A DNA stretch of 64,000 nt. Source: Actinomycetes bacterium. Its GTDB lineage: Bacteria; Actinomycetota; Actinomycetes; Nanopelagicales; Nanopelagicaceae. Under the pieces are notes generated by a model. That model did no database searches, was not told the DNA's origin, and worked only from the letters and a program-made list of their open reading frames with translations. The stretch is taken from the NCBI GenBank assembly GCA_025354785.1, contig JANXME010000326.1, positions 1,506-65,505 on the forward strand, in the 5' to 3' direction. The position numbers were made by a program, and so were the translations under genes. Below are positions 1 to 64,000 of this stretch, one piece after another. How positions within the stretch are numbered: the stretch's first letter is position 1; each line of letters starts with the position of its first letter.

Positions 1-1745
1 TCCTTTCTCACTTGCAGACCGGATACTAGTTCACGGCGAAACTGAGACAGTGTTTCGCCGGTAGGCTTGCCGAGGTTTTGCATCATTGCTTGTAAAACTC
101 TTGATTGCTCTATGCCAGTTCGTCTGCGCCACAGGTCTACAGTACGGTTAAGCGCATCCATGAACTCATACTTTGGTTCGGTAGTTAAGATTGTGTCTAT
201 GACTTGTGGTAGTTCCTTGTATTGTGGGAACAATATTGCCATTTCATCACGCACCGACTGGACGGTTACGCTATCAGGCCCAGATAATGTTCTAGCTTTT
301 ATGTGGCATGTGTCTAGTGCGCCGAATACGTATTGATATGCGCCCGTTGTAAACGCTTTAGGATCAGTTATGGCCTGCCTTACAATTGACCAAGCTCTTG
401 GATTGAATAAAATGTGACGAAGTATACTTACTTCCGAATCTTTGTTCAACAGGCCAGACTTAGTCAATTTAAGTTCAGCCACAAACGATTTGATGCTGGC
501 TGGCTCAATCGTTAATTCTTGCGATAGATATGTTGCTGTTAAATCTAGATGTAATTCTGGAATGGAGGACAAGAATCCGCGTAGTTCTTGAATAACTCCA
601 AAACGATCTTTCGTTGATATATTGCCTTGTATGTCTCGTTTGGTATCAACGAAAAATTGGACCGGCAGTACAGCATCATGAAATATCTTATCTAGTGCTG
701 TCTTGCCAGACACTTTGACCATATCATCTGGCTGCGTATCGTTTGGCATTTTTGCCACCAATACATTCATGCTGTCCATTATTGCCACATCGTCTAAGAG
801 ACGAATCGAAGCGGCGCGACCTGCCGCGTCGCCATCAAAGCACACAACAACTTCTTTTACTTGATGCTCTTGCAACATCCGGATCTGCTCTTCATGCAAA
901 GATGAGCCCATCATGGCAACACCTGCACTGGCGATCGCGGCCTTTTGGCCTTCTACTACACGGATGCTATATTTTGTATCTCTAAGGGTTTTCCGGGCAA
1001 GATGGAATCCATAAAGAAGTTTATGGGTCATCAGGGGATGTTTACTGCTAGTGCCAACATACTTGCCACCGAAATCGGGCGGTGGTGAAAGCGGTTTGTT
1101 GTAAAACCGCATGGTTTTACCGGAGGGGTCCTTGACTGGGTAAACCAGGGAGTTGTTCCACATTAATCTATTTGTGAATTCGAGTTTATCAACATCATCC
1201 TGTGTTAGGCCAGGAGTGGTTGTGAATAGATGTCTTACGAGCGTGTCTACGCCTTGCGTCCATCCAACCTCATAGTCCGCAATCTGAGTGTTTGTGAATC
1301 CACTATCTATCTTATACCAGTCAATCAAGGCTTTGTTGTTAAACAATTGAGCGCAACAAAATTTGGATGCAGCGTCCATGATAGAAATGTATCTATTTTT
1401 AAGTATCTCTTCTTCAGTTGGTGGTCGCTCATATGCGGATATGTCTACGCCATATTTGACAGCTAGTAAATATATGGCTTCTGGCCACGTGAGGCCGTAA
1501 TATAACTCAGTCCACTTAACTACATCTCCACCTTTGGTGCAGCCCCAACATTTAAATATCTGCATCTGGCTATGTACGCCAAATGATGGGGAATTCTCTG
1601 AATGTAGCGGACAGCACCAGAAAGAATCATTACCTGAGATTTTGGATGGGGCTCCAATGTCATCAGATATCACTTTTACTATATCTAATTCTTTACGTAC
1701 TTTCGAATGTGCGCCCTTAATATCTGTCAACGTCTTAGTTGTCAA
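1..1745 (-). CDS. DNA primase, DnaG-like (C-terminal part lies beyond the left window edge)
   Basis: Hand translation; absent from ORF track (no ATG, runs off edge). CHC2 zinc finger CCPLHSENSPSFGVH..FKCWGCTKGGDVV and TOPRIM VVEGQKAAIA..CFDGDAAGRAA. Probable TTG start at 1745 overlapping upstream stop as TTGA (alternative TTG 1730). Confidence 0.85.
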   Translation of the reverse strand, partial: MTTKTLTDIKGAHSKVRKELDIVKVISDDIGAPSKISGNDSFWCCPLHSENSPSFGVHSQMQIFKCWGCTKGGDVVKWTELYYGLTWPEAIYLLAVKYGVDISAYERPPTEEEILKNRYISIMDAASKFCCAQLFNNKALIDWYKIDSGFTNTQIADYEVGWTQGVDTLVRHLFTTTPGLTQDDVDKLEFTNRLMWNNSLVYPVKDPSGKTMRFYNKPLSPPPDFGGKYVGTSSKHPLMTHKLLYGFHLARKTLRDTKYSIRVVEGQKAAIASAGVAMMGSSLHEEQIRMLQEHQVKEVVVCFDGDAAGRAASIRLLDDVAIMDSMNVLVAKMPNDTQPDDMVKVSGKTALDKIFHDAVLPVQFFVDTKRDIQGNISTKDRFGVIQELRGFLSSIPELHLDLTATYLSQELTIEPASIKSFVAELKLTKSGLLNKDSEVSILRHILFNPRAWSIVRQAITDPKAFTTGAYQYVFGALDTCHIKARTLSGPDSVTVQSVRDEMAILFPQYKELPQVIDTILTTEPKYEFMDALNRTVDLWRRRTGIEQSRVLQAMMQNLGKPTGETLSQFRRELVSGLQVRK

Positions 1746-2506
1746 TTTTCCTCAATATCTTTGAGCGCTTCAAGCCACTCACGTTCACGACGCCATTTTT
1801 CGGTTTTGTCCGTGCTGTCGTGTTGAATTTTTGGGCCACCATAAGACATTACTTTTGCTAATTTCTCGGCATAACGGGCTCCCATAGCCTGCTCGTGAAC
1901 GTGAGCAACCTGTTGTCTGGACGTCATGTCACGTACTACTGCATATAGATAGCTTATTTTCTTTTGTTCATCGTTAACAATGCCGTTAGCTGCATCTTTG
2001 ATAACCTGAAAATTAAATTCATCAGTGCCCAATTCGGCCATCTTATTTATTTCGGCAGCTGTGAAATCAGTCGTTACAAAGAAGGTGGTCAACCAATCGT
2101 AAAGCTGCATCGTTTTTTCGTTGGTTAAAGATCCAACGCGCAAAGGCTTCAATGGGATACTATGTTCAGATACCCAATTACTGTCCTCAAGATTCTTCAA
2201 GAGCATCACATTTAGTAGATTATCAATCTTATTTGGCTTGTAAGCCTTGTTGACAATCGTCATATATGTCTTCAAATCAAAATAGTGACAAGCTTCTTCG
2301 AATTTTATAGGCTGATATTCAGCAGCAAAATCTCGAATACATACTAGACTTGGATTTGATACTTTATATATCTGTGATGCCCTACTGGTGCCCCATGTGA
2401 TCATATCCTCAAGCAGCTTACGGGCATCCTTAGACATGGGCTTGTTGAACGACACTATGTCGGGAGCATTCAACAGCAAAGCACGTAAATTGGGGTCAAA
2501 TATCAT
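1742..2506 (-). CDS. hypothetical protein
   Basis: 254-aa co-directional ORF; ATGA overlap with upstream gene and TTGA overlap with primase start; no motif recognised. Confidence 0.6.
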   Translation of the reverse strand: MIFDPNLRALLLNAPDIVSFNKPMSKDARKLLEDMITWGTSRASQIYKVSNPSLVCIRDFAAEYQPIKFEEACHYFDLKTYMTIVNKAYKPNKIDNLLNVMLLKNLEDSNWVSEHSIPLKPLRVGSLTNEKTMQLYDWLTTFFVTTDFTAAEINKMAELGTDEFNFQVIKDAANGIVNDEQKKISYLYAVVRDMTSRQQVAHVHEQAMGARYAEKLAKVMSYGGPKIQHDSTDKTEKWRREREWLEALKDIEEN

Positions 2507-2811
2507 TCATTAAACATCGCTTTCAAGAACTCAAGCAAAGTCAACCCACCATTTTCAGACTTTCTCCATAGCAAACAAGCAGACTGAATATGGTCTGGCA
2601 GACCGAAGGGTCCGCTTATGGCACCCCCCATATAGACATATGTCCAGTGGTCATTAGCGGTGATCGCTCCCTCAATATGAATCCATGTCAGATCGGCAAA
2701 TACTGCTTGACAATAAGTCATATTGTTATACTTAAATATTGCATAGTGGCTTGAATCCACAAAATCTTTTAATTCTTCAAACACAAACGTTGATTCTTCA
2801 AACATAGACAT
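2503..2811 (-). CDS. hypothetical protein
   Basis: 102-aa ORF packed between neighbours with 1-4 nt overlaps; no motif recognised. Confidence 0.55.
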   Translation of the reverse strand: MSMFEESTFVFEELKDFVDSSHYAIFKYNNMTYCQAVFADLTWIHIEGAITANDHWTYVYMGGAISGPFGLPDHIQSACLLWRKSENGGLTLLEFLKAMFNE

Positions 2812-3242
2812 TAGAGTTCAATTTCCCAACGCGGACTGAATGGATGCTTAGTTATCTCACATTGTGTAACACGTTCAGGTCTGAAACTATGTATACGTTG
2901 ATGTATGCTACAAAACCCGTAAAAAAGTCTGCCGGTTGTCTTTTCCCTGAAACTATATGGTTCCACCAATCGTGATATGCCATCGTATGTTATCTGAAGC
3001 AACATCATCTTTCGACCAGCCTCGTGAATCATCTGAATTACATTAGATGCGTCGAGAGGGCCTGTTGGTGGTACTTCTGGTGCAGTTACGACGGGCTGGG
3101 GTGAGACAACCGGAGTCCTAACTGGTTGAACAGGGGGTGGCCGCAACGTAGGCTGCCTAACTGGCGAAGGCATACGTTGCGGCCTAGGTTGGGGGCTCCT
3201 AAAAAGTCGACGAATACGCGTCCAGAAGTCGTTAACAGCCAT
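2811..3242 (-). CDS. WYL-domain-like protein with Pro-rich N-terminus
   Basis: C-terminal LLQITYDGISRLVEPYSFREKTTGRLFYGFCSIHQRIHSFRPERV resembles the WYL signature; N-terminal PQPRPQRMPSPVRQPTLRPPPVQP is low complexity. Confidence 0.4.
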   Translation of the reverse strand: MAVNDFWTRIRRLFRSPQPRPQRMPSPVRQPTLRPPPVQPVRTPVVSPQPVVTAPEVPPTGPLDASNVIQMIHEAGRKMMLLQITYDGISRLVEPYSFREKTTGRLFYGFCSIHQRIHSFRPERVTQCEITKHPFSPRWEIEL

Positions 3243-3270
3243 TGGCCACCAGAAATAACTAAAATATGTT

Positions 3271-3552
3271 CTAACTCTTTGGATTTTCTGCGGTCTTCAA
3301 GAATGACACGATCCTGTTTTCATGTGCAACGTCCGTGCCAGCAGCCTCAGCCAATAATAGAAATTCAACCGCCTTCTTGATGCGTGTCTTACTCTCTGCG
3401 AGAGTTTCATTGATTGCTCCGACCAACGCTTTTTTGTTGTCTGAAACTTCTTGCATACTCTTGGTCTCATCGGCAATCATCTTGCGGAGCTCGGTGGTTG
3501 AAAGTTTAGCAAATCCATACGGATCACTGGGGTTTACTTGTTGGGTCGACAT
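3271..3552 (-). CDS. hypothetical protein
   Basis: 93-aa co-directional ORF; helical, charged; no motif. Confidence 0.5.
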   Translation of the reverse strand: MSTQQVNPSDPYGFAKLSTTELRKMIADETKSMQEVSDNKKALVGAINETLAESKTRIKKAVEFLLLAEAAGTDVAHENRIVSFLKTAENPKS

Positions 3553-3553
3553 A

Positions 3554-3925
3554 TTATCCTTTGCTGAGTGGGGTTAAACGTACAACATCTTGTGAGGTAA
3601 AAGCTGGACAGTTGGGTGTGTGGATGCCTTCATATTCAGGTTTGGTCGATATACAATGGGTCGTACCAGATCCTGGACGAATGGGAACATCATGTTCTAA
3701 ACAGTTGTTGCACCAAGGGCAGACTCCGCCTTCGTAGGCGTGGTAGCCAGCAACCTCAGCCTGTTTGATAAGATTCTCTAAATGTGTGACGGTAGATAAC
3801 AGGTGTGTAATTATGTTTATTAGACCATATGTGTCGACATTACCGCCGTATGGTCCAAGCGCATTCAACACTTCTTTCGAAGGCACAGACCCCACTGCGT
3901 CATCTATCACTGTATCGATATTCAT
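3554..3925 (-). CDS. hypothetical Cys/His-containing protein
   Basis: 123-aa ORF with 1-nt spacing to both neighbours; CPWCNNC..H..C cluster. Confidence 0.55.
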   Translation of the reverse strand: MNIDTVIDDAVGSVPSKEVLNALGPYGGNVDTYGLINIITHLLSTVTHLENLIKQAEVAGYHAYEGGVCPWCNNCLEHDVPIRPGSGTTHCISTKPEYEGIHTPNCPAFTSQDVVRLTPLSKG

Positions 3926-3926
3926 A

Positions 3927-5375
3927 TTATCCTAATACTATATTCCCATCGTGTTTATACTGACTACGCCGTATTGAGTGGTGCTTAGCTAAAAACGATA
4001 CATCGGTGTTGAGATCTATTAGCAGACCATTCACCTTACCCGGAGCGGCTCTTTCAACGCGTCCTTTCAGTTGTCGTATATCAGTTACATCACCTGCGAC
4101 AATTAGTGCATCCAGCGAGGGTATGTCCAGACCAGTTGATCCAAGGTCTGAGACTATGCAGAGTACCTTTTTGGTGCGCATATTATCATATGCAGTACGA
4201 CGAGCCAGCCTCTTGGTTTTACCATTAATTAAGACTGAACCTGGAATAAGGTCATGTATCGCTTGAGAAAATGCCAGCTTATGTGGTGCATATACAAAGA
4301 CTGTTCTGCCACCATTCATTAGGTCGAGCGCCAATTTAGCGATCTCTGCATGATATAGTGGATTATCCAGGATCTCTACATCGAGGCAGTGTTTAAAATT
4401 TTTGGCATTGTCAGGCGACAACACTCCGCGAAAGCCCCTCTTAAAATGTTCTTTATATTCGGTTCTGAGTGGCTGCCGATTAATGATGCTTACTATTAGA
4501 GGGGCCTTAACACCCAAGGAGATGAAATCGACCTTCCGACAGTCGTAGATGACCTCCCCGAAATGCTGTTCCAACTCAAGGTTGAATTTTTTCTCGGCTT
4601 TCTCGGCCCAACCATATGGGGTAGCAGACATTCCGAAAAACTTTTCGGTGGCCGTAAAATACGGCATAATTTTCCCGACAGTATTGGAATCGTACAGGTG
4701 GGCTTCGTCAGATATCACGACCCCCACCATATTTACGTGTCGTAACAATAATTTACGTTTATCGGCCGCCTCAATCGATTTAGCGTCGGTAATCGACGCG
4801 AAGGACTGCAGAGTAGTAACGGTGATGGGCTGTAGATCAAATTCACCATCGCCAATTACACCAATTGGCTGATCAAACAACCTAGCGAGGTTTTGCTGCA
4901 TCTGATCGAGTAATACGAGATCGGTTACCAAGACCATGGCATATTTTTTAAGTGTATTGATCATCAATGCGCACATCAGACTTTTGCCGCTACCTGTCGG
5001 GCTTACTATTATGCCCATATCTTTTGCCTCAACAACCGGCAAAAGATTTTGTTGGAACTCATAAGACTTAATCAGATGGGCATTAAACTTATGATCGATA
5101 TGTGGCGTGTGCTTCAGGTTGATCGTAACTATTGGATTATATCCATTCTCGGTCAATATTTGCACCACGCGGGGCAGCAAACCACGCCTAAAAATCGTAG
5201 TGGACGGATTGAAAAGCCGATTATATCCATCCCAGCGTTTATTAATGAAGCTCCATACATGCTCATACCCCTCGGCACGGCACTTGAGTTCTTCGTATAT
5301 TAAAGTTGTAACTGAAGGCGTTAAGGCGCTCTCGATCTTGCAATCGATATTATCTACAGATATTTTAATATCCAT
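3927..5375 (-). CDS. SF2 DEAD/DEAH-box helicase
   Basis: Walker A VSPTGSGKS, DEAH box VISDEAHLY, motif III MSATP, C-terminal helicase motifs GLDIPSLDALI and GRVER. Confidence 0.85.
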   Translation of the reverse strand: MDIKISVDNIDCKIESALTPSVTTLIYEELKCRAEGYEHVWSFINKRWDGYNRLFNPSTTIFRRGLLPRVVQILTENGYNPIVTINLKHTPHIDHKFNAHLIKSYEFQQNLLPVVEAKDMGIIVSPTGSGKSLMCALMINTLKKYAMVLVTDLVLLDQMQQNLARLFDQPIGVIGDGEFDLQPITVTTLQSFASITDAKSIEAADKRKLLLRHVNMVGVVISDEAHLYDSNTVGKIMPYFTATEKFFGMSATPYGWAEKAEKKFNLELEQHFGEVIYDCRKVDFISLGVKAPLIVSIINRQPLRTEYKEHFKRGFRGVLSPDNAKNFKHCLDVEILDNPLYHAEIAKLALDLMNGGRTVFVYAPHKLAFSQAIHDLIPGSVLINGKTKRLARRTAYDNMRTKKVLCIVSDLGSTGLDIPSLDALIVAGDVTDIRQLKGRVERAAPGKVNGLLIDLNTDVSFLAKHHSIRRSQYKHDGNIVLG

Positions 5376-5758
5376 TAGAAAGCTGCGCGAGGCTGCTGGA
5401 CGCCCGTGATCATGCGCGAAGCAGTCTCTCGAATTGCCTCAAGGGTCTGAATGGTTCGGTAGAGGATGTCCTTGCGCTTATTCATACTCTCGGCCATCTC
5501 TTTGGTGGTTGTCTGACCTGAAGAACGTATCGAAGTCTGTGTCGGGGTGGCTCCAACCACTGTCACATATAGTTCTGTGGCAAATGATTGGCGGTTGGCC
5601 AGTTCGGCGAGCATCGGAACTAGTACTCCAGGTATGTTGAGTGTTTCATTGGGCCCCGGCTTGGGTAGGCGCACATTGAGCAGGGTTGAGGCCGCCCATA
5701 GACCTAGTTCGAGTGGGTCGGTAGTGGTTACGTTTAATATGGTGACGTCTGGGAGCAT
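5375..5758 (-). CDS. hypothetical protein
   Basis: 127-aa co-directional ORF; start abuts HNH remnant, stop overlaps helicase start by 1 nt. Confidence 0.5.
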   Translation of the reverse strand: MLPDVTILNVTTTDPLELGLWAASTLLNVRLPKPGPNETLNIPGVLVPMLAELANRQSFATELYVTVVGATPTQTSIRSSGQTTTKEMAESMNKRKDILYRTIQTLEAIRETASRMITGVQQPRAAF

Positions 5759-6281
5759 TTATTTTCCGTTTGCAAGAACTGTGCCATTTAACTGATTAAA
5801 TCTTAACTGATGTGGACATATACGCTCTGGGCTATGTGATTTACCAAACTGGCAGTTCATGCACAATACCTGAAATCCGGCCGGAAAATCATTGTCACGT
5901 AACCAATAATAGATAAATGCTGGTCCGTGGCCCTGTGATATAAGTGCTCGTCTATGTTCAGCGCCATCTTCATTTATGTGATCGATACTTAAGAACAATA
6001 ATGTCGTCTCGCCACAGCACACATGTGCCACCATATCCATTAATTACATCTAATCTTAATTTTTGATTTAATCTTCGCTTCTCAGTCTTAATTTTCAATG
6101 GATCTTTGGCCACTAGCCTTGCCCGGTAGCATCGTATGCAGTCTACGTATCTAGATTTGCCCTTTGGTAGTCCACATGTATGGCATGGCGTAGTCGATAA
6201 AGGTCGTTGGGCGTATTCACAGATGTAGCAACGTTTGCGCCTAGGTGCTGCGGGTCTTTCGCAATCATAGCACTTCCTCAT
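5759..6281 (-). pseudogene. HNH endonuclease (family A), split by a frameshift
   Basis: ORF 5970..6281 carries the Zn-ribbon N-domain up to INGYGGTCV. ORF 5759..6040 in another frame carries CCGETTLLFLSIDHINEDGAEHRR..LCMNCQ. Intact paralogues at 34674 and 51145. Junction lies in GGCACATGTGTGCTGTGGC (6011-6029). Confidence 0.75.
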
Positions 6282-6907
6282 AGTATTTCCAATGCTGCAT
6301 CACCCATGTTGATTGCATCTGCTATATTATCATTCTTGCCAATCTGATCAATCAAATCTTTATGATTTAGATTTGCTATATGGATAGATAACCTCTTCGC
6401 ATCATATCTGGTAACTATCTTACCATCAATCTTAGCTATCTTAGCTCCGGATCTAGTTGGTACCGCCTTACGCTTTATCTTGCCAATTTCTTTATTCCAT
6501 TTTTGTATGTCAGGCCACTGAGATATGTAGCACCTGCAATACTTACGCCAGTCTGAATTCAATAGATATCTAGTCTTGGTTCCCATTGATGAGTCAAAGT
6601 GGGCGAAATGTATGAACTCTAATAAACGTTGGCTAACCCTATGTTTACTGCCCTCGGTATGCTCTGTAACTATCAGTGGCTCACCTAGGCTGATCCACAA
6701 CTCTAGACACATTTTGCTCATAGAGCGAGCTGCATTAATTAGGTTTTGTGGATATGTTATGGGGACATCTCTATATGACCTTAGCTCAGATATGTAATCG
6801 ATTACTTTTACATCGAATGATCCAACGGAGACTAACTTATTGTCGCCATAATATGCCCAACCGGTGTGTGTACTCAAGTCTAGCGACAATAAGTTAGAGG
6901 CCTTCAT
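6278..6907 (-). CDS. RuvC-like Holliday junction resolvase (RNase H fold)
   Basis: Catalytic-acid motifs LSLDLSTHTGWAY, VTEHTEG and NIADAINMGD in RuvC-like order; lies next to recombinase. Confidence 0.6.
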   Translation of the reverse strand: MKASNLLSLDLSTHTGWAYYGDNKLVSVGSFDVKVIDYISELRSYRDVPITYPQNLINAARSMSKMCLELWISLGEPLIVTEHTEGSKHRVSQRLLEFIHFAHFDSSMGTKTRYLLNSDWRKYCRCYISQWPDIQKWNKEIGKIKRKAVPTRSGAKIAKIDGKIVTRYDAKRLSIHIANLNHKDLIDQIGKNDNIADAINMGDAALEIL

Positions 6908-6913
6908 TATGTA

Positions 6914-7432
6914 TTACAATTTGGTGACTGATGCCGGGAATTTTGCCACATGTGCCAATAGATCCTTATTCTCTGGTCTATATAGCCATTCGCGATCTAC
7001 TCCGACTACACCGTTGTTAGCCGCCGATTTGATTGCATAAAGTGGAATTGCGCGCTTATCATTTGGACGCTCTTTACCATTGCTTTGCATGCCGCCAATG
7101 AATCCATTGATGTCGAACCACTCAACAAATCCGTTAACACCAGTGCTGCAATCTACTGGAACATACACAACTGCACTGAGAACCTTAACTGGGGCGACAT
7201 CAGTTACATCATCAAGAGCATCAAAAAGCTCTTCGTTGCCCAATTCAAATAAGCGGGATGTGTCCATCTTAAACATGTCTGCGCATAGAACATCGAGCTC
7301 ATCTAAAGTGCTTAGCAATTTTTCTTTACGAACCTCATGCCATTTCGCTCGCTCACTAAGAGCTAATGCTTGCGATGCTAGTTTGGTTGCCTGTAATGCA
7401 AGTTCCTTAGCTACATCCTGTCGTATACTCAT
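6914..7432 (-). CDS. hypothetical protein
   Basis: Track ORF 6914..7576 reads through a tRNA-like gene. MSIRQDV start at 7432 is preceded by AAGGAG. Confidence 0.55.
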   Translation of the reverse strand: MSIRQDVAKELALQATKLASQALALSERAKWHEVRKEKLLSTLDELDVLCADMFKMDTSRLFELGNEELFDALDDVTDVAPVKVLSAVVYVPVDCSTGVNGFVEWFDINGFIGGMQSNGKERPNDKRAIPLYAIKSAANNGVVGVDREWLYRPENKDLLAHVAKFPASVTKL

Positions 7433-7454
7433 ATCCTTTACAACTCCTTTCCTT

Positions 7455-7473
7455 CCTCTACAATATGTAGAGG
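7455..7473. repeat. perfect 8-bp inverted repeat hairpin (CCTCTACA ATA TGTAGAGG)
   Basis: Read directly. Lies between the tRNA-like gene and the SD of the next gene; no U-run follows, so not a classic terminator. Confidence 0.6.
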
Positions 7474-7481
7474 TACTGCAA

Positions 7482-7594
7482 TGCACATGGTTGGAGTTGA
7501 ACCAACGACCTGGGGCTTTCACGCCCCCCGCTCTACCAATCCTTCCCGTAGTTTCCGGACTCAATAAGGAAGGCACATCCTGAGCTACCTGTGC
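7482..7594 (-). tRNA. tRNA-like gene (Phe-GAA-like) with about 38-nt insertion in the D-loop and irregular anticodon loop
   Basis: Minus strand: GCACAGG TA GCTC AGG [ATGTGCCTTCCTTATTGAGTCCGGAAACTACGGGAAGG] ATTGGTA GAGC GGGGGG CGTGAAAG CCCC AGGTC GTTGG TTCAACT CCAAC CATGTGC A. Acceptor 6/7 bp, good T arm, no U33. Confidence 0.5.
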
Positions 7595-7603
7595 AAGTCT
7601 TCT

Positions 7604-8740
7604 TTAACTCGGTCCGTTTAATACTTCGTCACGGATCTTGTTTACCACTTCAACTGGCGCGGCACGCAATTGTTTGATAAAATTATCTTCACCATTCTCT
7701 TTAATGTCACCCCAGCCATACCATGATGAAGTTTGCTTAATTACTCCACACATGAGTGCTGTTTGGAAGACATCTTTATAGATATCTACCCCAGCATAAT
7801 ATTGAACACCCTTCTCGTCAGTTACAGTCTCAAACAAGACGTCATATTCGATACTGTTCTGAGGAATGGTGGCTGTCTTGTTCTTATGCAAAGTCGCCTT
7901 TACTCTGACACCGATCTTGCGCATCTCATATCCATTGCCGGCACTATTTGGCACGGATCGTACAATATCGTCACGATCGTAGTTCTGTGTCTGGAGTGAG
8001 TAAGACGCAAAAAATTTGAGCGCTGCACCACCGGTATGATCTTCAGTCGGCCCATGCATAACCATTGGCTTATACCGCATTTGGTTGACAAACCAAACGA
8101 TTGGTGTTCTGAAGGCATTAAGGAATGCATTAACCTGCTGCAAGCCTTCAGCCATCATCTGCGCCTGGGTGGCCTTTTGTCCTTGTCCAATGACTGCGGT
8201 GAGTCTTGAACTCGGAATTAAAGCAGGCACTGAGTCAACAATGATCATCTCAATGCCATTCTGAATGAGAATTCCGAGCAGATTGAAATAATCTTCGCCT
8301 GTTAACAGACGCTCTGGTGTGCTGCGGAATAACATTAGCTTATTTGGGTCAACACCCACAGCCGCTGCCATTGATGGACTGTAGGTATTCTCTGCGTCCA
8401 AAAATGCAACCCGCCCTTCGCCAGTTAGATTGGTTGACGAAGGCTCAAATTTGAGCCTTTGGATGTTAGCTGCGACGGTTAATGCAGTGAGTGTCTTACC
8501 ACTGCCCTCCCATCCGAATATGTTAAACACCCGTCCACCAAGCAGACACCCCGTGCCTAGATATTTATCTAGGGATAGAATGCCTGTAGGGTACTTGCGA
8601 ATATGGTTGGTGTCGAACTCCTCGGTATCGCTAGCCAGCGCACTGACCGTGCCACCCATCAATTTATTGATAGAAGCACTAAGGCTAGAAAGATCCTTGC
8701 CCTTTGGAAGGACATACTTCTCTTCTTTTTCTTTTGCCAT
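7604..8740 (-). CDS. RecA-family recombinase
   Basis: Walker A GWEGSGKTLTAL, Walker B IIVDSVPAL; RecA-like core length; neighbours are resolvase and SSB-like gene. Confidence 0.8.
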   Translation of the reverse strand: MAKEKEEKYVLPKGKDLSSLSASINKLMGGTVSALASDTEEFDTNHIRKYPTGILSLDKYLGTGCLLGGRVFNIFGWEGSGKTLTALTVAANIQRLKFEPSSTNLTGEGRVAFLDAENTYSPSMAAAVGVDPNKLMLFRSTPERLLTGEDYFNLLGILIQNGIEMIIVDSVPALIPSSRLTAVIGQGQKATQAQMMAEGLQQVNAFLNAFRTPIVWFVNQMRYKPMVMHGPTEDHTGGAALKFFASYSLQTQNYDRDDIVRSVPNSAGNGYEMRKIGVRVKATLHKNKTATIPQNSIEYDVLFETVTDEKGVQYYAGVDIYKDVFQTALMCGVIKQTSSWYGWGDIKENGEDNFIKQLRAAPVEVVNKIRDEVLNGPS

Positions 8741-8744
8741 TGAG

Positions 8745-9731
8745 TTACGCCTTCTTCGCGCGAATGCTGCTCAATTTAGCAGTCAGAGCGGTTTGAATTA
8801 ACGCAATCTGTTCGGGGGTGCACTTATGATAATTGACACCACCTATTTTTTCTTGAAGGACGGGAATGAGATTGTCAAATGCGCCCATGCCTTGAAATTC
8901 AGGCTGTTGATTTACCCATGTAGAAAACGTGTCAATTATGCTTACTCCACCCATTACAGCTGGCGTTACTGGGATTGGCGTTACTTTTGGTTCAAAGGTG
9001 AAAGTAGCCGGCACTTCTGGCTGCTGTGATACTGAACTAGACATATTCACAGCTGGAACAGAGACGGTTGTTGTGTTGTTATTGAGTGGAATTTCGCCGC
9101 CATTGATGGCGGCCATAAACTGCTCAAGCTTTAGCGGAGCCATATCTTGCTTAGCTCTCTCCATCATAATAGCAGCTTCTGCCTCTAGTTCAGCTGAAGC
9201 TTGAAACTGGGTAGCGTCCAGACGCATGGTGCTGTATTTTGTGAATAGCTCCTTGCCAGTCTTAGTGGCAGTCCACTCACAGCGTCGTAGATCCTTACCA
9301 GAATCTGGCTGTGTGGCAAGCCATAATCCCATATTCTCATAAAGCTGGTTGCCGCCTTTCATAATCTTAACCTTACCAGTATCTAAATCTAGTACCGGCA
9401 ATAGATCAACGCATGACTTTGGAAAGTCTGTTCTGGCACCTTTCTTGTTTGTCTTACTCTTGGCGTCGAGCTTGTCCCACATTGGATCTTGAGTGGTACA
9501 AGGATAACAACCGGCGCCACTTCGACCCGTAGAAACGCAAATCTCAGTTGCATACTTACGTAATATGCGCGGTTGTGCATCAGGACCGATAATCTTCACT
9601 GAGTTGATCTTATGAATCCAAACAGATACCGTGTCCTTTGCTAGCGGACGGAATCGCTTCGGAACATCCGATAGCTCTAGGTATAGATCACTGACCTTCT
9701 TACCACCTTCTTCGTTCTTAACTAATCCCAT
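8745..9731 (-). CDS. possible ssDNA-binding protein (gp32-like); otherwise hypothetical
   Basis: Sits beside the recombinase gene; Cys cluster CVSTGRSGAGCYPC; low-complexity C-terminal half. Weak assignment. Confidence 0.35.
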   Translation of the reverse strand: MGLVKNEEGGKKVSDLYLELSDVPKRFRPLAKDTVSVWIHKINSVKIIGPDAQPRILRKYATEICVSTGRSGAGCYPCTTQDPMWDKLDAKSKTNKKGARTDFPKSCVDLLPVLDLDTGKVKIMKGGNQLYENMGLWLATQPDSGKDLRRCEWTATKTGKELFTKYSTMRLDATQFQASAELEAEAAIMMERAKQDMAPLKLEQFMAAINGGEIPLNNNTTTVSVPAVNMSSSVSQQPEVPATFTFEPKVTPIPVTPAVMGGVSIIDTFSTWVNQQPEFQGMGAFDNLIPVLQEKIGGVNYHKCTPEQIALIQTALTAKLSSIRAKKA

Positions 9732-9792
9732 ATTATTTTAATCCTTGAATCCTTGAATTGGCCGAAGCCTTAAGTTGGATACTACTAACTGC

Positions 9793-9801
9793 ATTATAAC
9801 A
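9793..9801 (-). promoter_or_regulatory. candidate extended -10 promoter element TGTTATAAT
   Basis: Minus-strand TGTTATAAT about 60 nt upstream of ATG 9731, followed by a GGC-TTCG-GCC hairpin and AAGGA SD. Confidence 0.3.
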
Positions 9802-9815
9802 TATGAGTATGACAT

Positions 9816-10001
9816 CTACTCTGGGTAATCTATCTCCATATCTATATCTATACTCTCTGTCATAGACAGGTGTGTGGCCGCTTTTTCTTTTTGCTCATGA
9901 GCGCATGTTCTGCAGGGGGAATATCCGCATTCCGCTCCAATGCACTCGTCTTTATAGCCCTCGCATATACGACCGCAAACTGGGCAAGTTCGTGCTGACA
10001 T
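9816..10001 (-). CDS. small zinc-ribbon protein
   Basis: 61 aa with CPVCGRIC and C..C..C clusters; 1-nt gap to next gene. Confidence 0.5.
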   Translation of the reverse strand: MSARTCPVCGRICEGYKDECIGAECGYSPCRTCAHEQKEKAATHLSMTESIDIDMEIDYPE

Positions 10002-10002
10002 A

Positions 10003-10212
10003 TTACTTCAAAAGCTCGTCAATCTTTACCGCTAAATCGGTCTTGGTTAGAAGAAGACCGGTGGCTATAGCCGCGCAAATCCCTAATGCATTTGCAACTT
10101 CGTGGCGTTCATTGTTTCGTACGCCGCTATTTATGTATGCATGTTGATTTGCGCCAGTCTTGGTACGGCCAAAGGCATTTAGATATACTTGGTAATCAGT
10201 TTCGTCTTTCAT
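10003..10212 (-). CDS. hypothetical protein
   Basis: 69-aa ORF with 4-nt overlap to upstream ORF. Confidence 0.45.
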   Translation of the reverse strand: MKDETDYQVYLNAFGRTKTGANQHAYINSGVRNNERHEVANALGICAAIATGLLLTKTDLAVKIDELLK

Positions 10213-10409
10213 TTTGAGTCTTCCTTTAAATACCCAGCATCTTTTAGTGCCAGGTATATTTTGGTGTAAATACTATAATCATATTCGCCATATATGGCAG
10301 CCATAGAACTAGCCATAGCAGCATCATGATCAGACATGGTTCTGGCTATCAACTTTTGGACTTCATTCCAAGAATTTGGATTTTCCATCATTCCTTCAGG
10401 TTCTTCCAT
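10209..10409 (-). CDS. hypothetical protein
   Basis: 66-aa acidic ORF, co-directional. Confidence 0.45.
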   Translation of the reverse strand: MEEPEGMMENPNSWNEVQKLIARTMSDHDAAMASSMAAIYGEYDYSIYTKIYLALKDAGYLKEDSK

Positions 10410-10531
10410 TTACGTGAATTTTCTTCGGTCCAAAATGGCTGTAAGTTAGTGTAGTGGCACGCTTTTATTAATTCTTGTTTATTGTTTAGATCAAATGAGT
10501 CTAACGGTCTAATATGATCTATAACACATTT

Positions 10532-11662
10532 TCATAACATCCAGATGTAGTCGTCGTGTTCTGCAGAGGTGCCAATCATGACCACTGGTAGGTTGGTTAC
10601 ATCTTCCATCTTTTCAATATACGTTTGAACACTCCGGTGTAGCTTTCGGTATTCGGTGTGACCACCACGTACCTTGTAGGAGCTCCAGTGTATATATTGA
10701 GGAAAGTTGAGAATCAACTTGGTTGCCCCAGTTGCTTGTGCCGAGTCTGCTAGGAGACTCCAAGACTGTGTGGCTACCCGGCGAATCTTTTTCGTGACCG
10801 TCGTCCGCTCTCTCTCTGCCAGCCCGGCTGCCTCGTCGGGCGGCATGCCCGCATCTTTCGCAATTTGCTCCCATGTAGTTTCTTGTTGGTCGCTGCAGAA
10901 ATCACCAGAGTATCCAACCTGTGTCCCATCCTTGGTGAAATTGTTTCCAACACGTATGGCGAAACTTCGCACATTTAGATATACGTCGCCAATTAAACTG
11001 GGTGTAATACAAAAGTCTGAATAGGCTTGCTGCGGAGTGCAGTCACGAAAAGTACTATGGGGATAGTGTGTACCATAGTTAACTGAAAGTGCGAATCCCT
11101 GTGAGACTTCATGCATAAAGGTGCGGCCATCGGCAAATTCTTTGCGAACTGCCTTCATAAAATTCATTGGTGGTAGCGATGTATATTCTGGATAATTTCG
11201 TATTAAATCCACCGTTTCACCGCGCATAGCCTTTTCAGTGAAAGCTGCACCAGATCCACTCATGGTTGAAGAGATACGCTCTGTTGACTGCACTCCGCCA
11301 GGTGACTCCATATCAATATGCCGCTGGCTGGACACAATGGCACGTTCATGGAAGAATACCTCATTGTGTTTATACCCAGTTTCTTTAAGTTCCTTATTTA
11401 ATTGTTCAATGGTAAATCCAGAATTCGGTCCAACCCACAAACGGGGCTTACTTTTACCCATCGTATTCAGATATGATGGTGTAGGAATTGCCTTAGATAC
11501 AAACTTCTTAACCGAATGTACCACACTATGTCCAGCATTCGGAAAGTTACATGTCGAAACATTTTCTGTCTTATAAATGTCGACTAGTCGAGTCGACGCA
11601 GCCCCTTTCGCACTTGAACCCCAAGCAGAATCTACGATACAATTAAACTTACCCTTTTGCAT
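10532..11662 (-). CDS. adenylosuccinate synthetase family protein (divergent PurA homologue; candidate PurZ)
   Basis: Collinear with E. coli PurA motifs: WGSSAKG (GDEGKGK), FPNAGHSV (GGHNAGHT), ISSTMSGSGAAFTEK (IGTTGRGIGPAYEDK), IRVGNN (TRVGAG), TKLI (TKLD), IGTSAEH (ISTGPDR). 376 aa versus about 430. Confidence 0.75.
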   Translation of the reverse strand: MQKGKFNCIVDSAWGSSAKGAASTRLVDIYKTENVSTCNFPNAGHSVVHSVKKFVSKAIPTPSYLNTMGKSKPRLWVGPNSGFTIEQLNKELKETGYKHNEVFFHERAIVSSQRHIDMESPGGVQSTERISSTMSGSGAAFTEKAMRGETVDLIRNYPEYTSLPPMNFMKAVRKEFADGRTFMHEVSQGFALSVNYGTHYPHSTFRDCTPQQAYSDFCITPSLIGDVYLNVRSFAIRVGNNFTKDGTQVGYSGDFCSDQQETTWEQIAKDAGMPPDEAAGLAERERTTVTKKIRRVATQSWSLLADSAQATGATKLILNFPQYIHWSSYKVRGGHTEYRKLHRSVQTYIEKMEDVTNLPVVMIGTSAEHDDYIWML

Positions 11663-11880
11663 TATTGCACCTTAAGTACAACGTCGACGTTAGCCAAATA
11701 TGTCGTGAATTTAATCTTTGGAAGCGCGCTGCCAGCATCGATCTCTATTTCCAGATTAGAGATCAGTCCTACTGGCTTACCATTGTAGTAGAGCATAGAG
11801 CGCTGGCCATGCTTGGTGTCTAGCTCAAGGCGCCAGTCTGGCTTTTTGTCAAAAATATTCTCAATCTTCTTCTTGCTCAT
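11662..11880 (-). CDS. hypothetical protein
   Basis: 72-aa ORF; 1-nt overlap with PurA-like start and 4-nt overlap upstream. Confidence 0.5.
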   Translation of the reverse strand: MSKKKIENIFDKKPDWRLELDTKHGQRSMLYYNGKPVGLISNLEIEIDAGSALPKIKFTTYLANVDVVLKVQ

Positions 11881-12155
11881 TTTTCTATATCCTTGAGTAT
11901 TTTATGCCATGCTTTCTTCTTAGGAAATTTATTTACTAGACGTCCGATAACCTTCTGGCCGTGCATGAATAGTATAGTATATGCAGGTAATATTCTATGC
12001 TTGGCAATGAAAGATAATTCTTCTACATCCATCGTGTAAAAATCTAGGAATGTAGCGTCAGAAACGAACGCCGCTAGCTCCAGAAATTCTTTGTTGCGCG
12101 GGAAGTCGGGGTCAGTTATGAATATAACTTTCACGTCTTTTGACAAGTTGGCCAC
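11877..12155 (-). CDS. thioredoxin-fold-like protein without CxxC
   Basis: VKVIFITD..ILPAYTILFMHGQKVIGRLVN matches thioredoxin beta-alpha-beta topology; no redox cysteines; adjacent to RNR. Confidence 0.35.
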   Translation of the reverse strand: MANLSKDVKVIFITDPDFPRNKEFLELAAFVSDATFLDFYTMDVEELSFIAKHRILPAYTILFMHGQKVIGRLVNKFPKKKAWHKILKDIEK

Positions 12156-12190
12156 CTATTATCATATATGCGCGACTTAGCTGCGGATAA

Positions 12191-14134
12191 CTATATGTGG
12201 CAGACTGCGAATCCGCAATGTGTACAAGTATCGCAACCGCCAGCCGAATCCATCTCTTTCGTGCATTCAGGACATGCATTCTTGATATCCCTCATGGCTA
12301 TATCTATGTGGTTGTTCCCATATCTAATAGATTCTATGGTGCTACTAGCACTGTCAATTACCGCTTTAACAGTATCGATTATACTAGCTTGACCGCTTGA
12401 TAGTGTCTGGTTTGCTCTGCAACCGTCTCGATAGATTGTAATACCCTTACAGCCACTTTTCCAGGCTAACATAAAAGCTTTCTTTACATCTTCAACCGTT
12501 GCCAAATTCGGCAGATTGATGGTCTTAGATATCGCATTGTCTACATGCTTTTGCCACACCGCTTGCATGGCAATGTGCTGTTCTACAGTTACATCATTGG
12601 CCTGTACGAATATGGCCTGATATGCCAGATCAATTTCTGAGCAGCCTTGAATAGTATTGTGTTTGAAGTAATACTCGTGTATAGCATCAACCTTGATGTT
12701 AGGCAGCGTGTCTAAGTATTGCTGGAACAACGGGTGTGTCTCATACATCACCATACCAGCCTGTTCGCGTTTCAGAATTAAAAATGAGATCGGCTCAATG
12801 CCGGTGTCAGCCCCAACAATAATTGCTGTTGATCCGGTTGGAGCCACGTTGGTTCGACAAGCGTTTCGCATGGCCTCCCAACCTTCAGCTTGCACTGCTG
12901 AACCTTCGAAAGAACCAAAGGAACCTCTTTCTACACCCAGATTGCAGGATGCACGATCCGCGATAGACCTGAAAACAAACGCAATCTTGTCCGCAATGTC
13001 TAGAGATTCCTGTGAACCATAAGCGACGCCGAGCTTAATGAATAACCCAGCCTCACCCATTACTCCAAGTCCAATCTTACGATTGGTGCGCTTATGCATC
13101 TGCTCGATAGCGGGTAACGCATAGTGGTTGACTTCTATGACATTATCTAAGAATCTAACAGCAACGTGAATGTCTTTCTTGAATTGATCCCAGTTAAAAT
13201 GAGATTCCCAAGTGCCATTTGTTGGTGGCTTAGCGATATAATATTTACTTAGATCTAAGTGACCTAGTGTACATGCCTCATTTGGCAATAGCCACTGCTC
13301 TCCACAGGGATTAGTAGCCTCTAGTCGACCTATGTGGGGTGTTGGATTTGTTCTGTTCGCCGTATCGATAAATAACATGCCTGGATCGCCGGTCAGCCAT
13401 GCGTTCTGGCATATATCGTCAAACAGTTTGTCTGCGCGGACCATGCTGGTTACATGTCCGTCAACTCTTGATATAAAATCCCAGTTGTCTTGATTAAGCA
13501 CTGCATTCATGAATACGTCTGGAACTGTATGGGAAATGTTGAAAGACTTACATGAACCATCTACGTTTTTAAATGTGATAAATTCTGGGGTGTTTGGATG
13601 GTCAATAGGCAAAGCGGCCATATTGGCGCCATTGCGGGCACCACCTTGGATGATGAACTCTGTCATCATATAATTTTTCAGTTTGATTACTGGAATCGGA
13701 CCAACCGCTCTTTTGCCAGTGCTCTTAATTATGGCTTCAGATTCACGAATTAAGCCATAATTAAATCCAGTGCCTCCGCCACTCTTTTGCACCATGGCTT
13801 GAGCTTTGATGCAGTCCATGATTTCTTCCATGGAATCGCCAATTGGCAAAACGTAGCATGCGGCGAGTTGGCCACGTTCGCGACCAGCATTGATTAATGT
13901 GGGTGTATTCGGCATAAACCGAAGACTACACATCATCTCCATAAACTGTTGCTCAAAAATCTCGATAAGGTCTGCATGGCCAAATATAGCCTCAGCAGAG
14001 GCGACTTTGGTGGCCACGCGCCAAAACATATCTTTCGGAACTTCCAAAGAACCATCGGCTTTGGTCCAATGATATCGTTTGTCAAGGATTTTTAAAGCAT
14101 TGGCAGTAATGGCTGGGTCAATATCTACAGACAT
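12191..14134 (-). CDS. nrdJ: class II (adenosylcobalamin-dependent) ribonucleotide reductase
   Basis: TNPCGEQWLLPNEACTLGHL active-site loop, SGGGTGFNYG, C-terminal CPEC..CDTCTHC ribbon. ATG at 14134 preferred over track TTG at 14155. Confidence 0.85.
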   Translation of the reverse strand: MSVDIDPAITANALKILDKRYHWTKADGSLEVPKDMFWRVATKVASAEAIFGHADLIEIFEQQFMEMMCSLRFMPNTPTLINAGRERGQLAACYVLPIGDSMEEIMDCIKAQAMVQKSGGGTGFNYGLIRESEAIIKSTGKRAVGPIPVIKLKNYMMTEFIIQGGARNGANMAALPIDHPNTPEFITFKNVDGSCKSFNISHTVPDVFMNAVLNQDNWDFISRVDGHVTSMVRADKLFDDICQNAWLTGDPGMLFIDTANRTNPTPHIGRLEATNPCGEQWLLPNEACTLGHLDLSKYYIAKPPTNGTWESHFNWDQFKKDIHVAVRFLDNVIEVNHYALPAIEQMHKRTNRKIGLGVMGEAGLFIKLGVAYGSQESLDIADKIAFVFRSIADRASCNLGVERGSFGSFEGSAVQAEGWEAMRNACRTNVAPTGSTAIIVGADTGIEPISFLILKREQAGMVMYETHPLFQQYLDTLPNIKVDAIHEYYFKHNTIQGCSEIDLAYQAIFVQANDVTVEQHIAMQAVWQKHVDNAISKTINLPNLATVEDVKKAFMLAWKSGCKGITIYRDGCRANQTLSSGQASIIDTVKAVIDSASSTIESIRYGNNHIDIAMRDIKNACPECTKEMDSAGGCDTCTHCGFAVCHI

Positions 14135-14202
14135 AAAAGACACATTCCTACCCAATCGAACAGAGTTCGAGGGGCTTAAATTAGATAATTTGGATAGTTG
14201 AG

Positions 14203-14211
14203 ACTATAACA
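14203..14211 (-). promoter_or_regulatory. candidate extended -10 element TGTTATAGT
   Basis: Minus-strand TGTTATAGT about 70 nt upstream of the nrdJ ATG in a 170-nt intergenic region. Confidence 0.25.
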
Positions 14212-14306
14212 ATGTCAGGATATAGAACGGTGGTCGGAATGATCCAAAATCTGCACAAACCATTAACGTTCATAGATGCACCTGTCACAAAATGTTGCAA
14301 CTGAAA

Positions 14307-14588
14307 TTATAATTTTTGAGCATCAGCTGGAAATGTTTCGACAAACATTCCGAGCAATTTATTTTTACTTGCGCGCTTATTTCTAGCACGTTCCGCTCGT
14401 GAGCGCAGACGATACATACGAGCACACGCTTTACAATATTTCGTTTGACTTTTATCCTGTGCTTTCACATATCTTACTTTAAAGCATCCAGGTTCTTTGC
14501 AAATTATCTTGTAGCAATACAATCCAACATCGATTTTTTCAGGTTGCCCATTTTCATTTAGTTGGGTTGCAAATTTAACTTCATTCAT
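14307..14588 (-). CDS. zinc-ribbon protein with basic tail
   Basis: CYKIICKEPGC..KYCKAC followed by RMYRLRSRAERARNKRASK. Confidence 0.5.
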   Translation of the reverse strand: MNEVKFATQLNENGQPEKIDVGLYCYKIICKEPGCFKVRYVKAQDKSQTKYCKACARMYRLRSRAERARNKRASKNKLLGMFVETFPADAQKL

Positions 14589-14630
14589 TTAGATGCCTTG
14601 CCAGTGTTTGCAGGTTCTCTAGTGGCTTTC

Positions 14631-15869
14631 TTAGTATACAAGTAGCTTCCCTTGTTTCTTGAGTAAATTATATAAAGAGTCACACAGATCGATATCCCGG
14701 TTCTCAGACACATACTTGATAAAATATTTACGAATGGTCTGTATTCGACGTGATGATAATGTTGCAGACACGCCGTGATACTCACCAATCTTCTTACTAT
14801 AATTAATGCATCTGTCTAGAGAAAAAGATTCGGCCCCACATGTCTGTTTAGGGTTTTTAATTTTGAGGTGCTCACATTTACGAGTATTCTTAAATCCAGA
14901 ACATAATTCAGAACATACTGAATCGGCTTTGAGTGAGCACTTGGAGCATATATCTTTGGATGCTACCGGGTCGAAAATGACATCTAATATAGCTCTAGCC
15001 TTGGTGTCAGTTGGTGAAGCTAGTGGGTCTGGATTCAACGGCAGCGCCGCATATGTACCAGAGATTATGATTTGCACCTCGGCTTCCAATTCTTGCTCTA
15101 CATATTGTTCTTCAATATTAAGTTCTTCAGTTGGAAGGTCATGTACGATATCTTCTTTACTATCGAACCGAGATTCAATGTGTACATCCGTCGAAAGACA
15201 TTTTGCACAAACATATGCAAATTTACGCTGCCAAATATTTGAGCAGGTCAGACATTTGCGATATTTATTGGCTTTATATGCGGAATTACCATCTGGCCAA
15301 CATTCGATTGTTAACTGACTGGTGCATTCTGGGCACACTTTGCTGTCAACTTCTCTGGAATCTGCTTTAGAGCGATGTCCACAATCATCGCACACTTGGA
15401 TCAAGTTGTGATTATATATCTTGTTAATTGCGTTACGTACGCCCATGATCCCGCGTTTTTTAAGCCAGTTTATCGGGTTGGCATTTGTTGGCCTCACTAT
15501 GCCTCCACCAACATCAGCTGTCTGACCAACCACTGCCCTAGTGGTGACCACGGTTCCAAACGCTTTAGCGGAAGGTAAATCCTTGAAAATGGTTTCCCAA
15601 AATATGGAGACCACATCGTCAAGATTTATTGAGAAGTTTGAGTAGTCATTATTACGTGAATAATAACGTTTACACTCTTTCTCGAACAAACGCTTAATAA
15701 CGCCTTGTCTGGCGGGGTTATTTATGGTGTATGCAGTAACTCCGGACACGAGGTCCATCATCTCCTGCATCGCAGTTGGATCTTGAATCTTATTTAGTAT
15801 CGATTGTTGCACTCGATTGACTATCAAGTCCGCTTGTTGATTGCTTATCCAACTTTTTGGTTGTGCCAT
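14631..15869 (-). CDS. multi-zinc-ribbon protein with C-terminal sigma-70 region-4-like HTH (putative transcription factor)
   Basis: Several CxxC pairs (CDDCGH, CPEC, CLTC, CAKC, CSKC); C-terminal IGEYHGVSATLSSRRIQTIRKYF resembles a region 4.2 HTH. Start uncertain (80-nt overlap upstream). Confidence 0.3.
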   Translation of the reverse strand: MAQPKSWISNQQADLIVNRVQQSILNKIQDPTAMQEMMDLVSGVTAYTINNPARQGVIKRLFEKECKRYYSRNNDYSNFSINLDDVVSIFWETIFKDLPSAKAFGTVVTTRAVVGQTADVGGGIVRPTNANPINWLKKRGIMGVRNAINKIYNHNLIQVCDDCGHRSKADSREVDSKVCPECTSQLTIECWPDGNSAYKANKYRKCLTCSNIWQRKFAYVCAKCLSTDVHIESRFDSKEDIVHDLPTEELNIEEQYVEQELEAEVQIIISGTYAALPLNPDPLASPTDTKARAILDVIFDPVASKDICSKCSLKADSVCSELCSGFKNTRKCEHLKIKNPKQTCGAESFSLDRCINYSKKIGEYHGVSATLSSRRIQTIRKYFIKYVSENRDIDLCDSLYNLLKKQGKLLVY

Positions 15870-16272
15870 TTTTGTTTGATTTACACTCGCGACACCGTTT
15901 AACTAAAAATGCATCAGCTAAGTGGATGGTCCGCTCACCACCACAGTCTACGCATTTAATTGCAAGTAGCGTGCCACCTAATTTCTCTGGATCTTGGGTA
16001 AATGAGCCCACAACCACCCATGGAAATTTGACGCAGACTTCTTTTTGTTTCTCTACATCTTTGAATACAGGAACCTTAGTCTTAGCTTTGGTTAGACGGA
16101 CTTCTGGATGTCCCTCCACATCAAACTGGGTCTTAATGGCCGCTTTCATTGCGGCTTTAGCCTGCTCTTTAACCAGCTTGGCTGCGTCCTTCAATTCCTT
16201 TTCGGTTTTGATTGGCTCCGGCTGCAGTGCGAGCGGATCAAACGGAACATCTTCAATTGTGAGCTTATTCAT
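15790..16272 (-). CDS. hypothetical protein with C-terminal zinc ribbon
   Basis: KCVDCGGERTIHLADAFLVKRCRECK is the same ribbon pattern as the C-terminus of 16800..18395. MNKLTIEDV start chosen. Confidence 0.5.
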   Translation of the reverse strand: MNKLTIEDVPFDPLALQPEPIKTEKELKDAAKLVKEQAKAAMKAAIKTQFDVEGHPEVRLTKAKTKVPVFKDVEKQKEVCVKFPWVVVGSFTQDPEKLGGTLLAIKCVDCGGERTIHLADAFLVKRCRECKSNKNGTTKKLDKQSTSGLDSQSSATIDTK

Positions 16273-16537
16273 ATATGTTATCATATCCGTAAGATAGAGG
16301 AAATAGTTGAAACCAAACATGTTCTTTAATGCGTGCTAATGCGTACTCTAGAGCAACCACAAATGATGGTTGCTTGAGTAATCTTAAATCATCTGGATGA
16401 CCCATCTCAATTGCCCTCAATCGATGAGCATCAGCGACATGTCCGTCTTCGAACACTCGTATTGACTCCAGAACAGTATGCAAACGCCATACCAATGGTA
16501 TACCAGCTTCGTTTACTATCAGATAGACTGTCGGCAC
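16265..16537 (-). CDS. hypothetical protein
   Basis: 90-aa co-directional ORF. Confidence 0.45.
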   Translation of the reverse strand: MPTVYLIVNEAGIPLVWRLHTVLESIRVFEDGHVADAHRLRAIEMGHPDDLRLLKQPSFVVALEYALARIKEHVWFQLFPLSYGYDNIYE

Positions 16538-16800
16538 CGCTTCCTTGGATCTGGGAGATTTAGTGTCTTTAGTGAAGAGTTGTACATGTCTGGACCAAAC
16601 AACGCTGATACAGGTGTCCAGCCTGTATATGAATACATTTGTGGCAGATTAACAAATGAGGCAACAAAACCAATAATGAAGACCCATTTTAATACACCCA
16701 ATATAAATATGAGTAGTCGGCCCCACCACATCACTGATGACTTAAACATCAGTGATATGAAAAAGATGCCAACACATCCAACCGCCACCAACCCTGACAT
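16519..16800 (-). CDS. small membrane protein
   Basis: 93 aa with three hydrophobic segments (VAVGCVGIFFISLMF, LLIFILGVLKWVFIIGFVASFV). Confidence 0.5.
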   Translation of the reverse strand: MSGLVAVGCVGIFFISLMFKSSVMWWGRLLIFILGVLKWVFIIGFVASFVNLPQMYSYTGWTPVSALFGPDMYNSSLKTLNLPDPRKRCRQSI

Positions 16801-18395
16801 TAAGAGTTCCCAATCATTCTTCGCTCTTTCGCACGTTTCCGACGAGCTTCTTTAGTGCACGCGAGACATTTCTTAACTTGATGAACATCTTGAGGATATA
16901 TAATTCTACCGCCGTGGCAGTCTTCGCACTGAATCATCACCATTGATGTGGGCTTGGAACGAGCTATAATCTTCATTTCATTGCCCTTTGTCAGGGCAAC
17001 AATGGCCAATTTGCCAGCCATACGTTCCGACTCTCGTTGAAATGCCTCATCATGAGTGCCACACGTATTGTGAGCAAATTCGTGTACGATTGTACTTAGA
17101 ACCTTTTCATCCAGCGCATCTTTGAAATCAAAACAATTTACATTAAATCCAATAACCCCAGTGGACCATCTGAAATGCGCCATTTTCTGCACGCCAGTGA
17201 AACTTTGTGGGCGCTTGAAAAACTCGATGCCGACATTCTTGCCTAGCATTTCTTGACCCAAGAAACAAACAAGTCTACGAAATGCTCCAGTTGGCTCTGC
17301 AATGGATTCAGGAACATATTCATCCATGAACTCATTTTCAATACTGCGTACTACAGTTGTTGCGTTGTGAATGTGATTTATAAGTATGTTGACCAAATGG
17401 TTACTAATCCCAGTAAGTTTTATGATGGAATACCCATTTTGCTGTGCGACATCATTGGCAGCCATGTCATGTGATACCAATGCTAGTTTTGATAATGGCC
17501 CATAAAGTTTAGTAGCCACCAGACGTCCCTCTTCATATGTTAGGGCAGCCATGGCTTCATCAACCCATTCATGCTTCAAGGCTCGGGCACTCATTTTCGG
17601 TAGTAATTTGGGTAAAACCATCATGCCAAGTGAGTTCAGATATTCGTCATCAATACTATCTCGATTGTCATTTAGTGGAATGCGTTGGCAAACATTAATA
17701 TGAAATCTAGTACTATGTTCCTGTACCGGAATACCCATCTCATAGATCCAGCCCAGTTTTTCACCCTTAGCTAGATTTAGAATCTCAACTGTTGTGTCGC
17801 CAGACACGTCTTTCTGCACACCATTGATAATAGATTGGGTCCTCAGTGTTGCGCTAAAATGGGTGCGTAAACGACGAGCTTTTACTTCTGAGTTATTTAC
17901 AAATAGTGTTATTCCATTGGGTGGAATAATTCTATTTAGGTATACCGCAGCCGCCTCTACATCTGTTTGAGTCCATTCCGCAACTTTTACAGAGACTTTC
18001 GTTCCAACAATTCGATCCGATTTGACTGTTTCACGGCCATCGGTAAACGTGGTCTTAAATCCGATTGTGTCAACTTCGGCCCACTCAGCTGCCGATATTA
18101 GTTCTTTTAGCCCTCGGCCTTTACGTCCCCGCTTGGTCACGCTATCTTGCTTATCGGTTAAGAACACTGTGGTGACCAATGAGATATCTTGAATACCAAT
18201 CTTAGAATTATCCTCCACTGACACAAATCCAGGTCGGAGTTGGACACGTACTTCAGTAACATCACTAGTGTCGAAAGTGTTGGAAATAGCTTCTCGAATT
18301 AGATCGGCAGGACGTCGACCTGCATTCATCCGTTTCCAACCATCGTTGGAGATAGAAAACCGTTCCACGCTCTTTTCTAGAATGTCATTGCTCAT
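16800..18395 (-). CDS. GHKL-type ATPase-like domain fused to an HExxH metallopeptidase motif and a zinc ribbon
   Basis: Bergerat-like ADLIREAISNTFDT, VEDNSKIG, GRKGRGLK; C-terminal VHEFAHNTCGTHDEAF; terminal CEDCHGGR..CLAC. ATG 18395 preferred (track start 18428 is TTG). Confidence 0.45.
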   Translation of the reverse strand: MSNDILEKSVERFSISNDGWKRMNAGRRPADLIREAISNTFDTSDVTEVRVQLRPGFVSVEDNSKIGIQDISLVTTVFLTDKQDSVTKRGRKGRGLKELISAAEWAEVDTIGFKTTFTDGRETVKSDRIVGTKVSVKVAEWTQTDVEAAAVYLNRIIPPNGITLFVNNSEVKARRLRTHFSATLRTQSIINGVQKDVSGDTTVEILNLAKGEKLGWIYEMGIPVQEHSTRFHINVCQRIPLNDNRDSIDDEYLNSLGMMVLPKLLPKMSARALKHEWVDEAMAALTYEEGRLVATKLYGPLSKLALVSHDMAANDVAQQNGYSIIKLTGISNHLVNILINHIHNATTVVRSIENEFMDEYVPESIAEPTGAFRRLVCFLGQEMLGKNVGIEFFKRPQSFTGVQKMAHFRWSTGVIGFNVNCFDFKDALDEKVLSTIVHEFAHNTCGTHDEAFQRESERMAGKLAIVALTKGNEMKIIARSKPTSMVMIQCEDCHGGRIIYPQDVHQVKKCLACTKEARRKRAKERRMIGNS

Positions 18396-18573
18396 CAGTT
18401 GACTCGTCGAATATAAATGCGTGCGCAAATCCCAACACCAAACCTGCTACGATGCAAACTAAAAGTCCAGTAAAGCTGGTGAGATGACCATGCATTCTAC
18501 CGACTGTAACCAAAGTGGCTACCAACATGCTGCTTAAAATGATTGAGACAAGCTTCTTTGTGTAAGTATTCAT
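18385..18573 (-). CDS. small membrane protein
   Basis: MNTYTKK start; two TM helices (LVSIILSSMLVATLVTV, GLLVCIVAGLVLGFAHAFIF). Confidence 0.45.
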   Translation of the reverse strand: MNTYTKKLVSIILSSMLVATLVTVGRMHGHLTSFTGLLVCIVAGLVLGFAHAFIFDESTDEQ

Positions 18574-18574
18574 A

Positions 18575-19285
18575 TTAATATACTGGGAATGGGAATGGCG
18601 GGTCCATTTCGACTGCACTACGTATATCATCTACTAATCGCTGATATGTTTTGGGAGGCACATTATATCTCTTTTTAGAATATTTTACCAATCTATATAT
18701 TGATTCCATTGGAAATTGGTGTCGATGTATTATCAGATTATTTTTGAATAGATCAATAATAGACATTGGGTTCATGGTCAAAACACCATTATTCACCGCA
18801 AATTGTGTTACAGTGAAATCGAATGAATCGATTACATGTTCAACACTCTCGTACCACACCAATTTCACCAATTGAATAGGTAGCCGCGATTTGCCTGGGT
18901 GCTCAAAATTAACCAATCGTATGGCTGCAGATCGCGCCTTAATATCTTCGCGGGATATGTCGGGTTTATATCCCTTTAATGCCCAAGCATCATCTGCATC
19001 AGGTGGGTTGCAAAGCAATTCGTAAGTATCAATAAACGCTGCGCCTGACGTAAAGAATATATCGATATCTGTTGGTTTACGATTACGATCAATCAAAGAT
19101 GTGATAAAGCTGCCAGCCAGAACAGCGCCATCTGGCAAATATTTTGTCAAACTATCTAACTCTTTATTAAAGATATTTCGTGGTCCAGCCAGGTCTTTCA
19201 GTGCAACACTGTGATACATAGTGCTGGTTAAAGAATAATGCGCGGGACAGTTGTGTTTTAAATAATACGGATCAATAATGGTCAT
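18575..19285 (-). CDS. Pol-beta-superfamily nucleotidyltransferase-like protein
   Basis: hG[GS]x9-13DxD pattern LAGSFITSLIDRNRKPTDIDIFF, downstream acidic DSFDF; adjacent to RNA ligase. Confidence 0.45.
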   Translation of the reverse strand: MTIIDPYYLKHNCPAHYSLTSTMYHSVALKDLAGPRNIFNKELDSLTKYLPDGAVLAGSFITSLIDRNRKPTDIDIFFTSGAAFIDTYELLCNPPDADDAWALKGYKPDISREDIKARSAAIRLVNFEHPGKSRLPIQLVKLVWYESVEHVIDSFDFTVTQFAVNNGVLTMNPMSIIDLFKNNLIIHRHQFPMESIYRLVKYSKKRYNVPPKTYQRLVDDIRSAVEMDPPFPFPVY

Positions 19286-19295
19286 GGACCCTAGA

Positions 19296-20399
19296 TTACG
19301 CAGTATAATCGATATCTTGTAGTTCCAACATTGACATTAGACTCTTGATATTCATGTCTGCCAGATAAGCTTTAATGCTGGCGGCTCTCTTCGATCGGAC
19401 AGAAAACAAAGCTCCAGAGCATCGCGTCTTGACCGCCTCTAAGGCAAATGTCTTTTGGTCCGGAAAATCTTCGATCTGTAAATATGCAGTCTCAAGTTCA
19501 TGAATTAATTTCTTGAGCGCAGTGCCTACTTTTTCAAATTGAGGTGCCCACTCCGGAAAATAGGTTAGAAACTCTGGAACTTCTCCGGAACGCATAATCT
19601 CAACAATTCGACGCATCCCGAAACCATCTTTTAAATGATGGATGGCCACATATCCAGGGTGCTTCATTTTGTTGCGATTAAAATCACTATCCAGAACTAC
19701 ATATCCCTCTTGGGACATTGGGTCGATTGTGTCAAAAGACGATTCGATGGCGGCCACGCTGTTTAGCGCGAAAGCCCGGACCGCTGGGTATCCTGTTGCG
19801 ACGGCGCGCGGGCCATATACTGATAGCTCCTGTCCAGAAAATCTATCGCGGACGCCAATTAATTTTAATTGACAGTCCATGTGTCGCACCACAATTCGAT
19901 TGTAGGGAGTCATTAATTCAAACATATAATTAATGTCCACGTCTGAATGTGGGGGAACAGACAATTTTTGCTTCTGGAATGTATCCCAAAACAAACTTGC
20001 AAAAGTCATGTTTGGCAAGTCGTTTACATTACCGCCAGCATCTGGCGATCCGGAGGTTGCAACATTCCAAATCCCATTGTACCAATATAAAGTACACAAT
20101 GAGCCATCAAGCTTTTCTTGGACCATTGCGGTGTTCCAGTTGATCACTGAGGCATGCCCTTCGCCAAAATTGAAAAATTTATCGAATGGGCGACAGATAA
20201 CACGCCAATTATCGGATTCATCTAAGATGAGTCCACGACATTCACGAACCAATGGTTCGGCCATTGGAGAATCTATCTGATTATATTTGAACAGAAGCAG
20301 ATTGTCGAATTTAGGATGATGGCGTGCCACAATAGCATATTTCTCAGTCAGCTGGGCGGGCGTAGCCCCAGACATAAGCGCTTCTTGTATTTTGAGCAT
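19296..20399 (-). CDS. ATP-dependent RNA ligase, Rnl1-like
   Basis: Motif I EKLDGSL; FELMTPYNRIVV as in T4 Rnl1-type ligases; size 367 aa. Confidence 0.65.
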   Translation of the reverse strand: MLKIQEALMSGATPAQLTEKYAIVARHHPKFDNLLLFKYNQIDSPMAEPLVRECRGLILDESDNWRVICRPFDKFFNFGEGHASVINWNTAMVQEKLDGSLCTLYWYNGIWNVATSGSPDAGGNVNDLPNMTFASLFWDTFQKQKLSVPPHSDVDINYMFELMTPYNRIVVRHMDCQLKLIGVRDRFSGQELSVYGPRAVATGYPAVRAFALNSVAAIESSFDTIDPMSQEGYVVLDSDFNRNKMKHPGYVAIHHLKDGFGMRRIVEIMRSGEVPEFLTYFPEWAPQFEKVGTALKKLIHELETAYLQIEDFPDQKTFALEAVKTRCSGALFSVRSKRAASIKAYLADMNIKSLMSMLELQDIDYTA

Positions 20400-20404
20400 A
20401 TTTA

Positions 20405-20851
20405 CTATTCGCGATAATCGTTAAGTAGGTCTGCATCACTCATGAATCTAATTACATCTCTAACCAATTCATCATTCTGAGACACACTGCCGTCTACTCT
20501 TACTTTGTGCAAAAATCGTGCCAAAAGATCTTGCATTCTTACAAAATCATTGCGCGATGGAATTGCATTATCAACTCTTACAATGGTCGATATTTCATCG
20601 CGCAATTGGTGAACATTTATTGTGTCATTTATTGTATCCCAAACTAATATGCTTATCCTACGTGCAGATTCAAGCAGATTGATTTGGTCCGCTTCCATCT
20701 TTTTAAACTTGCCATAGATCGTCTCTGCTTCCATGAGAACAGACAGGACGTCGTCAGTCAGAAGACCGTCTTTTCGTAAACGTTCCTTAACATCGTCTAA
20801 ATTATTTAGCTTTAAGCTTGTGACAAGAAGCCCAGGCATTGAAGAGTCCAA
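20405..20851 (-). CDS. hypothetical protein
   Basis: 148-aa ORF; about 40-50 nt overlap with upstream ORF, start uncertain. Confidence 0.5.
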   Translation of the reverse strand: MDSSMPGLLVTSLKLNNLDDVKERLRKDGLLTDDVLSVLMEAETIYGKFKKMEADQINLLESARRISILVWDTINDTINVHQLRDEISTIVRVDNAIPSRNDFVRMQDLLARFLHKVRVDGSVSQNDELVRDVIRFMSDADLLNDYRE

Positions 20852-21029
20852 CGATTTGCTCCAGACCTTGTAGGTCGGAATGAGACAGACAATCTAGATG
20901 AGATCCGTTATCGTCTATAATATAGAAGCTTGAATCACTTCGTAAAATTAATGTAAAATGTCCAATCACTCCAATCACCAATCCTTCATTCTTGATTTTA
21001 TCAGCATCTAACGTTCTTTCTATTTCCAT
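20802..21029 (-). CDS. hypothetical protein
   Basis: 75-aa co-directional ORF. Confidence 0.4.
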   Translation of the reverse strand: MEIERTLDADKIKNEGLVIGVIGHFTLILRSDSSFYIIDDNGSHLDCLSHSDLQGLEQIVGLFNAWASCHKLKAK

Positions 21030-21063
21030 ATGCTAGATATTAGTATCGTTAACTATGTTGGGT

Positions 21064-22227
21064 CTATTGACACTCGTCAATCATGTTGTCGAGTTCGTTT
21101 TCCATTGCAGCAGCACTCATGTATATATCAAGAATCTTGCCGCCGGTTTGAGTGGCAGCTGCTTGATATGATAGCGCGACTCCGGCCTCTGTAAAGATAA
21201 ATACTTTCATGTTTGCATCAGATGCCTCAGTGGCTGCTTCGTCAATAGTGTGTGTAATCGGAGCATAGGATTGAGCGTACTCGTCTGAAAACATAATGAA
21301 GGTTCTCTTGGCGCCCGCCCGCCAATTCAAATGCAGATGGTTAACTGGATCAGCGGTCATATATATCGCATCAATAGTTGGCTCACTCCCAGTATCACCA
21401 GAGCGTTCATAGGCCATTCTTTGATTAAATACAGATACGGTCGTAAAATTTTGGACGAGTTTTACCTTATAGTCGTCAATTGTATCTGGCCCCGGACACT
21501 CCTCTAAGGCCCACGTGAGATCTGCGCGCCCCGCATATTTGGTGGTCCATTGCTGCGTAACTCCTTTAATCGTATTAATTACATTGCCCATTGACCCAGA
21601 ATTGTCTATGCAGATAACTATATCACGTGGATACAATGATGTTCCATTGTCTACGATTCCGTCACAATTATCATCAATATGATTGCACATTTCTGGCCTT
21701 GGAAGCACTTGTCCAATACATTTAGATGAGCCGTCCACGCATGATTTTATTCCAGCTTTGCAGTTGCCCTTGCCAAGTGTGTCAAGTGGAGCATCATAGC
21801 AAACTGCATCCGATATCGTTTTGTACACAATATTATCTATAATACCATCACAATCATTATCCAAGCCGTCACATACCTCTGGGCCACCTTCGTTGCCAAG
21901 ACATGACGATTGGACCCCACCTACACAAGTTTTAATGCCTGAACCACACGGGTTAACACATTGGGTGACTGGCTCATCTATAAATCCGTCACAATTATTG
22001 TCTAGTCCATTGCAGACCACTGGACCGGGTTTGCCTGATCCAAGACACACCGGATTTTGATCGTCATCGGCACAATCCCATTTGCCAAAAGCACAAACAC
22101 CCTTACCTGCCAGATTGTTTTCGCCATCGAAACATGGGGAGTCGCATTTTGGATTTGGCGCTTTAACCAAATGATACTTAGTGCACCCGGCAAACAGTGC
22201 TAGAACCACCAAAATACAAACTCTCAT
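21064..22227 (-). CDS. lipoprotein with Cys-rich DNDCDG repeats and C-terminal vWA domain
   Basis: Signal peptide with lipobox LFAG-C; repeats CNGLDNNCDGFID, CDGLDNDCDGIID, CNHIDDNCDGIVD; MIDAS CIDNSGSM. Confidence 0.7.
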   Translation of the reverse strand: MRVCILVVLALFAGCTKYHLVKAPNPKCDSPCFDGENNLAGKGVCAFGKWDCADDDQNPVCLGSGKPGPVVCNGLDNNCDGFIDEPVTQCVNPCGSGIKTCVGGVQSSCLGNEGGPEVCDGLDNDCDGIIDNIVYKTISDAVCYDAPLDTLGKGNCKAGIKSCVDGSSKCIGQVLPRPEMCNHIDDNCDGIVDNGTSLYPRDIVICIDNSGSMGNVINTIKGVTQQWTTKYAGRADLTWALEECPGPDTIDDYKVKLVQNFTTVSVFNQRMAYERSGDTGSEPTIDAIYMTADPVNHLHLNWRAGAKRTFIMFSDEYAQSYAPITHTIDEAATEASDANMKVFIFTEAGVALSYQAAATQTGGKILDIYMSAAAMENELDNMIDECQ

Positions 22228-22236
22228 ATCATCTCT

Positions 22237-22716
22237 TTACATATAAAATATAGCAGGTCGACTGTTTAGATGTTCACGAATTTTGCGAACCACTTTAAAA
22301 GGTATTCCCTCTTTATCCATTAGATCTTCCAGATCTGCGGTAGGAATAACTCCGAATCCAGCGGTATTAACACGGCCAATGATTATATATGGCGGATCAC
22401 CATATACTTTATAGTCCTCTATAGTGGTTGATGGCCATGCATAAATGTCAGTAAAATCTTCATTGGGACGTTTAAAATCGTGAATATGACATTCGTCAGC
22501 CATGCGATTTACAGTTTTTGAGCAGGGATACCAATCAGCCTTTTCTGGGTCTGGACGAAAAATTGTTAGATCAGGCAGCCTGGCGAATAAAATCTTGAAG
22601 GCGTCAATAACATTTTGATCTGCTCCACATGCAGATAATGTCTCAATACCTTTTTGGGCTGGCGTCAGAAAATGCTGGATCATGTGTCTATCCTCTCTTA
22701 AATGGTCTTCAGTCAT
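22237..22716 (-). CDS. hypothetical protein
   Basis: 159-aa co-directional ORF. Confidence 0.55.
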   Translation of the reverse strand: MTEDHLREDRHMIQHFLTPAQKGIETLSACGADQNVIDAFKILFARLPDLTIFRPDPEKADWYPCSKTVNRMADECHIHDFKRPNEDFTDIYAWPSTTIEDYKVYGDPPYIIIGRVNTAGFGVIPTADLEDLMDKEGIPFKVVRKIREHLNSRPAIFYM

Positions 22717-22719
22717 TTC

Positions 22720-23301
22720 TCACCTGGATATGTGTCCCATACGATTCTTGAGACGAGGGGCCTTATGTCTAACCTTTCTCTTAACATTTTCTTCTTCGTC
22801 TATTTCCTCATATTCTACTTTATGTTTACCAAAAACTCGACGATTTTTGGGTACGCTCGCATTGGATTTTTGCGGGCGCATTGATAATATATATTGCTTA
22901 AGTGTTAGATCCGCAAATCCGCCGGTATTTCGATACATCTTAAATGCGGCATGCACCCAATCTGGCAGCCACACGAGTGTGTCCGATATTCTACACAGAT
23001 CTCTGGCGCCACGCAAACTATCAATTAACATATCTATATCTGTGTCGCTAAGCATCGACGGAACAAAGCCTTCAGCATATAATTTGAGCGCTGACATTTG
23101 CCCCAATAACACATTCTTGTGGCGCCAATCAACATATTCATTTATATGACATGGGTCGTTAAATATCGCAATAGCTTCGTTGAGCATGCCTGTGGCAACG
23201 CGAACCAGCAAGTTGACACATCGCCCAGCTGGATTGTCGGCAGTGTCAATTTTTTGCAGACATTCGAGGGCTTCTCGGAGGGCTCTTAATTGGTCGTTCA
23301 C
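22720..23301 (-). CDS. hypothetical protein
   Basis: 193-aa ORF with basic C-terminus. Confidence 0.55.
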   Translation of the reverse strand: MNDQLRALREALECLQKIDTADNPAGRCVNLLVRVATGMLNEAIAIFNDPCHINEYVDWRHKNVLLGQMSALKLYAEGFVPSMLSDTDIDMLIDSLRGARDLCRISDTLVWLPDWVHAAFKMYRNTGGFADLTLKQYILSMRPQKSNASVPKNRRVFGKHKVEYEEIDEEENVKRKVRHKAPRLKNRMGHISR

Positions 23302-23732
23302 GGCTTAACAGGGGCTGTGCTGCGTTTTAGATCCCTATGAAAATTTTCTTTAAGGGTGGCTGCCAACGGCGCGCCAGAATCCCTCGCAACCGCTTCCCTG
23401 AATTCATTTCGCAACACCACTTTAACCACAAACTCTTTCACGGCGCGACTAAGAGCCAATGATCGACCACGGAGCAACATTGGCTGGTCAGTTGGATTGC
23501 GTTTAGACACGCCAACAGACATGGCCTTACCGTCACTGGCCTCATATAGCACAGCGACGGTAAAGTCATCTTGTTGGAAATACTGGACACCAAGACCCTC
23601 CAGAACGGTAGTCAAGATTGAATCGTGGTTATCTTCTCGGAGTACCTTCTTTTCCAAAAGACGTTTTAGGGTGCCAGTCACAACTTCAGTAAAATTCGGG
23701 GTGCTATTTTTAGCCATTGCGTATGCCTTCAT
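23298..23732 (-). CDS. hypothetical protein
   Basis: 144-aa ORF, 4-nt overlaps on both sides. Confidence 0.5.
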   Translation of the reverse strand: MKAYAMAKNSTPNFTEVVTGTLKRLLEKKVLREDNHDSILTTVLEGLGVQYFQQDDFTVAVLYEASDGKAMSVGVSKRNPTDQPMLLRGRSLALSRAVKEFVVKVVLRNEFREAVARDSGAPLAATLKENFHRDLKRSTAPVKP

Positions 23733-24202
23733 AAGTATGAGATGGTGTTAATCACGTGTTTAATACTCGGACCAATATACATGAAACCGACTGATAGTAT
23801 ATACCAAAACAAGGCGTAATCCAGTCTTATTAACCCCATTATGCTAAAACGATGTATCTCCTCACTTGTGTCAGATTTGGTGTACTTCCAGAAACATCGA
23901 CCATATATTTTTATCGACAACAAACCAAACAAAAATTCGATGACGAATATTGCAAGTGTCATCGGAATTGCCTTTAGAAAAATATTCCACGACAACGACC
24001 AATCAAGTAATTCAAGAAGTGTGCCACCAATTCCGTAAACAAAAAAGACTGGCAGATTGCTCTTGGTCGGCGCATCCCATCTGCCCTGTGATAGTGCTTT
24101 AAGTCCTGTGAACCAATGTTCTGTTAGAATGCCTAGTAGGCCCCAGGCAGCAAGCCGCTGGAGAGCTTGGTTAAAGAAATGAAGAGTAATCATGCTGCAC
24201 AC
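23729..24202 (-). CDS. integral membrane protein
   Basis: 157 aa with about 4 hydrophobic helices. Confidence 0.55.
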   Translation of the reverse strand: MCSMITLHFFNQALQRLAAWGLLGILTEHWFTGLKALSQGRWDAPTKSNLPVFFVYGIGGTLLELLDWSLSWNIFLKAIPMTLAIFVIEFLFGLLSIKIYGRCFWKYTKSDTSEEIHRFSIMGLIRLDYALFWYILSVGFMYIGPSIKHVINTISYL

Positions 24203-24231
24203 CCAAATATTTCTTGAATGATTTTGTCTAT

Positions 24232-25320
24232 TTACTCACCAGCAGTATGCCGAGTCAAGATTCTCCAACCTTTTACAGCTAAGAAACCTGCGCATCGTTG
24301 CAGATACTCACCATCTTCAATGGGTAGCTCAGTGGCTGTGCGTGCTAGTGCTTCGATAACGTCTGCCCGAGTATTTTTCCGAAACATATTGTCACCGATG
24401 CGCTTCAGAGTGTTTTCATTGAATTCGAATTCTTTCTTGAGCGCATCATGGAGATCTTCTGCAGAGTTGAAATGCCCCATGATAGTATCCTCATACGAAG
24501 CATCCAACATGTCGATGAATGGTTCGATAGCCTCGAATGTGGCATCAAGCTTTTGGGAGAGACGGTCGGCTGCATTGCCAATATGCCGAATCGCCACCTC
24601 AGACCGATTGGTCGGTACGATAATCGATGCATGGTATCCTACACTATGTACAATAGGATCTAGGCTAATACTGGAGGCTCCGGTTTCAGAATTGGAGAGT
24701 CGAACGGCCACCATCAAGGGTTCACCGTTTACCAGAGTGCGTTTCATGGTAGGCCAGATTACATCATATCGCGATTTAATATCTCCGCGAGCACTCCTCA
24801 TCTTTGCGCCGGCTGGCGCAATCTCCAAGAAATTCTTGAGCACAACCGGGTCATCAATCGGGACATAGGACTGGCTTACAACTGCCCGAAGGATGGCACA
24901 TCCGACCTCGCCGGCTCGGGTTCTCAATAGAGCATCATTCTTGGTGAGTGTCTTAACATCTGGGCCATATCGCTCGTTGTGCCAGAAATTGAAATTGACA
25001 GCCCGAAGATCAGGTGGACACACAGCTAGATATCCTGCCATACCGACCACACCTTCAGGTTTGATACGCATTACTGCCTGGGTAAGGGCATGGCGCGTAT
25101 ATTGGAATTGAAGGCCAACATTGTCGTGCGAATATGCTAACCCACCATCATCTTCCATGCTCAACTTGTCGAAATCGACCGGCAAATCGATATGATACTC
25201 TGACTTAACCATCTGATTAAGAATGTTTACGCCATCTGCAATATCTGGGAGTTTGAATACATCACCCAAAATAGTCTGAATATTGGATTCGCGCTGCGGC
25301 ACAAGGGCTACAAATTTCAT
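24232..25320 (-). CDS. hypothetical protein (possibly DUF932-like)
   Basis: 362-aa ORF with AGGAGG SD; RLSNSETGASS resembles the DUF932 core. Weak. Confidence 0.55.
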   Translation of the reverse strand: MKFVALVPQRESNIQTILGDVFKLPDIADGVNILNQMVKSEYHIDLPVDFDKLSMEDDGGLAYSHDNVGLQFQYTRHALTQAVMRIKPEGVVGMAGYLAVCPPDLRAVNFNFWHNERYGPDVKTLTKNDALLRTRAGEVGCAILRAVVSQSYVPIDDPVVLKNFLEIAPAGAKMRSARGDIKSRYDVIWPTMKRTLVNGEPLMVAVRLSNSETGASSISLDPIVHSVGYHASIIVPTNRSEVAIRHIGNAADRLSQKLDATFEAIEPFIDMLDASYEDTIMGHFNSAEDLHDALKKEFEFNENTLKRIGDNMFRKNTRADVIEALARTATELPIEDGEYLQRCAGFLAVKGWRILTRHTAGE

Positions 25321-25470
25321 AGACTGCCTCCTATTAGAAGAATTGCAATACCCATGCCAATATATCTATTGATGGGTAGCCTATCATCATTGTCGTACAC
25401 AACTTTTAGATAGTCTAGTTGTTACCATAGACATCTTAATTCGCATTATATTTTAGCGAGGATATATTTC

Positions 25471-26109
25471 ATGGCTAACATCTCAGTTCAAAATCTAACT
25501 ACCAGCATTCTTTCCACTGAGGTCGGATCTCTGCTTCCTGGCGAGACTAAGTCAGTGCCAATGGGTCCACTTCAGGCTTATAGAGCAGCTGATAGCCTGA
25601 AGGCTATGCAGGACGCTGGCAAGATACAGGTCACTGTGACCGAAGAGTCATCCAAATTGGATGCCATGGAACTTGGTCCGACAGTGGTTTCACAAATTGA
25701 CGTAACTATTCCTACCGCAGCGGTGTTAACTTTAAATGCAACACCAGTTCAAATTGTTCCTGCTCCAGGTGCCGGCTTTTGCGTTATTTTTGAAGGTGCC
25801 GTTCTTTCAATGAAATATAACTCAATCGCCTACAACGGTGTTGCTGCCGGCGAAGACCTAGTATTCAGCTACACCAACGGCGCTGGTGTTAAGGTTGCGT
25901 TGGTTGAATCAACCGGGTTTGTTGATCAAACCACCAATCAGATGCGATATGCACGTCCTTATGGTGCACTAATCACAACCGACTCTTCAATGATTCCGAC
26001 CGCTGGGGCCGCTCTAATGTTGAGCAACCTTTCAGGTGAGTGGGCGACTGGTAACTCCGATTTGAAGGTACGTTGCTTCTTCCGCATCGTTCCAGCCACT
26101 CTCGGATAA
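25471..26109 (+). CDS. hypothetical protein; only non-HNH plus-strand gene (A/G/T/V-rich, structural-like composition)
   Basis: 212-aa ORF, GAGGA SD 8 nt before ATG, 150-nt divergent AT-rich region upstream. Confidence 0.6.
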   Translation: MANISVQNLTTSILSTEVGSLLPGETKSVPMGPLQAYRAADSLKAMQDAGKIQVTVTEESSKLDAMELGPTVVSQIDVTIPTAAVLTLNATPVQIVPAPGAGFCVIFEGAVLSMKYNSIAYNGVAAGEDLVFSYTNGAGVKVALVESTGFVDQTTNQMRYARPYGALITTDSSMIPTAGAALMLSNLSGEWATGNSDLKVRCFFRIVPATLG

Positions 26110-26385
26110 TTAAACAGCTACAGTCTTGAAGGTAGTCCAACCCTCAAGGTTATCTTGAGGATCAAAAACCTGTACAAGTGTAGGTTTGGCGGCAATCCGT
26201 CGCAAACACACCTTGGCTTGGGTCAGCGAAATATCTGTAAATATTACCTTGTATGGATGTGGGTCATCTTTGGACCCTGCCAACCAATCGGACCAAGTTC
26301 CAATACTCTCCAACTGGTCTAGTGCAGCCTCTGCATCCTTCTGTGTATTGTAAAATGCGCGCACTACCAATGGTTGACTATGCAT
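26110..26385 (-). CDS. hypothetical protein
   Basis: 91-aa ORF, 1-nt overlap with deaminase stop. Confidence 0.5.
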   Translation of the reverse strand: MHSQPLVVRAFYNTQKDAEAALDQLESIGTWSDWLAGSKDDPHPYKVIFTDISLTQAKVCLRRIAAKPTLVQVFDPQDNLEGWTTFKTVAV

Positions 26386-26810
26386 TAATGCTTCCTCGGA
26401 TTTTTACTGATGAAGTGGTATTCCAGATACATTGGAGCATCGTTGTTAGAGGCCAGTTTGAGACTTTCAAGACTACCGTCGTTGTTGGAAAATATAATCT
26501 TCTTTATGCCCGCTTGGCTAAGCCTAGACATACAGAGATGACAAGGCTTAGCCATTCCCAGACTGCCATCTTTACGCACACGAATAACCAAGAGGGTGGT
26601 GCCTTCAACATCACTTCGCCAAGCTCGGTTGAGAACAGAATGCTCGGCATGTATGAATGAATGATTCCAACCAACTTTGATTATACTACCGCCACGGACG
26701 ATGGCAGCCGCAATTTTATGTTGTTTATGATCTGATTTACCAACATGCTTCAATAAAGTGCGTACATGTTTTGCAGGGTTTCCGTCAATTGTGTATGACA
26801 GGCCAATCAT
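26385..26810 (-). CDS. dCMP/cytidine deaminase family zinc enzyme
   Basis: HAEHSVLN and PCHLCMSRL zinc-binding motifs at the expected spacing. Confidence 0.85.
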   Translation of the reverse strand: MIGLSYTIDGNPAKHVRTLLKHVGKSDHKQHKIAAAIVRGGSIIKVGWNHSFIHAEHSVLNRAWRSDVEGTTLLVIRVRKDGSLGMAKPCHLCMSRLSQAGIKKIIFSNNDGSLESLKLASNNDAPMYLEYHFISKNPRKH

Positions 26811-26842
26811 GACTACCTCTCTGCGTTATACTATATATCTGT

Positions 26843-27199
26843 TTAATTCAGTTGGCTCTTATCCAGAGGTGGCACTTCATCCATCGACGGTTTGTGGAAT
26901 TCCTGAGCAGTCGTGAGAATATGCATACTGGCCCCCTGAAGGAGCATTGAAATAGTCTCTTTCAACAAGGCACCATCTACTGCGTTGATATATCGTCGAG
27001 CCGGTTCGTTGTTTGAAACGAACACAAGACGGTTTATCTTCAGTTTTGGTTGAGGATTCCCCGCTCTGTTAACCTCCACATCAAACCCAACCCCAATCTC
27101 AAACGACAATGAGTTATTTGGGTCAATAGTATCAACGAGACTAATTGCGTTGGCCGGCTGAGGCTTTTTCTTGAATAGTTTCTTAAAAAATTCGAACAT
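26843..27199 (-). CDS. hypothetical protein
   Basis: 118-aa co-directional ORF. Confidence 0.5.
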   Translation of the reverse strand: MFEFFKKLFKKKPQPANAISLVDTIDPNNSLSFEIGVGFDVEVNRAGNPQPKLKINRLVFVSNNEPARRYINAVDGALLKETISMLLQGASMHILTTAQEFHKPSMDEVPPLDKSQLN

Positions 27200-27256
27200 A
27201 GTTATTTGTGCCTTTGAACATTACCGTAATGTTTACATTTGTTACTATTAAGGTAT

Positions 27257-27514
27257 ATGGATCCTATACTCAAAAAATGTTGGCGATGTCCAGCTGACAA
27301 AGGTGGGCAACCGCCTGAAAACTTCTGTCGTGATGGTAAAGACTCGGTGTGTAAGTCATGTCGATATGAACTGAATGCTGAATGGGCTAAGAATAACCGT
27401 GAGAAGCTGCGTCCAAAGCGCGCCGAATACATGCGCCACTATCGCGCGCAAAAAGCAAAAGAACAAGCTGCAAAAGACGTGCCAGCGGCCCCCACTGAAG
27501 ATCCAGAAAAATAG
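27257..27514 (+). CDS. N-terminal Zn-ribbon module of HNH family B without the nuclease core (truncated remnant)
   Basis: CWRC..FC..SVCKSCRYELNAEW parallels CTGC..F..SKCKKCYSN of 57596..58051; no DH..N..CH core. Stop TAG touches the 3' end of the opposite-strand tRNA. ATG 27257 with AAGG SD. Confidence 0.5.
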   Translation: MDPILKKCWRCPADKGGQPPENFCRDGKDSVCKSCRYELNAEWAKNNREKLRPKRAEYMRHYRAQKAKEQAAKDVPAAPTEDPEK

Positions 27515-27595
27515 CTCCGTGAGGGAGTCGAACCCACGCGTTCTTACGAAGCCTGCTTACAAAGCAGGTGCACTCGGCCACTATGCGAACGGAGC
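27514..27595 (-). tRNA. type II (long variable arm) tRNA with apparent UGU (Thr) anticodon
   Basis: GCTCCGT TC GCA TAGTGGCCGAG TGC A CCTGC TTTGTAA GCAGG CTTCGTAAGAACGC GTGGG TTCGACT CCCTC ACGGAGC. 7-bp acceptor, 3-bp D stem, 14-nt variable arm, one U-U in the T stem. Confidence 0.6.
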
Positions 27596-27626
27596 ACGTA
27601 ATACTTACACCAGTCAACCAATCTAG

Positions 27627-27857
27627 TTATTTGCAATACTGATCGTAGATCCTTAGCTCGTCTGGGGTTAAGCTACATATCTCAGAACGCCGCATGCATA
27701 GGTCGATGAATCCACATTTAGCCTTTTGCACGCGATTGAGTTGTTCATATTGTGCCTTATATTCTTCCTGTTGCAAATGGGCCGCTAAGAACAGTAGGCC
27801 AAAGATCATGGCGTACATAATAATTATTAGTCTTTTTGCCAAGTTCATTGCACTCAC
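27627..27857 (-). CDS. small membrane protein
   Basis: 76 aa; N-terminal TM LIIIMYAMIFGLLFLAA. Confidence 0.45.
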   Translation of the reverse strand: MSAMNLAKRLIIIMYAMIFGLLFLAAHLQQEEYKAQYEQLNRVQKAKCGFIDLCMRRSEICSLTPDELRIYDQYCK

Positions 27858-27937
27858 TTTTGCCAGACGATGCCGCTTGATCTATTATATTACGCGCGTC
27901 GCGCGCTTGAATTGGCGCAGTCAGGGCCATTATTTCT

Positions 27938-28240
27938 TCAAGTTTTAGCATTACTGTCACGCTTGCCACATGCCTTACAGGTAGTAAATAAAGATCCGCT
28001 TGGAGTTGTTATGGCACGTATGTTGGTACTATCGCAAAACTTACACTTGGGCAAATCATTAGGTAAGGTGTATTCTGACGAAACATCTTCATACTTTACT
28101 ATCTCTGGCTTATTTGCCTCTTTTCTAAGCCTAGCTACCTGTTTGCGCAAGAGTTTGATCTCTGATTTTAGCTCTTGGACCTCTTGATTCTTTCGTTCTT
28201 CTCGTGTTGGTTTATGTTGTGTGCGCTTAGGCTGCCTCAT
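27938..28240 (-). CDS. coiled-coil plus zinc-ribbon protein
   Basis: Basic/heptad N-terminus, CKFC..CKAC ribbon; 4-nt overlap upstream. Confidence 0.5.
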   Translation of the reverse strand: MRQPKRTQHKPTREERKNQEVQELKSEIKLLRKQVARLRKEANKPEIVKYEDVSSEYTLPNDLPKCKFCDSTNIRAITTPSGSLFTTCKACGKRDSNAKT

Positions 28241-29421
28241 CGAGTTCTACGTTCCGGCATCTCGCAGAAGATAACCTGGGCGCCCTGAGGTGGTTTGGTG
28301 TGGATTTCGCGGGCGAAAGCACCAACGATTAGCTGTCTGGCAGGGATGGGTGAGGGCCACGCTGCGAAAAATTCGCAGTCAGTGAAATGAATGCACGCAT
28401 CGAACTTACCTTTCTTGCTTGCTTGCCTGCACGCCACGTACGCTGGCTCGGGGTCAGTCCCACCAGAGAACGAAACAGCTTCATTCAGCTTCCACTGCTC
28501 ATTCTCAGACAACCAACCAGACCACACCAATTCGCTGGTGTGAACCGCCAAAAACACCTTCACGCCACTGAATGAATGCATCAGATTGACCGTTTCGGCG
28601 ACAATCTGGTTAATCCATTCACGGTCCATCGACCCAGATGCATCGATAATTACGCTAAGGCTCGGCTGATGTCCCTTCCATCCAGGCAACTGCACACCTT
28701 CTTCCGGGGACCGGCGATTACGCTTTGAAAAAGTCTGATAGTCGCGGGTCGGCTTTGATGCTGTAACTTCGAAACCGTGACGGATAATCTTCTTCCAGTC
28801 GATGCGGGCTGCACGTGGAGATAGCAATGCTGCGACCGCTGAGCTACCTTTCCCAGCCGCTTGGGCGTGGGCTCGCGCCTCAATAGCAACTTGTTTCCAA
28901 TCTGGAGCGCCCTCGGTGTTGTCGTCAATAACGCCACAGCCTGCTGCGGCATCCCCCTGCCCACTATCCTTTGATTGCTGTGGCATATTCTTCGGATTTT
29001 TCTTTAAAAATTCGAAGATCGCCTCTGCGAATATGTCTCCATGATACTCATGGGGTGGATATAGCGCATCCTTTGGCAATTTAATATCATCGAGCTTCAG
29101 AGCATGATTGATCGCCATGTCGGTTGCCACATTCCACATCCAAGCATCACGCCCACCACGCCGACCATGATGAAGCAAAATTAGATGCAACATCTCGTGC
29201 GCCAGAACTCCCTGGAGCTCCTCCTTTGTGAGCTTGTTCACAAATTCGGGGTTCAACAAGATTCGACCAGCGGCAGTGATACCCATCGTACCAACACCCT
29301 GCTCTTTATTTGAGATTTGATACAATTCGCGAATACGTTGGTGGATTAGCAAGAAATGTGGTTGAGTAAAACCAAGCACGTAGACAGCATTCCTACATTT
29401 CTCGATTGCGTCGTGGCTCAT
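28237..29421 (-). CDS. putative metallopeptidase (HExxH) fused to vWA-like domain; MoxR partner type
   Basis: VLAHEMLHLILLHH; C-terminal MIDAS-like VIIDASGSM; lies just downstream of the AAA+ ATPase. Confidence 0.65.
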   Translation of the reverse strand: MSHDAIEKCRNAVYVLGFTQPHFLLIHQRIRELYQISNKEQGVGTMGITAAGRILLNPEFVNKLTKEELQGVLAHEMLHLILLHHGRRGGRDAWMWNVATDMAINHALKLDDIKLPKDALYPPHEYHGDIFAEAIFEFLKKNPKNMPQQSKDSGQGDAAAGCGVIDDNTEGAPDWKQVAIEARAHAQAAGKGSSAVAALLSPRAARIDWKKIIRHGFEVTASKPTRDYQTFSKRNRRSPEEGVQLPGWKGHQPSLSVIIDASGSMDREWINQIVAETVNLMHSFSGVKVFLAVHTSELVWSGWLSENEQWKLNEAVSFSGGTDPEPAYVACRQASKKGKFDACIHFTDCEFFAAWPSPIPARQLIVGAFAREIHTKPPQGAQVIFCEMPERRTR

Positions 29422-29477
29422 TATGGATCTATCTCACTAATGGTGTTTGGATGCGTGTTACTAGACATATGATACAT

Positions 29478-29672
29478 TTAATTTTTGTTGTGATTCGCCC
29501 AATAAATCCATGCTCTAGGGAATAAATTAAAAATCATTCTACTGAATAGACTAAACCAGTGGTTGCGCCACGCCCCTATCCGGCAGCGTGGACACAACCG
29601 GTCCAATTCATTGTGCTGGGAACAAACAGAATAGAAGTCCCGGCGCCACCATAAATGACCCTTATAAAGCAT
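29478..29672 (-). CDS. hypothetical small protein
   Basis: 64 aa, Trp/Arg-rich with CPRC; start overlaps ATPase stop by 1 nt. Confidence 0.35.
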   Translation of the reverse strand: MLYKGHLWWRRDFYSVCSQHNELDRLCPRCRIGAWRNHWFSLFSRMIFNLFPRAWIYWANHNKN

Positions 29673-30841
29673 TACTGACCGCGAATAGCCTGTCCGATAG
29701 AACGAAGAAGACGGCCTTGCGCGAGAGTGCCTTCCTTGTGGAAAGGAGAGGAAGTGAACTTCTGCATTCCGAAACGACCCATCACATTCATTGCCGCTAC
29801 GCGGGTTTCATTCTGCAAACGGTCAGAATAGATCCATGCGGGGCAGGGGTCGGTCTGTGAAACTTGGGCAAGAATGCCAAGCACCGCGATTGCGGAATTC
29901 ACATCGGTGGGCAATTTAGCGGAGGCCGGGTTCTTCAAAATCTCCTTGATGCTCGGAAGGCTGTGGCGAACTTTACGAATGGTCATATACGATGCCGCCG
30001 CATCTTCACCCACATTGCCAGCCAGCACAGCGGCAAAAACAGACCCGCTATCCTGTTCACCAGCATCAAGCGCTTGGGCAATGACACGAATGCCACGCTC
30101 CCATGACCGTGGAGCGCCCCAAGCCTTACCCGACGACGATGCGCCCGGCGGTGGGTCAATGCACAACAAATCCGGAGCCATCTCAATAGTGGCGGCGAAG
30201 TCCGTGGCGATAGTCTGTGCAGTGGTCATCTCCTTAACCAGCCGCTCCTTCTCGCCATTAACTTCAACAAACTTGGCATCGAGGTTGTAAAAATACTCTT
30301 GGACCTCTTTGTTCGCCGGGCGCATATTGATTTGCGTCATACGACCGAGAAGAGGAAGTGAAAGTTCCCATCCGCCAGACGCCTGCTCTGGTGGGTTGGC
30401 TGCCGCCACGATGCGCGTTCCGGGGTGCAGCTTGACATCACCAGCCCAACGCTCATACACCAGCCGCAACGCTGCGCCCTGAACAGCCGGGGAGGCGCAG
30501 GTAAGCTCGTCTAGGAACAGCAGTACGGGCTCTTGCGTCGCGCGCTTAATACAGCCGAGCGGCAGCCGGTTGATGCTGCCGAGCTTATTTTCCGCATTGC
30601 CGCCAGTTGACACCGGGAAACCACCGATATCAGTAGGATCGCAAAGTGAAAGGATAAGCGGCTCAAACGGCAACTTGAGCTCCGCCGCAACAATGGCGAC
30701 GATAGCCGACTTGCCAATTCCAGGCGGACCAATCAAATTGATCGGCTGGTTGGCCAGGATGGAATGCCGCAAAGCCCGAATGCATTCTGCCAGATTCAAC
30801 ACATCAATTCCACTCGTCTTATCTGAAGTAATTTTACTCAT
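29672..30841 (-). CDS. MoxR/CbbQ/CobS-like AAA+ ATPase
   Basis: Walker A GPPGIGKSAIV, Walker B LLFLDELT; GAGGAAAG SD before ATG 30841 (track start 30883 less likely). Confidence 0.75.
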   Translation of the reverse strand: MSKITSDKTSGIDVLNLAECIRALRHSILANQPINLIGPPGIGKSAIVAIVAAELKLPFEPLILSLCDPTDIGGFPVSTGGNAENKLGSINRLPLGCIKRATQEPVLLFLDELTCASPAVQGAALRLVYERWAGDVKLHPGTRIVAAANPPEQASGGWELSLPLLGRMTQINMRPANKEVQEYFYNLDAKFVEVNGEKERLVKEMTTAQTIATDFAATIEMAPDLLCIDPPPGASSSGKAWGAPRSWERGIRVIAQALDAGEQDSGSVFAAVLAGNVGEDAAASYMTIRKVRHSLPSIKEILKNPASAKLPTDVNSAIAVLGILAQVSQTDPCPAWIYSDRLQNETRVAAMNVMGRFGMQKFTSSPFHKEGTLAQGRLLRSIGQAIRGQ

Positions 30842-30905
30842 CTTTCCTCTTCTGCGTTGTGTGTGAACTGCAATAAACTGCAATAATTATGCCAGTGCAA
30901 CATCG

Positions 30906-30915
30906 AATATAACCA
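30906..30915 (-). promoter_or_regulatory. candidate extended -10 element TGGTTATATT
   Basis: Minus-strand TGGTTATATT about 65 nt upstream of ATG 30841. Confidence 0.25.
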
Positions 30916-30955
30916 CAGATGCGATCCTGACTACAACTTATATAAAAAATATTAT

Positions 30956-31028
30956 TGAGAATGACAGGAGTTGAACCCGCGTCTACTAAGTCGATACTTT
31001 AGTCGCTCTACCGTTGAGCTACATTCCC
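30956..31028 (-). tRNA. tRNA-like gene with 9-nt anticodon loop (isotype undetermined)
   Basis: GGGAATG TA GCTC AACGGTA GAGC G ACTAA AGTATCGAC TTAGT AGAC GCGGG TTCAACT CCTGT CATTCTC A. Acceptor, D and T arms fold normally; the loop does not fit a 7-nt U33 pattern. Confidence 0.5.
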
Positions 31029-31063
31029 ATTTATTGCCTAATTAAGACCTTTTGACGTGTCAC

Positions 31064-31423
31064 TCACGGCTTCAGATTTGTTAGGAAATCGGTCATCGAC
31101 AACCCGTCGATTTGCATTGAATAGTACATGTTTACGCCCTCATAAAGCCAATTTGGGGCATATAGTGCTATCATATGTCCATTTATGATATCAACGCGAA
31201 ATTCTTCGAATGGTAGTCCATGGGTGGTCTTAAGCAGGTCAGTCAATTCTGTTGTAACATCAACCCGCTTTAACTTATTACGCTCAATATTAGCCAGATG
31301 CTTGTTTAAGCAACATTCATACGTGTGATTAATAATGGCGTTCGCATACACAGTCAATATACGTTCGCCACAATCATCACAAGTTTTAGCCAACTGTGCA
31401 TTCTTACCAACTGGTTTGGTCAT
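31064..31423 (-). CDS. C2HC zinc-finger / C-terminal-helix paralogue family member
   Basis: CDDCGERILTVYANAIINHTYEC, then ..NWLYEGVNMYY..GLSMTDFLTNLKP. ATG 31423 forms an ATGA overlap with the upstream stop. Confidence 0.55.
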   Translation of the reverse strand: MTKPVGKNAQLAKTCDDCGERILTVYANAIINHTYECCLNKHLANIERNKLKRVDVTTELTDLLKTTHGLPFEEFRVDIINGHMIALYAPNWLYEGVNMYYSMQIDGLSMTDFLTNLKP

Positions 31424-31647
31424 CTTATACCCGTACCATCGAGAAATTCTTGTAAAGAGATTGCTCCAGCACAACTTGCGACCCATATGCGACAAGCGGC
31501 ATTTAAATCTTCATCCAACACGTAGGCGAATTTGTTATTAGTATAAGCCGATCTCGCCAATATCACGTAGTCATTCGAAAGGCCAAACATAAACGTCCTA
31601 AATTCATATCCAGCATAAATTGCTGCGCAATGTGACAAGAGGTACAT
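31420..31647 (-). CDS. hypothetical protein
   Basis: 75-aa ORF, ATGA-coupled to the downstream family member. Confidence 0.45.
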   Translation of the reverse strand: MYLLSHCAAIYAGYEFRTFMFGLSNDYVILARSAYTNNKFAYVLDEDLNAACRIWVASCAGAISLQEFLDGTGIR

Positions 31648-31651
31648 GGCA

Positions 31652-32506
31652 TTATTGGGTTGATTCTGGTTTCATTGCACAAAGAAATTCTGCAAGTGTC
31701 ATGCCAGCATATTCCGGCCCAGATTTATTATAAGATTTGATTGCTTCAACCACCCACGGTGGTGTCCACATGCGCCAGAATGTACTACACATTTCATGTG
31801 TAATGTCAGCAGAACGTATCGCGAGCAATTCAGTCATGTTTTCAATCTGAACATATCCTTTATCACTCATCTTTTGTTGATCTGCTTGTATCCTACATTC
31901 GGGATGCAGCTTGTGCATGGCCATGTCTTCGACTGGCCTGATGCTCTGGCATACATCACATTCTGCTCCATCTATTAAATTAACCTGATATATAACACCT
32001 TGATTGTGCAGAGATGGTTTAGACATAAATGGCGGCACGAGTCCTTCTAATAAATATATTTGTTGATCAACTATTGGCCTGCCAGCTAAAATTTCTACGA
32101 ATGCGGCGGTGTCGCTTGCTTGCATCGAGGCCAATTGACGCAACGCATTTTCACCTCTTTCAACACTATTATGTGATTCTATTGATTCAGTGCCTAGGAT
32201 TGAACACCATTTCGGCCAGTGTGTTTTATTGAGCGCCAGTTCATCTCGGTAGTTATCGAAGTAGTTAGTAGAGTTAACATCTACTTTATCAAATCTGACC
32301 CATAATGTGTCTATATACTTAATTGCATTTTGTAACAGCAATAGTAATTGATCCCGTTCGATGCGTGCATAACGATACTGGTTACGGTAAGGCTTAGCCT
32401 TGAACATGTTGCTACAAAAATATCCAACCTTATTTTGGTTTGATTGCATGTCTGTCATCTGCCATCTTGCTAATAAAGTCTGCAAGACACATGTCGCCAA
32501 ATCCAT
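31652..32506 (-). CDS. C2HC zinc-finger / C-terminal-helix paralogue family member (long form)
   Basis: CDVCQSIRPVEDMAMHKLHPEC, then WTPPWVVEAIKSYNKSGPEYAGMTLAEFLCAMKP. Start may be ATG 32449. Confidence 0.6.
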   Translation of the reverse strand: MDLATCVLQTLLARWQMTDMQSNQNKVGYFCSNMFKAKPYRNQYRYARIERDQLLLLLQNAIKYIDTLWVRFDKVDVNSTNYFDNYRDELALNKTHWPKWCSILGTESIESHNSVERGENALRQLASMQASDTAAFVEILAGRPIVDQQIYLLEGLVPPFMSKPSLHNQGVIYQVNLIDGAECDVCQSIRPVEDMAMHKLHPECRIQADQQKMSDKGYVQIENMTELLAIRSADITHEMCSTFWRMWTPPWVVEAIKSYNKSGPEYAGMTLAEFLCAMKPESTQ

Positions 32507-32801
32507 TATTTTTGATGTAAAGCCGGATTGCGTCTGCTCCCCAAGATTCTACAAACAAATCCGCTGGTATGCCATTTACACGAATCGGCTTTGATGCCAA
32601 CTTAGGATAGATATTTGCTAAATTGCCGGCTACATAGTCAAATGTGTATTTTGATTCGGAAAGCATGCCGTATACGCTAACCATATTATATTTTGGCGCT
32701 TCGATATTTCTGAATCTCATCCAACTACATACCTGTGATGCATGGTCAGGCGCTGACGACGAAATTTTGGTCATACATTTCGGACAGATATTATCAGTCA
32801 T
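32430..32801 (-). CDS. C2HC zinc-finger / C-terminal-helix paralogue family member (short form)
   Basis: CPKCMTKISSSAPDHASQVC, then ESWGADAIRLYIKNNGFGDMCLADFISKM. Confidence 0.55.
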   Translation of the reverse strand: MTDNICPKCMTKISSSAPDHASQVCSWMRFRNIEAPKYNMVSVYGMLSESKYTFDYVAGNLANIYPKLASKPIRVNGIPADLFVESWGADAIRLYIKNNGFGDMCLADFISKMADDRHAIKPK

Positions 32802-33597
32802 CTTTTGTGCCCATGCTTGTTAAATAGTCGGCAAGTGACATGTCTAGAAACATGCCCCGACTTTGCATCGCATTAAATGTTTTAATCACTTTATCCACCC
32901 AATCTGGAACAAACATGGCATAGCCAATTGGAAGAAATTCAAATGGAATATTTTTAGCCCTTATGATTTGAGTTTCTTCAGCAATACTAACATTGTAAAT
33001 ATTTTGTTTGCTGATCAATTGCATGCGCATAGTTTCCATACATGCAATTGATTTCATGTGATCTTCTACCGCCTCTGTCACCACATTGCACAAGCATTTT
33101 GGACAAACGATTGGTTTTAATAGCGTATGTTTAGTAACATATCCGTCAAAATCAATCTGATGCTCAACTAGATAAACAGTTTTCCCATGTACTTGTTGAG
33201 CCGTTGCATCATTAATTCCATTTAGTAGAATGGAAGATGATTCACTGTTATGCGTGCGAATTGTCTCAATCGCAGACAATGACAAATTTGAAATGTGCTG
33301 ATCAAATGGTGCCTGATATATAGACATCCCATGATTATCATTTTCCAGACGTTCGATCATATATGGGCAGTGTGGCATACTTAAACTATTTTCAGCGCGC
33401 GCAGCTTCCAATCTGTCTTTAAGTCTTAGTAGATACACATCTGTCGACTGAATTAGTTTAATGAAGCCATTAGTATCATACGCACGGGCATTTATGTGGC
33501 CGAGTGAAATAACGCGCTGTACCAATATGTTTGATTCTATATTAGGTTTGAGTCCCATCGGTCTGGTCGGTCTGGTCGATTGCAATGCTCTCACCAT
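32794..33597 (-). CDS. C2HC zinc-finger / C-terminal-helix paralogue family member (long form)
   Basis: CPKCLCNVVTEAVEDHMKSIAC, then FVPDWVDKVIKTFNAMQSRGMFLDMSLADYLTSM. Confidence 0.6.
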   Translation of the reverse strand: MVRALQSTRPTRPMGLKPNIESNILVQRVISLGHINARAYDTNGFIKLIQSTDVYLLRLKDRLEAARAENSLSMPHCPYMIERLENDNHGMSIYQAPFDQHISNLSLSAIETIRTHNSESSSILLNGINDATAQQVHGKTVYLVEHQIDFDGYVTKHTLLKPIVCPKCLCNVVTEAVEDHMKSIACMETMRMQLISKQNIYNVSIAEETQIIRAKNIPFEFLPIGYAMFVPDWVDKVIKTFNAMQSRGMFLDMSLADYLTSMGTKDD

Positions 33598-34282
33598 TAA
33601 TTGCTCTGAGGAATTCGTGTAGTTTTAAACCGGCAAATTCTGATGATTTACGATAATCTTGGATGGCTTTATCAACCCAAGCTGGCACCCACATGTCTAG
33701 TGCTTGTGGACGAATTTTGAATTCAATGCCCGATTTACGAATAGCATTAGTTGCAGCCGGGTCATCTACAATGACATATCCGGCCTGTTGAACATCGCGT
33801 ATCTGGGTATCACGCAAGCATCTAAGCGACCCCATGTGGGAATTCATGCCACTCTTGGTGTATTGTTTATGACATTGAGGGCATTCACTCGCCTTAATTA
33901 TGGTAGCTAAATAATATCGATAGAATGTTGGAGTGGAGGTGGCAACGTCCCATACGAAACTAATCTTGGGCATCTTGTCGCCCTTTTTGACCGCATCTAA
34001 CACCAATCTAGAACACTTGATAGTGTGGTCTAGATCCTGCATGTCGGCGAGCATGTTGTATTTGTATACGGATATGTTCACGTCAACTATACTATATCCA
34101 ACACTAATCGTGGTGTAATGCCACACACCACCACGATTAGTTATGCTTTCTAAGTTGATGGCCCGGAATTGCTCTAATGCTACAACAATCCCCTCGACAC
34201 GCTTGATAATATCCTGGATATCAAATTTGCATATTGTGTTTTGTGTCTGCACCGCATATTCGTCCAAAATATAACCCCTCAA
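33542..34282 (-). CDS. C2HC zinc-finger / C-terminal-helix paralogue family member (long form)
   Basis: CPQCHKQYTKSGMNSHMGSLRC, then WVPAWVDKAIQDYRKSSEFAGLKLHEFLRAI. TTG start in a TTGA overlap. Confidence 0.6.
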   Translation of the reverse strand: MRGYILDEYAVQTQNTICKFDIQDIIKRVEGIVVALEQFRAINLESITNRGGVWHYTTISVGYSIVDVNISVYKYNMLADMQDLDHTIKCSRLVLDAVKKGDKMPKISFVWDVATSTPTFYRYYLATIIKASECPQCHKQYTKSGMNSHMGSLRCLRDTQIRDVQQAGYVIVDDPAATNAIRKSGIEFKIRPQALDMWVPAWVDKAIQDYRKSSEFAGLKLHEFLRAINGESIAIDQTDQTDGTQT

Positions 34283-34479
34283 TAGTCAGAGCAGTCTGGG
34301 CACGCGGTCCGCGTGCCATTGCTGGCAGCAACGACTCCTGTGTCATTACACGTTTTGCAAAGGGCGTGCCAACTTTTATCATCCATAGGCCCAGCACTCA
34401 TCCGCATCTTGGCATGCAAAGCAACGATGTTACGGCGCCTTGGCTGTTTTATCGTTATCGGCTTGATTGGTTTTTTCAT
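34279..34479 (-). CDS. small Cys-rich protein (CxxCxxxG-type)
   Basis: CKTCNDTG..CPDC; start uncertain (may be 34407). Confidence 0.4.
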   Translation of the reverse strand: MKKPIKPITIKQPRRRNIVALHAKMRMSAGPMDDKSWHALCKTCNDTGVVAASNGTRTACPDCSDY

Positions 34480-34588
34480 GACATTCGCACATATGATAAT
34501 GCAAATTAGTAGATAATTCGCATCCTAGAGTTTTATCACCAATGCAAGCAAAATAGCCTTTGTCTTCACAAGCTTTACAATTAAACAT
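34430..34588 (-). CDS. small Cys-rich protein (below ORF-track cutoff)
   Basis: Hand-translated 52 aa MFNCKACEDKGYFACIGDKTLGCELSTNLHYHMCECHEK..; GGTGA SD before ATG 34588. Confidence 0.3.
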   Translation of the reverse strand: MFNCKACEDKGYFACIGDKTLGCELSTNLHYHMCECHEKTNQADNDKTAKAP

Positions 34589-34673
34589 CAATCACCAGTT
34601 TGGGGTTAAATGGTACATCAACATCTTCATGGACACGATATTACTAGTGTGTCCATGGACTTAAATATCTAAT

Positions 34674-35231
34674 ATGTCCACCACATATAATAGTAGAAGA
34701 TCCCTGAATAAATGTGTTAAATGTTCTAAACAATTAAATGACATTACTCAAGCTAGATGCCAGACATGCCGTAATTTTGAGCAAGAAAATACAAAATCTT
34801 ATCAGTCAAAGCGTATTCTTGCACATTTATGCCGGAGTTGTTGCAAGTCCAACAATAATGGGAAAGTTCATTGTGATATTTGCGGTTTTAAAGCAAGAGT
34901 CCGTGCCCGTAAGCGCGCCATAGAATTAAAAATTATGATATTAAATGCATATGGTGGACCACAGTGCGCTTGTAGAGGGTGCAGTTGGCATAATCAACGC
35001 TGTGTCTGTAGTCACATAGACGTCTTAACTATAGACCATATCGACAATAGTGGCGCCAAACATAGGAGAGAGATGACTGGCGGAGATCGCGTCGGTGGCG
35101 GCGATACCACCTATCGATGGCTTAAGAAGAATAATTACCCATCTGGATATCAAGTTCTATGCTGGAATTGTAATTGGATCAAATATAAACATTTAGTCTC
35201 TCCACAAAATCTGGATTCTCATTTTCATTAG
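34674..35231 (+). CDS. HNH endonuclease, family A (free-standing, opposite strand)
   Basis: N-terminal Zn ribbons, LNAYGG, TIDHIDNSGAKHRRE, LCWNCNW. 53-nt convergent overlap with the phosphoesterase gene. Confidence 0.8.
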   Translation: MSTTYNSRRSLNKCVKCSKQLNDITQARCQTCRNFEQENTKSYQSKRILAHLCRSCCKSNNNGKVHCDICGFKARVRARKRAIELKIMILNAYGGPQCACRGCSWHNQRCVCSHIDVLTIDHIDNSGAKHRREMTGGDRVGGGDTTYRWLKKNNYPSGYQVLCWNCNWIKYKHLVSPQNLDSHFH

Positions 35232-35916
35232 GATATCCCATTGGATTGGCAAAAACGCGCGTGCTGCCAATCTTAATATCGATTGGACAGTGTGTATGCC
35301 CATGTATCCACAATTTTGGCTTGCGAGCAACCATCAAATCTTCCACGTCACACACGAAAAATCGATTTAATGAAGACTTTTGAAATTTTGGATGAATACT
35401 CTTTGAAGATGGAAGATGGTGTGTGACCACCACATCATTTTCACATAAATTATCTTGTAGACCTTGAACAGTTAATTTATTTTCTTCGTAGACCCATGGA
35501 TCAAATCCATCGATTACATGAAAGTCGTTCATCTGCTGTGCGTGCAGACGATTGTTCTTCTCTTGACGAAACCAGAGAGTGCCTCCAAGAAAACGCTGAC
35601 CATCAATTACCTTTACGCCACCGTGACGTAATACATGGAGATTGGTGAGATTATACTCAATTGCATTGAGGTGTCTCTCAGCAGTTCCAACATCGGTATT
35701 GTAATACTCATGATTACCGCAAACCATGAGTACTTTGTTATATTTAGAACAAAATTCAGACAGAATGTCTTGGGACCAATAGTAGTCGCGCAAAACAGTG
35801 ACGTCGCCGGCTAAAACTAATATGTCTACCCCGCTTGGGTCAAGACTTTTTAAGAAAGAAATTCCATGGTCCCTGTGAAATTCTAGGTGGAGATCACTCA
35901 TAATGGCCAGTTTCAT
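35179..35916 (-). CDS. calcineurin-like metallophosphoesterase
   Basis: MSDLHLEF, LAGDV, GNHEYY, THHLP, GHTHCP in canonical order. Confidence 0.85.
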   Translation of the reverse strand: MKLAIMSDLHLEFHRDHGISFLKSLDPSGVDILVLAGDVTVLRDYYWSQDILSEFCSKYNKVLMVCGNHEYYNTDVGTAERHLNAIEYNLTNLHVLRHGGVKVIDGQRFLGGTLWFRQEKNNRLHAQQMNDFHVIDGFDPWVYEENKLTVQGLQDNLCENDVVVTHHLPSSKSIHPKFQKSSLNRFFVCDVEDLMVARKPKLWIHGHTHCPIDIKIGSTRVFANPMGYPNENENPDFVERLNVYI

Positions 35917-36875
35917 TTAGTCGATTCCAGATCAACACTATCTTCATTGCGCTGACGGAAATAATTCCTGATCGCATCTCTGAACTCTGGCTTATTGTCC
36001 TCCAATTGAAGGACGCCATTATATCCATATTTAATATCTTTCAATGGATCGTAATCGTGCTTTGTAATTATATCCCATCGTTCAACATATTTTCGATCTT
36101 TCTTTTTACCATGGAAGGCGTGACATATAATTCCTGGAACATAGCCCACATCGCGTTTGATCAAACGCTCACATCTGTCCTGAAATGTATATAGCGCATC
36201 TGAGTAATTTTTGTGGATTCCGCCCGGCATTGAGTTTTTAACATTTCCAACAAACGCTAGGGCCATGTGGTGATCGGCTGCGCCCAAGATGGCGTAATCG
36301 ATCAATCGACCAATAGCATTGAAAGCATCTCGTCTAATAGCCCAAGCATATCCTGGATGCCAAAATGTGTACTCTGGCTTCATGATTTGTCCTGTAATAT
36401 ACTGATAACCAAATCCGGTATGAGTCTGGATTGCACTACCATCAGGACCAGTATCGATACAGTTTTGGAACATCTGAACGATCTTGTAGTGTTGTAGGGC
36501 GTTAAGCGTGTCGTGAACCCATTCCGGATTCATAAATTCAATGTCGCCATCAACCCACGCCGCATACTCCCAATCATCAGGCAGTCGTGCAAATCCGAGA
36601 TTAATTAGATTTTCCTTGTGCCATAGTTCGTCCTTGCCACGCACCTGCACGTGATTTGGATTGGTCGCATTGGTGACCTCGAATTGTCTTGCTCCAAAAG
36701 CCATCTCAACTACAATCAGATTTACATCATGAAGAGCCATAACCGCTTGAAATTGCTTAAAGAGCACATATCGACTCTTAAATGCAACCGGGTTACTCAC
36801 TACAGCAATTACATGCAATGTACTGCTGGGACTGTGATGTACAATCTCATGATGGTGCTTCATTAAATGACGCAT
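35913..36875 (-). CDS. putative glycosyltransferase (nucleotide-diphospho-sugar transferase fold)
   Basis: VIAVVSNP N-terminal strand and DxD-like WVDGDIEF; 320 aa. Moderate guess. Confidence 0.4.
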   Translation of the reverse strand: MRHLMKHHHEIVHHSPSSTLHVIAVVSNPVAFKSRYVLFKQFQAVMALHDVNLIVVEMAFGARQFEVTNATNPNHVQVRGKDELWHKENLINLGFARLPDDWEYAAWVDGDIEFMNPEWVHDTLNALQHYKIVQMFQNCIDTGPDGSAIQTHTGFGYQYITGQIMKPEYTFWHPGYAWAIRRDAFNAIGRLIDYAILGAADHHMALAFVGNVKNSMPGGIHKNYSDALYTFQDRCERLIKRDVGYVPGIICHAFHGKKKDRKYVERWDIITKHDYDPLKDIKYGYNGVLQLEDNKPEFRDAIRNYFRQRNEDSVDLESTK

Positions 36876-36893
36876 TATATCCTCGGATTAATG

Positions 36894-36967
36894 TCTAGAT
36901 GACTGGAGTTGAACCAGCGACACCTTGCTCCCAAAGCAAGTGCTCTACCAAACTGAGCTACATCTAG
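36894..36967 (-). tRNA. tRNA-Pro (UGG)
   Basis: CTAGATG TA GCTC AGTTTGGTA GAGC A CTTGC TTTGGGA GCAAG GTGTC GCTGG TTCAACT CCAGT CATCTAG A; perfect acceptor. Confidence 0.85.
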
Positions 36968-37142
36968 ATATGCTTCTTGAACCACTTAATTAATGCTTCT
37001 ACTGTTGAAACAATGATTAATATAATATCTTCAATTACCTGTTCTAGTACAAACAGCATTGTTAAACATGCCGTCACCGTTAGTAACCACATAATACCAT
37101 CTAGCACGCCTTCCAACATTTGGACCTGGAGTCGATTTTATA

Positions 37143-37215
37143 TGGACGTTCCGGGGATCGAACCCGGCGCCTTCTGCGTGCAAAGCAGACGCTCTCCCAA
37201 ATGAGCTAAACGCCC
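37143..37215 (-). tRNA. tRNA-Ala (UGC) with G3:U70
   Basis: GGGCGTT TA GCTC ATTTGGGA GAGC G TCTGC TTTGCAC GCAGA AGGCG CCGGG TTCGATC CCCGG AACGTCC A. Confidence 0.9.
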
Positions 37216-37299
37216 TAGACTATCGTTCCAAATATGTTCGTTTACATTTCTGGTTGCCATTGTGTGACACCATATTTTGCGACCTTCATCAACCATAAT

Positions 37300-38007
37300 T
37301 TAAAATGTTATGATGCCATTTAATTCACAAAATCGGCTCTTAATAGTTTGTGCTGCCTGCTCTGCTGGTAGCTTATTCTGAATGGGCGTTCCATCGAGTC
37401 TAGGTGCCACACTAAAGTCGATTGCCAAACGTTCATGTCCTATAGCCACGAAATCAATTGCGTAAAGAGGGGAGTTGATCTCGTAGATTGGCCCGCGCAT
37501 ACCACGGTCATATCGATTGTCAATCTCAGTAATGGTCACATCGCCTGAATTTGATCGCCAATCGTCTTTACTCGTGTACTCCAGCCAGAATTGGCGATCG
37601 CCCATAACCACCAATCGTTCCGTACGTGAAGCAAATGTTTTGGCGGTAGGAATGAATTGTGCTGCAAAATGGCCTGGATATTTCTTACGTGCGTCATCCA
37701 AGGACATTTTTTCTTTACCTTCGCCCGCATGCGCATGGATGTCGATAAAAACCACCAACTCTACCAACTTACCATATCCACTAGATTTTAGACTGGACAC
37801 TCCGCCATTCTGCGTACCCAAATCCTTGTAAAGTTCGGCAACCATACCGAACTTAGGTGTCTTCAGTCCAACCATGTTCAGAGCTTTATATGTTTCAATC
37901 CGATTGAGCTTAGGTACTGTGTGACGTTGGAGCATGAGCTCACCATCTAGGTCCATGAAATGGTCATAATAGTCGACGAAATCACTATCAAGTTTGATCT
38001 TAGCCAT
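37300..38007 (-). CDS. hypothetical protein
   Basis: 235-aa co-directional ORF; no motif. Confidence 0.6.
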   Translation of the reverse strand: MAKIKLDSDFVDYYDHFMDLDGELMLQRHTVPKLNRIETYKALNMVGLKTPKFGMVAELYKDLGTQNGGVSSLKSSGYGKLVELVVFIDIHAHAGEGKEKMSLDDARKKYPGHFAAQFIPTAKTFASRTERLVVMGDRQFWLEYTSKDDWRSNSGDVTITEIDNRYDRGMRGPIYEINSPLYAIDFVAIGHERLAIDFSVAPRLDGTPIQNKLPAEQAAQTIKSRFCELNGIITF

Positions 38008-38060
38008 GTGTTATCACCAAATTTGTAAGATGCCTAGTAAAGTGTGTCTCAGAATCGTTT

Positions 38061-38459
38061 CTACGTATCACGTGGCACCATGGAAACAAGAAATTCTGCA
38101 AATGTCATGCCAGCATATCCTTCTTTTAGGGCATAGTACACACGCACAGCGTCGATTATATCTTCAGATACAAAAACTTCAAAGAAACTCCCGCCTATAC
38201 CCGACATCTTAAAGGTTTTTGCAGAATATCCTAGTGAGATTAACGTTTCATTAACCTCACTAAGTTTATCCATTTCACTATTATGCCTCATGTAGCCAGG
38301 ATGACCAAAACTTATGCCCACATCATTATATGTAAGACTACAGAGTTTTAGCATTGGCGCTTCTTGTGATTTAAATCGCAGATATTCGCAGATATCTTCA
38401 TGCATGTGCCCCCATACACCAGTTACTATCTGGTGGCCGCAAACGCTACACTGATTCAT
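38061..38459 (-). CDS. C2HC zinc-finger / C-terminal-helix paralogue family member (short form)
   Basis: CSVCGHQIVTGVWGHMHEDIC, then IIDAVRVYYALKEGYAGMTFAEFLVSM. Confidence 0.55.
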   Translation of the reverse strand: MNQCSVCGHQIVTGVWGHMHEDICEYLRFKSQEAPMLKLCSLTYNDVGISFGHPGYMRHNSEMDKLSEVNETLISLGYSAKTFKMSGIGGSFFEVFVSEDIIDAVRVYYALKEGYAGMTFAEFLVSMVPRDT

Positions 38460-38919
38460 AGTCGCCCATTCTAATTAATTTTCGAAGTCTTGCCTTATAA
38501 CGGAATCTATCACTTCTGCCTTTATAATATTTCATGCGCTTCGCATTGCGACTACGGCCCGACCGTCTGCCACGGGCGCGGACATATGGATGATAGTACA
38601 TTGGAACGGTGCAATATTGCGCCTTGCCAAGATACCGATTAAGTATGTGTGTACGCTCTAAGCGATTAAGAAAGAACATTTCCCAGCATGCACTATGATC
38701 GTTGACTATAAATTGTTGATATCCATACACCCTATAATGCGTAGTATCCAATTCAACAATTGCCCCGCTTTCAATAAGACATGGGGCCATGAATATATCA
38801 TGTACAATAATCTTTATTCTATTTGCATCTACAGTCGCTATGTGTATAAGAGCCACGCTATCGGTATAGCGCGGGCTATTCTTTAGTCTATTATGTCGAA
38901 GCCGTTCTGTTCTAGACAT
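38446..38919 (-). CDS. hypothetical protein with Arg-rich C-terminus
   Basis: 157-aa ORF; RARGRRSGRSRNAKRMKYYKGRSDRFRYKARLRK tail. Confidence 0.5.
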   Translation of the reverse strand: MSRTERLRHNRLKNSPRYTDSVALIHIATVDANRIKIIVHDIFMAPCLIESGAIVELDTTHYRVYGYQQFIVNDHSACWEMFFLNRLERTHILNRYLGKAQYCTVPMYYHPYVRARGRRSGRSRNAKRMKYYKGRSDRFRYKARLRKLIRMGDYESV

Positions 38920-38920
38920 A

Positions 38921-39088
38921 TTAAAACATGGCGTTGAGATATGCTTGAAGACTCATTGAATCAGAAAAGGTCTTGGCCCAGATTTCACACTTCATTCTAA
39001 TGGCGTCGAGATCGTCTTGCGCCAATTTTGGATGATGTTTATTCGTATATCCTATGAGGATTCTGGGCGATCCGAATAAGTGTATATC
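38921..39088 (-). CDS. possible short member of the paralogue family (helix module only)
   Basis: Hand-translated about 55 aa from GTG: ..HHPKLAQDDLDAIRMKCEIWAKTFSDSMSLQAYLNAMF. Ends 2 nt before the next ATG. Below ORF-track cutoff. Confidence 0.3.
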   Translation of the reverse strand, partial: DIHLFGSPRILIGYTNKHHPKLAQDDLDAIRMKCEIWAKTFSDSMSLQAYLNAMF

Positions 39089-39140
39089 CACATAAATTTC
39101 TAAGCACCAAAGTGTGCGTCACAATGTTCTATAGAATAGC

Positions 39141-39569
39141 TCACATCGCACTCCATATACCAATGGAATATGTCTCACCCTTACTGGTTGACCATCGTTT
39201 AAGCAGTTGGCGCTTGGTAAGCACCAGGGTGCCGACTTGAGGATCAAAAATGATGGTTAGATCGTCATGGCTACCTATTTTAACAACCCAATGATCAAAC
39301 TCATCAATGCATAATATATTAATGTACTTTGAAGTGGTCAACTGTTCATATGCGACTTTATTGCTGAACGTCTGACGCACTTCGAAATTGAGCTTAAAAT
39401 GTTCAAGTACCTTCAGGATGTTTTTGGAGTCTGTACCGTTTATTCTGGAAGTCTCAGCCAGTTTGTATATTGCTTTATATGATTCATCGATCCCGAAAAA
39501 CAGGAGAGCCGCCCGAAGGGCTGCCACGCCACAATCTGCAGTCGTTCGCTGGAGCTCTAAGACGCTCAC
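39141..39569 (-). CDS. peptidase C39-like cysteine protease (stand-alone)
   Basis: LQRTTADCGVAALRAALLFFG (Gln/Cys), DHWVVKIG (His), IFDPQ (Asp). GTG start with GAGG SD. Confidence 0.6.
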   Translation of the reverse strand: MSVLELQRTTADCGVAALRAALLFFGIDESYKAIYKLAETSRINGTDSKNILKVLEHFKLNFEVRQTFSNKVAYEQLTTSKYINILCIDEFDHWVVKIGSHDDLTIIFDPQVGTLVLTKRQLLKRWSTSKGETYSIGIWSAM

Positions 39570-39580
39570 GAGAGCCTCGA

Positions 39581-39658
39581 TTACTTAGGGGGCCTGTGAC
39601 ATCCACACATAACACATTTCCCGTCATTGCCAAATTTACATGTATTATTCGGACACAT
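39581..39658 (-). CDS. 25-aa Cys-rich peptide MCPNNTCKFGNDGKCVMCGCHRPPK
   Basis: Hand-found. ATG shares a base with the upstream TAA (TAATG); stop lies 11 nt before the C39 peptidase start. Confidence 0.3.
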   Translation of the reverse strand: MCPNNTCKFGNDGKCVMCGCHRPPK

Positions 39659-39894
39659 TATATGCCTGCCTTTGCAAATACTTCTTTCCAATCCATACCA
39701 CTAGCCACAGATTTAAATCCATGCACTATAGTATAATTCTCGCTAATTCGCTCATGAATCTCTGGTAGAATCAGCGTACCAACTTCTTTTAGACCATTTT
39801 CATGAATACGTGCCATACCTAAATAATCCCACCTTGACCTACATCGATGTTGCGCATCGACCAATTCGGTAAGCTGTTTGGTATTTAGGCGCAT
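39658..39894 (-). CDS. hypothetical protein
   Basis: 78-aa co-directional ORF. Confidence 0.45.
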   Translation of the reverse strand: MRLNTKQLTELVDAQHRCRSRWDYLGMARIHENGLKEVGTLILPEIHERISENYTIVHGFKSVASGMDWKEVFAKAGI

Positions 39895-39896
39895 CG

Positions 39897-40085
39897 CTAA
39901 TATTCGCTAGATTGGCCACGCTTTTGCGGCTCTGGTGGCAGATTGACACCCAAGTCTTGTGCAATCAATAGAATTGACTGAACAATCCACTCCATACGCT
40001 CATTTGCATAATCGATTTGATTCTGTAAGTCTATCCTGTTTTGGCATTCATCACAGGTATAACTACAGTTACATTCGCAAGACAT
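39897..40085 (-). CDS. small Cys-rich protein
   Basis: MSCECNCSYTCDEC N-terminus; AAGGA SD. Confidence 0.45.
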   Translation of the reverse strand: MSCECNCSYTCDECQNRIDLQNQIDYANERMEWIVQSILLIAQDLGVNLPPEPQKRGQSSEY

Positions 40086-40243
40086 ATTTTCCTTGGTGGC
40101 GTGGGTCGGCCATCACTCTGACATACTGAGGGTTAGCATACTCTCTGCTCTACTAAGGTTTTTATTCAAACCTCTGATGCCATGTTGTTAAACCAAGCAT
40201 TTCATGAAATGCTGGGCGCACTCCATGCTTAAGCTACCACGCA

Positions 40244-40315
40244 TGCGGCCTATCGGATTTGAACCGATAACCCTCGACTTGGAAGGCAGATGCTCTACCG
40301 TTGAGCTAAGGACGC
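40244..40315 (-). tRNA. tRNA-Gly (UCC), two stem mismatches
   Basis: GCGTCCT TA GCTC AACGGTA GAGC A TCTGC CTTCCAA GTCGA GGGTT ATCGG TTCAAAT CCGAT AGGCCGC A. U4-C69 and U29-C41 mismatches. Confidence 0.7.
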
Positions 40316-40530
40316 TGATTCTGACATTTGTCACAAGGTGTCTTGTAAACTTTGTATTTTGGACTATAGTCCACGACATGTTGAACATATACTGACCTAC
40401 ATATTTCGCATGGATAGATCTCACGACTGCGCAAGAATCGATAACACTCATAACAGTGCATATGGTGTGCCGACACTTTAGCGCCAACCTTTAAATCGCG
40501 TCCATGGTCCGCACTTGGAATCTTGCCCAT
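40306..40530 (-). CDS. possible zinc-ribbon protein filling the gap between two tRNAs
   Basis: 74 aa with CYEC, CEIC, CDKC. ATG follows directly after the tRNA-Met 3' end; stop lies 10 nt inside tRNA-Gly. Confidence 0.35.
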   Translation of the reverse strand: MGKIPSADHGRDLKVGAKVSAHHMHCYECYRFLRSREIYPCEICRSVYVQHVVDYSPKYKVYKTPCDKCQNQRP

Positions 40531-40531
40531 A

Positions 40532-40605
40532 TAGCGGGAGTGGGATTTGAACCCACAACAGGCGGGTTATGAGCCCGCTGATCTACCGGATTGATCTATC
40601 CCGCA
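40532..40605 (-). tRNA. tRNA-Met (CAU) with initiator-type features
   Basis: TGCGGGA TA GATC AATCCGGTA GATC A GCGGG CTCATAA CCCGC CTGTT GTGGG TTCAAAT CCCAC TCCCGCT A. Unpaired 1:72, A11:U24, three G-C pairs closing the anticodon stem. Confidence 0.8.
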
Positions 40606-40606
40606 A

Positions 40607-40688
40607 TGTCGGATACTGGAATTGAACCAGTGGCCCCTAAAATCGCCCTTTCGGGATACTTAGCACTCTTTCTCTGAGCTAATCCGAC
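40607..40688 (-). ncRNA. tRNA-shaped RNA with 17-nt anticodon region forming a GAAA-capped hairpin
   Basis: GTCGGAT TA GCTC AGAGAAA GAGT G CTAAG TAT-CCC-GAAA-GGG-CGAT TTTAG GGGCC ACTGG TTCAATT CCAGT ATCCGAC A. Perfect acceptor and T arm; no 7-nt anticodon loop. Confidence 0.5.
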
Positions 40689-40770
40689 TAACTCCAGCAG
40701 CTTCTTAGGTAATTTCGCGCCTATACCCAATTCTTTCTGACATAATTAAACAAGCTTACAGTCATCCATC

Positions 40771-40824
40771 TTAGATGGGAATCGAACCCACATTGCGCTA
40801 GACCTCTACCTGCTCAACTACATC
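40771..40824 (-). other. tRNA fragment-like sequence (T arm GTGGG TTCGATT CCCAT, no matching acceptor or anticodon arm)
   Basis: GATGTAGTTGAGCAGGTAGAGGTCTAGCGCAATGTGGGTTCGATTCCCATC; no 5' partner for the 3' acceptor strand could be found. Confidence 0.35.
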
Positions 40825-40896
40825 TGGTGGGGAGTCCCGGTCGTGAGACGGGATCCTTGGCCGTAAGGCCGCCGTTCTACTTTGAACTAACTCCCC
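40825..40896 (-). ncRNA. 68-nt tRNA-like small RNA, paralogue A, with encoded ACCA tail
   Basis: GGGGAGT TA GTTC AAAGTA GAAC G GC GGCC TTAC GGCC AAG GA TCCCG TCTCACGAC CGGGA CTCCCC ACCA. Central tetraloop hairpin instead of an anticodon loop; 9-nt loop in the T position. Confidence 0.45.
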
Positions 40897-40901
40897 ATAA
40901 A

Positions 40902-40970
40902 GCCCGAGGGCGGTTGCGAGGCGCCATCTCTCCCCTATAACGGGGCCGCTCTGCTTTGAGCTACTCGGGC
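40902..40970 (-). ncRNA. 69-nt tRNA-like small RNA, paralogue B (possible UAU loop)
   Basis: GCCCGAG TA GCTC AAAGCA GAGC G G CCCC GTTATA GGGG AG AGAT GGCG CCTCGCAAC CGCC CTCGGGC. Same architecture and loop motifs (AAAGYA, YCTCRCRAC) as 40825..40896. Confidence 0.45.
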
Positions 40971-41039
40971 ACAAAAACCACAGCACGGGTTGTGCAACAC
41001 TCGTGCCAATATCTGTTTATCAAGTCAATGTTATCCTCT

Positions 41040-43085
41040 TTACTGACATATCCAATTGTCATTGGAATTTTTAGCCGTGAACAAAAGTTCATACCCAGTC
41101 TCTAGATTTACAGTGACTGCTCCAGTAAATGTTAGATAATCTGGTTCAATGAATGTACCGCCGCCACTTATAGCATTTGACAATGGCGTCCAACTGGACC
41201 ATGGACCATAGTTATCACGATGCGTTATATATATATTGTTATCAGTTCCAACAGTGGCCATCGCTTGTTTGTTTACGCCGCCAATGTCAGTACTAACAAG
41301 TGTTTCACCAGTACGACTGGCGCCCATGACATTCAATGGCGGGCGCTGGCTTATACCTACCGTTCCGCCTTGATTCCCTGCGCCGCCAGTCCCCTGCCAT
41401 GTGCAGGGATAATCCTGCGCCAAATCGGTGTACATGTCATAAGTTGCGATATATCTGTTTGGATCATTCATTGTAAATGCAATCGTGCATGCACGAGCAG
41501 GATCGACAGGTGTTGCTGGCCAAAATAGATCGCTGCATGACACAACGGGCGCTTGTGATGAAATAATAAATCCCGCTGGGAAGTTTGACCAGACTTGTGT
41601 CCATTGTTTCTCAGAGTAGTCAGAAGTTGTTGAGATTGTTGTCCAACTTACTGCGCCGCTAGGCCCATTAGGCTGCCAATACTGCCCCGGCCCCGGCGGT
41701 GGATTAACAATGTCTTGTCCATCGAAGAGATCCTGAGAATAGTCTAGATATACTACCACAATCAAATTCATTCCAGGTTCGTAGGCAACACTCACTGGTA
41801 GACGTGTTTCAATGGGGATCTGATATGGCGGACTCTTCAGCATGCCACATGATGTATTACACGACGGTGTGTCCTTGCAACCGTTAGGATAGTTGTAGCT
41901 GTTCCATGAATCCACCGTAGTACGACGTACCAAGCCATGGTAGGTCCAATTCGCTCGATCCGTGCTTGTCCAATATGAGACATTCCGGGTATTGGAGCCG
42001 CGAACGAATCCGAATGCCCACCATACCTTATGAACAGGATCGAATGTGACTGCCGGCTTGCGAAGTGAATCAAAGGGGCTTGCTGGAGCAAAGAGGCCAC
42101 CCGATCCCTTGTAATCATTGAATTTTACTGGGTGAAACTGATCGCTATCAATCACATGAATGTTTGATTCGGCAAACAGGCCCCACGGTGCTATGCCACC
42201 AGTATCTGATCCTCGCACTGCATCGAACCCACCAGCGCCACCAATCTGATTAGATGGGCTCAGCACTGCTGCGGTGAAGTTACTACCAGTGGGCAGCCAC
42301 GATGCTGTCGTTGTTTTATATATCGAATTGGTATAGTACCCATCAGTCCGTCTTGCGTCAGCGCAAGTAGTACCGGGGCGACTGCCATATCCAGCCACCA
42401 ATTTCATTATTTCATCTTCACATAAGGCATTTCGACTATAATACAAAACTTTGTTTAGATCCGTGCCCGTCGCTGGACCTGTTAGACAGGAAGAGTCCGA
42501 AACCATGCCATTGCCAGCAATCATCAAAAAGGCGCGTAGAATTATTTGTGATATTTCAATTCTATTCGGATTAGTTACGTAGTATGTACCATCCAAGTCA
42601 TATAGACTGGGATCTCTTAGTTCACCACCTCGATTCCATGTAACCCACAGTGTACCTGGGTTATTATATAGTGTGATTAACCAAGGGCCAGCTGGCGTGC
42701 CACTGCAATTTGACCAAGCCATGTGGCCAACTGGACACCCAGTCTTAGGACACGAAGTCATAACGCGTATGACAGTTTGCGTGGGGAGACAAGAAGACGC
42801 CGTTGTGATGCCATCATATACAAACTGCGTTCTAGAATTACCTTGTGACTGCAATACTGCAGCGGCTTGCAAAATGCTGGCCGTTGGGTCACCGTTCGCA
42901 TGGGCGCCGCCATTTGGTAAATTGATTACTGCCTGTTGCATTACGTAATGCTGCGGGAAGTATGATTGTCCAAACTGAGTGTGATTGCCATCGGTACTGG
43001 CTACATTTGAATCCATGGGTGGAATTGCCCAGGCTGACCTGTAACACAATACTAAGATTACACTATACCATCGAATTAGGTTCAT
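41040..43085 (-). CDS. secreted protein, function unknown (one Asp-box-like motif)
   Basis: Signal peptide MNLIRWYSVILVLCYRSAWA; WTSTDRANWTY resembles an SxDxGxTW Asp-box; 681 aa, Gly/Thr/Ser-rich. Confidence 0.6.
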   Translation of the reverse strand: MNLIRWYSVILVLCYRSAWAIPPMDSNVASTDGNHTQFGQSYFPQHYVMQQAVINLPNGGAHANGDPTASILQAAAVLQSQGNSRTQFVYDGITTASSCLPTQTVIRVMTSCPKTGCPVGHMAWSNCSGTPAGPWLITLYNNPGTLWVTWNRGGELRDPSLYDLDGTYYVTNPNRIEISQIILRAFLMIAGNGMVSDSSCLTGPATGTDLNKVLYYSRNALCEDEIMKLVAGYGSRPGTTCADARRTDGYYTNSIYKTTTASWLPTGSNFTAAVLSPSNQIGGAGGFDAVRGSDTGGIAPWGLFAESNIHVIDSDQFHPVKFNDYKGSGGLFAPASPFDSLRKPAVTFDPVHKVWWAFGFVRGSNTRNVSYWTSTDRANWTYHGLVRRTTVDSWNSYNYPNGCKDTPSCNTSCGMLKSPPYQIPIETRLPVSVAYEPGMNLIVVVYLDYSQDLFDGQDIVNPPPGPGQYWQPNGPSGAVSWTTISTTSDYSEKQWTQVWSNFPAGFIISSQAPVVSCSDLFWPATPVDPARACTIAFTMNDPNRYIATYDMYTDLAQDYPCTWQGTGGAGNQGGTVGISQRPPLNVMGASRTGETLVSTDIGGVNKQAMATVGTDNNIYITHRDNYGPWSSWTPLSNAISGGGTFIEPDYLTFTGAVTVNLETGYELLFTAKNSNDNWICQ

Positions 43086-43101
43086 TTATTTCCTTGTGTA
43101 G

Positions 43102-43491
43102 TTAGACAGCAACTTCTCGTGTGAAATCCACCGGTAAATTCCTAAATACAGACTTAATATGCCATTTCTTTAAATATTCTTGACGATGCAGTATGAAGTT
43201 ACGTGCAATCTCTATGAACAATTTTTGAGTGGCTAGACTATCAATTTCCATTGTAAAATGTCGTGGATTGGTGTCCATTGCCATGCCAGTCTTGAATTTA
43301 TATGGATAAATCATATTCCAGTGTGTCATATGTAGGTGACCACGAAAATCTGATGCCACACAATATAGGTAGGTGGCGTATAGCGCCAAGTCTGAAAGGT
43401 ACGCATCATCGCCTACGTTTCGCTGCAACGCAGTTGTGGCATGGATCTCTCGCTTAAGTTTTATCCAATCTGGCTTAATTAGAGTTTTCAC
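43102..43491 (-). CDS. hypothetical protein
   Basis: GTG at 43491 preceded by AAGGAG at 6-nt spacing, directly after the upstream TAA. Track start 43554 rejected. Confidence 0.5.
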   Translation of the reverse strand: MKTLIKPDWIKLKREIHATTALQRNVGDDAYLSDLALYATYLYCVASDFRGHLHMTHWNMIYPYKFKTGMAMDTNPRHFTMEIDSLATQKLFIEIARNFILHRQEYLKKWHIKSVFRNLPVDFTREVAV

Positions 43492-43501
43492 AGTCGGCTC
43501 C

Positions 43502-43822
43502 TTATTTTGAGAGAGGATATTTTTGAAGAATTTTCTTAACCAAGCTACGATCACAAGGCACCAAGCCTATCGCCATTAACTGGTTGCATAGATCGGGTTC
43601 ACGAATGGCGACGTGAGGAATAGTGTGTTCTATGAGTTTTTGCTCTAACAGAGCAAGATCCATCTCATTTTGAGCGACGAGCGAGACGGCGTGGGTATTG
43701 TTCGGTAAAAGAACTTGATTCTGAAGTGTCCAGATGCTTGTGGACACATCTGCTGCATGTGTTAACTGAGCATCCCACATACCTCTTGGGACATCACCTC
43801 GGCCAACAATGTAATGGTACAG
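43502..43822 (-). CDS. divergent PTH2-like protein, no ATG at the true N-terminus
   Basis: Upstream in-frame extension gives YHYIVGRGDVPRGMWDAQLTHAA (compare KQVLVMRADLKMRKGKCVAQGAHAS in 44498..44893). C-terminus AIGLVPCDRSLVKKILQKYPL. Start codon uncertain (CTG 43822, ATT 43810 or ATA 43849). Confidence 0.4.
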   Translation of the reverse strand: MYHYIVGRGDVPRGMWDAQLTHAADVSTSIWTLQNQVLLPNNTHAVSLVAQNEMDLALLEQKLIEHTIPHVAIREPDLCNQLMAIGLVPCDRSLVKKILQKYPLSK

Positions 43823-43895
43823 CGGTGTATTATCGGTTGTATCGCATATTCAAAACCTCAGTACATAATTATAACATGGGAAAGTCCTACGGAAA

Positions 43896-44021
43896 CTACT
43901 CATCATTGCTACGATCCATGGTGGACAGGGCGACTACTTGTAGAACTGAATAGATGGCCTGCAAGCAGGCAAGAGCCAAAATGAAAGTCATCCAGGGATG
44001 TTCTCGCATTAGTTCAATCAT
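43896..44021 (-). CDS. 41-aa membrane peptide (below ORF-track cutoff)
   Basis: MIELMREHPWMTFILALACLQAIYSVLQVVALSTMDRSNDE; ATGA overlap with the upstream stop. Confidence 0.3.
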   Translation of the reverse strand: MIELMREHPWMTFILALACLQAIYSVLQVVALSTMDRSNDE

Positions 44022-44344
44022 TGTGGTTGCTCCTTGGCCTTCTCTAGCATTTCTAGATGCTTGCGAATGTAGCGCATGAATAGAATGGCCTTGTCTTGAG
44101 ACAAGAAAGTTGTAGTGCCAATGTCTGTTATTGGCACCGGGAACTCAAACTGCTCGTAGTTGGCGTCTTCTGGGCTACCTGACATATCTGGCACCACATA
44201 GTCCACCTGATACCAAAGGTTTCCGTCAAAATATCGGGTGAAATATGCACTATTCTCGCCGACCACCATCAATTTAATTAAGTCCGTATTGCCCATATAC
44301 ATATCCTCAAGCATCTCGATTAATGACAAACTTGCCCAACGCAT
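44018..44344 (-). CDS. hypothetical protein
   Basis: 108-aa co-directional ORF. Confidence 0.5.
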   Translation of the reverse strand: MRWASLSLIEMLEDMYMGNTDLIKLMVVGENSAYFTRYFDGNLWYQVDYVVPDMSGSPEDANYEQFEFPVPITDIGTTTFLSQDKAILFMRYIRKHLEMLEKAKEQPQ

Positions 44345-44497
44345 TAACTGTCTCGATGATCATCTGGCGTATGATCACCCATCTGTTGAATATTGTCGCA
44401 ATTACTGCAAATGTGTGTCTCACATCCATAGCAGTAGTCATCGTCGTCGCATTTAGTTTTGCAGAAATAGCAGAAACCATCGTTGTGTAGGGCCATA

Positions 44498-44893
44498 TTA
44501 ATATAGTTTAAGGTGTCCTGTCACCTGGTTTATCTTCTCTTCTGTGTCCGGGCCAATGGCTAGGCATGTGCGGGTTGGTACGCCGTTGAACTCAGTCTTA
44601 CCTGCGTCGGTAATCATATGCACCTCAAGACCACTAGTTTCGGCCTGCTCATAAATCTCCATTAATTCTGCCTCTGAGCTGACTTGAAGACATATTTTGG
44701 TAAATGCGCCGCCAAACATCCACTCTATTTCATTTTTACTAAAGTTGCCTTCATATTGGCCCGTTCCTAGACTATCCCAGGCTGTGGTTAGCCGTTTCAC
44801 TAAGAATGAAATAGATGCATGAGCACCTTGAGCAACACACTTACCTTTTCTCATTTTTAGATCGGCGCGCATCACTAGCACTTGTTTGATCAT
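44498..44893 (-). CDS. pth2: peptidyl-tRNA hydrolase, PTH2 (archaeal/eukaryotic) type
   Basis: KQVLVMRADLKMRKGKCVAQGAHAS, ITDAGKTEF, TCLAIGPDTEEKINQVTGHLKLY. ATG 44893 (or GTG 44899 in a GTGA overlap). Confidence 0.85.
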   Translation of the reverse strand: MIKQVLVMRADLKMRKGKCVAQGAHASISFLVKRLTTAWDSLGTGQYEGNFSKNEIEWMFGGAFTKICLQVSSEAELMEIYEQAETSGLEVHMITDAGKTEFNGVPTRTCLAIGPDTEEKINQVTGHLKLY

Positions 44894-44895
44894 GC

Positions 44896-47502
44896 TCACC
44901 TTAATAGTTGTAATAGTGCAGCCAGTTCGACCGGCGCCATCTTAGCAACACCAGCACATGTGTTGTTTACCTGATTGCAATTTGCTCCTACGTTAGGGTG
45001 AATACCATCACGAAGGTCTGCCAACGTTAATACCGAGTTAACATCTGCTAAACGCACTTTCTGCCCCGCAGTGACCCTTGCAGCTACCAGCCGGCGCAAC
45101 TCGGTATTATACTGTTGTGCAAGTACGGCCCGATCTACATTGTTCGGTGCTACCAACACTGACGACTGAGGTGGGATTGTTTGCACCACAATTTTTACGT
45201 TCGGTAGTGTTTGTTGAATGGTGGTGATTAGAACATCCTGTCGACCTGCAACACTCGTGCCAGTCTCGGCTGTCCACCATGCAATATCATTAGTTCCGGC
45301 CATGACGACCACAACATCTGGTTGATAGGTATTCAGCCACCCTACAACTTGCGCACTAATATCTCCAATTGTCCAACCTGGATGTCCCTCGTGGCGTGTG
45401 GAACATGGATCGTATGTATTTGCCTGAGACCCTACAGGTACGATATTATATCCAGCTGCGATTGCCTGTGTGGTAAGTGCGCAGCGCCATGACCATTCTT
45501 CTTGTGTTATCGAGTCACCAAGGTCCATGAGCTTAATGGCTGCGCCCGTGACCGGTGCACCCGCATCGACAACCCCGGCGTCTGGAACCACGGTGCCAGC
45601 GTCCTTTGCCACAACTCCTGCATCTGTCACTGGTGGCGGGGGTGTGCCCGCATCCGGTGTTTGAGTGCCCGCGCCCCACGAAATTGAGTCAACATATATA
45701 ATACCAGACAGGGCTGCGTTTGGCTGCAGTTCCACACCAAGGCTTTGCAACACACCTGGAACAGTGGGCAGAGTGAGTGTGAACGTATTCCATCCGACAA
45801 TCAGTGCTGACTGTGGGAACCAGTTAGAGTTCCATTTCCATGAAGTGGTTGCGTCTTCCTGAGCAAACACCTGTAATGAAGTGAGGGCCGTGACCACAGG
45901 GATATAGACATGGTATGTAATCGTCGTGCCGCGCGGGACTGCTGGGTTGGCTACGATGAAGCTCTGATTGGCAGATGAGGAGCCATTGAATGTTCCAGCC
46001 AGTGACCGTAAGCCAGCAAATGCCTTGGCCGTACTGGTACCAAGCGTGCCACCCCCGCCAGTTAGAGTAAACCCCTGCAGATTGCCCGCAGTCTCGAAGT
46101 TGCATTGTGCAGGATCCAAAACAACTCCACCTGCGTCTGGTGTGCCAGCATCCTTAGTGCCTGCGTCAGGTGACCCAGCATCAACAACTATCGTGCCTGC
46201 ATCCTTTATACCCGCATCCACAACCGTTCCAGCGTCAGGTGTTATACACACACAAGTACACACGGCACCTGCATCTGGCGACCCGGCATCAACAATGCCT
46301 GCGTCAGGCACAGGGGCGCTAGATGGTAGATTCATGCCTCCACTAGCATAAAATGTACCAACATTGACTTTCAGGAAATCGTTGTCAACTTCTTGACGGC
46401 TCTGGCATCCCTCGCCCGCTCCGAACAACAGTGAAATCATGCCACTGCTTACAAATTTTTGTAGATGCGTGGTGCCACCGTTGCCGAAGAAATATTCTGA
46501 ACGATTGTCTTTGTATCCACTACCTATGCTACCATTGTAGCATACATCCTTACTAAAGGAGTTGCCAATCGGCACCTGCCAAAGCACCCAACGCTTGGAT
46601 GCCTTTACGTTCCAGAGGCGCATCCATTCAGCATAACGATTGAAGCTTCTGGTGTTTATGGCAGCTGTATCAGCTGTGTCCCACCAACGATTCTCTCCTC
46701 TTACAAGCGTGTAGTAGTTAGAATCTCTGTCAAGAGGGTCGCCCACTAATATATCATATGTATCACCAGTTATATTAGCGACTAGCCCCAGTGGCGCTAA
46801 GAAGTTGTATACATTGTCAACAGCTGGCTGTAGCGGATCGGTCACATTGAAATGTATGATGTCTAACCCAGTTGCCCAGCCAGAAATGTGCATACCCAAT
46901 ATTACGTTTGTTGCACCAACAGACTTGCGCATCTGCAAAAATGCTAACCCCCATCCTGCAGCCGTATTGGGTAGCCCGGCTAGCTCTGGTAGACCAGTGG
47001 ATGCGATTGCGGCTGGAGCAGTTGGTACTACGGCTGACTCTTGTAGATATGCATATCCATCTGGTTCAAGCATAACTAGGACCGGTCTGCCAAATGTCTT
47101 TGCTTGCTGCATTAGCAGCTTGAAATCGCCAAAATATTCGGCCATTGCTGTGGGCGATTGTACCTTTTGGTAGAATCCGGTATTAGCGGGCGGGATGTCA
47201 TACATTTCATAGTACGAGATAGCTGGAATGTATCCGTTGGCGTCTGCGGACTTGAAGAAGGACTGAGCGAAGGCGCCGTCACGTGGGCCACCGCCCCAAT
47301 TGGTGGCCCAGGAGTATGTCAGATAGATATATTCCAGATCCCACTGGACACCGCTATTGTGCATCCAGGTTGTGGACGCTGAGTCGTTGTTGTTGAATAG
47401 CCCGATAGATAACTTTTGCGGCATTGGTGCCGGCACAGACCCAGATGGGCCTGCCCATGCATTAACAGTAAGAAGGAGGCAGATTAAGCAGCTTAATTTC
47501 AT
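44896..47502 (-). CDS. secreted modular protein: N-terminal domain, DAG-rich linkers, beta-sandwich (CBM-like) domain, C-terminal SGNH/GDSL hydrolase
   Basis: Signal peptide MKLSCLICLLLTVNAWA; linkers PDAGIVDAGSPDAG..DAGTKDAGTPDAGG; SGNH blocks LGDSITQ, MAGTNDI, DGIHPN. Confidence 0.75.
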   Translation of the reverse strand: MKLSCLICLLLTVNAWAGPSGSVPAPMPQKLSIGLFNNNDSASTTWMHNSGVQWDLEYIYLTYSWATNWGGGPRDGAFAQSFFKSADANGYIPAISYYEMYDIPPANTGFYQKVQSPTAMAEYFGDFKLLMQQAKTFGRPVLVMLEPDGYAYLQESAVVPTAPAAIASTGLPELAGLPNTAAGWGLAFLQMRKSVGATNVILGMHISGWATGLDIIHFNVTDPLQPAVDNVYNFLAPLGLVANITGDTYDILVGDPLDRDSNYYTLVRGENRWWDTADTAAINTRSFNRYAEWMRLWNVKASKRWVLWQVPIGNSFSKDVCYNGSIGSGYKDNRSEYFFGNGGTTHLQKFVSSGMISLLFGAGEGCQSRQEVDNDFLKVNVGTFYASGGMNLPSSAPVPDAGIVDAGSPDAGAVCTCVCITPDAGTVVDAGIKDAGTIVVDAGSPDAGTKDAGTPDAGGVVLDPAQCNFETAGNLQGFTLTGGGGTLGTSTAKAFAGLRSLAGTFNGSSSANQSFIVANPAVPRGTTITYHVYIPVVTALTSLQVFAQEDATTSWKWNSNWFPQSALIVGWNTFTLTLPTVPGVLQSLGVELQPNAALSGIIYVDSISWGAGTQTPDAGTPPPPVTDAGVVAKDAGTVVPDAGVVDAGAPVTGAAIKLMDLGDSITQEEWSWRCALTTQAIAAGYNIVPVGSQANTYDPCSTRHEGHPGWTIGDISAQVVGWLNTYQPDVVVVMAGTNDIAWWTAETGTSVAGRQDVLITTIQQTLPNVKIVVQTIPPQSSVLVAPNNVDRAVLAQQYNTELRRLVAARVTAGQKVRLADVNSVLTLADLRDGIHPNVGANCNQVNNTCAGVAKMAPVELAALLQLLR

Positions 47503-47662
47503 TTTTTAATTCTTCCTTTACGATCTTACGAATAAGATCTTGTAGTTTCTTGTTTTTGATCGAGTTAGACTGTCTCTCGCGATACTCTGCCACATCTAAC
47601 TGAGTATGTGGACACATATCAAAATCTTCTTTACAAATAACACATTCTTCATGTCTAGACAT
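47462..47662 (-). CDS. hypothetical small protein
   Basis: 66 aa, CVICKEDFDMCPH; 41-nt overlap with the downstream gene start. Confidence 0.4.
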   Translation of the reverse strand: MSRHEECVICKEDFDMCPHTQLDVAEYRERQSNSIKNKKLQDLIRKIVKEELKNEIKLLNLPPSYC

Positions 47663-47870
47663 TTATATCTTCAGGCAATAGATAGAGAGTGTATTTCCTA
47701 TTCACTTGCAAAAGTTGATATGTTTCCGAATCCACAGTTAGGCCGATGCGCGGCCAAGGCTGGCCATCTTGCGCCAATTCCACTTCAAAGTGATTAACGG
47801 TTTCTTCCTTTTTCACGATTCGGAAAGTCTTCTTGGACTCTATAACTTCTTTATCGATTTTAGTAATCAT
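47655..47870 (-). CDS. hypothetical protein
   Basis: 71-aa co-directional ORF. Confidence 0.45.
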   Translation of the reverse strand: MITKIDKEVIESKKTFRIVKKEETVNHFEVELAQDGQPWPRIGLTVDSETYQLLQVNRKYTLYLLPEDINV

Positions 47871-47873
47871 TGT

Positions 47874-48167
47874 TTACCCACTTAAACCAGTAAGCATCCG
47901 TTCTATTGTCTGTTTCGGCGTCAAATCGGCATAAGTATTAGATATTTTAAATATGATATTTAAAATATCTAATATGTACCACAACTTGCTCGCATCGTGA
48001 TGTGAGACTTCTCCTAATAGTATATAACTCCAGTGCACATAATCACCGTAGGCTTCTCTGTAAAAAGCAAATGTTGTTCCATCGAATTGGAAAGTAAAGA
48101 GTTCAGGATGGTTCCTACTAAGATCATGCAACTGTTTACGTCGAGATTTACCTGGTCTGGACATCAT
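47874..48167 (-). CDS. hypothetical protein (paralogue of 48148..48525)
   Basis: Shares ..WYILDILNIIFKISNTYADLTPKQTIERMLTGL with ..YTLSKIEMVIDFLNKSDNYAGLAPKQIAKQLLTDL of the neighbour. Confidence 0.5.
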   Translation of the reverse strand: MMSRPGKSRRKQLHDLSRNHPELFTFQFDGTTFAFYREAYGDYVHWSYILLGEVSHHDASKLWYILDILNIIFKISNTYADLTPKQTIERMLTGLSG

Positions 48168-48525
48168 TTAGATCTGTCAACAACTGCTTTGCAATCTGTT
48201 TAGGAGCCAAACCCGCATAGTTGTCCGACTTGTTTAGGAAATCTATTACCATCTCGATTTTTGACAGAGTATAGTATATGCTATTGGATGCGATAGGACG
48301 CCACTGCCAATATTTTTTCAATATTCCGTCTATCATGTGTCCCATATAAACATAATAAAGAACTGAATCTATTAGTATGGTGAAATGGTCTGCATGGAAG
48401 CCGGAAGCATTAGCCATCCAGAAATGTCTCTTTTCATAAGACAACAAACTAAAAGCCTTAGATTCTGAACGGTTGATTTGTGTATGATAGTCAGTAGCCA
48501 CGATGGCTTTTACCAACCTTTTCAA
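48148..48525 (-). CDS. hypothetical protein (paralogue of 47874..48167)
   Basis: See neighbour; tandem duplication. Confidence 0.5.
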   Translation of the reverse strand: MKRLVKAIVATDYHTQINRSESKAFSLLSYEKRHFWMANASGFHADHFTILIDSVLYYVYMGHMIDGILKKYWQWRPIASNSIYYTLSKIEMVIDFLNKSDNYAGLAPKQIAKQLLTDLNDVQTR

Positions 48526-49034
48526 CCATTGCCATCAGCTGGCGGATATTCTTCGGCCTATATTCGTTTACATCCACACCAACATTAATGATCGGACCCT
48601 TACGATTAAACGCCTCGTGAACGTGACCATGTAGATGAACATCTGCCTTCTCGTTTGGCAGAAATGCCATATCTGGCTCATGGCGTAGGTAAAGTTTTAC
48701 TCCATCGACAGTCAAAAAAAGCTCAGTGTTGATTGAGGCCCATTCAGCATTCTCAATTTGAGATAGGATGGTCACACCGTTATGCTTCATGTCATGATTG
48801 CCCAAAACAATATGCTTAACGCCATTCAGGCGCGCCCAGATGCCTGGAATGAGCCCCTTGTCACCCATGGCAAAATCGCCCAAATGATAAATAGTGTCTT
48901 GTGGACTAACAACCTCATTCCAATTCTTAACTAACTCTTCGGTCATGTGGGCGCAGTCTTTAAACGGCCTACTCGAATATTGTATAATATTGTTATGGTT
49001 GAAAGTGCGTATCCGAAGTAAAGTATGTACTCAA
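48491..49034 (-). pseudogene. small metallophosphoesterase interrupted by a 1-nt frameshift near its 5' end
   Basis: Track ORF (to 48946) has HLGDF, GNHD, GHVH but lacks the first DxH motif. Upstream, one frame encodes (TTG)STYFTSDTHFQP-stop and the main frame continues FNHNNIIQYSSRPFKDCAHMTEEL. The shift lies in CTTTC at 49001-49005. Confidence 0.65.
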
Positions 49035-49783
49035 GAGTCACCTCCTTTGTGTAGATGTAGATAAATTTTATCTACCCAGGCCGTAAATTCTCCTACGGCC
49101 ATTGTGTGTTTCGCTATATTGCAAATCTTACAGCAAGATACTACGTTTCCTACTGTATATCCGAGTGCGTTATTTAACCTATCTATGCCATTGTTGTAAA
49201 TAAAATCACCATATTTCATTTTAGTTAATGTCAATGGCGATGTTCCGCAAAATTTGCAGTTGGAAAATATAAGTAACTCAAATTGTTCACGTGTGAGCGC
49301 CCATTCGTAGCTGCGTACTGCTGCGTTACGCTTATAATAGTTCCATACGGATGTAGTTGCTGAGGTGCCCAGAGCTTTTCTTGTTCTTATACTAGCAGAT
49401 TCCTTCTGCCAACACCCACAACTTTGTGTTCCACCACTCATCAGATTGGTATATGTAACTTCCGTAAAAGTACCACAATCACATACGCACTTGTATTTAA
49501 CCATCTTGCGACTACGTGGAGTCGCGGGACGGGGGAGGGGTGTCAGACGTTCTATCGCCACTAAACGACCAAATCTCTTATTTATTACGGAATATGCAGC
49601 GGCATCTTTAAAGAGGTGCTGTCTACAGCCGCAACTCTTAGTACGTTTGATGTTAGAACCAGTTATCTTCGTTAAGTTTCCACATTCACACAAACATTGG
49701 TACTTAGTTGCGGCACCATTGACACTTGGTATGCTGTATAATAATTCTAAACAACCAAATTTGTACCCTGAAGTATACTTCAT
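49031..49783 (-). CDS. HNH endonuclease (third family), minus strand
   Basis: Repeats YQCLCECG..SCGC and YKCVCDCG..SCGC; C-terminal GIDRLNNALGYTVGNVVSCCKICNIAK. Confidence 0.7.
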   Translation of the reverse strand: MKYTSGYKFGCLELLYSIPSVNGAATKYQCLCECGNLTKITGSNIKRTKSCGCRQHLFKDAAAYSVINKRFGRLVAIERLTPLPRPATPRSRKMVKYKCVCDCGTFTEVTYTNLMSGGTQSCGCWQKESASIRTRKALGTSATTSVWNYYKRNAAVRSYEWALTREQFELLIFSNCKFCGTSPLTLTKMKYGDFIYNNGIDRLNNALGYTVGNVVSCCKICNIAKHTMAVGEFTAWVDKIYLHLHKGGDS

Positions 49784-50076
49784 CTTTGTTCCTGTGGAAA
49801 CATCATTGATAGTAATTCTTCGTGAGATAAATCTGCGTATTTAATATACTCACCATTTGCCATCTTCTGTATAATGTTGAATGGGGCCATAGCATGCCTG
49901 CAAAATGGCCCCTCGTCGCAATAGTTAAGCCCATCAACATCATCGTCTACACATTTAAAATGTCTGCCACCATAGTCGTCGTGGTTGTTCCATCTGGTAC
50001 AGAAGATTCTAGACATGATATCTCGGGTAATGTGGGTGTCGATTCGGCTTGGTTGGCGAGGAGTGCTCCTAGACAC
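49780..50076 (-). CDS. hypothetical Cys/His-rich protein
   Basis: 98-aa ORF overlapping 49947..50330 by 130 nt in another frame. Start probably MSRIFC at 50016; possible further frameshift. Confidence 0.35.
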   Translation of the reverse strand: MSRSTPRQPSRIDTHITRDIMSRIFCTRWNNHDDYGGRHFKCVDDDVDGLNYCDEGPFCRHAMAPFNIIQKMANGEYIKYADLSHEELLSMMFPQEQR

Positions 50077-50330
50077 TCTTCAGAACATATAGGGGTGGGC
50101 CAGTAATCATTCGCGCCAGAATCATGTCTAAATGCGGTGGTAACGTCGCATATATTACATCCAGCATACATGCCTGAGAAATATATGGTTGGCTCCACTA
50201 GCATGCTTTCTGATTTATACGGATCGCGATACTCCGCTTTCGGCTGGTTAAATACCCCTGGGTGCTTTGTGTTGAAATCCATCAGTGTCCGCCACAATTG
50301 GTTCTGCGCCATCGAAAAAAACCTCCACAC
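49947..50330 (-). CDS. hypothetical protein
   Basis: 127-aa ORF overlapping the Thg1-like 3' end; start uncertain (50312 or 50282). Confidence 0.35.
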   Translation of the reverse strand: MWRFFSMAQNQLWRTLMDFNTKHPGVFNQPKAEYRDPYKSESMLVEPTIYFSGMYAGCNICDVTTAFRHDSGANDYWPTPICSEECLGALLANQAESTPTLPEISCLESSVPDGTTTTTMVADILNV

Positions 50331-51117
50331 GATTCACAACACGTGCCAGCGGCGGCATATTAATTTGAGCCACAACATGGCGTTCAATCTCTAGATTGGG
50401 ATTTACGCGTGCTGCGTGTTTTGGCGGTAGTGCCTCCAATTCTTCTTGGGTAAATTTTCCAGTCATCTTAATACGGCGCACATATGCACCACGTTTGAAA
50501 AACGTCGGATAGTCAGACCAGTTCACACCCTTTTTATGGAGCATCTCGATCATCTCTGTCCGACCCTGGTTCGCCATTTCTAAATGGGAGTAATAGTGGC
50601 GTGTGGCCATAGATACACTATTTTTGGTGGCATCTTGCTCACGCCACAAAATGGCATTAACAGCTTCATCCTTGTTAGGCACATTCCAAACACGACAATC
50701 GAATGTCGGAAGAGATTCTGCCTTTTCTGGAATGTACATAGCCAAATTTTTGTTGAAAAAGGCGCTTGCTTGTGAAGCGAGATTGCTTACGATCTTTTGA
50801 ATTTTACCATCAAACCATACCTGTTCACGGAAATCATGCGCATATATCAGTAGACTGATCTCGTCGGATTGAGTGTAGCCCACCAACGCATTAGTTTCCT
50901 CTACTAGATGGATGGTGGTGTCGGCCATCAAACTTGACATACGGCGATCGTATGGACGTTTTAGTCCGCGAGTAAATTTACTAAAACTACGTCCATCTAG
51001 ACGGGCAATGAGCGGCAATAGAGGCATAAGTTTGCGACCAGCCTCAACCTGCTCGTAAGACTTCATCCTTATTGCCACATCTGTATTGTCTTTGCTCATA
51101 AATTTAATTATTTCCAT
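50248..51117 (-). CDS. Thg1-like protein (tRNA-His guanylyltransferase family, 3'-5' nucleotidyltransferase)
   Basis: LIARLDGRSFSKFTRGLKRPYDRRM and VGYTQSDEISLLI match the Thg1/TLP palm-domain carboxylate motifs. Confidence 0.8.
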   Translation of the reverse strand: MEIIKFMSKDNTDVAIRMKSYEQVEAGRKLMPLLPLIARLDGRSFSKFTRGLKRPYDRRMSSLMADTTIHLVEETNALVGYTQSDEISLLIYAHDFREQVWFDGKIQKIVSNLASQASAFFNKNLAMYIPEKAESLPTFDCRVWNVPNKDEAVNAILWREQDATKNSVSMATRHYYSHLEMANQGRTEMIEMLHKKGVNWSDYPTFFKRGAYVRRIKMTGKFTQEELEALPPKHAARVNPNLEIERHVVAQINMPPLARVVNRVEVFFDGAEPIVADTDGFQHKAPRGI

Positions 51118-51144
51118 GAATAGATTTGGTGATGATCATTAGCC

Positions 51145-51672
51145 ATGAATACACTATGCATATATTGCAATAAACAACCGCCACGTATAGGCAAAAGTCA
51201 GTGTGCCGATTGCAGGGTGCAATTAACTAAGATGGAGCGCATTAGAGTAGCCCGTAGAAGAGTGGCTGGAGTGTGCATTAAATGCGGTGATAAAAGATAT
51301 CTCAATTTTGTTGAATGTGAATATTGCCATAATATAAATGCAGCTAGACGTCGCGTTGTACAGCACAACTTAAAATTGGAAACATTAAATGCATATGGTG
51401 GACTTAGATGTGCTTGTTCGAAATGTCCATATGCTATCGCAATTCCTGCCATTCAATTTGCCACACTTGACCATATAAACAATGATGGCGCCAAACACAG
51501 AAAAGAGGTTGGTGTTGGATCACATTCAGGTAAGACATTCTATAGATACTTGAAGCAGCAGGGATTTCCGTTTGGATTGCAAGTAATGTGTTTCAATTGC
51601 AACTCTGGACGTCAATTAAATGCTGGCATTTGTCCACATATGGGTGACGAATCACCCATAAATCTTCTTTAG
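51145..51672 (+). CDS. HNH endonuclease, family A (free-standing, opposite strand)
   Basis: LNAYGG, TLDHINNDGAKHRKE, MCFNCNS; paralogue of 34674..35231. Confidence 0.8.
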   Translation: MNTLCIYCNKQPPRIGKSQCADCRVQLTKMERIRVARRRVAGVCIKCGDKRYLNFVECEYCHNINAARRRVVQHNLKLETLNAYGGLRCACSKCPYAIAIPAIQFATLDHINNDGAKHRKEVGVGSHSGKTFYRYLKQQGFPFGLQVMCFNCNSGRQLNAGICPHMGDESPINLL

Positions 51673-51966
51673 CCTCTCATATTCCTGTCTCTCACATTCC
51701 TGTCTCTTAGTCAACTTTTGTGCGTTATCGCTCAGTCTAATGGCCATTTCAATTTTAGACTCTGGGCGATAGCCAGACAATAACAATTCCACGTCTGTGT
51801 CGCCATAGTTGGTTGATACTTCAATTTTTAATTCTAAATTGCGCCAACGTCCGAGTCGAACCTTGTCCTCAGCGTCGCCAATGATATCTTTGATCTCATT
51901 CAATGTGATATATCTACCAAAATTATGATAGATATCACGCACCCATTCGGTATTTTCTTCAGCCAT
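51652..51966 (-). CDS. hypothetical protein
   Basis: 104-aa ORF; 21-nt convergent overlap with the HNH gene. Confidence 0.5.
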   Translation of the reverse strand: MAEENTEWVRDIYHNFGRYITLNEIKDIIGDAEDKVRLGRWRNLELKIEVSTNYGDTDVELLLSGYRPESKIEMAIRLSDNAQKLTKRQECERQEYERLKKIYG

Positions 51967-52279
51967 TCCGCATCTCCTTGATCAATTGTTCTCCACGTGT
52001 TCGATTTTTGCAATTTCGACACCAGAAACGGTCGGGTAGTGGTAGACCCCGTTCTCCCTTTGGGGCACGACTCCCACGTAATTCATGGCACCAAGTTGTA
52101 TCACCCTGAGCTAAACATTGCGCCGTATCTTTTAACAGTTTGAATAATTCTTCGCAACGTTCTAAATCAGCCGATGTCATCTGGGTGGCGGATGGCTCGG
52201 TAGGTTGGAAGAATTGGAACATTGTCATCACTGAGCCTTTGATATTTAAAATTAACAATCTTGCCAATAAGTTTCTCAT
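51959..52279 (-). CDS. hypothetical protein (start uncertain, possibly 52180)
   Basis: Track ORF overlaps the ligase 3' end by 113 nt; the internal ATG at 52180 gives a 14-nt overlap. Confidence 0.4.
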   Translation of the reverse strand: MRNLLARLLILNIKGSVMTMFQFFQPTEPSATQMTSADLERCEELFKLLKDTAQCLAQGDTTWCHELRGSRAPKGERGLPLPDRFWCRNCKNRTRGEQLIKEMRNG

Positions 52280-53471
52280 CGTCCCATAACTCTTGTCGCA
52301 ATGCTTTGGTCAGCCCTTCGCCAGTGCCCATGCCGAATACTGGACCAGTTGGCTTGCCTTTGACAAGTAAACGGCATTCAAGTTTGCCGAGAGATCCGAC
52401 CAACCAGCCTTCTCCCTCAACCTTGCCAACGATCATTGCTTCTGCGTCTTCAAATGGCTTGATTTTGGTGATGTCGGAAGTTTTCTTATTAGTTGGTGCC
52501 TTGTCCAGACGACGGATAATAGCTCCGTCACAACCAAGGGTAGTCACGAAATCACCAGCTTCTTTGTCAAGGAATTCTTGGGTTGGGTCGATCACCACCC
52601 GCGAGCTCACAATCCTTAATACACCATGACTGAACGAATGTGTACTATGAGACTGCATCATGTTTCTTAAATGTTGTAGCCGATCTTCATAAATAGTATG
52701 CGGGTCGTCATATTCATCACTGGCGGCACAATCAAACATCACATATACCAATAAACCTTTTTCCGGTTCGCGACCATCATCCGCATGGAATAATTTCTGA
52801 ACCGCCTGGAAGTCCATGCGGCCATAACTGTCAAACACTACAACTTCACCATCAATCGTAGTGCCTGACTGCAGTTTGAGACGTGTGATTTCCGCCTTGA
52901 TCGACTGAAAGCCTTTCCATTCTTTGCCAGTCCTGGATAAAAGAGTGACTGCGCCGCCTTCACCAATGCGAGCGATCGTACGTCCTCCATCCATTTTGGG
53001 CTGTAATGCCCATCGGCCCTTAAGAGATTTAAGCTCTTTAAAAGGCTTGGCGAGCGGAATCGAAAATAGAGCAATCGTGCCCGGCATAACCTTGTTTACA
53101 TCCTTGGCGCCGACGCTCAGGCGCAGATCTTGCTTGATAATACGCTCGGTCCACTTCACTTCTACCGAACTACACAATCCGAGAAAGGAAGCGATGGCAC
53201 TTTTAGCCGCATTACCAGTCAGCGTACGATCCGACAAGGGGACGAGCAAATGTTCTTCCAAATATTTGAACCAATCGTCCTCATCCATGGAAGCTACCTG
53301 GGCCGGTGCTGGCGATGGTACCTGCTTAATACCAAAGGTGATCGCTGGAGAAAGAGCATAGTTCAACAACTTACGCATCTCGGGTGAATCACCCTTTTTC
53401 ATCGCTTCAAGACGCGCATTACCCAACGGAGCGGCCTCAAATTTTTCTAGCTGTTTGACTAATTCATTCAT
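52167..53471 (-). CDS. ATP-dependent DNA ligase
   Basis: Motif I KMDGGR, III DGEVVVFD, IV DGAIIRR, V ITKIKP. ATG 53471 forms an ATGA overlap with the upstream stop. Confidence 0.85.
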   Translation of the reverse strand: MNELVKQLEKFEAAPLGNARLEAMKKGDSPEMRKLLNYALSPAITFGIKQVPSPAPAQVASMDEDDWFKYLEEHLLVPLSDRTLTGNAAKSAIASFLGLCSSVEVKWTERIIKQDLRLSVGAKDVNKVMPGTIALFSIPLAKPFKELKSLKGRWALQPKMDGGRTIARIGEGGAVTLLSRTGKEWKGFQSIKAEITRLKLQSGTTIDGEVVVFDSYGRMDFQAVQKLFHADDGREPEKGLLVYVMFDCAASDEYDDPHTIYEDRLQHLRNMMQSHSTHSFSHGVLRIVSSRVVIDPTQEFLDKEAGDFVTTLGCDGAIIRRLDKAPTNKKTSDITKIKPFEDAEAMIVGKVEGEGWLVGSLGKLECRLLVKGKPTGPVFGMGTGEGLTKALRQELWDDEKLIGKIVNFKYQRLSDDNVPILPTYRAIRHPDDIG

Positions 53472-53896
53472 AATTCTCCAGATTGGGGACAATCCACTAC
53501 ATGTCCGCACAAAGCGGCTCGATCTTCCCATCTCCAATTTCTCGTAAGATGGTCACATTCACAAACTAACTTAGTTGGCTTAGTTGCGCCATCGGCATAC
53601 ACTATATGACATTCATCGCTTAATACGTAGTACATAACTGCCTTCTGGCGATAGTGGTCGATCGTTATTTGCACGATTTGTGCCATGATATCGTCGGCAC
53701 ACATAATTCTAACTGGAATTACCCTTTCTAAGAAAGTTTCTCCTTCATGTTCCCAAACACCCTTTCCAGGAGTAAAGATGGTAAGTCCACCCGTAAGCTT
53801 TTGCACTTTAGCGTCCCAGTTCTTATGATGTTTCGTGCGAATGGGCTTGATTGTGTCGCCATACATCGTTGGCACTAATATCTCATAAAGCTTCAT
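53468..53896 (-). CDS. hypothetical protein
   Basis: MKLYEILVPT start in an ATGA overlap; C-terminal Cys/His cluster. Confidence 0.5.
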   Translation of the reverse strand: MKLYEILVPTMYGDTIKPIRTKHHKNWDAKVQKLTGGLTIFTPGKGVWEHEGETFLERVIPVRIMCADDIMAQIVQITIDHYRQKAVMYYVLSDECHIVYADGATKPTKLVCECDHLTRNWRWEDRAALCGHVVDCPQSGEL

Positions 53897-54402
53897 TTGT
53901 GAGCACTCTCGGTGGCGCCACATATAACGCAGCCATTTACATATATCGGATGGGACCTAAATTGATGGTTCGGCGCTGGAGCGGGACGTGTCGAAGCTTT
54001 ATTTGTCATACCTTTTAGATTTCCAATCGTTATGTGGAACACTGGGCGACTGTCAGGGGGCCTAGATTGGACACTTGTTCGTGGGAGCCCCAACCCTAGT
54101 CGAAGTAGTTCCAACTCCGCACTCATTGCATTTACCCAATAATATTTGCCATCGTCATGGACAAACGGATTATATTCAAAATTAATAGGCAGGCCATCAT
54201 TTAGGCCCCATAGTGTTAAGTCTATTGGAACCTCATGGCGAATAACTGAAATATGTGGCGCATATTTCTGATGATTAAGTCCCACTGGCGTCAAGGCTCT
54301 AGCAACCGCAACTATTCCTGGATCTACTTCGACTATAAGCTTATGCCCGGTTGAGTCGTGGGTGTAACGTAATATACCAGTTGAGTCATGCCAACCATTC
54401 AT
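53893..54402 (-). CDS. 2H phosphoesterase superfamily protein (LigT/CPDase-like or Acb1-like)
   Basis: Two Hx(S/T)x motifs, PHISVI and FHITIG, about 80 aa apart. Confidence 0.6.
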   Translation of the reverse strand: MNGWHDSTGILRYTHDSTGHKLIVEVDPGIVAVARALTPVGLNHQKYAPHISVIRHEVPIDLTLWGLNDGLPINFEYNPFVHDDGKYYWVNAMSAELELLRLGLGLPRTSVQSRPPDSRPVFHITIGNLKGMTNKASTRPAPAPNHQFRSHPIYVNGCVICGATESAHK

Positions 54403-54593
54403 GTGGCTTTATTCATCTCTTCAGCAGATAGCACGTGTGTGCCTTCAGGTATGGCGAAATACCATGCCTGCTCCACGCCTTCAGACTCTCTCACATTCAG
54501 GCGATGGGACTCAGCTTCATCTTCGGTATTGTACGGTCCGTTAGAGCCATAATATTGACCAGCAACCTTCCACATCACATAGTATTTATTCAT
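54399..54593 (-). CDS. hypothetical protein
   Basis: 64-aa ORF, 4-nt overlap downstream. Confidence 0.45.
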   Translation of the reverse strand: MNKYYVMWKVAGQYYGSNGPYNTEDEAESHRLNVRESEGVEQAWYFAIPEGTHVLSAEEMNKAT

Positions 54594-54698
54594 ATCACCG
54601 TTGCTTAGGGCGAGTAAGCTTCCTCTCCCTCAACTTTGCGCGTCCGCAAGTTTATAGATAGTGGTTTCAATAACCTAAACGATGGCTTCCTTCTAGGA

Positions 54699-56873
54699 TT
54701 AGATATCTACTTTAACTTCACGAACGCCAATTGTGAATTCGTTGCCATCCACCGTCAGCTTATTATCTTCGCGGCTAGTGAACTCTGAAAACCACCGCTT
54801 CGCAAGTAGAACCGAGAACTTGGTGCGTTGAATGTCTCCACGAACAGTCGCGAGCGCGCCCTTCTCAGCCTTAATCTGCAAATCTAGTTTGGCCAGCTTA
54901 TCCGTCTTACTAGACCCGGCGCGCACGAGGGTTGCGACAGCCTTAACCAAGCCGTTGGCCACCAGTTGACCACTGACCGTCAAAACCTTCTTGGAAGCGA
55001 CCTTAGTCTTCACCTCTTCGACCTTAGGCAAGGATGACAGCCCCTTGATCTTAATCTCGAACTCCTTCGCCATATAAAAGTCGGTGGCGTCGAGCTTCTC
55101 GGTCGGAGGGTTGAATCCAGACTTCGTAACCCCCTTCTCTTTAAGGAACTCTTCCTGCTCGTCGGTCAAGTTCAGACCAAGACTGCGTTCAGTGAGTGGT
55201 TCAAGTTCATTGCGTGCGAAGTTGAGGGCCTTGATGTTCGCCATTAACTCCATCTCTTGGAAGCTGTTGACGCAAAGTACCTTGGCAGATGTCTTCCCAT
55301 CGGCAATCTTACGATTGATGACCGGAATACGATCGAGGTTCAGTGTGTAGCAGCGGCCCTTATAGTGTCGATTGTGTTCGGCGTCGATCACACCCTCAGC
55401 GAGGAATCGGTCGTAAGACGCCTTGGACAGCGTGACCGGGAGCCTCTGCACATTTAGGAAACCATCCTTTACCAGTGCGTAGTTGCGCCACACGTAGGTG
55501 TCGAAGGTGTTCTCCAAGCCAAGGTACTTTGCGTCCTTTCCGAGCTCGATCGTGCCGTCAATTTTGGCTCGAATAGACAGGTTGAGCTTGGTGTCATTCC
55601 ACACCAGTCCGGTCATCGGGACACGCGTATCCTTCTTAGCCTCGAACTTAGGGAAGTCTCCCTTGGTCTTGGTGCCAACTCCTACCTTATGGTATTCGAA
55701 ATCGTCGTGATAGGGGTAGAATTCCGCTTCCTCGTCGTTCATAAGAATGTCGAGCGCATCCAAAAGGCAAAATACATCGGGCTTTGGAAGATAATTCTTG
55801 ACGCGGCCAGCTGAGAAACGCTTATTTTCGGAGCCGATTGCCTCAAGAATACTTTGTTCGACCGCACCATACTCGGCATTGGTGAAGGCATTATTCACTC
55901 GATCGATTACTGCCTTATCGCCGATTACAGAGAGGACGTCAAGAGCAACATCGGTCTTAGTGCACTGAGTGAGTACGTATGCTGCCGCATACATTGCTTT
56001 AGTAAACGTCTCTTCACCTACATTGGATAGTGTAACGGACTCGCCATTCTTCGGTTTCTTATCCGATAGGACGTAGAGATTCTCGTTGGAATTCTTGGTA
56101 GGGGAGAATGCAACCGCGCCATTCTCGACGGCATAGAGATTGACTGTACCTCCGCTCAACGAGAACACCGCACCACCTTCGGAGGCGGGTCTAACCAGAA
56201 GCTCGACTAGCATCTTCGGCTCCGAGTCACGCGACTTGTCCATGAACTTCTGGTAGGCGGTCGGAAAATCAGACAGCTTGCTGGAGTGAATGAGGGCGCC
56301 CGACAGTTGCGACGCCATGTCCGAGAGGAGTTCCTTGTTGTAGTAGTTGCCGTAGCCGACGAGCAACGAAGACGCAATCTCGCCAGACACGTTGGCAATG
56401 GCGGCCTTGATCGCCTTGATCTCCTTCTCATAGGGATGCACTGTCGGATATCCGTCAGTCAGGAAGCAAAGCGCGAACCCATTACCGAGCGGCTTCAGAT
56501 CCTTGACCACCTGCTTAGTGTCATCCAGGATCTCAGAGAAGCACGTCGAGCCTAGAGTTGTGCTGTTAGCGTCGAGAACCTTATCGATATTGTCGAAGTC
56601 CGCCTTGCCAGCGATCTTTAGACCCTTGAGAGGAAATCGAAATTCACCGGGGCTCGAAAAATATCCAACAGTGACAGTATCACCATTTGGTACTGTCCGC
56701 AGACGCGCCTTGAGATCGACGATGAGGGTGTCCAGCACACCATACATCGAACCTGACCGGTCATAGATGAAAATATGATTAAGCCCCTTCGGAAGCTTAA
56801 CCTCCTTCGCCCCATTCTTTACAACTTCCTGTTCAACGAGGTACAACGAATTATTAATTTCAATATAGCGCAT
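54699..56873 (-). CDS. large vWA-domain protein
   Basis: N-terminal MIDAS IFIYDRSGSM; 724 aa; G+C-richer than flanks. Confidence 0.6.
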   Translation of the reverse strand: MRYIEINNSLYLVEQEVVKNGAKEVKLPKGLNHIFIYDRSGSMYGVLDTLIVDLKARLRTVPNGDTVTVGYFSSPGEFRFPLKGLKIAGKADFDNIDKVLDANSTTLGSTCFSEILDDTKQVVKDLKPLGNGFALCFLTDGYPTVHPYEKEIKAIKAAIANVSGEIASSLLVGYGNYYNKELLSDMASQLSGALIHSSKLSDFPTAYQKFMDKSRDSEPKMLVELLVRPASEGGAVFSLSGGTVNLYAVENGAVAFSPTKNSNENLYVLSDKKPKNGESVTLSNVGEETFTKAMYAAAYVLTQCTKTDVALDVLSVIGDKAVIDRVNNAFTNAEYGAVEQSILEAIGSENKRFSAGRVKNYLPKPDVFCLLDALDILMNDEEAEFYPYHDDFEYHKVGVGTKTKGDFPKFEAKKDTRVPMTGLVWNDTKLNLSIRAKIDGTIELGKDAKYLGLENTFDTYVWRNYALVKDGFLNVQRLPVTLSKASYDRFLAEGVIDAEHNRHYKGRCYTLNLDRIPVINRKIADGKTSAKVLCVNSFQEMELMANIKALNFARNELEPLTERSLGLNLTDEQEEFLKEKGVTKSGFNPPTEKLDATDFYMAKEFEIKIKGLSSLPKVEEVKTKVASKKVLTVSGQLVANGLVKAVATLVRAGSSKTDKLAKLDLQIKAEKGALATVRGDIQRTKFSVLLAKRWFSEFTSREDNKLTVDGNEFTIGVREVKVDI

Positions 56874-56940
56874 TGGCTCTTCCTTATTTACACGACATTT
56901 GTGGGGACTACTAGAGAATTATATCATAACAGTATGACAT

Positions 56941-57171
56941 TTACTTATTGTTATAGTACTTGGTCAAATCACACTCGAAATGGCAGGTGACGTCACCGCA
57001 CCCACACTTGACAATATCTGTGTGGTTACTACGTTTATATTCACCGCGTTTCACGCGACTGTTACGGACAGCCTCGGCATGTTTCATGGTCGCAATGGCA
57101 ACTTTGGTTAAGAAGTATCCGCCAGATCTGCCCATGTAGACCAACTTAGTTTTAATATCATATAGTTTCAT
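56941..57171 (-). CDS. hypothetical protein
   Basis: 76 aa, basic, CGCGDVTCHFEC. Confidence 0.45.
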   Translation of the reverse strand: MKLYDIKTKLVYMGRSGGYFLTKVAIATMKHAEAVRNSRVKRGEYKRSNHTDIVKCGCGDVTCHFECDLTKYYNNK

Positions 57172-57179
57172 GCATCACC

Positions 57180-57587
57180 TCAATATGACCGATCGTCGCG
57201 ATTATATTCAGCATCATCATCTTCATGCTGCTGTATCTCAGGTTTTACAACAATTGGGTCTGTGTCAAAAAATCTTACGCCCTCGCACCACACTCTTACA
57301 TAGCTATCTGAGCTAGTACCGCACGTGGTGCATCCTGAGTCAGTGTATTCTACGACACTGCGGAAGTTAATAAGTTTCGTGTCGGTAATCTTGGCGATTT
57401 CCTCTAAACGGTCATACTCGATTTCATATCCCCTCACCCAAAATTCTAAAGTCTTAGCAGTATGATTCTCGCTATATCGCTCAACATTTCCGAACTGTTG
57501 GCTGATTAACTGGTCAAATATGTTCTTAGACATAGTACCCCAGGCAGAGCGAATTAGAATTGCTAAACGACTTCTAATTGACAACAT
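57180..57587 (-). CDS. hypothetical protein
   Basis: 135-aa ORF with acidic C-terminus. Confidence 0.5.
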   Translation of the reverse strand: MLSIRSRLAILIRSAWGTMSKNIFDQLISQQFGNVERYSENHTAKTLEFWVRGYEIEYDRLEEIAKITDTKLINFRSVVEYTDSGCTTCGTSSDSYVRVWCEGVRFFDTDPIVVKPEIQQHEDDDAEYNRDDRSY

Positions 57588-57595
57588 TTCTCCAC

Positions 57596-58051
57596 ATGAC
57601 TATTTTTAATAAATGTACAGGCTGCCATCGCAAATTACCAGAACATGACTTCAGTTTTAAAAACAAGTCTACTGGCTATAGACAATCCAAGTGCAAGAAG
57701 TGTTATAGTAACATTTTGAAAGTCCATTATATGCTGAATAAAGAGGGTTATATTCATAAATATAAGTATCGAGCTAAACAAATCAAATCCAACATTGCTT
57801 CGATCAAATCGAGTAAACCATGTCTAGACTGCGGTGTCGCGTATCCATATTATGTTATGGATTTTGATCATCGACCGGGTGAACTTAAGACTGCTGACAT
57901 AAGTGTAATGATTAGAGCAAAAATGGCATATAATTCGATTTTGACTGAAATATCTAAATGTGACTTAGTATGTGCAAATTGCCATAGGGTACGCACATTT
58001 ATACGTTCTAAACGCCCCCTGAGGGCCTCGAACCCCCGACCTTCAGAGTAG
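57596..58051 (+). CDS. HNH endonuclease, family B; 3' end antisense to tRNA-Arg
   Basis: CTGC..KCKKC, PCLDCGVAYPYYVMDFDH, CDLVCANCHRVRT. The last 38 nt overlap the opposite-strand tRNA. ATG 57596 preferred over track TTG 57578. Confidence 0.8.
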   Translation: MTIFNKCTGCHRKLPEHDFSFKNKSTGYRQSKCKKCYSNILKVHYMLNKEGYIHKYKYRAKQIKSNIASIKSSKPCLDCGVAYPYYVMDFDHRPGELKTADISVMIRAKMAYNSILTEISKCDLVCANCHRVRTFIRSKRPLRASNPRPSE

Positions 58052-58086
58052 AAATCTGACGCTCTATCCATCTGAGCTAAGGGGGC
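58014..58086 (-). tRNA. tRNA-Arg (UCU)
   Basis: GCCCCCT TA GCTC AGATGGATA GAGC G TCAGA TTTCTAC TCTGA AGGTC GGGGG TTCGAGG CCCTC AGGGGGC. Confidence 0.85.
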
Positions 58087-58101
58087 TACTGGGGCAGGAG
58101 A

Positions 58102-58374
58102 TTAGTATTCGCGTGATATGGTTACATGTACGGCTGGGGACTTATTCTCAAATGTTTCGGTAAAGATTGTGACTACCCCTAAAGCGCGCATCCACGCTCG
58201 CGGATTGCTCTTCTTGGTTGGTTTAAAGATGGTTTCGCTTGGCACTTCGAATTTGACCGTGGAGGCTGGAATGCATGCGCCGCGATAATGTACAGTCCAC
58301 GGCAGACCATGCGCGACGCCGGCCTTGCGGAAATGTACTAAGACCACTCGCGCCCTTATTTTGTTGGTAGACAT
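58102..58374 (-). CDS. hypothetical protein
   Basis: 90-aa co-directional ORF. Confidence 0.45.
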   Translation of the reverse strand: MSTNKIRARVVLVHFRKAGVAHGLPWTVHYRGACIPASTVKFEVPSETIFKPTKKSNPRAWMRALGVVTIFTETFENKSPAVHVTISREY

Positions 58375-58508
58375 TCGTGATTTTTAGCCATGGAGCACTC
58401 GCAGCTTGGCGAGGGTGGATAATATAGCAGATATAGAAATGCTGAGAGCGAGACAAATACTAAGAAGATCAAAAGCGCTAAGTCTTGCTCTTTACGGTAC
58501 TCATTCAT
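58353..58508 (-). CDS. 51-aa membrane peptide (below ORF-track cutoff)
   Basis: MNEYRKEQDLALLIFLVFVSLSAFLYLLYYPP..; overlaps the next start. Confidence 0.3.
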
Positions 58509-58552
58509 GACTTTAACCCGAATGCTCTATCAACCACTGTATCTTATCTTCA

Positions 58553-58768
58553 TCACTCATTCGAGTGTGGGTAGCAGATAATGTAGCTCTTGGCGTCGTT
58601 TTTGTCATTGAACGTCTCGCAGCGAACCACCGACTTCTGTTGGTCCGCCAATAGGACAAACTGTTCTTCGCGATTGCAAATGGGGCAGTCAGCCCAGACG
58701 TTACGGAATTCGGGATCAGGGTGCGGATGGGTGCTCCATCCTTCTACTACTTTCATGGTCATCTCCAT
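58553..58768 (-). CDS. hypothetical protein
   Basis: 71-aa ORF with CPIC. Confidence 0.45.
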   Translation of the reverse strand: MEMTMKVVEGWSTHPHPDPEFRNVWADCPICNREEQFVLLADQQKSVVRCETFNDKNDAKSYIICYPHSNE

Positions 58769-58998
58769 TAGACGAATGCTACTTTCCTACCCTTCGCGAC
58801 TGTGGCTACATTATGAAGATTGTTTAGCATCGAAGATGCGTCACGCAGATCGCCCAATGTGACAGTTGACAAGCCGGGTGCATCTGAAATTATCTCGTAA
58901 TCATCGGGGGTGTCATCTGACACCCCGCTCCAGTCCAACAACGTATTGACCACTTTGAGGAGCAATTCAATCTCCTCCACCTTAACCTCATTCGACAT
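58768..58998 (-). CDS. hypothetical protein
   Basis: 76-aa acidic ORF, 1-nt overlap. Confidence 0.45.
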   Translation of the reverse strand: MSNEVKVEEIELLLKVVNTLLDWSGVSDDTPDDYEIISDAPGLSTVTLGDLRDASSMLNNLHNVATVAKGRKVAFV

Positions 58999-59016
58999 TA
59001 TGTATGCTTCTCCCAG

Positions 59017-59400
59017 TTACTTTGAATGATCAAAAAGGGCCATGGGACGATTATAAGGCGCATGGTCGCGATTTTCTTGAGAGAGTTCATCACGCTTTTT
59101 AATGTATTCTCCCCAAGCGATAATCGCCTTGGCCTCGGCGCGCTGCCCTTCCCACGCCTGCTGAAACGCCTCGTTTACGCGATTCAGTTCAGCACGGGCG
59201 TGGGAGAATGTGACAACTGCCTCGTCAAGTTCCCTTGCTGCTTTACGATGTTCTATAGCCGCACCGCTGCTAAAACAAATCACTCCACCAAGAACTAGAG
59301 AGGTAGCCCACCCGGCATACCAAAACTTGGTACGGACCTGTAGGCGATCCAAAAGAAATTGGGACACGATCACCGGACGATCTTCTTTCTTTGTCATCAA
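59017..59400 (-). CDS. membrane-anchored protein
   Basis: 127 aa; TM WYAGWATSLVLGGVICFSSGAAI. Confidence 0.5.
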   Translation of the reverse strand: MMTKKEDRPVIVSQFLLDRLQVRTKFWYAGWATSLVLGGVICFSSGAAIEHRKAARELDEAVVTFSHARAELNRVNEAFQQAWEGQRAEAKAIIAWGEYIKKRDELSQENRDHAPYNRPMALFDHSK

Positions 59401-59624
59401 TTATCCTGTGGACGCATATTACTGAGGAATTCTTCCAGAGACAGCCCGGCAAACCCATCATTCTTACGATAAAGCTCGATAGCGTTCTTTACCCATCGTG
59501 GAACCCATGCTTGTCCTATCATTTTATCAGCCTTGAGTCCCTGACGAATCAATATGTCTCTCAGCATGGCATCCATGTTGATTTTCACATATCCACCGAT
59601 CGCCGGAGTTCGTTTGCGTTCCAT
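59397..59624 (-). CDS. short member of the paralogue family (C-terminal helix module only)
   Basis: WVPRWVKNAIELYRKNDGFAGLSLEEFLSNMRP. Confidence 0.5.
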   Translation of the reverse strand: MERKRTPAIGGYVKINMDAMLRDILIRQGLKADKMIGQAWVPRWVKNAIELYRKNDGFAGLSLEEFLSNMRPQDN

Positions 59625-59626
59625 GG

Positions 59627-59845
59627 CTACTTCTTCTTTTCGGCCTTAGCAACAGCCTTGGCAACGATTGCCAGATTCTCCTTGGCAATGCGGCCCATAA
59701 GACGAGCGCGCTGATGAGCAGCCTTGGGTTCGGGTTCAGTACGATTCAAGACCTCCAGCTTTTGCTGGGTAGTCAATTTGTCGTATCGCTCCTTGCGAGC
59801 GGCGGCAGACTTCTGACGATTCACACGGTTATAGCTGGGCTTCAT
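59627..59845 (-). CDS. hypothetical basic protein
   Basis: 72 aa, Lys/Arg/Ala-rich. Confidence 0.45.
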   Translation of the reverse strand: MKPSYNRVNRQKSAAARKERYDKLTTQQKLEVLNRTEPEPKAAHQRARLMGRIAKENLAIVAKAVAKAEKKK

Positions 59846-59852
59846 GATTTCC

Positions 59853-60062
59853 TCAGAACGGCGGGGTGGGTTCAGGTTCAGGGTAAGGGTATGGGTATGG
59901 CAGCGGGGGCGTTATGTGCGGGACGGGGATTTCTATTTCCTGTGTAACCCTACGTCTACTCGGAGTGGGAAGGTCATACACTCTGGCACAGCGAGCGCAC
60001 ACAGGTATCTTCTCACCTGGATGACGCTCTTCATTATAATCACAAATGTAACAGGCTCTCAT
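59853..60062 (-). CDS. small zinc-binding protein with Pro-rich tail
   Basis: CYICD..CARC; PLPYPYPYPEPEPTPP. Confidence 0.45.
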   Translation of the reverse strand: MRACYICDYNEERHPGEKIPVCARCARVYDLPTPSRRRVTQEIEIPVPHITPPLPYPYPYPEPEPTPPF

Positions 60063-60316
60063 TTAAGCCTCTTAAGCACGATTCGCCGCATTGTAACAAA
60101 CAACACTGCAATCGCAATGCCACCGGGTAGTAATATAAGACCGACCAATACTATCGTTTCGGTCTTATTCGGCTTCGGTCCGAATATTACGGTTGAGGCT
60201 CGCTTTGAAAAGCTTAACAGTGCGATGCCCAATTGCGCTGTGTACATCCTTGCCTTCAACAAGTTCGCCTTTACCTTCTCTGAGCACATCTTCCACCATT
60301 GCACTAATAATGTCAC
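60059..60316 (-). CDS. possible small membrane protein (start unclear)
   Basis: C-terminal TM IVLVGLILLPGGIAIAVLFV; the N-terminal part overlaps the Rnl2 3' end in another frame. Confidence 0.3.
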   Translation of the reverse strand: MTLLVQWWKMCSEKVKANLLKARMYTAQLGIALLSFSKRASTVIFGPKPNKTETIVLVGLILLPGGIAIAVLFVTMRRIVLKRLK

Positions 60317-61121
60317 GCATAGAATTGATAGTACGCTTCTCTTCGGGCATCTTATCTAACACGTGCTGCAAACGAACATCGGTCACCCATTCGTCGGCGA
60401 TTGCTTTAGCATTGTCGAGTACAGCTAGTTTCGCCGGATCGACAACTTTGCGCACACTCGTTGTCTCGCGCCACTCGGGGCGCTTGTGTTTTGCAATCAC
60501 CCGGTCCCCGTTGTTCGCGCGCAACTCTATTAGCGGTCTGGCGACGACGCCTTCGGCGATCTTGTCCGCGCCACACCCATTCCGGATTGCCTGTGTGGAG
60601 AAAGCGTCTCGTTGCGCATCCAATGCCTCAACGGTAGCAGGAATACGAACATAGTGCACAAAGTCAAATCCTAGATCTAGAGCAACCTTCTCGGCCTTAG
60701 GTACACTGAGCCACAAGTTGCCAATTTTTACGTCGAAGGCAACAAACTTGAGCTCTTTCCCGTAGGTATTAGACATACCTTGACATTTGCCACCATATGC
60801 TTCGCCAAAGACAATGACCTTATCCATGCCCAATCTAGTGAAGGCTTCAGACAACTTATCCTTGTCAAATAAGCTAACAAATTTTTCGTATTTCTCCCCA
60901 CCAGAGAAAAATCCGACGCCCACTTGAGGCTTCCCATCACACCCCTCGCATGGTAGCCCTAGATTTTGCGCACTGCCTCCACCACCGCCACATTCGGCAC
61001 AGGGAGTGAGTCGGAAAGATACATGGGCGCTCGTGCCATGAATCTTTTCCATGGCATAACACTCCTTGAAAAGGAGTATTTCTTGGTTCTTGTACAGGTT
61101 CTCTATATGTAAGTATCCCAT
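60165..61121 (-). CDS. ATP-dependent RNA ligase, Rnl2-like
   Basis: Motif I EKIHGTS, FGEAYGGKCQG, EGVVARP, KHKRPEW. ATG 61121 lies directly after the upstream stop. Confidence 0.8.
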   Translation of the reverse strand: MGYLHIENLYKNQEILLFKECYAMEKIHGTSAHVSFRLTPCAECGGGGGSAQNLGLPCEGCDGKPQVGVGFFSGGEKYEKFVSLFDKDKLSEAFTRLGMDKVIVFGEAYGGKCQGMSNTYGKELKFVAFDVKIGNLWLSVPKAEKVALDLGFDFVHYVRIPATVEALDAQRDAFSTQAIRNGCGADKIAEGVVARPLIELRANNGDRVIAKHKRPEWRETTSVRKVVDPAKLAVLDNAKAIADEWVTDVRLQHVLDKMPEEKRTINSMRDIISAMVEDVLREGKGELVEGKDVHSAIGHRTVKLFKASLNRNIRTEAE

Positions 61122-61123
61122 TA

Positions 61124-61600
61124 TCAACTCACGTTTGTAACTGCGTATAGGGGGTATGTTCCCCGAACAAACACACTGCTTAAAACTTCTGGAGCACGAG
61201 ATACTGCGAAACATCGTTTAAGATCAATGTCATCATAATTCAAGCTCCATCCGGCATCTTCTAGCTCATCTCTTAGGCTGCCCATGCTATCATAAGTCGC
61301 TTGTAGTATAGCTGCGATGCCGTCTATTATGTCGTTTTCGACATGAACATGAAGCTCGTCAAGCTTGACACCACATTCTGGGCAAAATTTACACTGCGTC
61401 TTAATCGCACCATCAGCCTTACAGTCTCCTAGATGCCCGTCGTCTTCGTCAATATCTTGACCAAATACCCTAGCGAGGCTCTGCAGTGCATCTAGCACAG
61501 AGTCAAATCCTTTAATGTGGCTAATAACCATGCAGGACATGCTCTGGTCCTCTGCATACCCTTGATAGAGCCATAGTGTTTTGACCGGCTTTTTCTTCAT
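61124..61600 (-). CDS. hypothetical protein
   Basis: MKKKPVKTLW start with AGGAG SD; CKFCPEC ribbon. Confidence 0.5.
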   Translation of the reverse strand: MKKKPVKTLWLYQGYAEDQSMSCMVISHIKGFDSVLDALQSLARVFGQDIDEDDGHLGDCKADGAIKTQCKFCPECGVKLDELHVHVENDIIDGIAAILQATYDSMGSLRDELEDAGWSLNYDDIDLKRCFAVSRAPEVLSSVFVRGTYPLYAVTNVS

Positions 61601-61872
61601 AGTTGCTCCTAAAATTTTGCACCCCATATTAGCCAATACTAATATGATTAGATGTGTGGGTCCGTAACTGGACTAGGACCCCATCTCCACGAATGATCGT
61701 CGCAGGCCGATATATCCACACCAGATTCAACCCTGGCGTTTGTACTATACCACCAACCGGACCTTAACTAGTCTAACCGGCTGAAGTGATGTACTGCGCA
61801 AATCCGAATAGTGGTTCGACGCAGCGTTGTGTCTCTTCCCCATAGGTGCATTCTGGGATCGGGGACGGTTTC
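61601..61872 (-). ncRNA. candidate structured non-coding RNA region 2 (class unknown; strand inferred)
   Basis: 272-nt gap in a tightly packed genome; G+C-rich. Hairpins CCAG-GGTTGAAT-CTGG, GGGTCC..GGACCC, CTGCG..CGCAG. Only a poor 72-aa ORF overlaps it. Confidence 0.4.
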
Positions 61873-62424
61873 TTACAACAACTGCTTCGCGAGTTCGTAT
61901 AAAACAATATTTCCCGCTTGTGAAGTATTCAAACAAAATCCAACTCCCGGCATTGGAATGCAAACAATCATGTCTGACACATGAAGGATTTCCTCTGGGA
62001 CGCCGGTAGTTTCGTGACCAAGCACCAACATAATCTCCTTGCCCCTCTCTACCCTTAGCTCCGACAATGGGATTGCTCGCTCATCTAACTCTAACGAAAT
62101 AAGTGGAATGTTTTTTGCTAGCGTATATTCGAGAAAAGAGCTTGGGTTGGAATGTTGCCTGATATTAATCAGGCGGTTAAGACCACCAGATAGACTAACC
62201 ATATCTCGATAGCTGGGTGCGGCGCCAATGATGTGCAGATCCATTGCTCCGAAACAAGCCATCGCACGGATGATAAACCCAATATTGCCATCACACCGAA
62301 AATTTATAGTAGCAACGGATATGGGGATGGTCTTGGCGCCAAGAGCCTTAGCCATATGTCGCTCAGCGCGAGTTTTTCTCTGGAGAAGAGGCGAGAATAC
62401 ATTCCCACTCTGTAAGACCTGCAT
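61873..62424 (-). CDS. SpoU/TrmH-family RNA 2'-O-methyltransferase
   Basis: NIGFIIRAMACFGA, MLVLGHETTGVPEEIL, CIPMPGVGFCLNTSQAGNIVLYE. GGAGG SD before ATG 62424 (alternatives 62439, 62355). Confidence 0.85.
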   Translation of the reverse strand: MQVLQSGNVFSPLLQRKTRAERHMAKALGAKTIPISVATINFRCDGNIGFIIRAMACFGAMDLHIIGAAPSYRDMVSLSGGLNRLINIRQHSNPSSFLEYTLAKNIPLISLELDERAIPLSELRVERGKEIMLVLGHETTGVPEEILHVSDMIVCIPMPGVGFCLNTSQAGNIVLYELAKQLL

Positions 62425-62677
62425 ATGAATTACCTCCATCAGCTAATTTACGGTACAATTGCTGCACCTCAATGACCCATGGCTCAACAAAAGCCATGTA
62501 ATAAGGTGGCCAATCAGGTTCTTTCGGCACCCACACCCTAATACCAGCCTCTCTGAGTGTTAGCACCTTGTCCATGCGCAAATAACCTAGCGTAACCATC
62601 CCCGGTGGACCTTGATGCAATTTTGCCTCCGATCTTGCGAAATCAGGATGCAGTGGATCGTGCAAAAATCGTGCCAT
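62363..62677 (-). CDS. member of the paralogue family (helix module, no zinc finger)
   Basis: FVEPWVIEVQQLYRKLADGGNSYAGLTEWE. MARFLHD start at 62677; the track start reads into tRNA-Lys. Confidence 0.45.
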   Translation of the reverse strand: MARFLHDPLHPDFARSEAKLHQGPPGMVTLGYLRMDKVLTLREAGIRVWVPKEPDWPPYYMAFVEPWVIEVQQLYRKLADGGNSYAGLTEWECILASSPEKNSR

Positions 62678-62679
62678 AA

Positions 62680-62753
62680 TGGGATTGGTGAGACTTGAAC
62701 TCACGACCTTGCGCTTAAAAGGCGCTTGCTCTAACCAACTAAGCTACAACCCC
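62680..62753 (-). tRNA. tRNA-Lys (UUU)
   Basis: GGGGTTG TA GCTT AGTTGGTTA GAGC A AGCGC CTTTTAA GCGCA AGGTC GTGAG TTCAAGT CTCAC CAATCCC A. Confidence 0.85.
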
Positions 62754-62775
62754 AAAACACCTAAATCATATTAAG

Positions 62776-62848
62776 TTGCACGTATCGGATTTGAACCAAT
62801 GTTTCCACTCTGTACGAATGGTATCCTAGACCTCTAGATGAACGTGAA
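62776..62848 (-). tRNA. tRNA-like gene, UAC (Val) anticodon position but G at position 33
   Basis: TTCACGT TC ATC TAGAGGTCTAG GAT A CCATT CGTACAG AGTGG AAAC ATTGG TTCAAAT CCGAT ACGTGCA A. 3-bp D stem, one acceptor mismatch. Confidence 0.55.
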
Positions 62849-62857
62849 CTTCTCTAT

Positions 62858-62895
62858 AGATGGGTACTATTCGAATCATAGTTAGTATCCCATCT
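62858..62895. repeat. long imperfect hairpin (AGATGGG..CCCATCT) around a TTCGAA core
   Basis: AGATGGGTACTATTCGAATCATAGTTAGTATCCCATCT. The AGATGGG word also occurs beside the tRNA fragment at 40771. Confidence 0.5.
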
Positions 62896-62907
62896 GTATT
62901 GCGAGAA

Positions 62908-62988
62908 TGGAAGTTGCAGGAATCGAACCTGCTTGTATTTCTACGTCCGATTTACAGTCGGGTGTCAAGTCCGTAAGACGGAACTTCC
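62908..62988 (-). tRNA. tRNA-Tyr (GUA), type II
   Basis: GGAAGTT CC GTC TTACGGACTT GAC A CCCGA CTGTAAA TCGGA CGTAGAAATACAA GCAGG TTCGATT CCTGC AACTTCC A. Confidence 0.85.
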
Positions 62989-63281
62989 GTAAATACTGCG
63001 CCCCAAACACCACCTCAACACCTCAAACGGTTGGTCAGTCTTATCCATGCGCCGGCCAACAGACACATGGGCTCGTGACTCTGTGGGTTTATAACGTGGC
63101 AGGTGCCACACTTAACAGTTTGTCACTATTTAGTACTCGTCTCGGCGTCTCAACCCGTCCGGATTCAACCCCGGACTAGCCACCTCTTCACTGGATGGCC
63201 CCAACTCCCCTGCGCAGTACCAGGGATTCGGTTCAAGTGTTATGTAGCTAGCGGAGGGCCGGTGCCCAGAGGCAATCGCAT
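62989..63281 (-). ncRNA. candidate structured non-coding RNA region 1 (class unknown)
   Basis: 293 nt between a CDS stop and tRNA-Tyr; about 56 percent G+C by hand count over 63001-63280. Helices GTCCGG-GGTTGAAT-CCGGAC, GCCATC..GGTGGC (G-U only on minus strand), GTGGC-ACCT-GCCAC, CCCTG..CAGGG, CCATG..CATGG. Terminal pairing CGCCCCAA/TTGGGGCG. Confidence 0.45.
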
Positions 63282-63653
63282 TTAATACTTGGGGCGGGTA
63301 GTGCCAACCGGTATGGTCAGATCCAGCGCTATGACTCTATCCGCAAATTGAAGATAGGACAATATTGATGCATCATCCATAAGCCGCAGATCACCAGCGG
63401 TAGATGATACGTTATCCAGATATGTTACATTAATTTGAAACAATCTGAGCGCTATTTCAATGCGATCAATCATAAACGTACACTCCAATTTAACCAAGGC
63501 AGCAACGATGGGAGTGGCTCCTGTACCCCACATTCGCGTGTAATCCTGCTGTACATCTACCTTCGCAGATTCAACTCTGCCACGTGAGGTCCCTCTCCCG
63601 AGCGTGTACACCCGGATCAGCCATGGCGCCATATGCGTGGTGACGGTCTGCAA
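63282..63653 (-). CDS. hypothetical protein
   Basis: 123-aa co-directional ORF. Confidence 0.5.
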   Translation of the reverse strand: MQTVTTHMAPWLIRVYTLGRGTSRGRVESAKVDVQQDYTRMWGTGATPIVAALVKLECTFMIDRIEIALRLFQINVTYLDNVSSTAGDLRLMDDASILSYLQFADRVIALDLTIPVGTTRPKY

Positions 63654-63731
63654 CTAGCGTCACTCCTAGTATCTTGTGAAAACTGTAATGCGGATACAAT
63701 AACATAATTGCTACAGACTCGTCGGCCTGCT

Positions 63732-64000
63732 ACCATTTTGCATGAAAACTTGTTCAAAATGTAGCAGCAGTGCCGGCCCATTTAAGGGAAGTTGCAACTA
63801 TTGTCAAAAATGTCAGAGTGAGTATTTCAAAGCTCGTTATCAACTAAAATACAAAGACAGTGTTAAGGAACATAAAAAGCAGCACATTAGAACTATTGTT
63901 GCCTATATTCAACAAGTTAAAGATGGCAAACCATGTTTAGATTGTGGGAAGCTATACCCATATTATGTAATGGACTTCGACCATGTGCGAGGGGAGAAAA
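63732..64000 (+). CDS. HNH endonuclease, family B (3' part beyond the right window edge)
   Basis: Hand translation MKTCSKCSSSAGPFKGSCNYCQKCQSEYF..KPCLDCGKLYPYYVMDFDHVRGEK; paralogue of 57596..58051. Confidence 0.75.

What the first reader, a model, noticed from the sequence alone, without database searches (positions are those of the whole stretch)
62989..63281. 293-nt G+C-rich structured non-coding region immediately upstream of tRNA-Tyr
This is the longest gene-free stretch in a genome where genes usually overlap. Its G+C is about 56 percent by hand count, against about 35 percent in a spot count of line 33001. It contains many local helices, and its ends can pair (CGCCCCAA with TTGGGGCG). 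One helix needs a G-U pair that exists only on the minus strand, the strand of the flanking tRNAs. It contains a T-arm-like CCGG-GGTTGAAT-CCGG hairpin. I could not fit tmRNA (no tag ORF, no terminal T arm plus ACCA) or RNase P RNA (no P4 partner). The class is unknown; it may be a large tRNA-associated ncRNA.
Basis: seen in the sequence. Interest (0 to 1): 0.7.

Follow-up and report, generated by a model that had tools for sequence, protein, structure and literature searches.

The report
Conserved pseudoknotted RNA upstream of tRNA-Tyr
The gene-free stretch next to tRNA-Tyr encodes a roughly 290-base folded RNA, conserved with compensating base changes in about six related uncultured phages and matching no catalogued RNA family, so it is probably a new phage RNA of unknown job sitting inside a tRNA and RNA-repair gene cluster.

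Summary
Window 62989-63281 (minus strand) has stop codons in all six frames, is 55% G+C against 44.6% for the window, and directly abuts tRNA-Tyr(GUA). It matches no Rfam 15 family even at E<=10 and is not called by ARAGORN. Six distinct relatives were found through flanking RNA-ligase and SpoU homologues. All carry the element directly 5' of tRNA-Tyr or of a degenerate tRNA-like remnant. A covariance model built only from relatives finds the window copy at 73 bits (E 2.5e-21), the only significant hit in 64 kb. Helices show compensatory changes: 90.5% of cells paired against 76% shuffled and at most 48% slid. A new long-range pseudoknot joins the first hairpin's loop to a segment 5-16 nt before the tRNA: 36 of 36 cells are Watson-Crick and 3 of 6 pairs changed on both sides. 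The T-arm-like hairpin is real and conserved but not a canonical T arm. Two paralogous elements lie nearby. Best reading: a new structured RNA cut from the tRNA operon transcript by RNase P; its function is inferred only.

The parts
62989..63284 (-). X RNA: the whole structured non-coding element. It runs from the stop codon of the upstream 63-aa ORF to the base before tRNA-Tyr +1.
   Evidence: Stops in all six frames. nhmmer homology to L026 (E 2e-11), L008 and L010 and to L033, L034 and L035. No Rfam match.
63148..63282 (-). Conserved 5' core of X.
   Evidence: Model R1, built from relatives only, scores 73 bits (E 2.5e-21). It is the sole significant hit in the window.
63252..63261 (-). Mini hairpin CGG-CCCU-CCG that presents the invariant CCUCC. 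In clade B the motif reads ACCUCCUUA, like the 3' end of 16S rRNA.
   Evidence: Pairs at A2 columns 41-43/48-50; the outer pair covaries (AU, CG, UG).
63207..63226 (-). Hairpin Ha (UCCCUG / CAGGGG). Its loop carries the 5' strand of the pseudoknot.
   Evidence: 92.9% of cells paired; the closing pair occurs as CG, GC and UA. The same hairpin occurs in paralogues Y and Z.
63213..63219 (-). PK1 5' strand (UACUGCG), in the loop of Ha.
   Evidence: In every homologue the longest complement of the loop lies at the same 3'-terminal site. 36 of 36 cells are Watson-Crick, 3 of 6 pairs changed on both sides, and 0 of 500 shuffles reach this.
62994..63000 (-). PK1 3' strand (CGCAGUA). It ends 5 nt before the tRNA and is preceded by a conserved GGGG (63001-63004).
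63178..63200 (-). Hairpin Hb, variable in sequence.
   Evidence: 5 of 7 pairs changed on both sides across homologues.
63157..63176 (-). Hairpin Hc, the T-arm-like hairpin: 7-bp stem, invariant closing G-U, loop GUUGAA.
   Evidence: 100% of cells paired; two pairs covary (CG/UA/UG and UA/CG). The motif recurs in Y, Z and L008a with further compensatory changes.
63145..63149 (-). He 5' strand (GACGC) of a long-range helix.
   Evidence: Pairs with 63062-63066. 97% of cells paired and 3 of 5 pairs changed on both sides. In the window it competes with the local hairpin listed below.
63062..63066 (-). He 3' strand (GUGUC).
63045..63070 (-). Local 9-bp hairpin CCAUGUGUC-UGUUGGCC-GGCGCAUGG, seen only in the window and L033. 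It is an alternative to He.
   Evidence: Minimum-free-energy folds. L033 keeps it with an inserted G-U pair (read from the sequences).
62908..62988 (-). tRNA-Tyr(GUA), class II. It is the inferred RNase P site that creates the 3' end of X.
   Evidence: Rfam tRNA 37.2 bits. Homologous tRNA-Tyr is called by ARAGORN in L033 and L026. Cloverleaf folds.
63285..63473 (-). Upstream 63-aa ORF. The mechanical 123-aa ORF is too long. Its stop codon is the first conserved triplet of X.
   Evidence: Only an identical 63-aa protein exists in 1.8 billion representatives. A related C-terminus (ADRxxxxDL...RPK) lies upstream of X in L026.
61601..61872 (-). Y: a paralogous element after the SpoU stop. It has Ha at about 61858, an Hc-type hairpin at about 61721-61736, and loop-to-tail pairing UGCACC/GGUGCA near 61618-61623.
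   Evidence: Model R1 hits the clade B Y copies at 15-30 bits. The window copy gives only a weak Hc hit (9.9 bits).
63478..63670 (-). Z: a paralogous element with Ha, an Hc variant (GCAGAGUUGAAUCUGC) and a terminal stem GGAGUG/CACUCC. Its loop pairs with GUGUAC (63483-63478), between the Shine-Dalgarno sequence and the AUG of the 63-aa ORF.
   Evidence: 80% identity to L033 2664-2856, where it lies between two tRNA-Leu genes. Compensatory loop/tail change: GUACAC/GUGUAC against AUGCAC/GUGCAU.

Best explanation
X is a structured non-coding RNA of about 290 nt encoded on the minus strand. It belongs to a small, previously uncatalogued family found in one lineage of uncultured phages.

Fold. A conserved 5' core carries a mini hairpin that displays CCUCC, then three hairpins: Ha, Hb and the T-loop-like Hc. 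A more variable 3' domain follows. A long-range pseudoknot between the Ha loop and a segment just before the downstream tRNA closes the molecule.

Inferred production. X is transcribed as part of the tRNA/RNA-repair operon. Its 3' end is made when RNase P cuts at +1 of tRNA-Tyr. In one clade that tRNA has decayed into a non-decoding tRNA-like 'handle' that keeps only the acceptor and T arms. Where a tRNA lies upstream (L035), tRNA 3' processing would make the 5' end.

Proposed function (speculative). The released RNA acts in trans as a tRNA-elbow mimic or scaffold. It would bind a tRNA-recognising factor, either a host anticodon nuclease or the phage's own repair and modification enzymes.

Status of each step. 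Shown: homology, non-coding status, the helices, the pseudoknot, and the fixed position beside a tRNA. Inferred: co-transcription, RNase P release and stability. Speculative: the decoy or scaffold function.
For: - Non-coding in all homologues.
- No Rfam family at E<=10 in the window or at E<=1 in relatives.
- The model built from relatives only finds the window copy at 73 bits, E 2.5e-21.
- Seven helices: 90.5% of cells paired against 76.2% shuffled (0 of 500 shuffles) and at most 48% when slid; 19 pairs changed on both sides.
- Pseudoknot: 36 of 36 cells Watson-Crick, with 3 covarying pairs.
- Conserved G-U pairs fix the strand.
- X is always directly 5' of tRNA-Tyr or of a tRNA-like remnant. 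Those remnants keep the acceptor and T arms through compensatory changes but have aberrant anticodon loops.
- In L035, X is flanked by tRNA-Leu and the tRNA-like gene.
- No promoter or terminator signal above chance around X.
- Context: SpoU methylase, Rnl2-like RNA ligase and Thg1-like enzyme.
- Phage tRNA-Tyr and tRNA-Lys are known counter-measures to tRNA-cleaving defences (PMC11555353, PMC11464382).
Against: - There are no expression data, so ends and stability are unknown.
- Only six distinct sequences, in two clades, are available. R-scape-type statistics are not possible.
- The 3' half does not align reliably between clades.
- The folding energy is unremarkable (z -1.69).
- He competes with a local hairpin in the window.
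- A 4-5 bp helix UGCR/YGCA would use the same 3' strand as the pseudoknot and cannot be excluded as an alternative state.
- Hc is one nucleotide short of a canonical T loop, and the tRNA model does not match it.
- In paralogues Y and Z the pseudoknot's 3' strand lies close to the start of the next gene. This also fits a cis-acting role.
Confidence: 0.6

Rival explanations
1. X, like its paralogues Y and Z, acts in cis rather than as a free RNA. It would be a structured leader or spacer that controls the maturation, folding or stability of the RNA immediately downstream (tRNA-Tyr for X, an ORF for Y and Z). It could do this by presenting or hiding the RNase P site or the ribosome-binding site through the pseudoknot, or by blocking exonucleases.
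For: - The 3' strand of the pseudoknot always lies 5-16 nt before the downstream tRNA.
- In Z it lies between the Shine-Dalgarno sequence and the AUG of the 63-aa ORF. In Y it lies about 8 nt before the next Shine-Dalgarno sequence.
- Three copies sit at gene boundaries within 2 kb.
- An alternative pairing for the same 3' strand exists (UGCR/YGCA, read).
Against: - About 290 nt with at least seven conserved helices is large for a processing signal.
- In clade B the downstream tRNA has decayed while X is kept. That points to selection on X rather than on tRNA output.
- In clade B the tail of Y lies about 35 nt from the next Shine-Dalgarno sequence, so occlusion of the ribosome-binding site is not general.
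Confidence: 0.2
2. The shared Ha-Hb-Hc-pseudoknot module is a new self-cleaving or processing ribozyme. It would punctuate the polycistronic tRNA/mRNA transcript, by analogy with the HDV-like theta ribozymes that lie beside phage tRNAs.
For: - The fold is compact and pseudoknotted, with invariant unpaired nucleotides (GGGGAA, GUUGAA, CCUCC).
- Copies sit exactly at tRNA 3' ends: Z in L033, L008a, and X in L035.
- There is precedent for ribozymes within 5 nt of phage tRNAs (PMC10879173).
Against: - No match to any ribozyme family in Rfam.
- No HDV-like P1/P2 nesting could be drawn by hand.
- The window copy of X follows an ORF, not a tRNA.
- Nothing here tests catalysis.
Confidence: 0.07
3. The region is a graveyard of decayed tRNA genes with no present function. 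The T-arm-like hairpin would be a relic.
For: - The cluster does contain degenerate tRNA-like genes: 62787-62853, with a 5-nt anticodon loop, and the clade B remnants.
- Z shares its 3' end, CCACUCCCA, with tRNA-Leu(CAA).
- The G+C content is similar to that of the tRNAs.
Against: - The 5' core keeps 75% column identity in phages whose ligase and SpoU proteins are only 60-69% identical.
- Helices and a 200-nt-range pseudoknot are kept by compensatory changes. Neutral decay would not do this.
- No cloverleaf can be drawn, and the tRNA model gives no hit.
Confidence: 0.05
4. X is a very divergent member of a known large RNA family: tmRNA (standard or permuted), RNase P RNA, group I intron, Y RNA/YrlA, or ROOL/GOLLD.
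For: - It has tRNA-like elements and pseudoknots.
- A stop-codon-rich A/U stretch follows Hc and contains UAACCUG, which resembles the end of the E. coli tmRNA tag region. That resemblance is from memory only.
- A homing endonuclease gene lies nearby.
Against: - cmscan at E<=10 gives nothing in the window, and nothing at E<=1 in three relatives.
- ARAGORN finds no tmRNA.
- There is no conserved peptide frame before the stops (read).
- There are no P4-type conserved nucleotides.
- X lies between genes, not inside one, so there are no exons to join.
- ROOL and GOLLD are 2-3 times longer.
Confidence: 0.03
5. The conserved motif works at the DNA level, as a protein-binding site, a recombination site or an origin. 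Alternatively the region encodes a small protein.
For: - The GGGGTTGAATCC motif recurs three times on one strand.
- The window and L002 differ by a rearrangement close by.
Against: - Conserved G-U pairs would be A-C mismatches on the other strand.
- Compensatory changes keep pairing rather than sequence.
- Every frame has stops in every homologue.
Confidence: 0.02

Closest known systems
Phage T4 species 1 and species 2 stable RNAs (rnaC, rnaD)
   Same: They are encoded inside a phage tRNA cluster on the tRNA strand and directly abut a tRNA gene. rnaC carries a T-arm hairpin. A homing endonuclease gene sits within the cluster (segB) and an RNA ligase gene lies nearby. Their function is still unknown (my knowledge of the T4 literature).
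   Different: They are 139 and 119 nt, against about 290 nt. The T arm of rnaC is canonical (CCGGGUUCGAAUCCCGG) and 3'-terminal, whereas Hc is internal with a 6-nt loop. There is no sequence or model similarity: R1 finds nothing in the T4 locus.
HDV-like theta ribozymes next to phage tRNAs (PMC10879173)
   Same: They are structured, pseudoknotted RNA elements placed within a few nucleotides of phage tRNA genes, often tRNA-Leu, and are proposed to take part in tRNA end maturation.
   Different: Theta ribozymes are minimal elements (my recollection: about 50-70 nt) lying 3' of tRNAs with the HDV double-pseudoknot fold. X is about 290 nt, lies 5' of its tRNA, has no HDV-like nesting, and has no Rfam ribozyme hit. 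Catalysis is untested.
MALAT1/mascRNA-type 3'-end formation by RNase P (eukaryotic; analogy in mechanism only)
   Same: A non-decoding tRNA-like structure directly downstream of a long non-coding RNA serves as the RNase P site that makes its 3' end. In clade B, the tRNA-like remnant after X keeps only the acceptor and T arms.
   Different: It belongs to a different domain of life and there is no homology. RNase P cleavage has not been shown here. In the window the downstream gene is still a plausible working tRNA-Tyr.
tmRNA
   Same: A large pseudoknotted RNA with tRNA-like parts, sometimes encoded by phages.
   Different: X has no terminal acceptor/T-arm domain of its own, no tag reading frame, and no ARAGORN or Rfam detection.
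Bacterial Y RNA (YrlA) tRNA mimics (PMC4201824)
   Same: A non-coding RNA that contains a T-arm-like module, is linked to RNA repair genes, and is also found in phages.
   Different: There is no match to any Rfam model, Y RNA models included. YrlA has a canonical T loop and a Ro-binding stem (my recollection of the paper, which I did not read here). No Ro/TROVE protein was seen among the few window proteins scanned, but the window was not scanned exhaustively.
ROOL and GOLLD large RNAs
   Same: Large orphan structured RNAs, often in phages or prophages and often near tRNAs (my knowledge).
   Different: They are about 580 and 800 nt. There is no Rfam hit and the architecture is unrelated.

Membership tests
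tmRNA (standard or permuted) | Detected by ARAGORN or by the Rfam tmRNA models (RF00023 and the permuted forms) | tested here: not met
   ARAGORN finds no tmRNA in the window or the relatives. cmscan at E<=10 gives nothing in X. The only tmRNA signal is an 18-nt T-arm fragment of the tRNA-like gene in L008.
tmRNA (standard or permuted) | A tag-peptide reading frame with a conserved hydrophobic end before the stop codons | tested here: not met
   The frames leading into the stop-rich segment give unrelated peptides in the window, L033, L026 and L008b (read from the alignment).
tmRNA (standard or permuted) | Own acceptor stem plus T arm ending in (A)CCA | tested here: not met
   Hc is internal and is followed by (C/A)GGUUG, not by an acceptor strand. 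X has no CCA end.
RNase P RNA | Match to the Rfam RNase P models, or presence of the conserved P4/CR-I to CR-V nucleotides | tested here: not met
   No hit at E<=10. No ACAGAA...GGCUUA-type strand is present in any homologue (read).
Group I intron | Interrupts a gene, so that flanking exons reconstitute a tRNA or ORF | tested here: not met
   X lies between a complete ORF (stop at 63282-63284) and a complete tRNA-Tyr.
Group I intron | Match to Rfam Intron_gpI | tested here: not met
   No hit at E<=10.
Y RNA / YrlA | Match to the Rfam Y RNA models | tested here: not met
   No match to any Rfam model at E<=10.
Y RNA / YrlA | A Ro (TROVE) protein encoded nearby | tested here: inconclusive
   Sixteen window proteins were scanned and none has a TROVE domain. 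Most ORFs of the window were not scanned.
ROOL / GOLLD | Match to the Rfam models; length of about 580 or 800 nt | tested here: not met
   No hit at gathering score over the whole window, or at E<=10 locally. X is about 290 nt.
HDV-like / theta ribozyme | Nested double pseudoknot (P1, P1.1, P2, P3) with the cleavage site at its own 5' end | tested here: not met
   No Rfam HDV-type hit. A P1/P2 nesting could not be drawn by hand on X or Z. The manual check is weak.
HDV-like / theta ribozyme | Self-cleavage | not testable with these tools
   Needs an in vitro transcription and cleavage assay.
T4 rnaC/rnaD-type stable RNAs of tRNA clusters (a functional kind, not a sequence family) | Encoded within a phage tRNA cluster, on the tRNA strand, abutting a tRNA | tested here: met
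   X ends one base before tRNA-Tyr, and tRNA-Lys lies 230 nt further on. The T4 layout is shown.
T4 rnaC/rnaD-type stable RNAs of tRNA clusters (a functional kind, not a sequence family) | Sequence or structure homology to rnaC or rnaD | tested here: not met
   R1 finds nothing in the T4 locus L036. The motif scan finds nothing either.
T4 rnaC/rnaD-type stable RNAs of tRNA clusters (a functional kind, not a sequence family) | Accumulates as a discrete stable RNA processed from the tRNA precursor | not testable with these tools
   Needs RNA-seq or a Northern blot of infected cells.
tRNA (for the Hc hairpin as a T arm) | 5-bp stem, 7-nt loop UUCRANY, part of a cloverleaf | tested here: not met
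   Hc has a 7-bp stem closed by G-U and a 6-nt loop GUUGAA. The tRNA model gives no hit on it at E<=10.

The most novel reading that the evidence does not exclude
X, Y and Z are three paralogues of a new class of pseudoknotted phage RNA with an activity of its own. One possibility is a ribozyme or processing module that punctuates the tRNA/RNA-repair operon. Another is a tRNA- and 16S-3'-end-mimicking decoy: it has a T-loop-like hairpin plus an exposed CCUCC, which reads ACCUCCUUA in clade B. Such a decoy could neutralise tRNA- or rRNA-targeting host defence nucleases, with a degenerate tRNA kept solely as its RNase P release handle.
Probability: 0.25. Interest if true: 0.8.

Novelty: new variant of a known kind. 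Interest (0 to 1): 0.6.

Why it matters
Phage tRNA clusters are now understood as counter-defence modules. Phage tRNA-Tyr and tRNA-Lys rescue infection from retron Eco7/PtuAB and from PARIS (PMC11555353, PMC11464382). Yet the non-tRNA RNAs embedded in such clusters, known since the T4 species 1 and 2 RNAs, still have no function.

Here is a larger example supported by covariation, and it comes with useful features:
- a defined fold, including a long-range pseudoknot;
- two paralogues in the same operon;
- a natural experiment, in that one clade has let the neighbouring tRNA decay into a processing handle while keeping the RNA.

This gives concrete, mutable targets (PK1, the Hc loop, CCUCC) for asking what such RNAs do. 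If the module proves catalytic or acts as a decoy, it would add a new RNA class to phage-host conflict. If it is only a processing spacer, it still shows how phages organise the maturation of mixed tRNA/mRNA transcripts.

Tried and rejected
- **Rfam.** Searches at gathering score and at E<=10 found only tRNAs.
- **ARAGORN.** No tmRNA.
- **GenBank phages.** Searching with X plus its flanks matched only the tRNA-Lys. Searching with the L035 copy matched nothing.
- **IMG/VR scans.** The exact hairpin gave 0 hits. A degenerate hairpin gave 15 loci, all coding-sequence false positives. A three-block pattern gave 0 hits. An Ha-Hc pattern gave 2 false positives.
- **JGI metagenomes and GTDB genomes.** The three-block pattern gave 2 false positives in each.
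- **The 123-aa ORF as a search handle.** It has no homologues; only a 63-aa version is real.
- **More distant SpoU or ligase relatives.** L001, L027, L028, L037 and L038-L041 carry no X.
- **Thermodynamics.** Folding energy is uninformative (z -1.69 on the minus strand, -1.00 on the plus strand).
It is not conserved.
- **A closing helix UGCR/YGCA that I proposed.** It is compatible with the data but weaker than the pseudoknot that uses the same 3' strand.
- **A second pseudoknot, CAGGUUG/CAACCUG.** It is present in 5 of 7 sequences but shows no two-sided compensation, so it is not claimed.
- **HK022 put-type antiterminator.** Considered, but only the generic 'two stem-loops, about 70 nt' description could be compared (PMC9378689). 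No test was possible.
- **HDV-like fold.** It could not be drawn.
- **Alignment limits.** MAFFT could not keep the Ha register across loop-length variants. The pseudoknot was therefore counted on a synthetic concatenation of loop, A10 linker and 3' segment.
Full report
**What is at the coordinates**

On the minus strand, the strand of all tRNAs in the window, the gene order 5' to 3' is as follows.
- A 63-aa ORF at 63473-63285. The mechanical 123-aa ORF is an over-extension. In 1.8 billion representative proteins only an identical 63-aa protein was found, and a related C-terminus lies upstream of the element in L026.
- The 293-nt stretch at 63281-62989.
- A class II tRNA with anticodon GUA at 62988-62908 (Rfam tRNA 37.2 bits). 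ARAGORN misses it here but calls tRNA-Tyr(gta) at the homologous place in L033 and L026.
- A 153-nt spacer.
- tRNA-Lys(UUU) at 62754-62679.
- A 104-aa ORF.
- A SpoU-family methylase at 62439-61873.
- An Rnl2-like RNA ligase.

A Thg1-like enzyme and a DNA ligase lie further along the window. The neighbourhood is therefore a tRNA and RNA-repair module.

**Checking the observation**

The stretch has stops in all six frames. It is 55.3% G+C against 44.6% for the window, which puts it at the 97.6th percentile.

It is not demonstrably the longest gene-free stretch. A crude ORF map leaves gaps of 293-800 nt elsewhere.

The predicted folding energy is ordinary: -113.6 kcal/mol, z = -1.69 on the minus strand and z = -1.00 on the plus strand. 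Thermodynamics alone would not have singled this region out.

**Known families**

- cmscan against Rfam 15 finds only tRNAs in the window at gathering score.
- In 62750-63450 at E<=10 it finds only the tRNA-Tyr and one spurious plastid hit on the opposite strand of that tRNA.
- The same is true of three relatives at E<=1.
- ARAGORN finds no tmRNA anywhere.
- GenBank phages share only the tRNA-Lys.

**Relatives**

No homologue could be reached by DNA patterns in IMG/VR, JGI metagenomes or GTDB genomes; all matches were false positives.

Homologues of the flanking RNA ligase and SpoU proteins led to these contigs.
- L002 and L003 are identical to the window in X.
- L033 has SpoU at 84% identity.
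- L026 has the ligase at 69% identity.
- L035, L008/L034 and L010 have these proteins at 60-67% identity.

nhmmer aligns X to each of them: E 2e-11 to L026 and 1e-5 to 1e-9 to L008 and L010 with single sequences, and 1e-43 to 1e-90 with a profile.

More distant phages with the same enzymes lack X. These are L001, L027, L028, the 485-kb phage LR745208, and the marine phages L038-L041. The family is therefore confined, as far as these collections show, to one small lineage of uncultured phages.

In every member X lies directly 5' of a tRNA-type gene. That gene is tRNA-Tyr(GUA) in the window, L033 and L026 (clade A). It is a tRNA-like remnant in L035, L008/L034 and L010 (clade B). The profile alignment runs through X into that gene.

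**Independent test of membership**

A covariance model (R1) was built from the 5' core of five relatives only, with 24 base pairs. It was run without filters over all 64 kb.
- It finds 63148-63282 (minus strand) at 73 bits, E = 2.5e-21.
- All but one of the model's pairs form there.
- The next best hit scores 9.9 bits.

**Structure**

On a plain MAFFT alignment of seven homologues, RNAalifold and my own helix scan agree on these helices.
- A 3-bp mini hairpin presenting an invariant CCUCC.
- Hairpin Ha (UCCCNN/NNGGGG).
- Hairpin Hb.
- A long-range helix He, with two helices nested inside it.

Counted as one structure:
- 90.5% of cells pair, against 76.2% in shuffles (0 of 500 reach it) and 38-48% when partners are slid by 1-3 columns.
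- 19 of 39 pairs show a change on both sides, against 12.7 in shuffles (1 of 500) and 5-8 when slid.

Several conserved G-U pairs would be A-C mismatches on the other strand, which fixes the minus strand. Hc resembles a T arm only in sequence (GGUUGAAUCC against GGUUCGAAUCC). Its loop is one base short and the tRNA model does not see it.

**A new pseudoknot**

In each of the six independent sequences, the longest Watson-Crick complement of the Ha loop anywhere downstream falls at the same homologous spot. That spot is a YGCRG segment 5-16 nt before the tRNA. The pairings are:

| Sequence | Ha loop strand | 3' segment |
|---|---|---|
| window | UACUGCGC | GCGCAGUA |
| L026 | UUCUGCAC | GUGCAGAA |
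| L035 | ACUGCA | UGCAGU |
| L008b | ACCGCA | UGCGGU |
| L010 | CCUGCA | UGCAGG |

I counted this on a synthetic concatenation of the loop and the 3' segment.
- All 36 cells are Watson-Crick.
- 3 of 6 pairs changed on both sides.
- 0 of 500 shuffles reach the covariation score or the paired fraction.
- Slid versions pair in 8-58% of cells.

The 5' arm of that helix lies in the last codons of the ORF and is absent from L033 and L026. A short helix UGCR/YGCA could use the same 3' strand and may be an alternative state.

The 3' half of X differs between clades. In the window and L033 a local 9-10 bp hairpin (63070-63045) competes with He. I leave that unresolved.

**The tRNA partner**

Clade A has good class II tRNA-Tyr cloverleaves. 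In clade B the gene at that position keeps an acceptor stem and a canonical T arm, with compensatory differences (GGAAGAU/AUCUUCC against GAAGGGU/ACCCUUC). Its anticodon loop, however, has 4 nt (L035) or 8 nt (L010). The Rfam tRNA model does not recognise the L008 and L010 copies. Those phages carry another tRNA-Tyr elsewhere.

So what is retained next to X is what RNase P needs, not what decoding needs. In L035, X is bounded by tRNA-Leu on its 5' side as well. No promoter or terminator signal above chance flanks X.

I infer co-transcription with the tRNAs and release of X by tRNA-processing enzymes. This is the way the T4 species 1 and 2 RNAs arise (T4 layout; the processing itself is my knowledge of the T4 literature). 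It also parallels how mascRNA defines the MALAT1 3' end.

**Paralogues**

The Ha-Hb-Hc module with a loop-to-tail pseudoknot recurs on the same strand.
- **Y** lies after the SpoU stop at 61872-61601. Its loop-to-tail pairing is UGCACC/GGUGCA. The clade B copies are hit by R1 at 15-30 bits.
- **Z** lies at 63670-63478 and is 80% identical to L033 2664-2856, where it sits between two tRNA-Leu genes. Its loop-to-tail pairing changes in a compensatory way, GUACAC/GUGUAC against AUGCAC/GUGCAU. In the window the 3' strand of that pairing lies between the Shine-Dalgarno sequence and the AUG of the 63-aa ORF.
- L008 and L034 hold a further copy after tRNA-Leu.

X looks like this module with a large domain inserted before the tail.

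**Interpretation**

Shown:
- a conserved, non-coding, strand-specific, pseudoknotted RNA structure;
- membership of an uncatalogued family;
- an obligatory position 5' of a tRNA-type gene.

Inferred:
- it is cut out of the operon transcript by RNase P and accumulates.

Speculative:
- it acts in trans as a tRNA-elbow-like decoy or scaffold in the contest over tRNAs. Phage tRNA-Tyr and tRNA-Lys are known to neutralise tRNA-cleaving defences (PMC11555353, PMC11464382, PMC10264068). The exposed CCUCC, which reads ACCUCCUUA in clade B, could also mimic the 16S 3' end.

The main rival is a cis-acting leader or processing element. It is favoured by the closeness of the pseudoknot tail to the next gene in X, Y and Z. 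A ribozyme reading, prompted by the theta ribozymes beside phage tRNAs (PMC10879173), is not excluded. Decayed tRNAs, a protein gene, a DNA site and a divergent known RNA are each disfavoured by specific tests.

**Verdict**

It is a new family within a known but poorly understood kind, the stable structured RNAs embedded in phage tRNA clusters.

Limits:
- only six distinct sequences;
- no expression data;
- an unresolved 3' domain;
- an unknown function.

Noticed in passing
window 61601-61872 (minus strand): Y is a 272-nt non-coding gap after the SpoU stop that holds a paralogue of X. It has Ha (UCCCA...UGGGGA), an Hc-type hairpin (CCAGGGUUGAAUCUGG) and loop-to-tail pairing UGCACC/GGUGCA about 8 nt before the next ORF's Shine-Dalgarno sequence. 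Clade B relatives have a shorter Y that overlaps the end of SpoU.
   Followed up: partly
window 63478-63670 (minus strand); L033 2664-2856: Z is a 190-nt element with the same module and a terminal stem GGAGUG/CACUCC. In L033 it fills the space between tRNA-Leu(CAA) and tRNA-Leu(UAG). In the window the 3' strand of its pseudoknot (63483-63478) lies between the Shine-Dalgarno sequence and the AUG of the 63-aa ORF. This suggests control of that ORF's translation.
   Followed up: partly
window 63517-64000 compared with L002 3380-3536: The window and L002 are 100% identical up to window position 63517 and then diverge. L002 has an intact tRNA-Leu(CAA) ending in CCACTCCCA. The window instead has Z, which ends in the same 9 bases, and beyond it an HNH endonuclease gene on the plus strand (63742 to the window end). 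This looks like a deletion or insertion by recombination between the two CCACTCCCA copies, or a homing event.
   Followed up: partly
window 62755-62907 (minus strand): The spacer between tRNA-Tyr and tRNA-Lys folds (z -2.0) into a long hairpin (about 62850-62905) plus a cloverleaf-like tRNA remnant (about 62787-62853). The remnant has a 5-bp acceptor stem, a canonical T arm and a 5-nt anticodon loop. Neither ARAGORN nor Rfam calls it.
   Followed up: partly
L035 4166-4257; L008 about 2758-2836; L010 2344-2421: The tRNA-like genes after X in clade B keep their acceptor and T arms but have 4-nt or 8-nt anticodon loops. They share the conserved string GCGGAAUAUG. They may be processing handles rather than tRNAs.
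   Followed up: partly
L008 2059-2430 and L034 2952-3322: A further, very divergent copy of the module (UCCGAG...CUCGGGA, GCGGGGUUGAAUCCGC) lies directly after tRNA-Leu(CAA) and before X. These phages therefore carry two such RNAs in tandem.
   Followed up: no
window 50248-51117, 52167-53537, 60165-61214, 61873-62439: Alongside 10 tRNA genes the phage carries a Thg1-like 3'-5' polymerase, an ATP-dependent DNA ligase, an Rnl2-like RNA ligase and a SpoU/TrmH-type methylase. This is a substantial tRNA repair and modification toolkit.
   Followed up: partly
L001 146-290, 311-437 and 1470-1543 (IMG/VR contig of 175 kb): A distant phage with a 37%-identical SpoU has tRNA genes with long internal insertions (127-145 nt in total). 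It also has a tRNA-shaped gene ending in ACCA with a non-standard T loop, and a 500-nt ORF-free gap between tRNAs.
   Followed up: no
L038 3666-3917 (and L039-L041): Marine phages with a 51%-identical SpoU have a 250-nt ORF-free gap between tRNA-Asn and tRNA-Gly, just upstream of SpoU. It has no similarity to X and was not examined further.
   Followed up: no
window 30955-31029 and 40828-40896: ARAGORN calls a tRNA-Asp with the unusual anticodon AUC. A tenth tRNA hit at 40828-40896 only just reaches the Rfam threshold (29.9 bits against 29) and ARAGORN does not call it.
   Followed up: no
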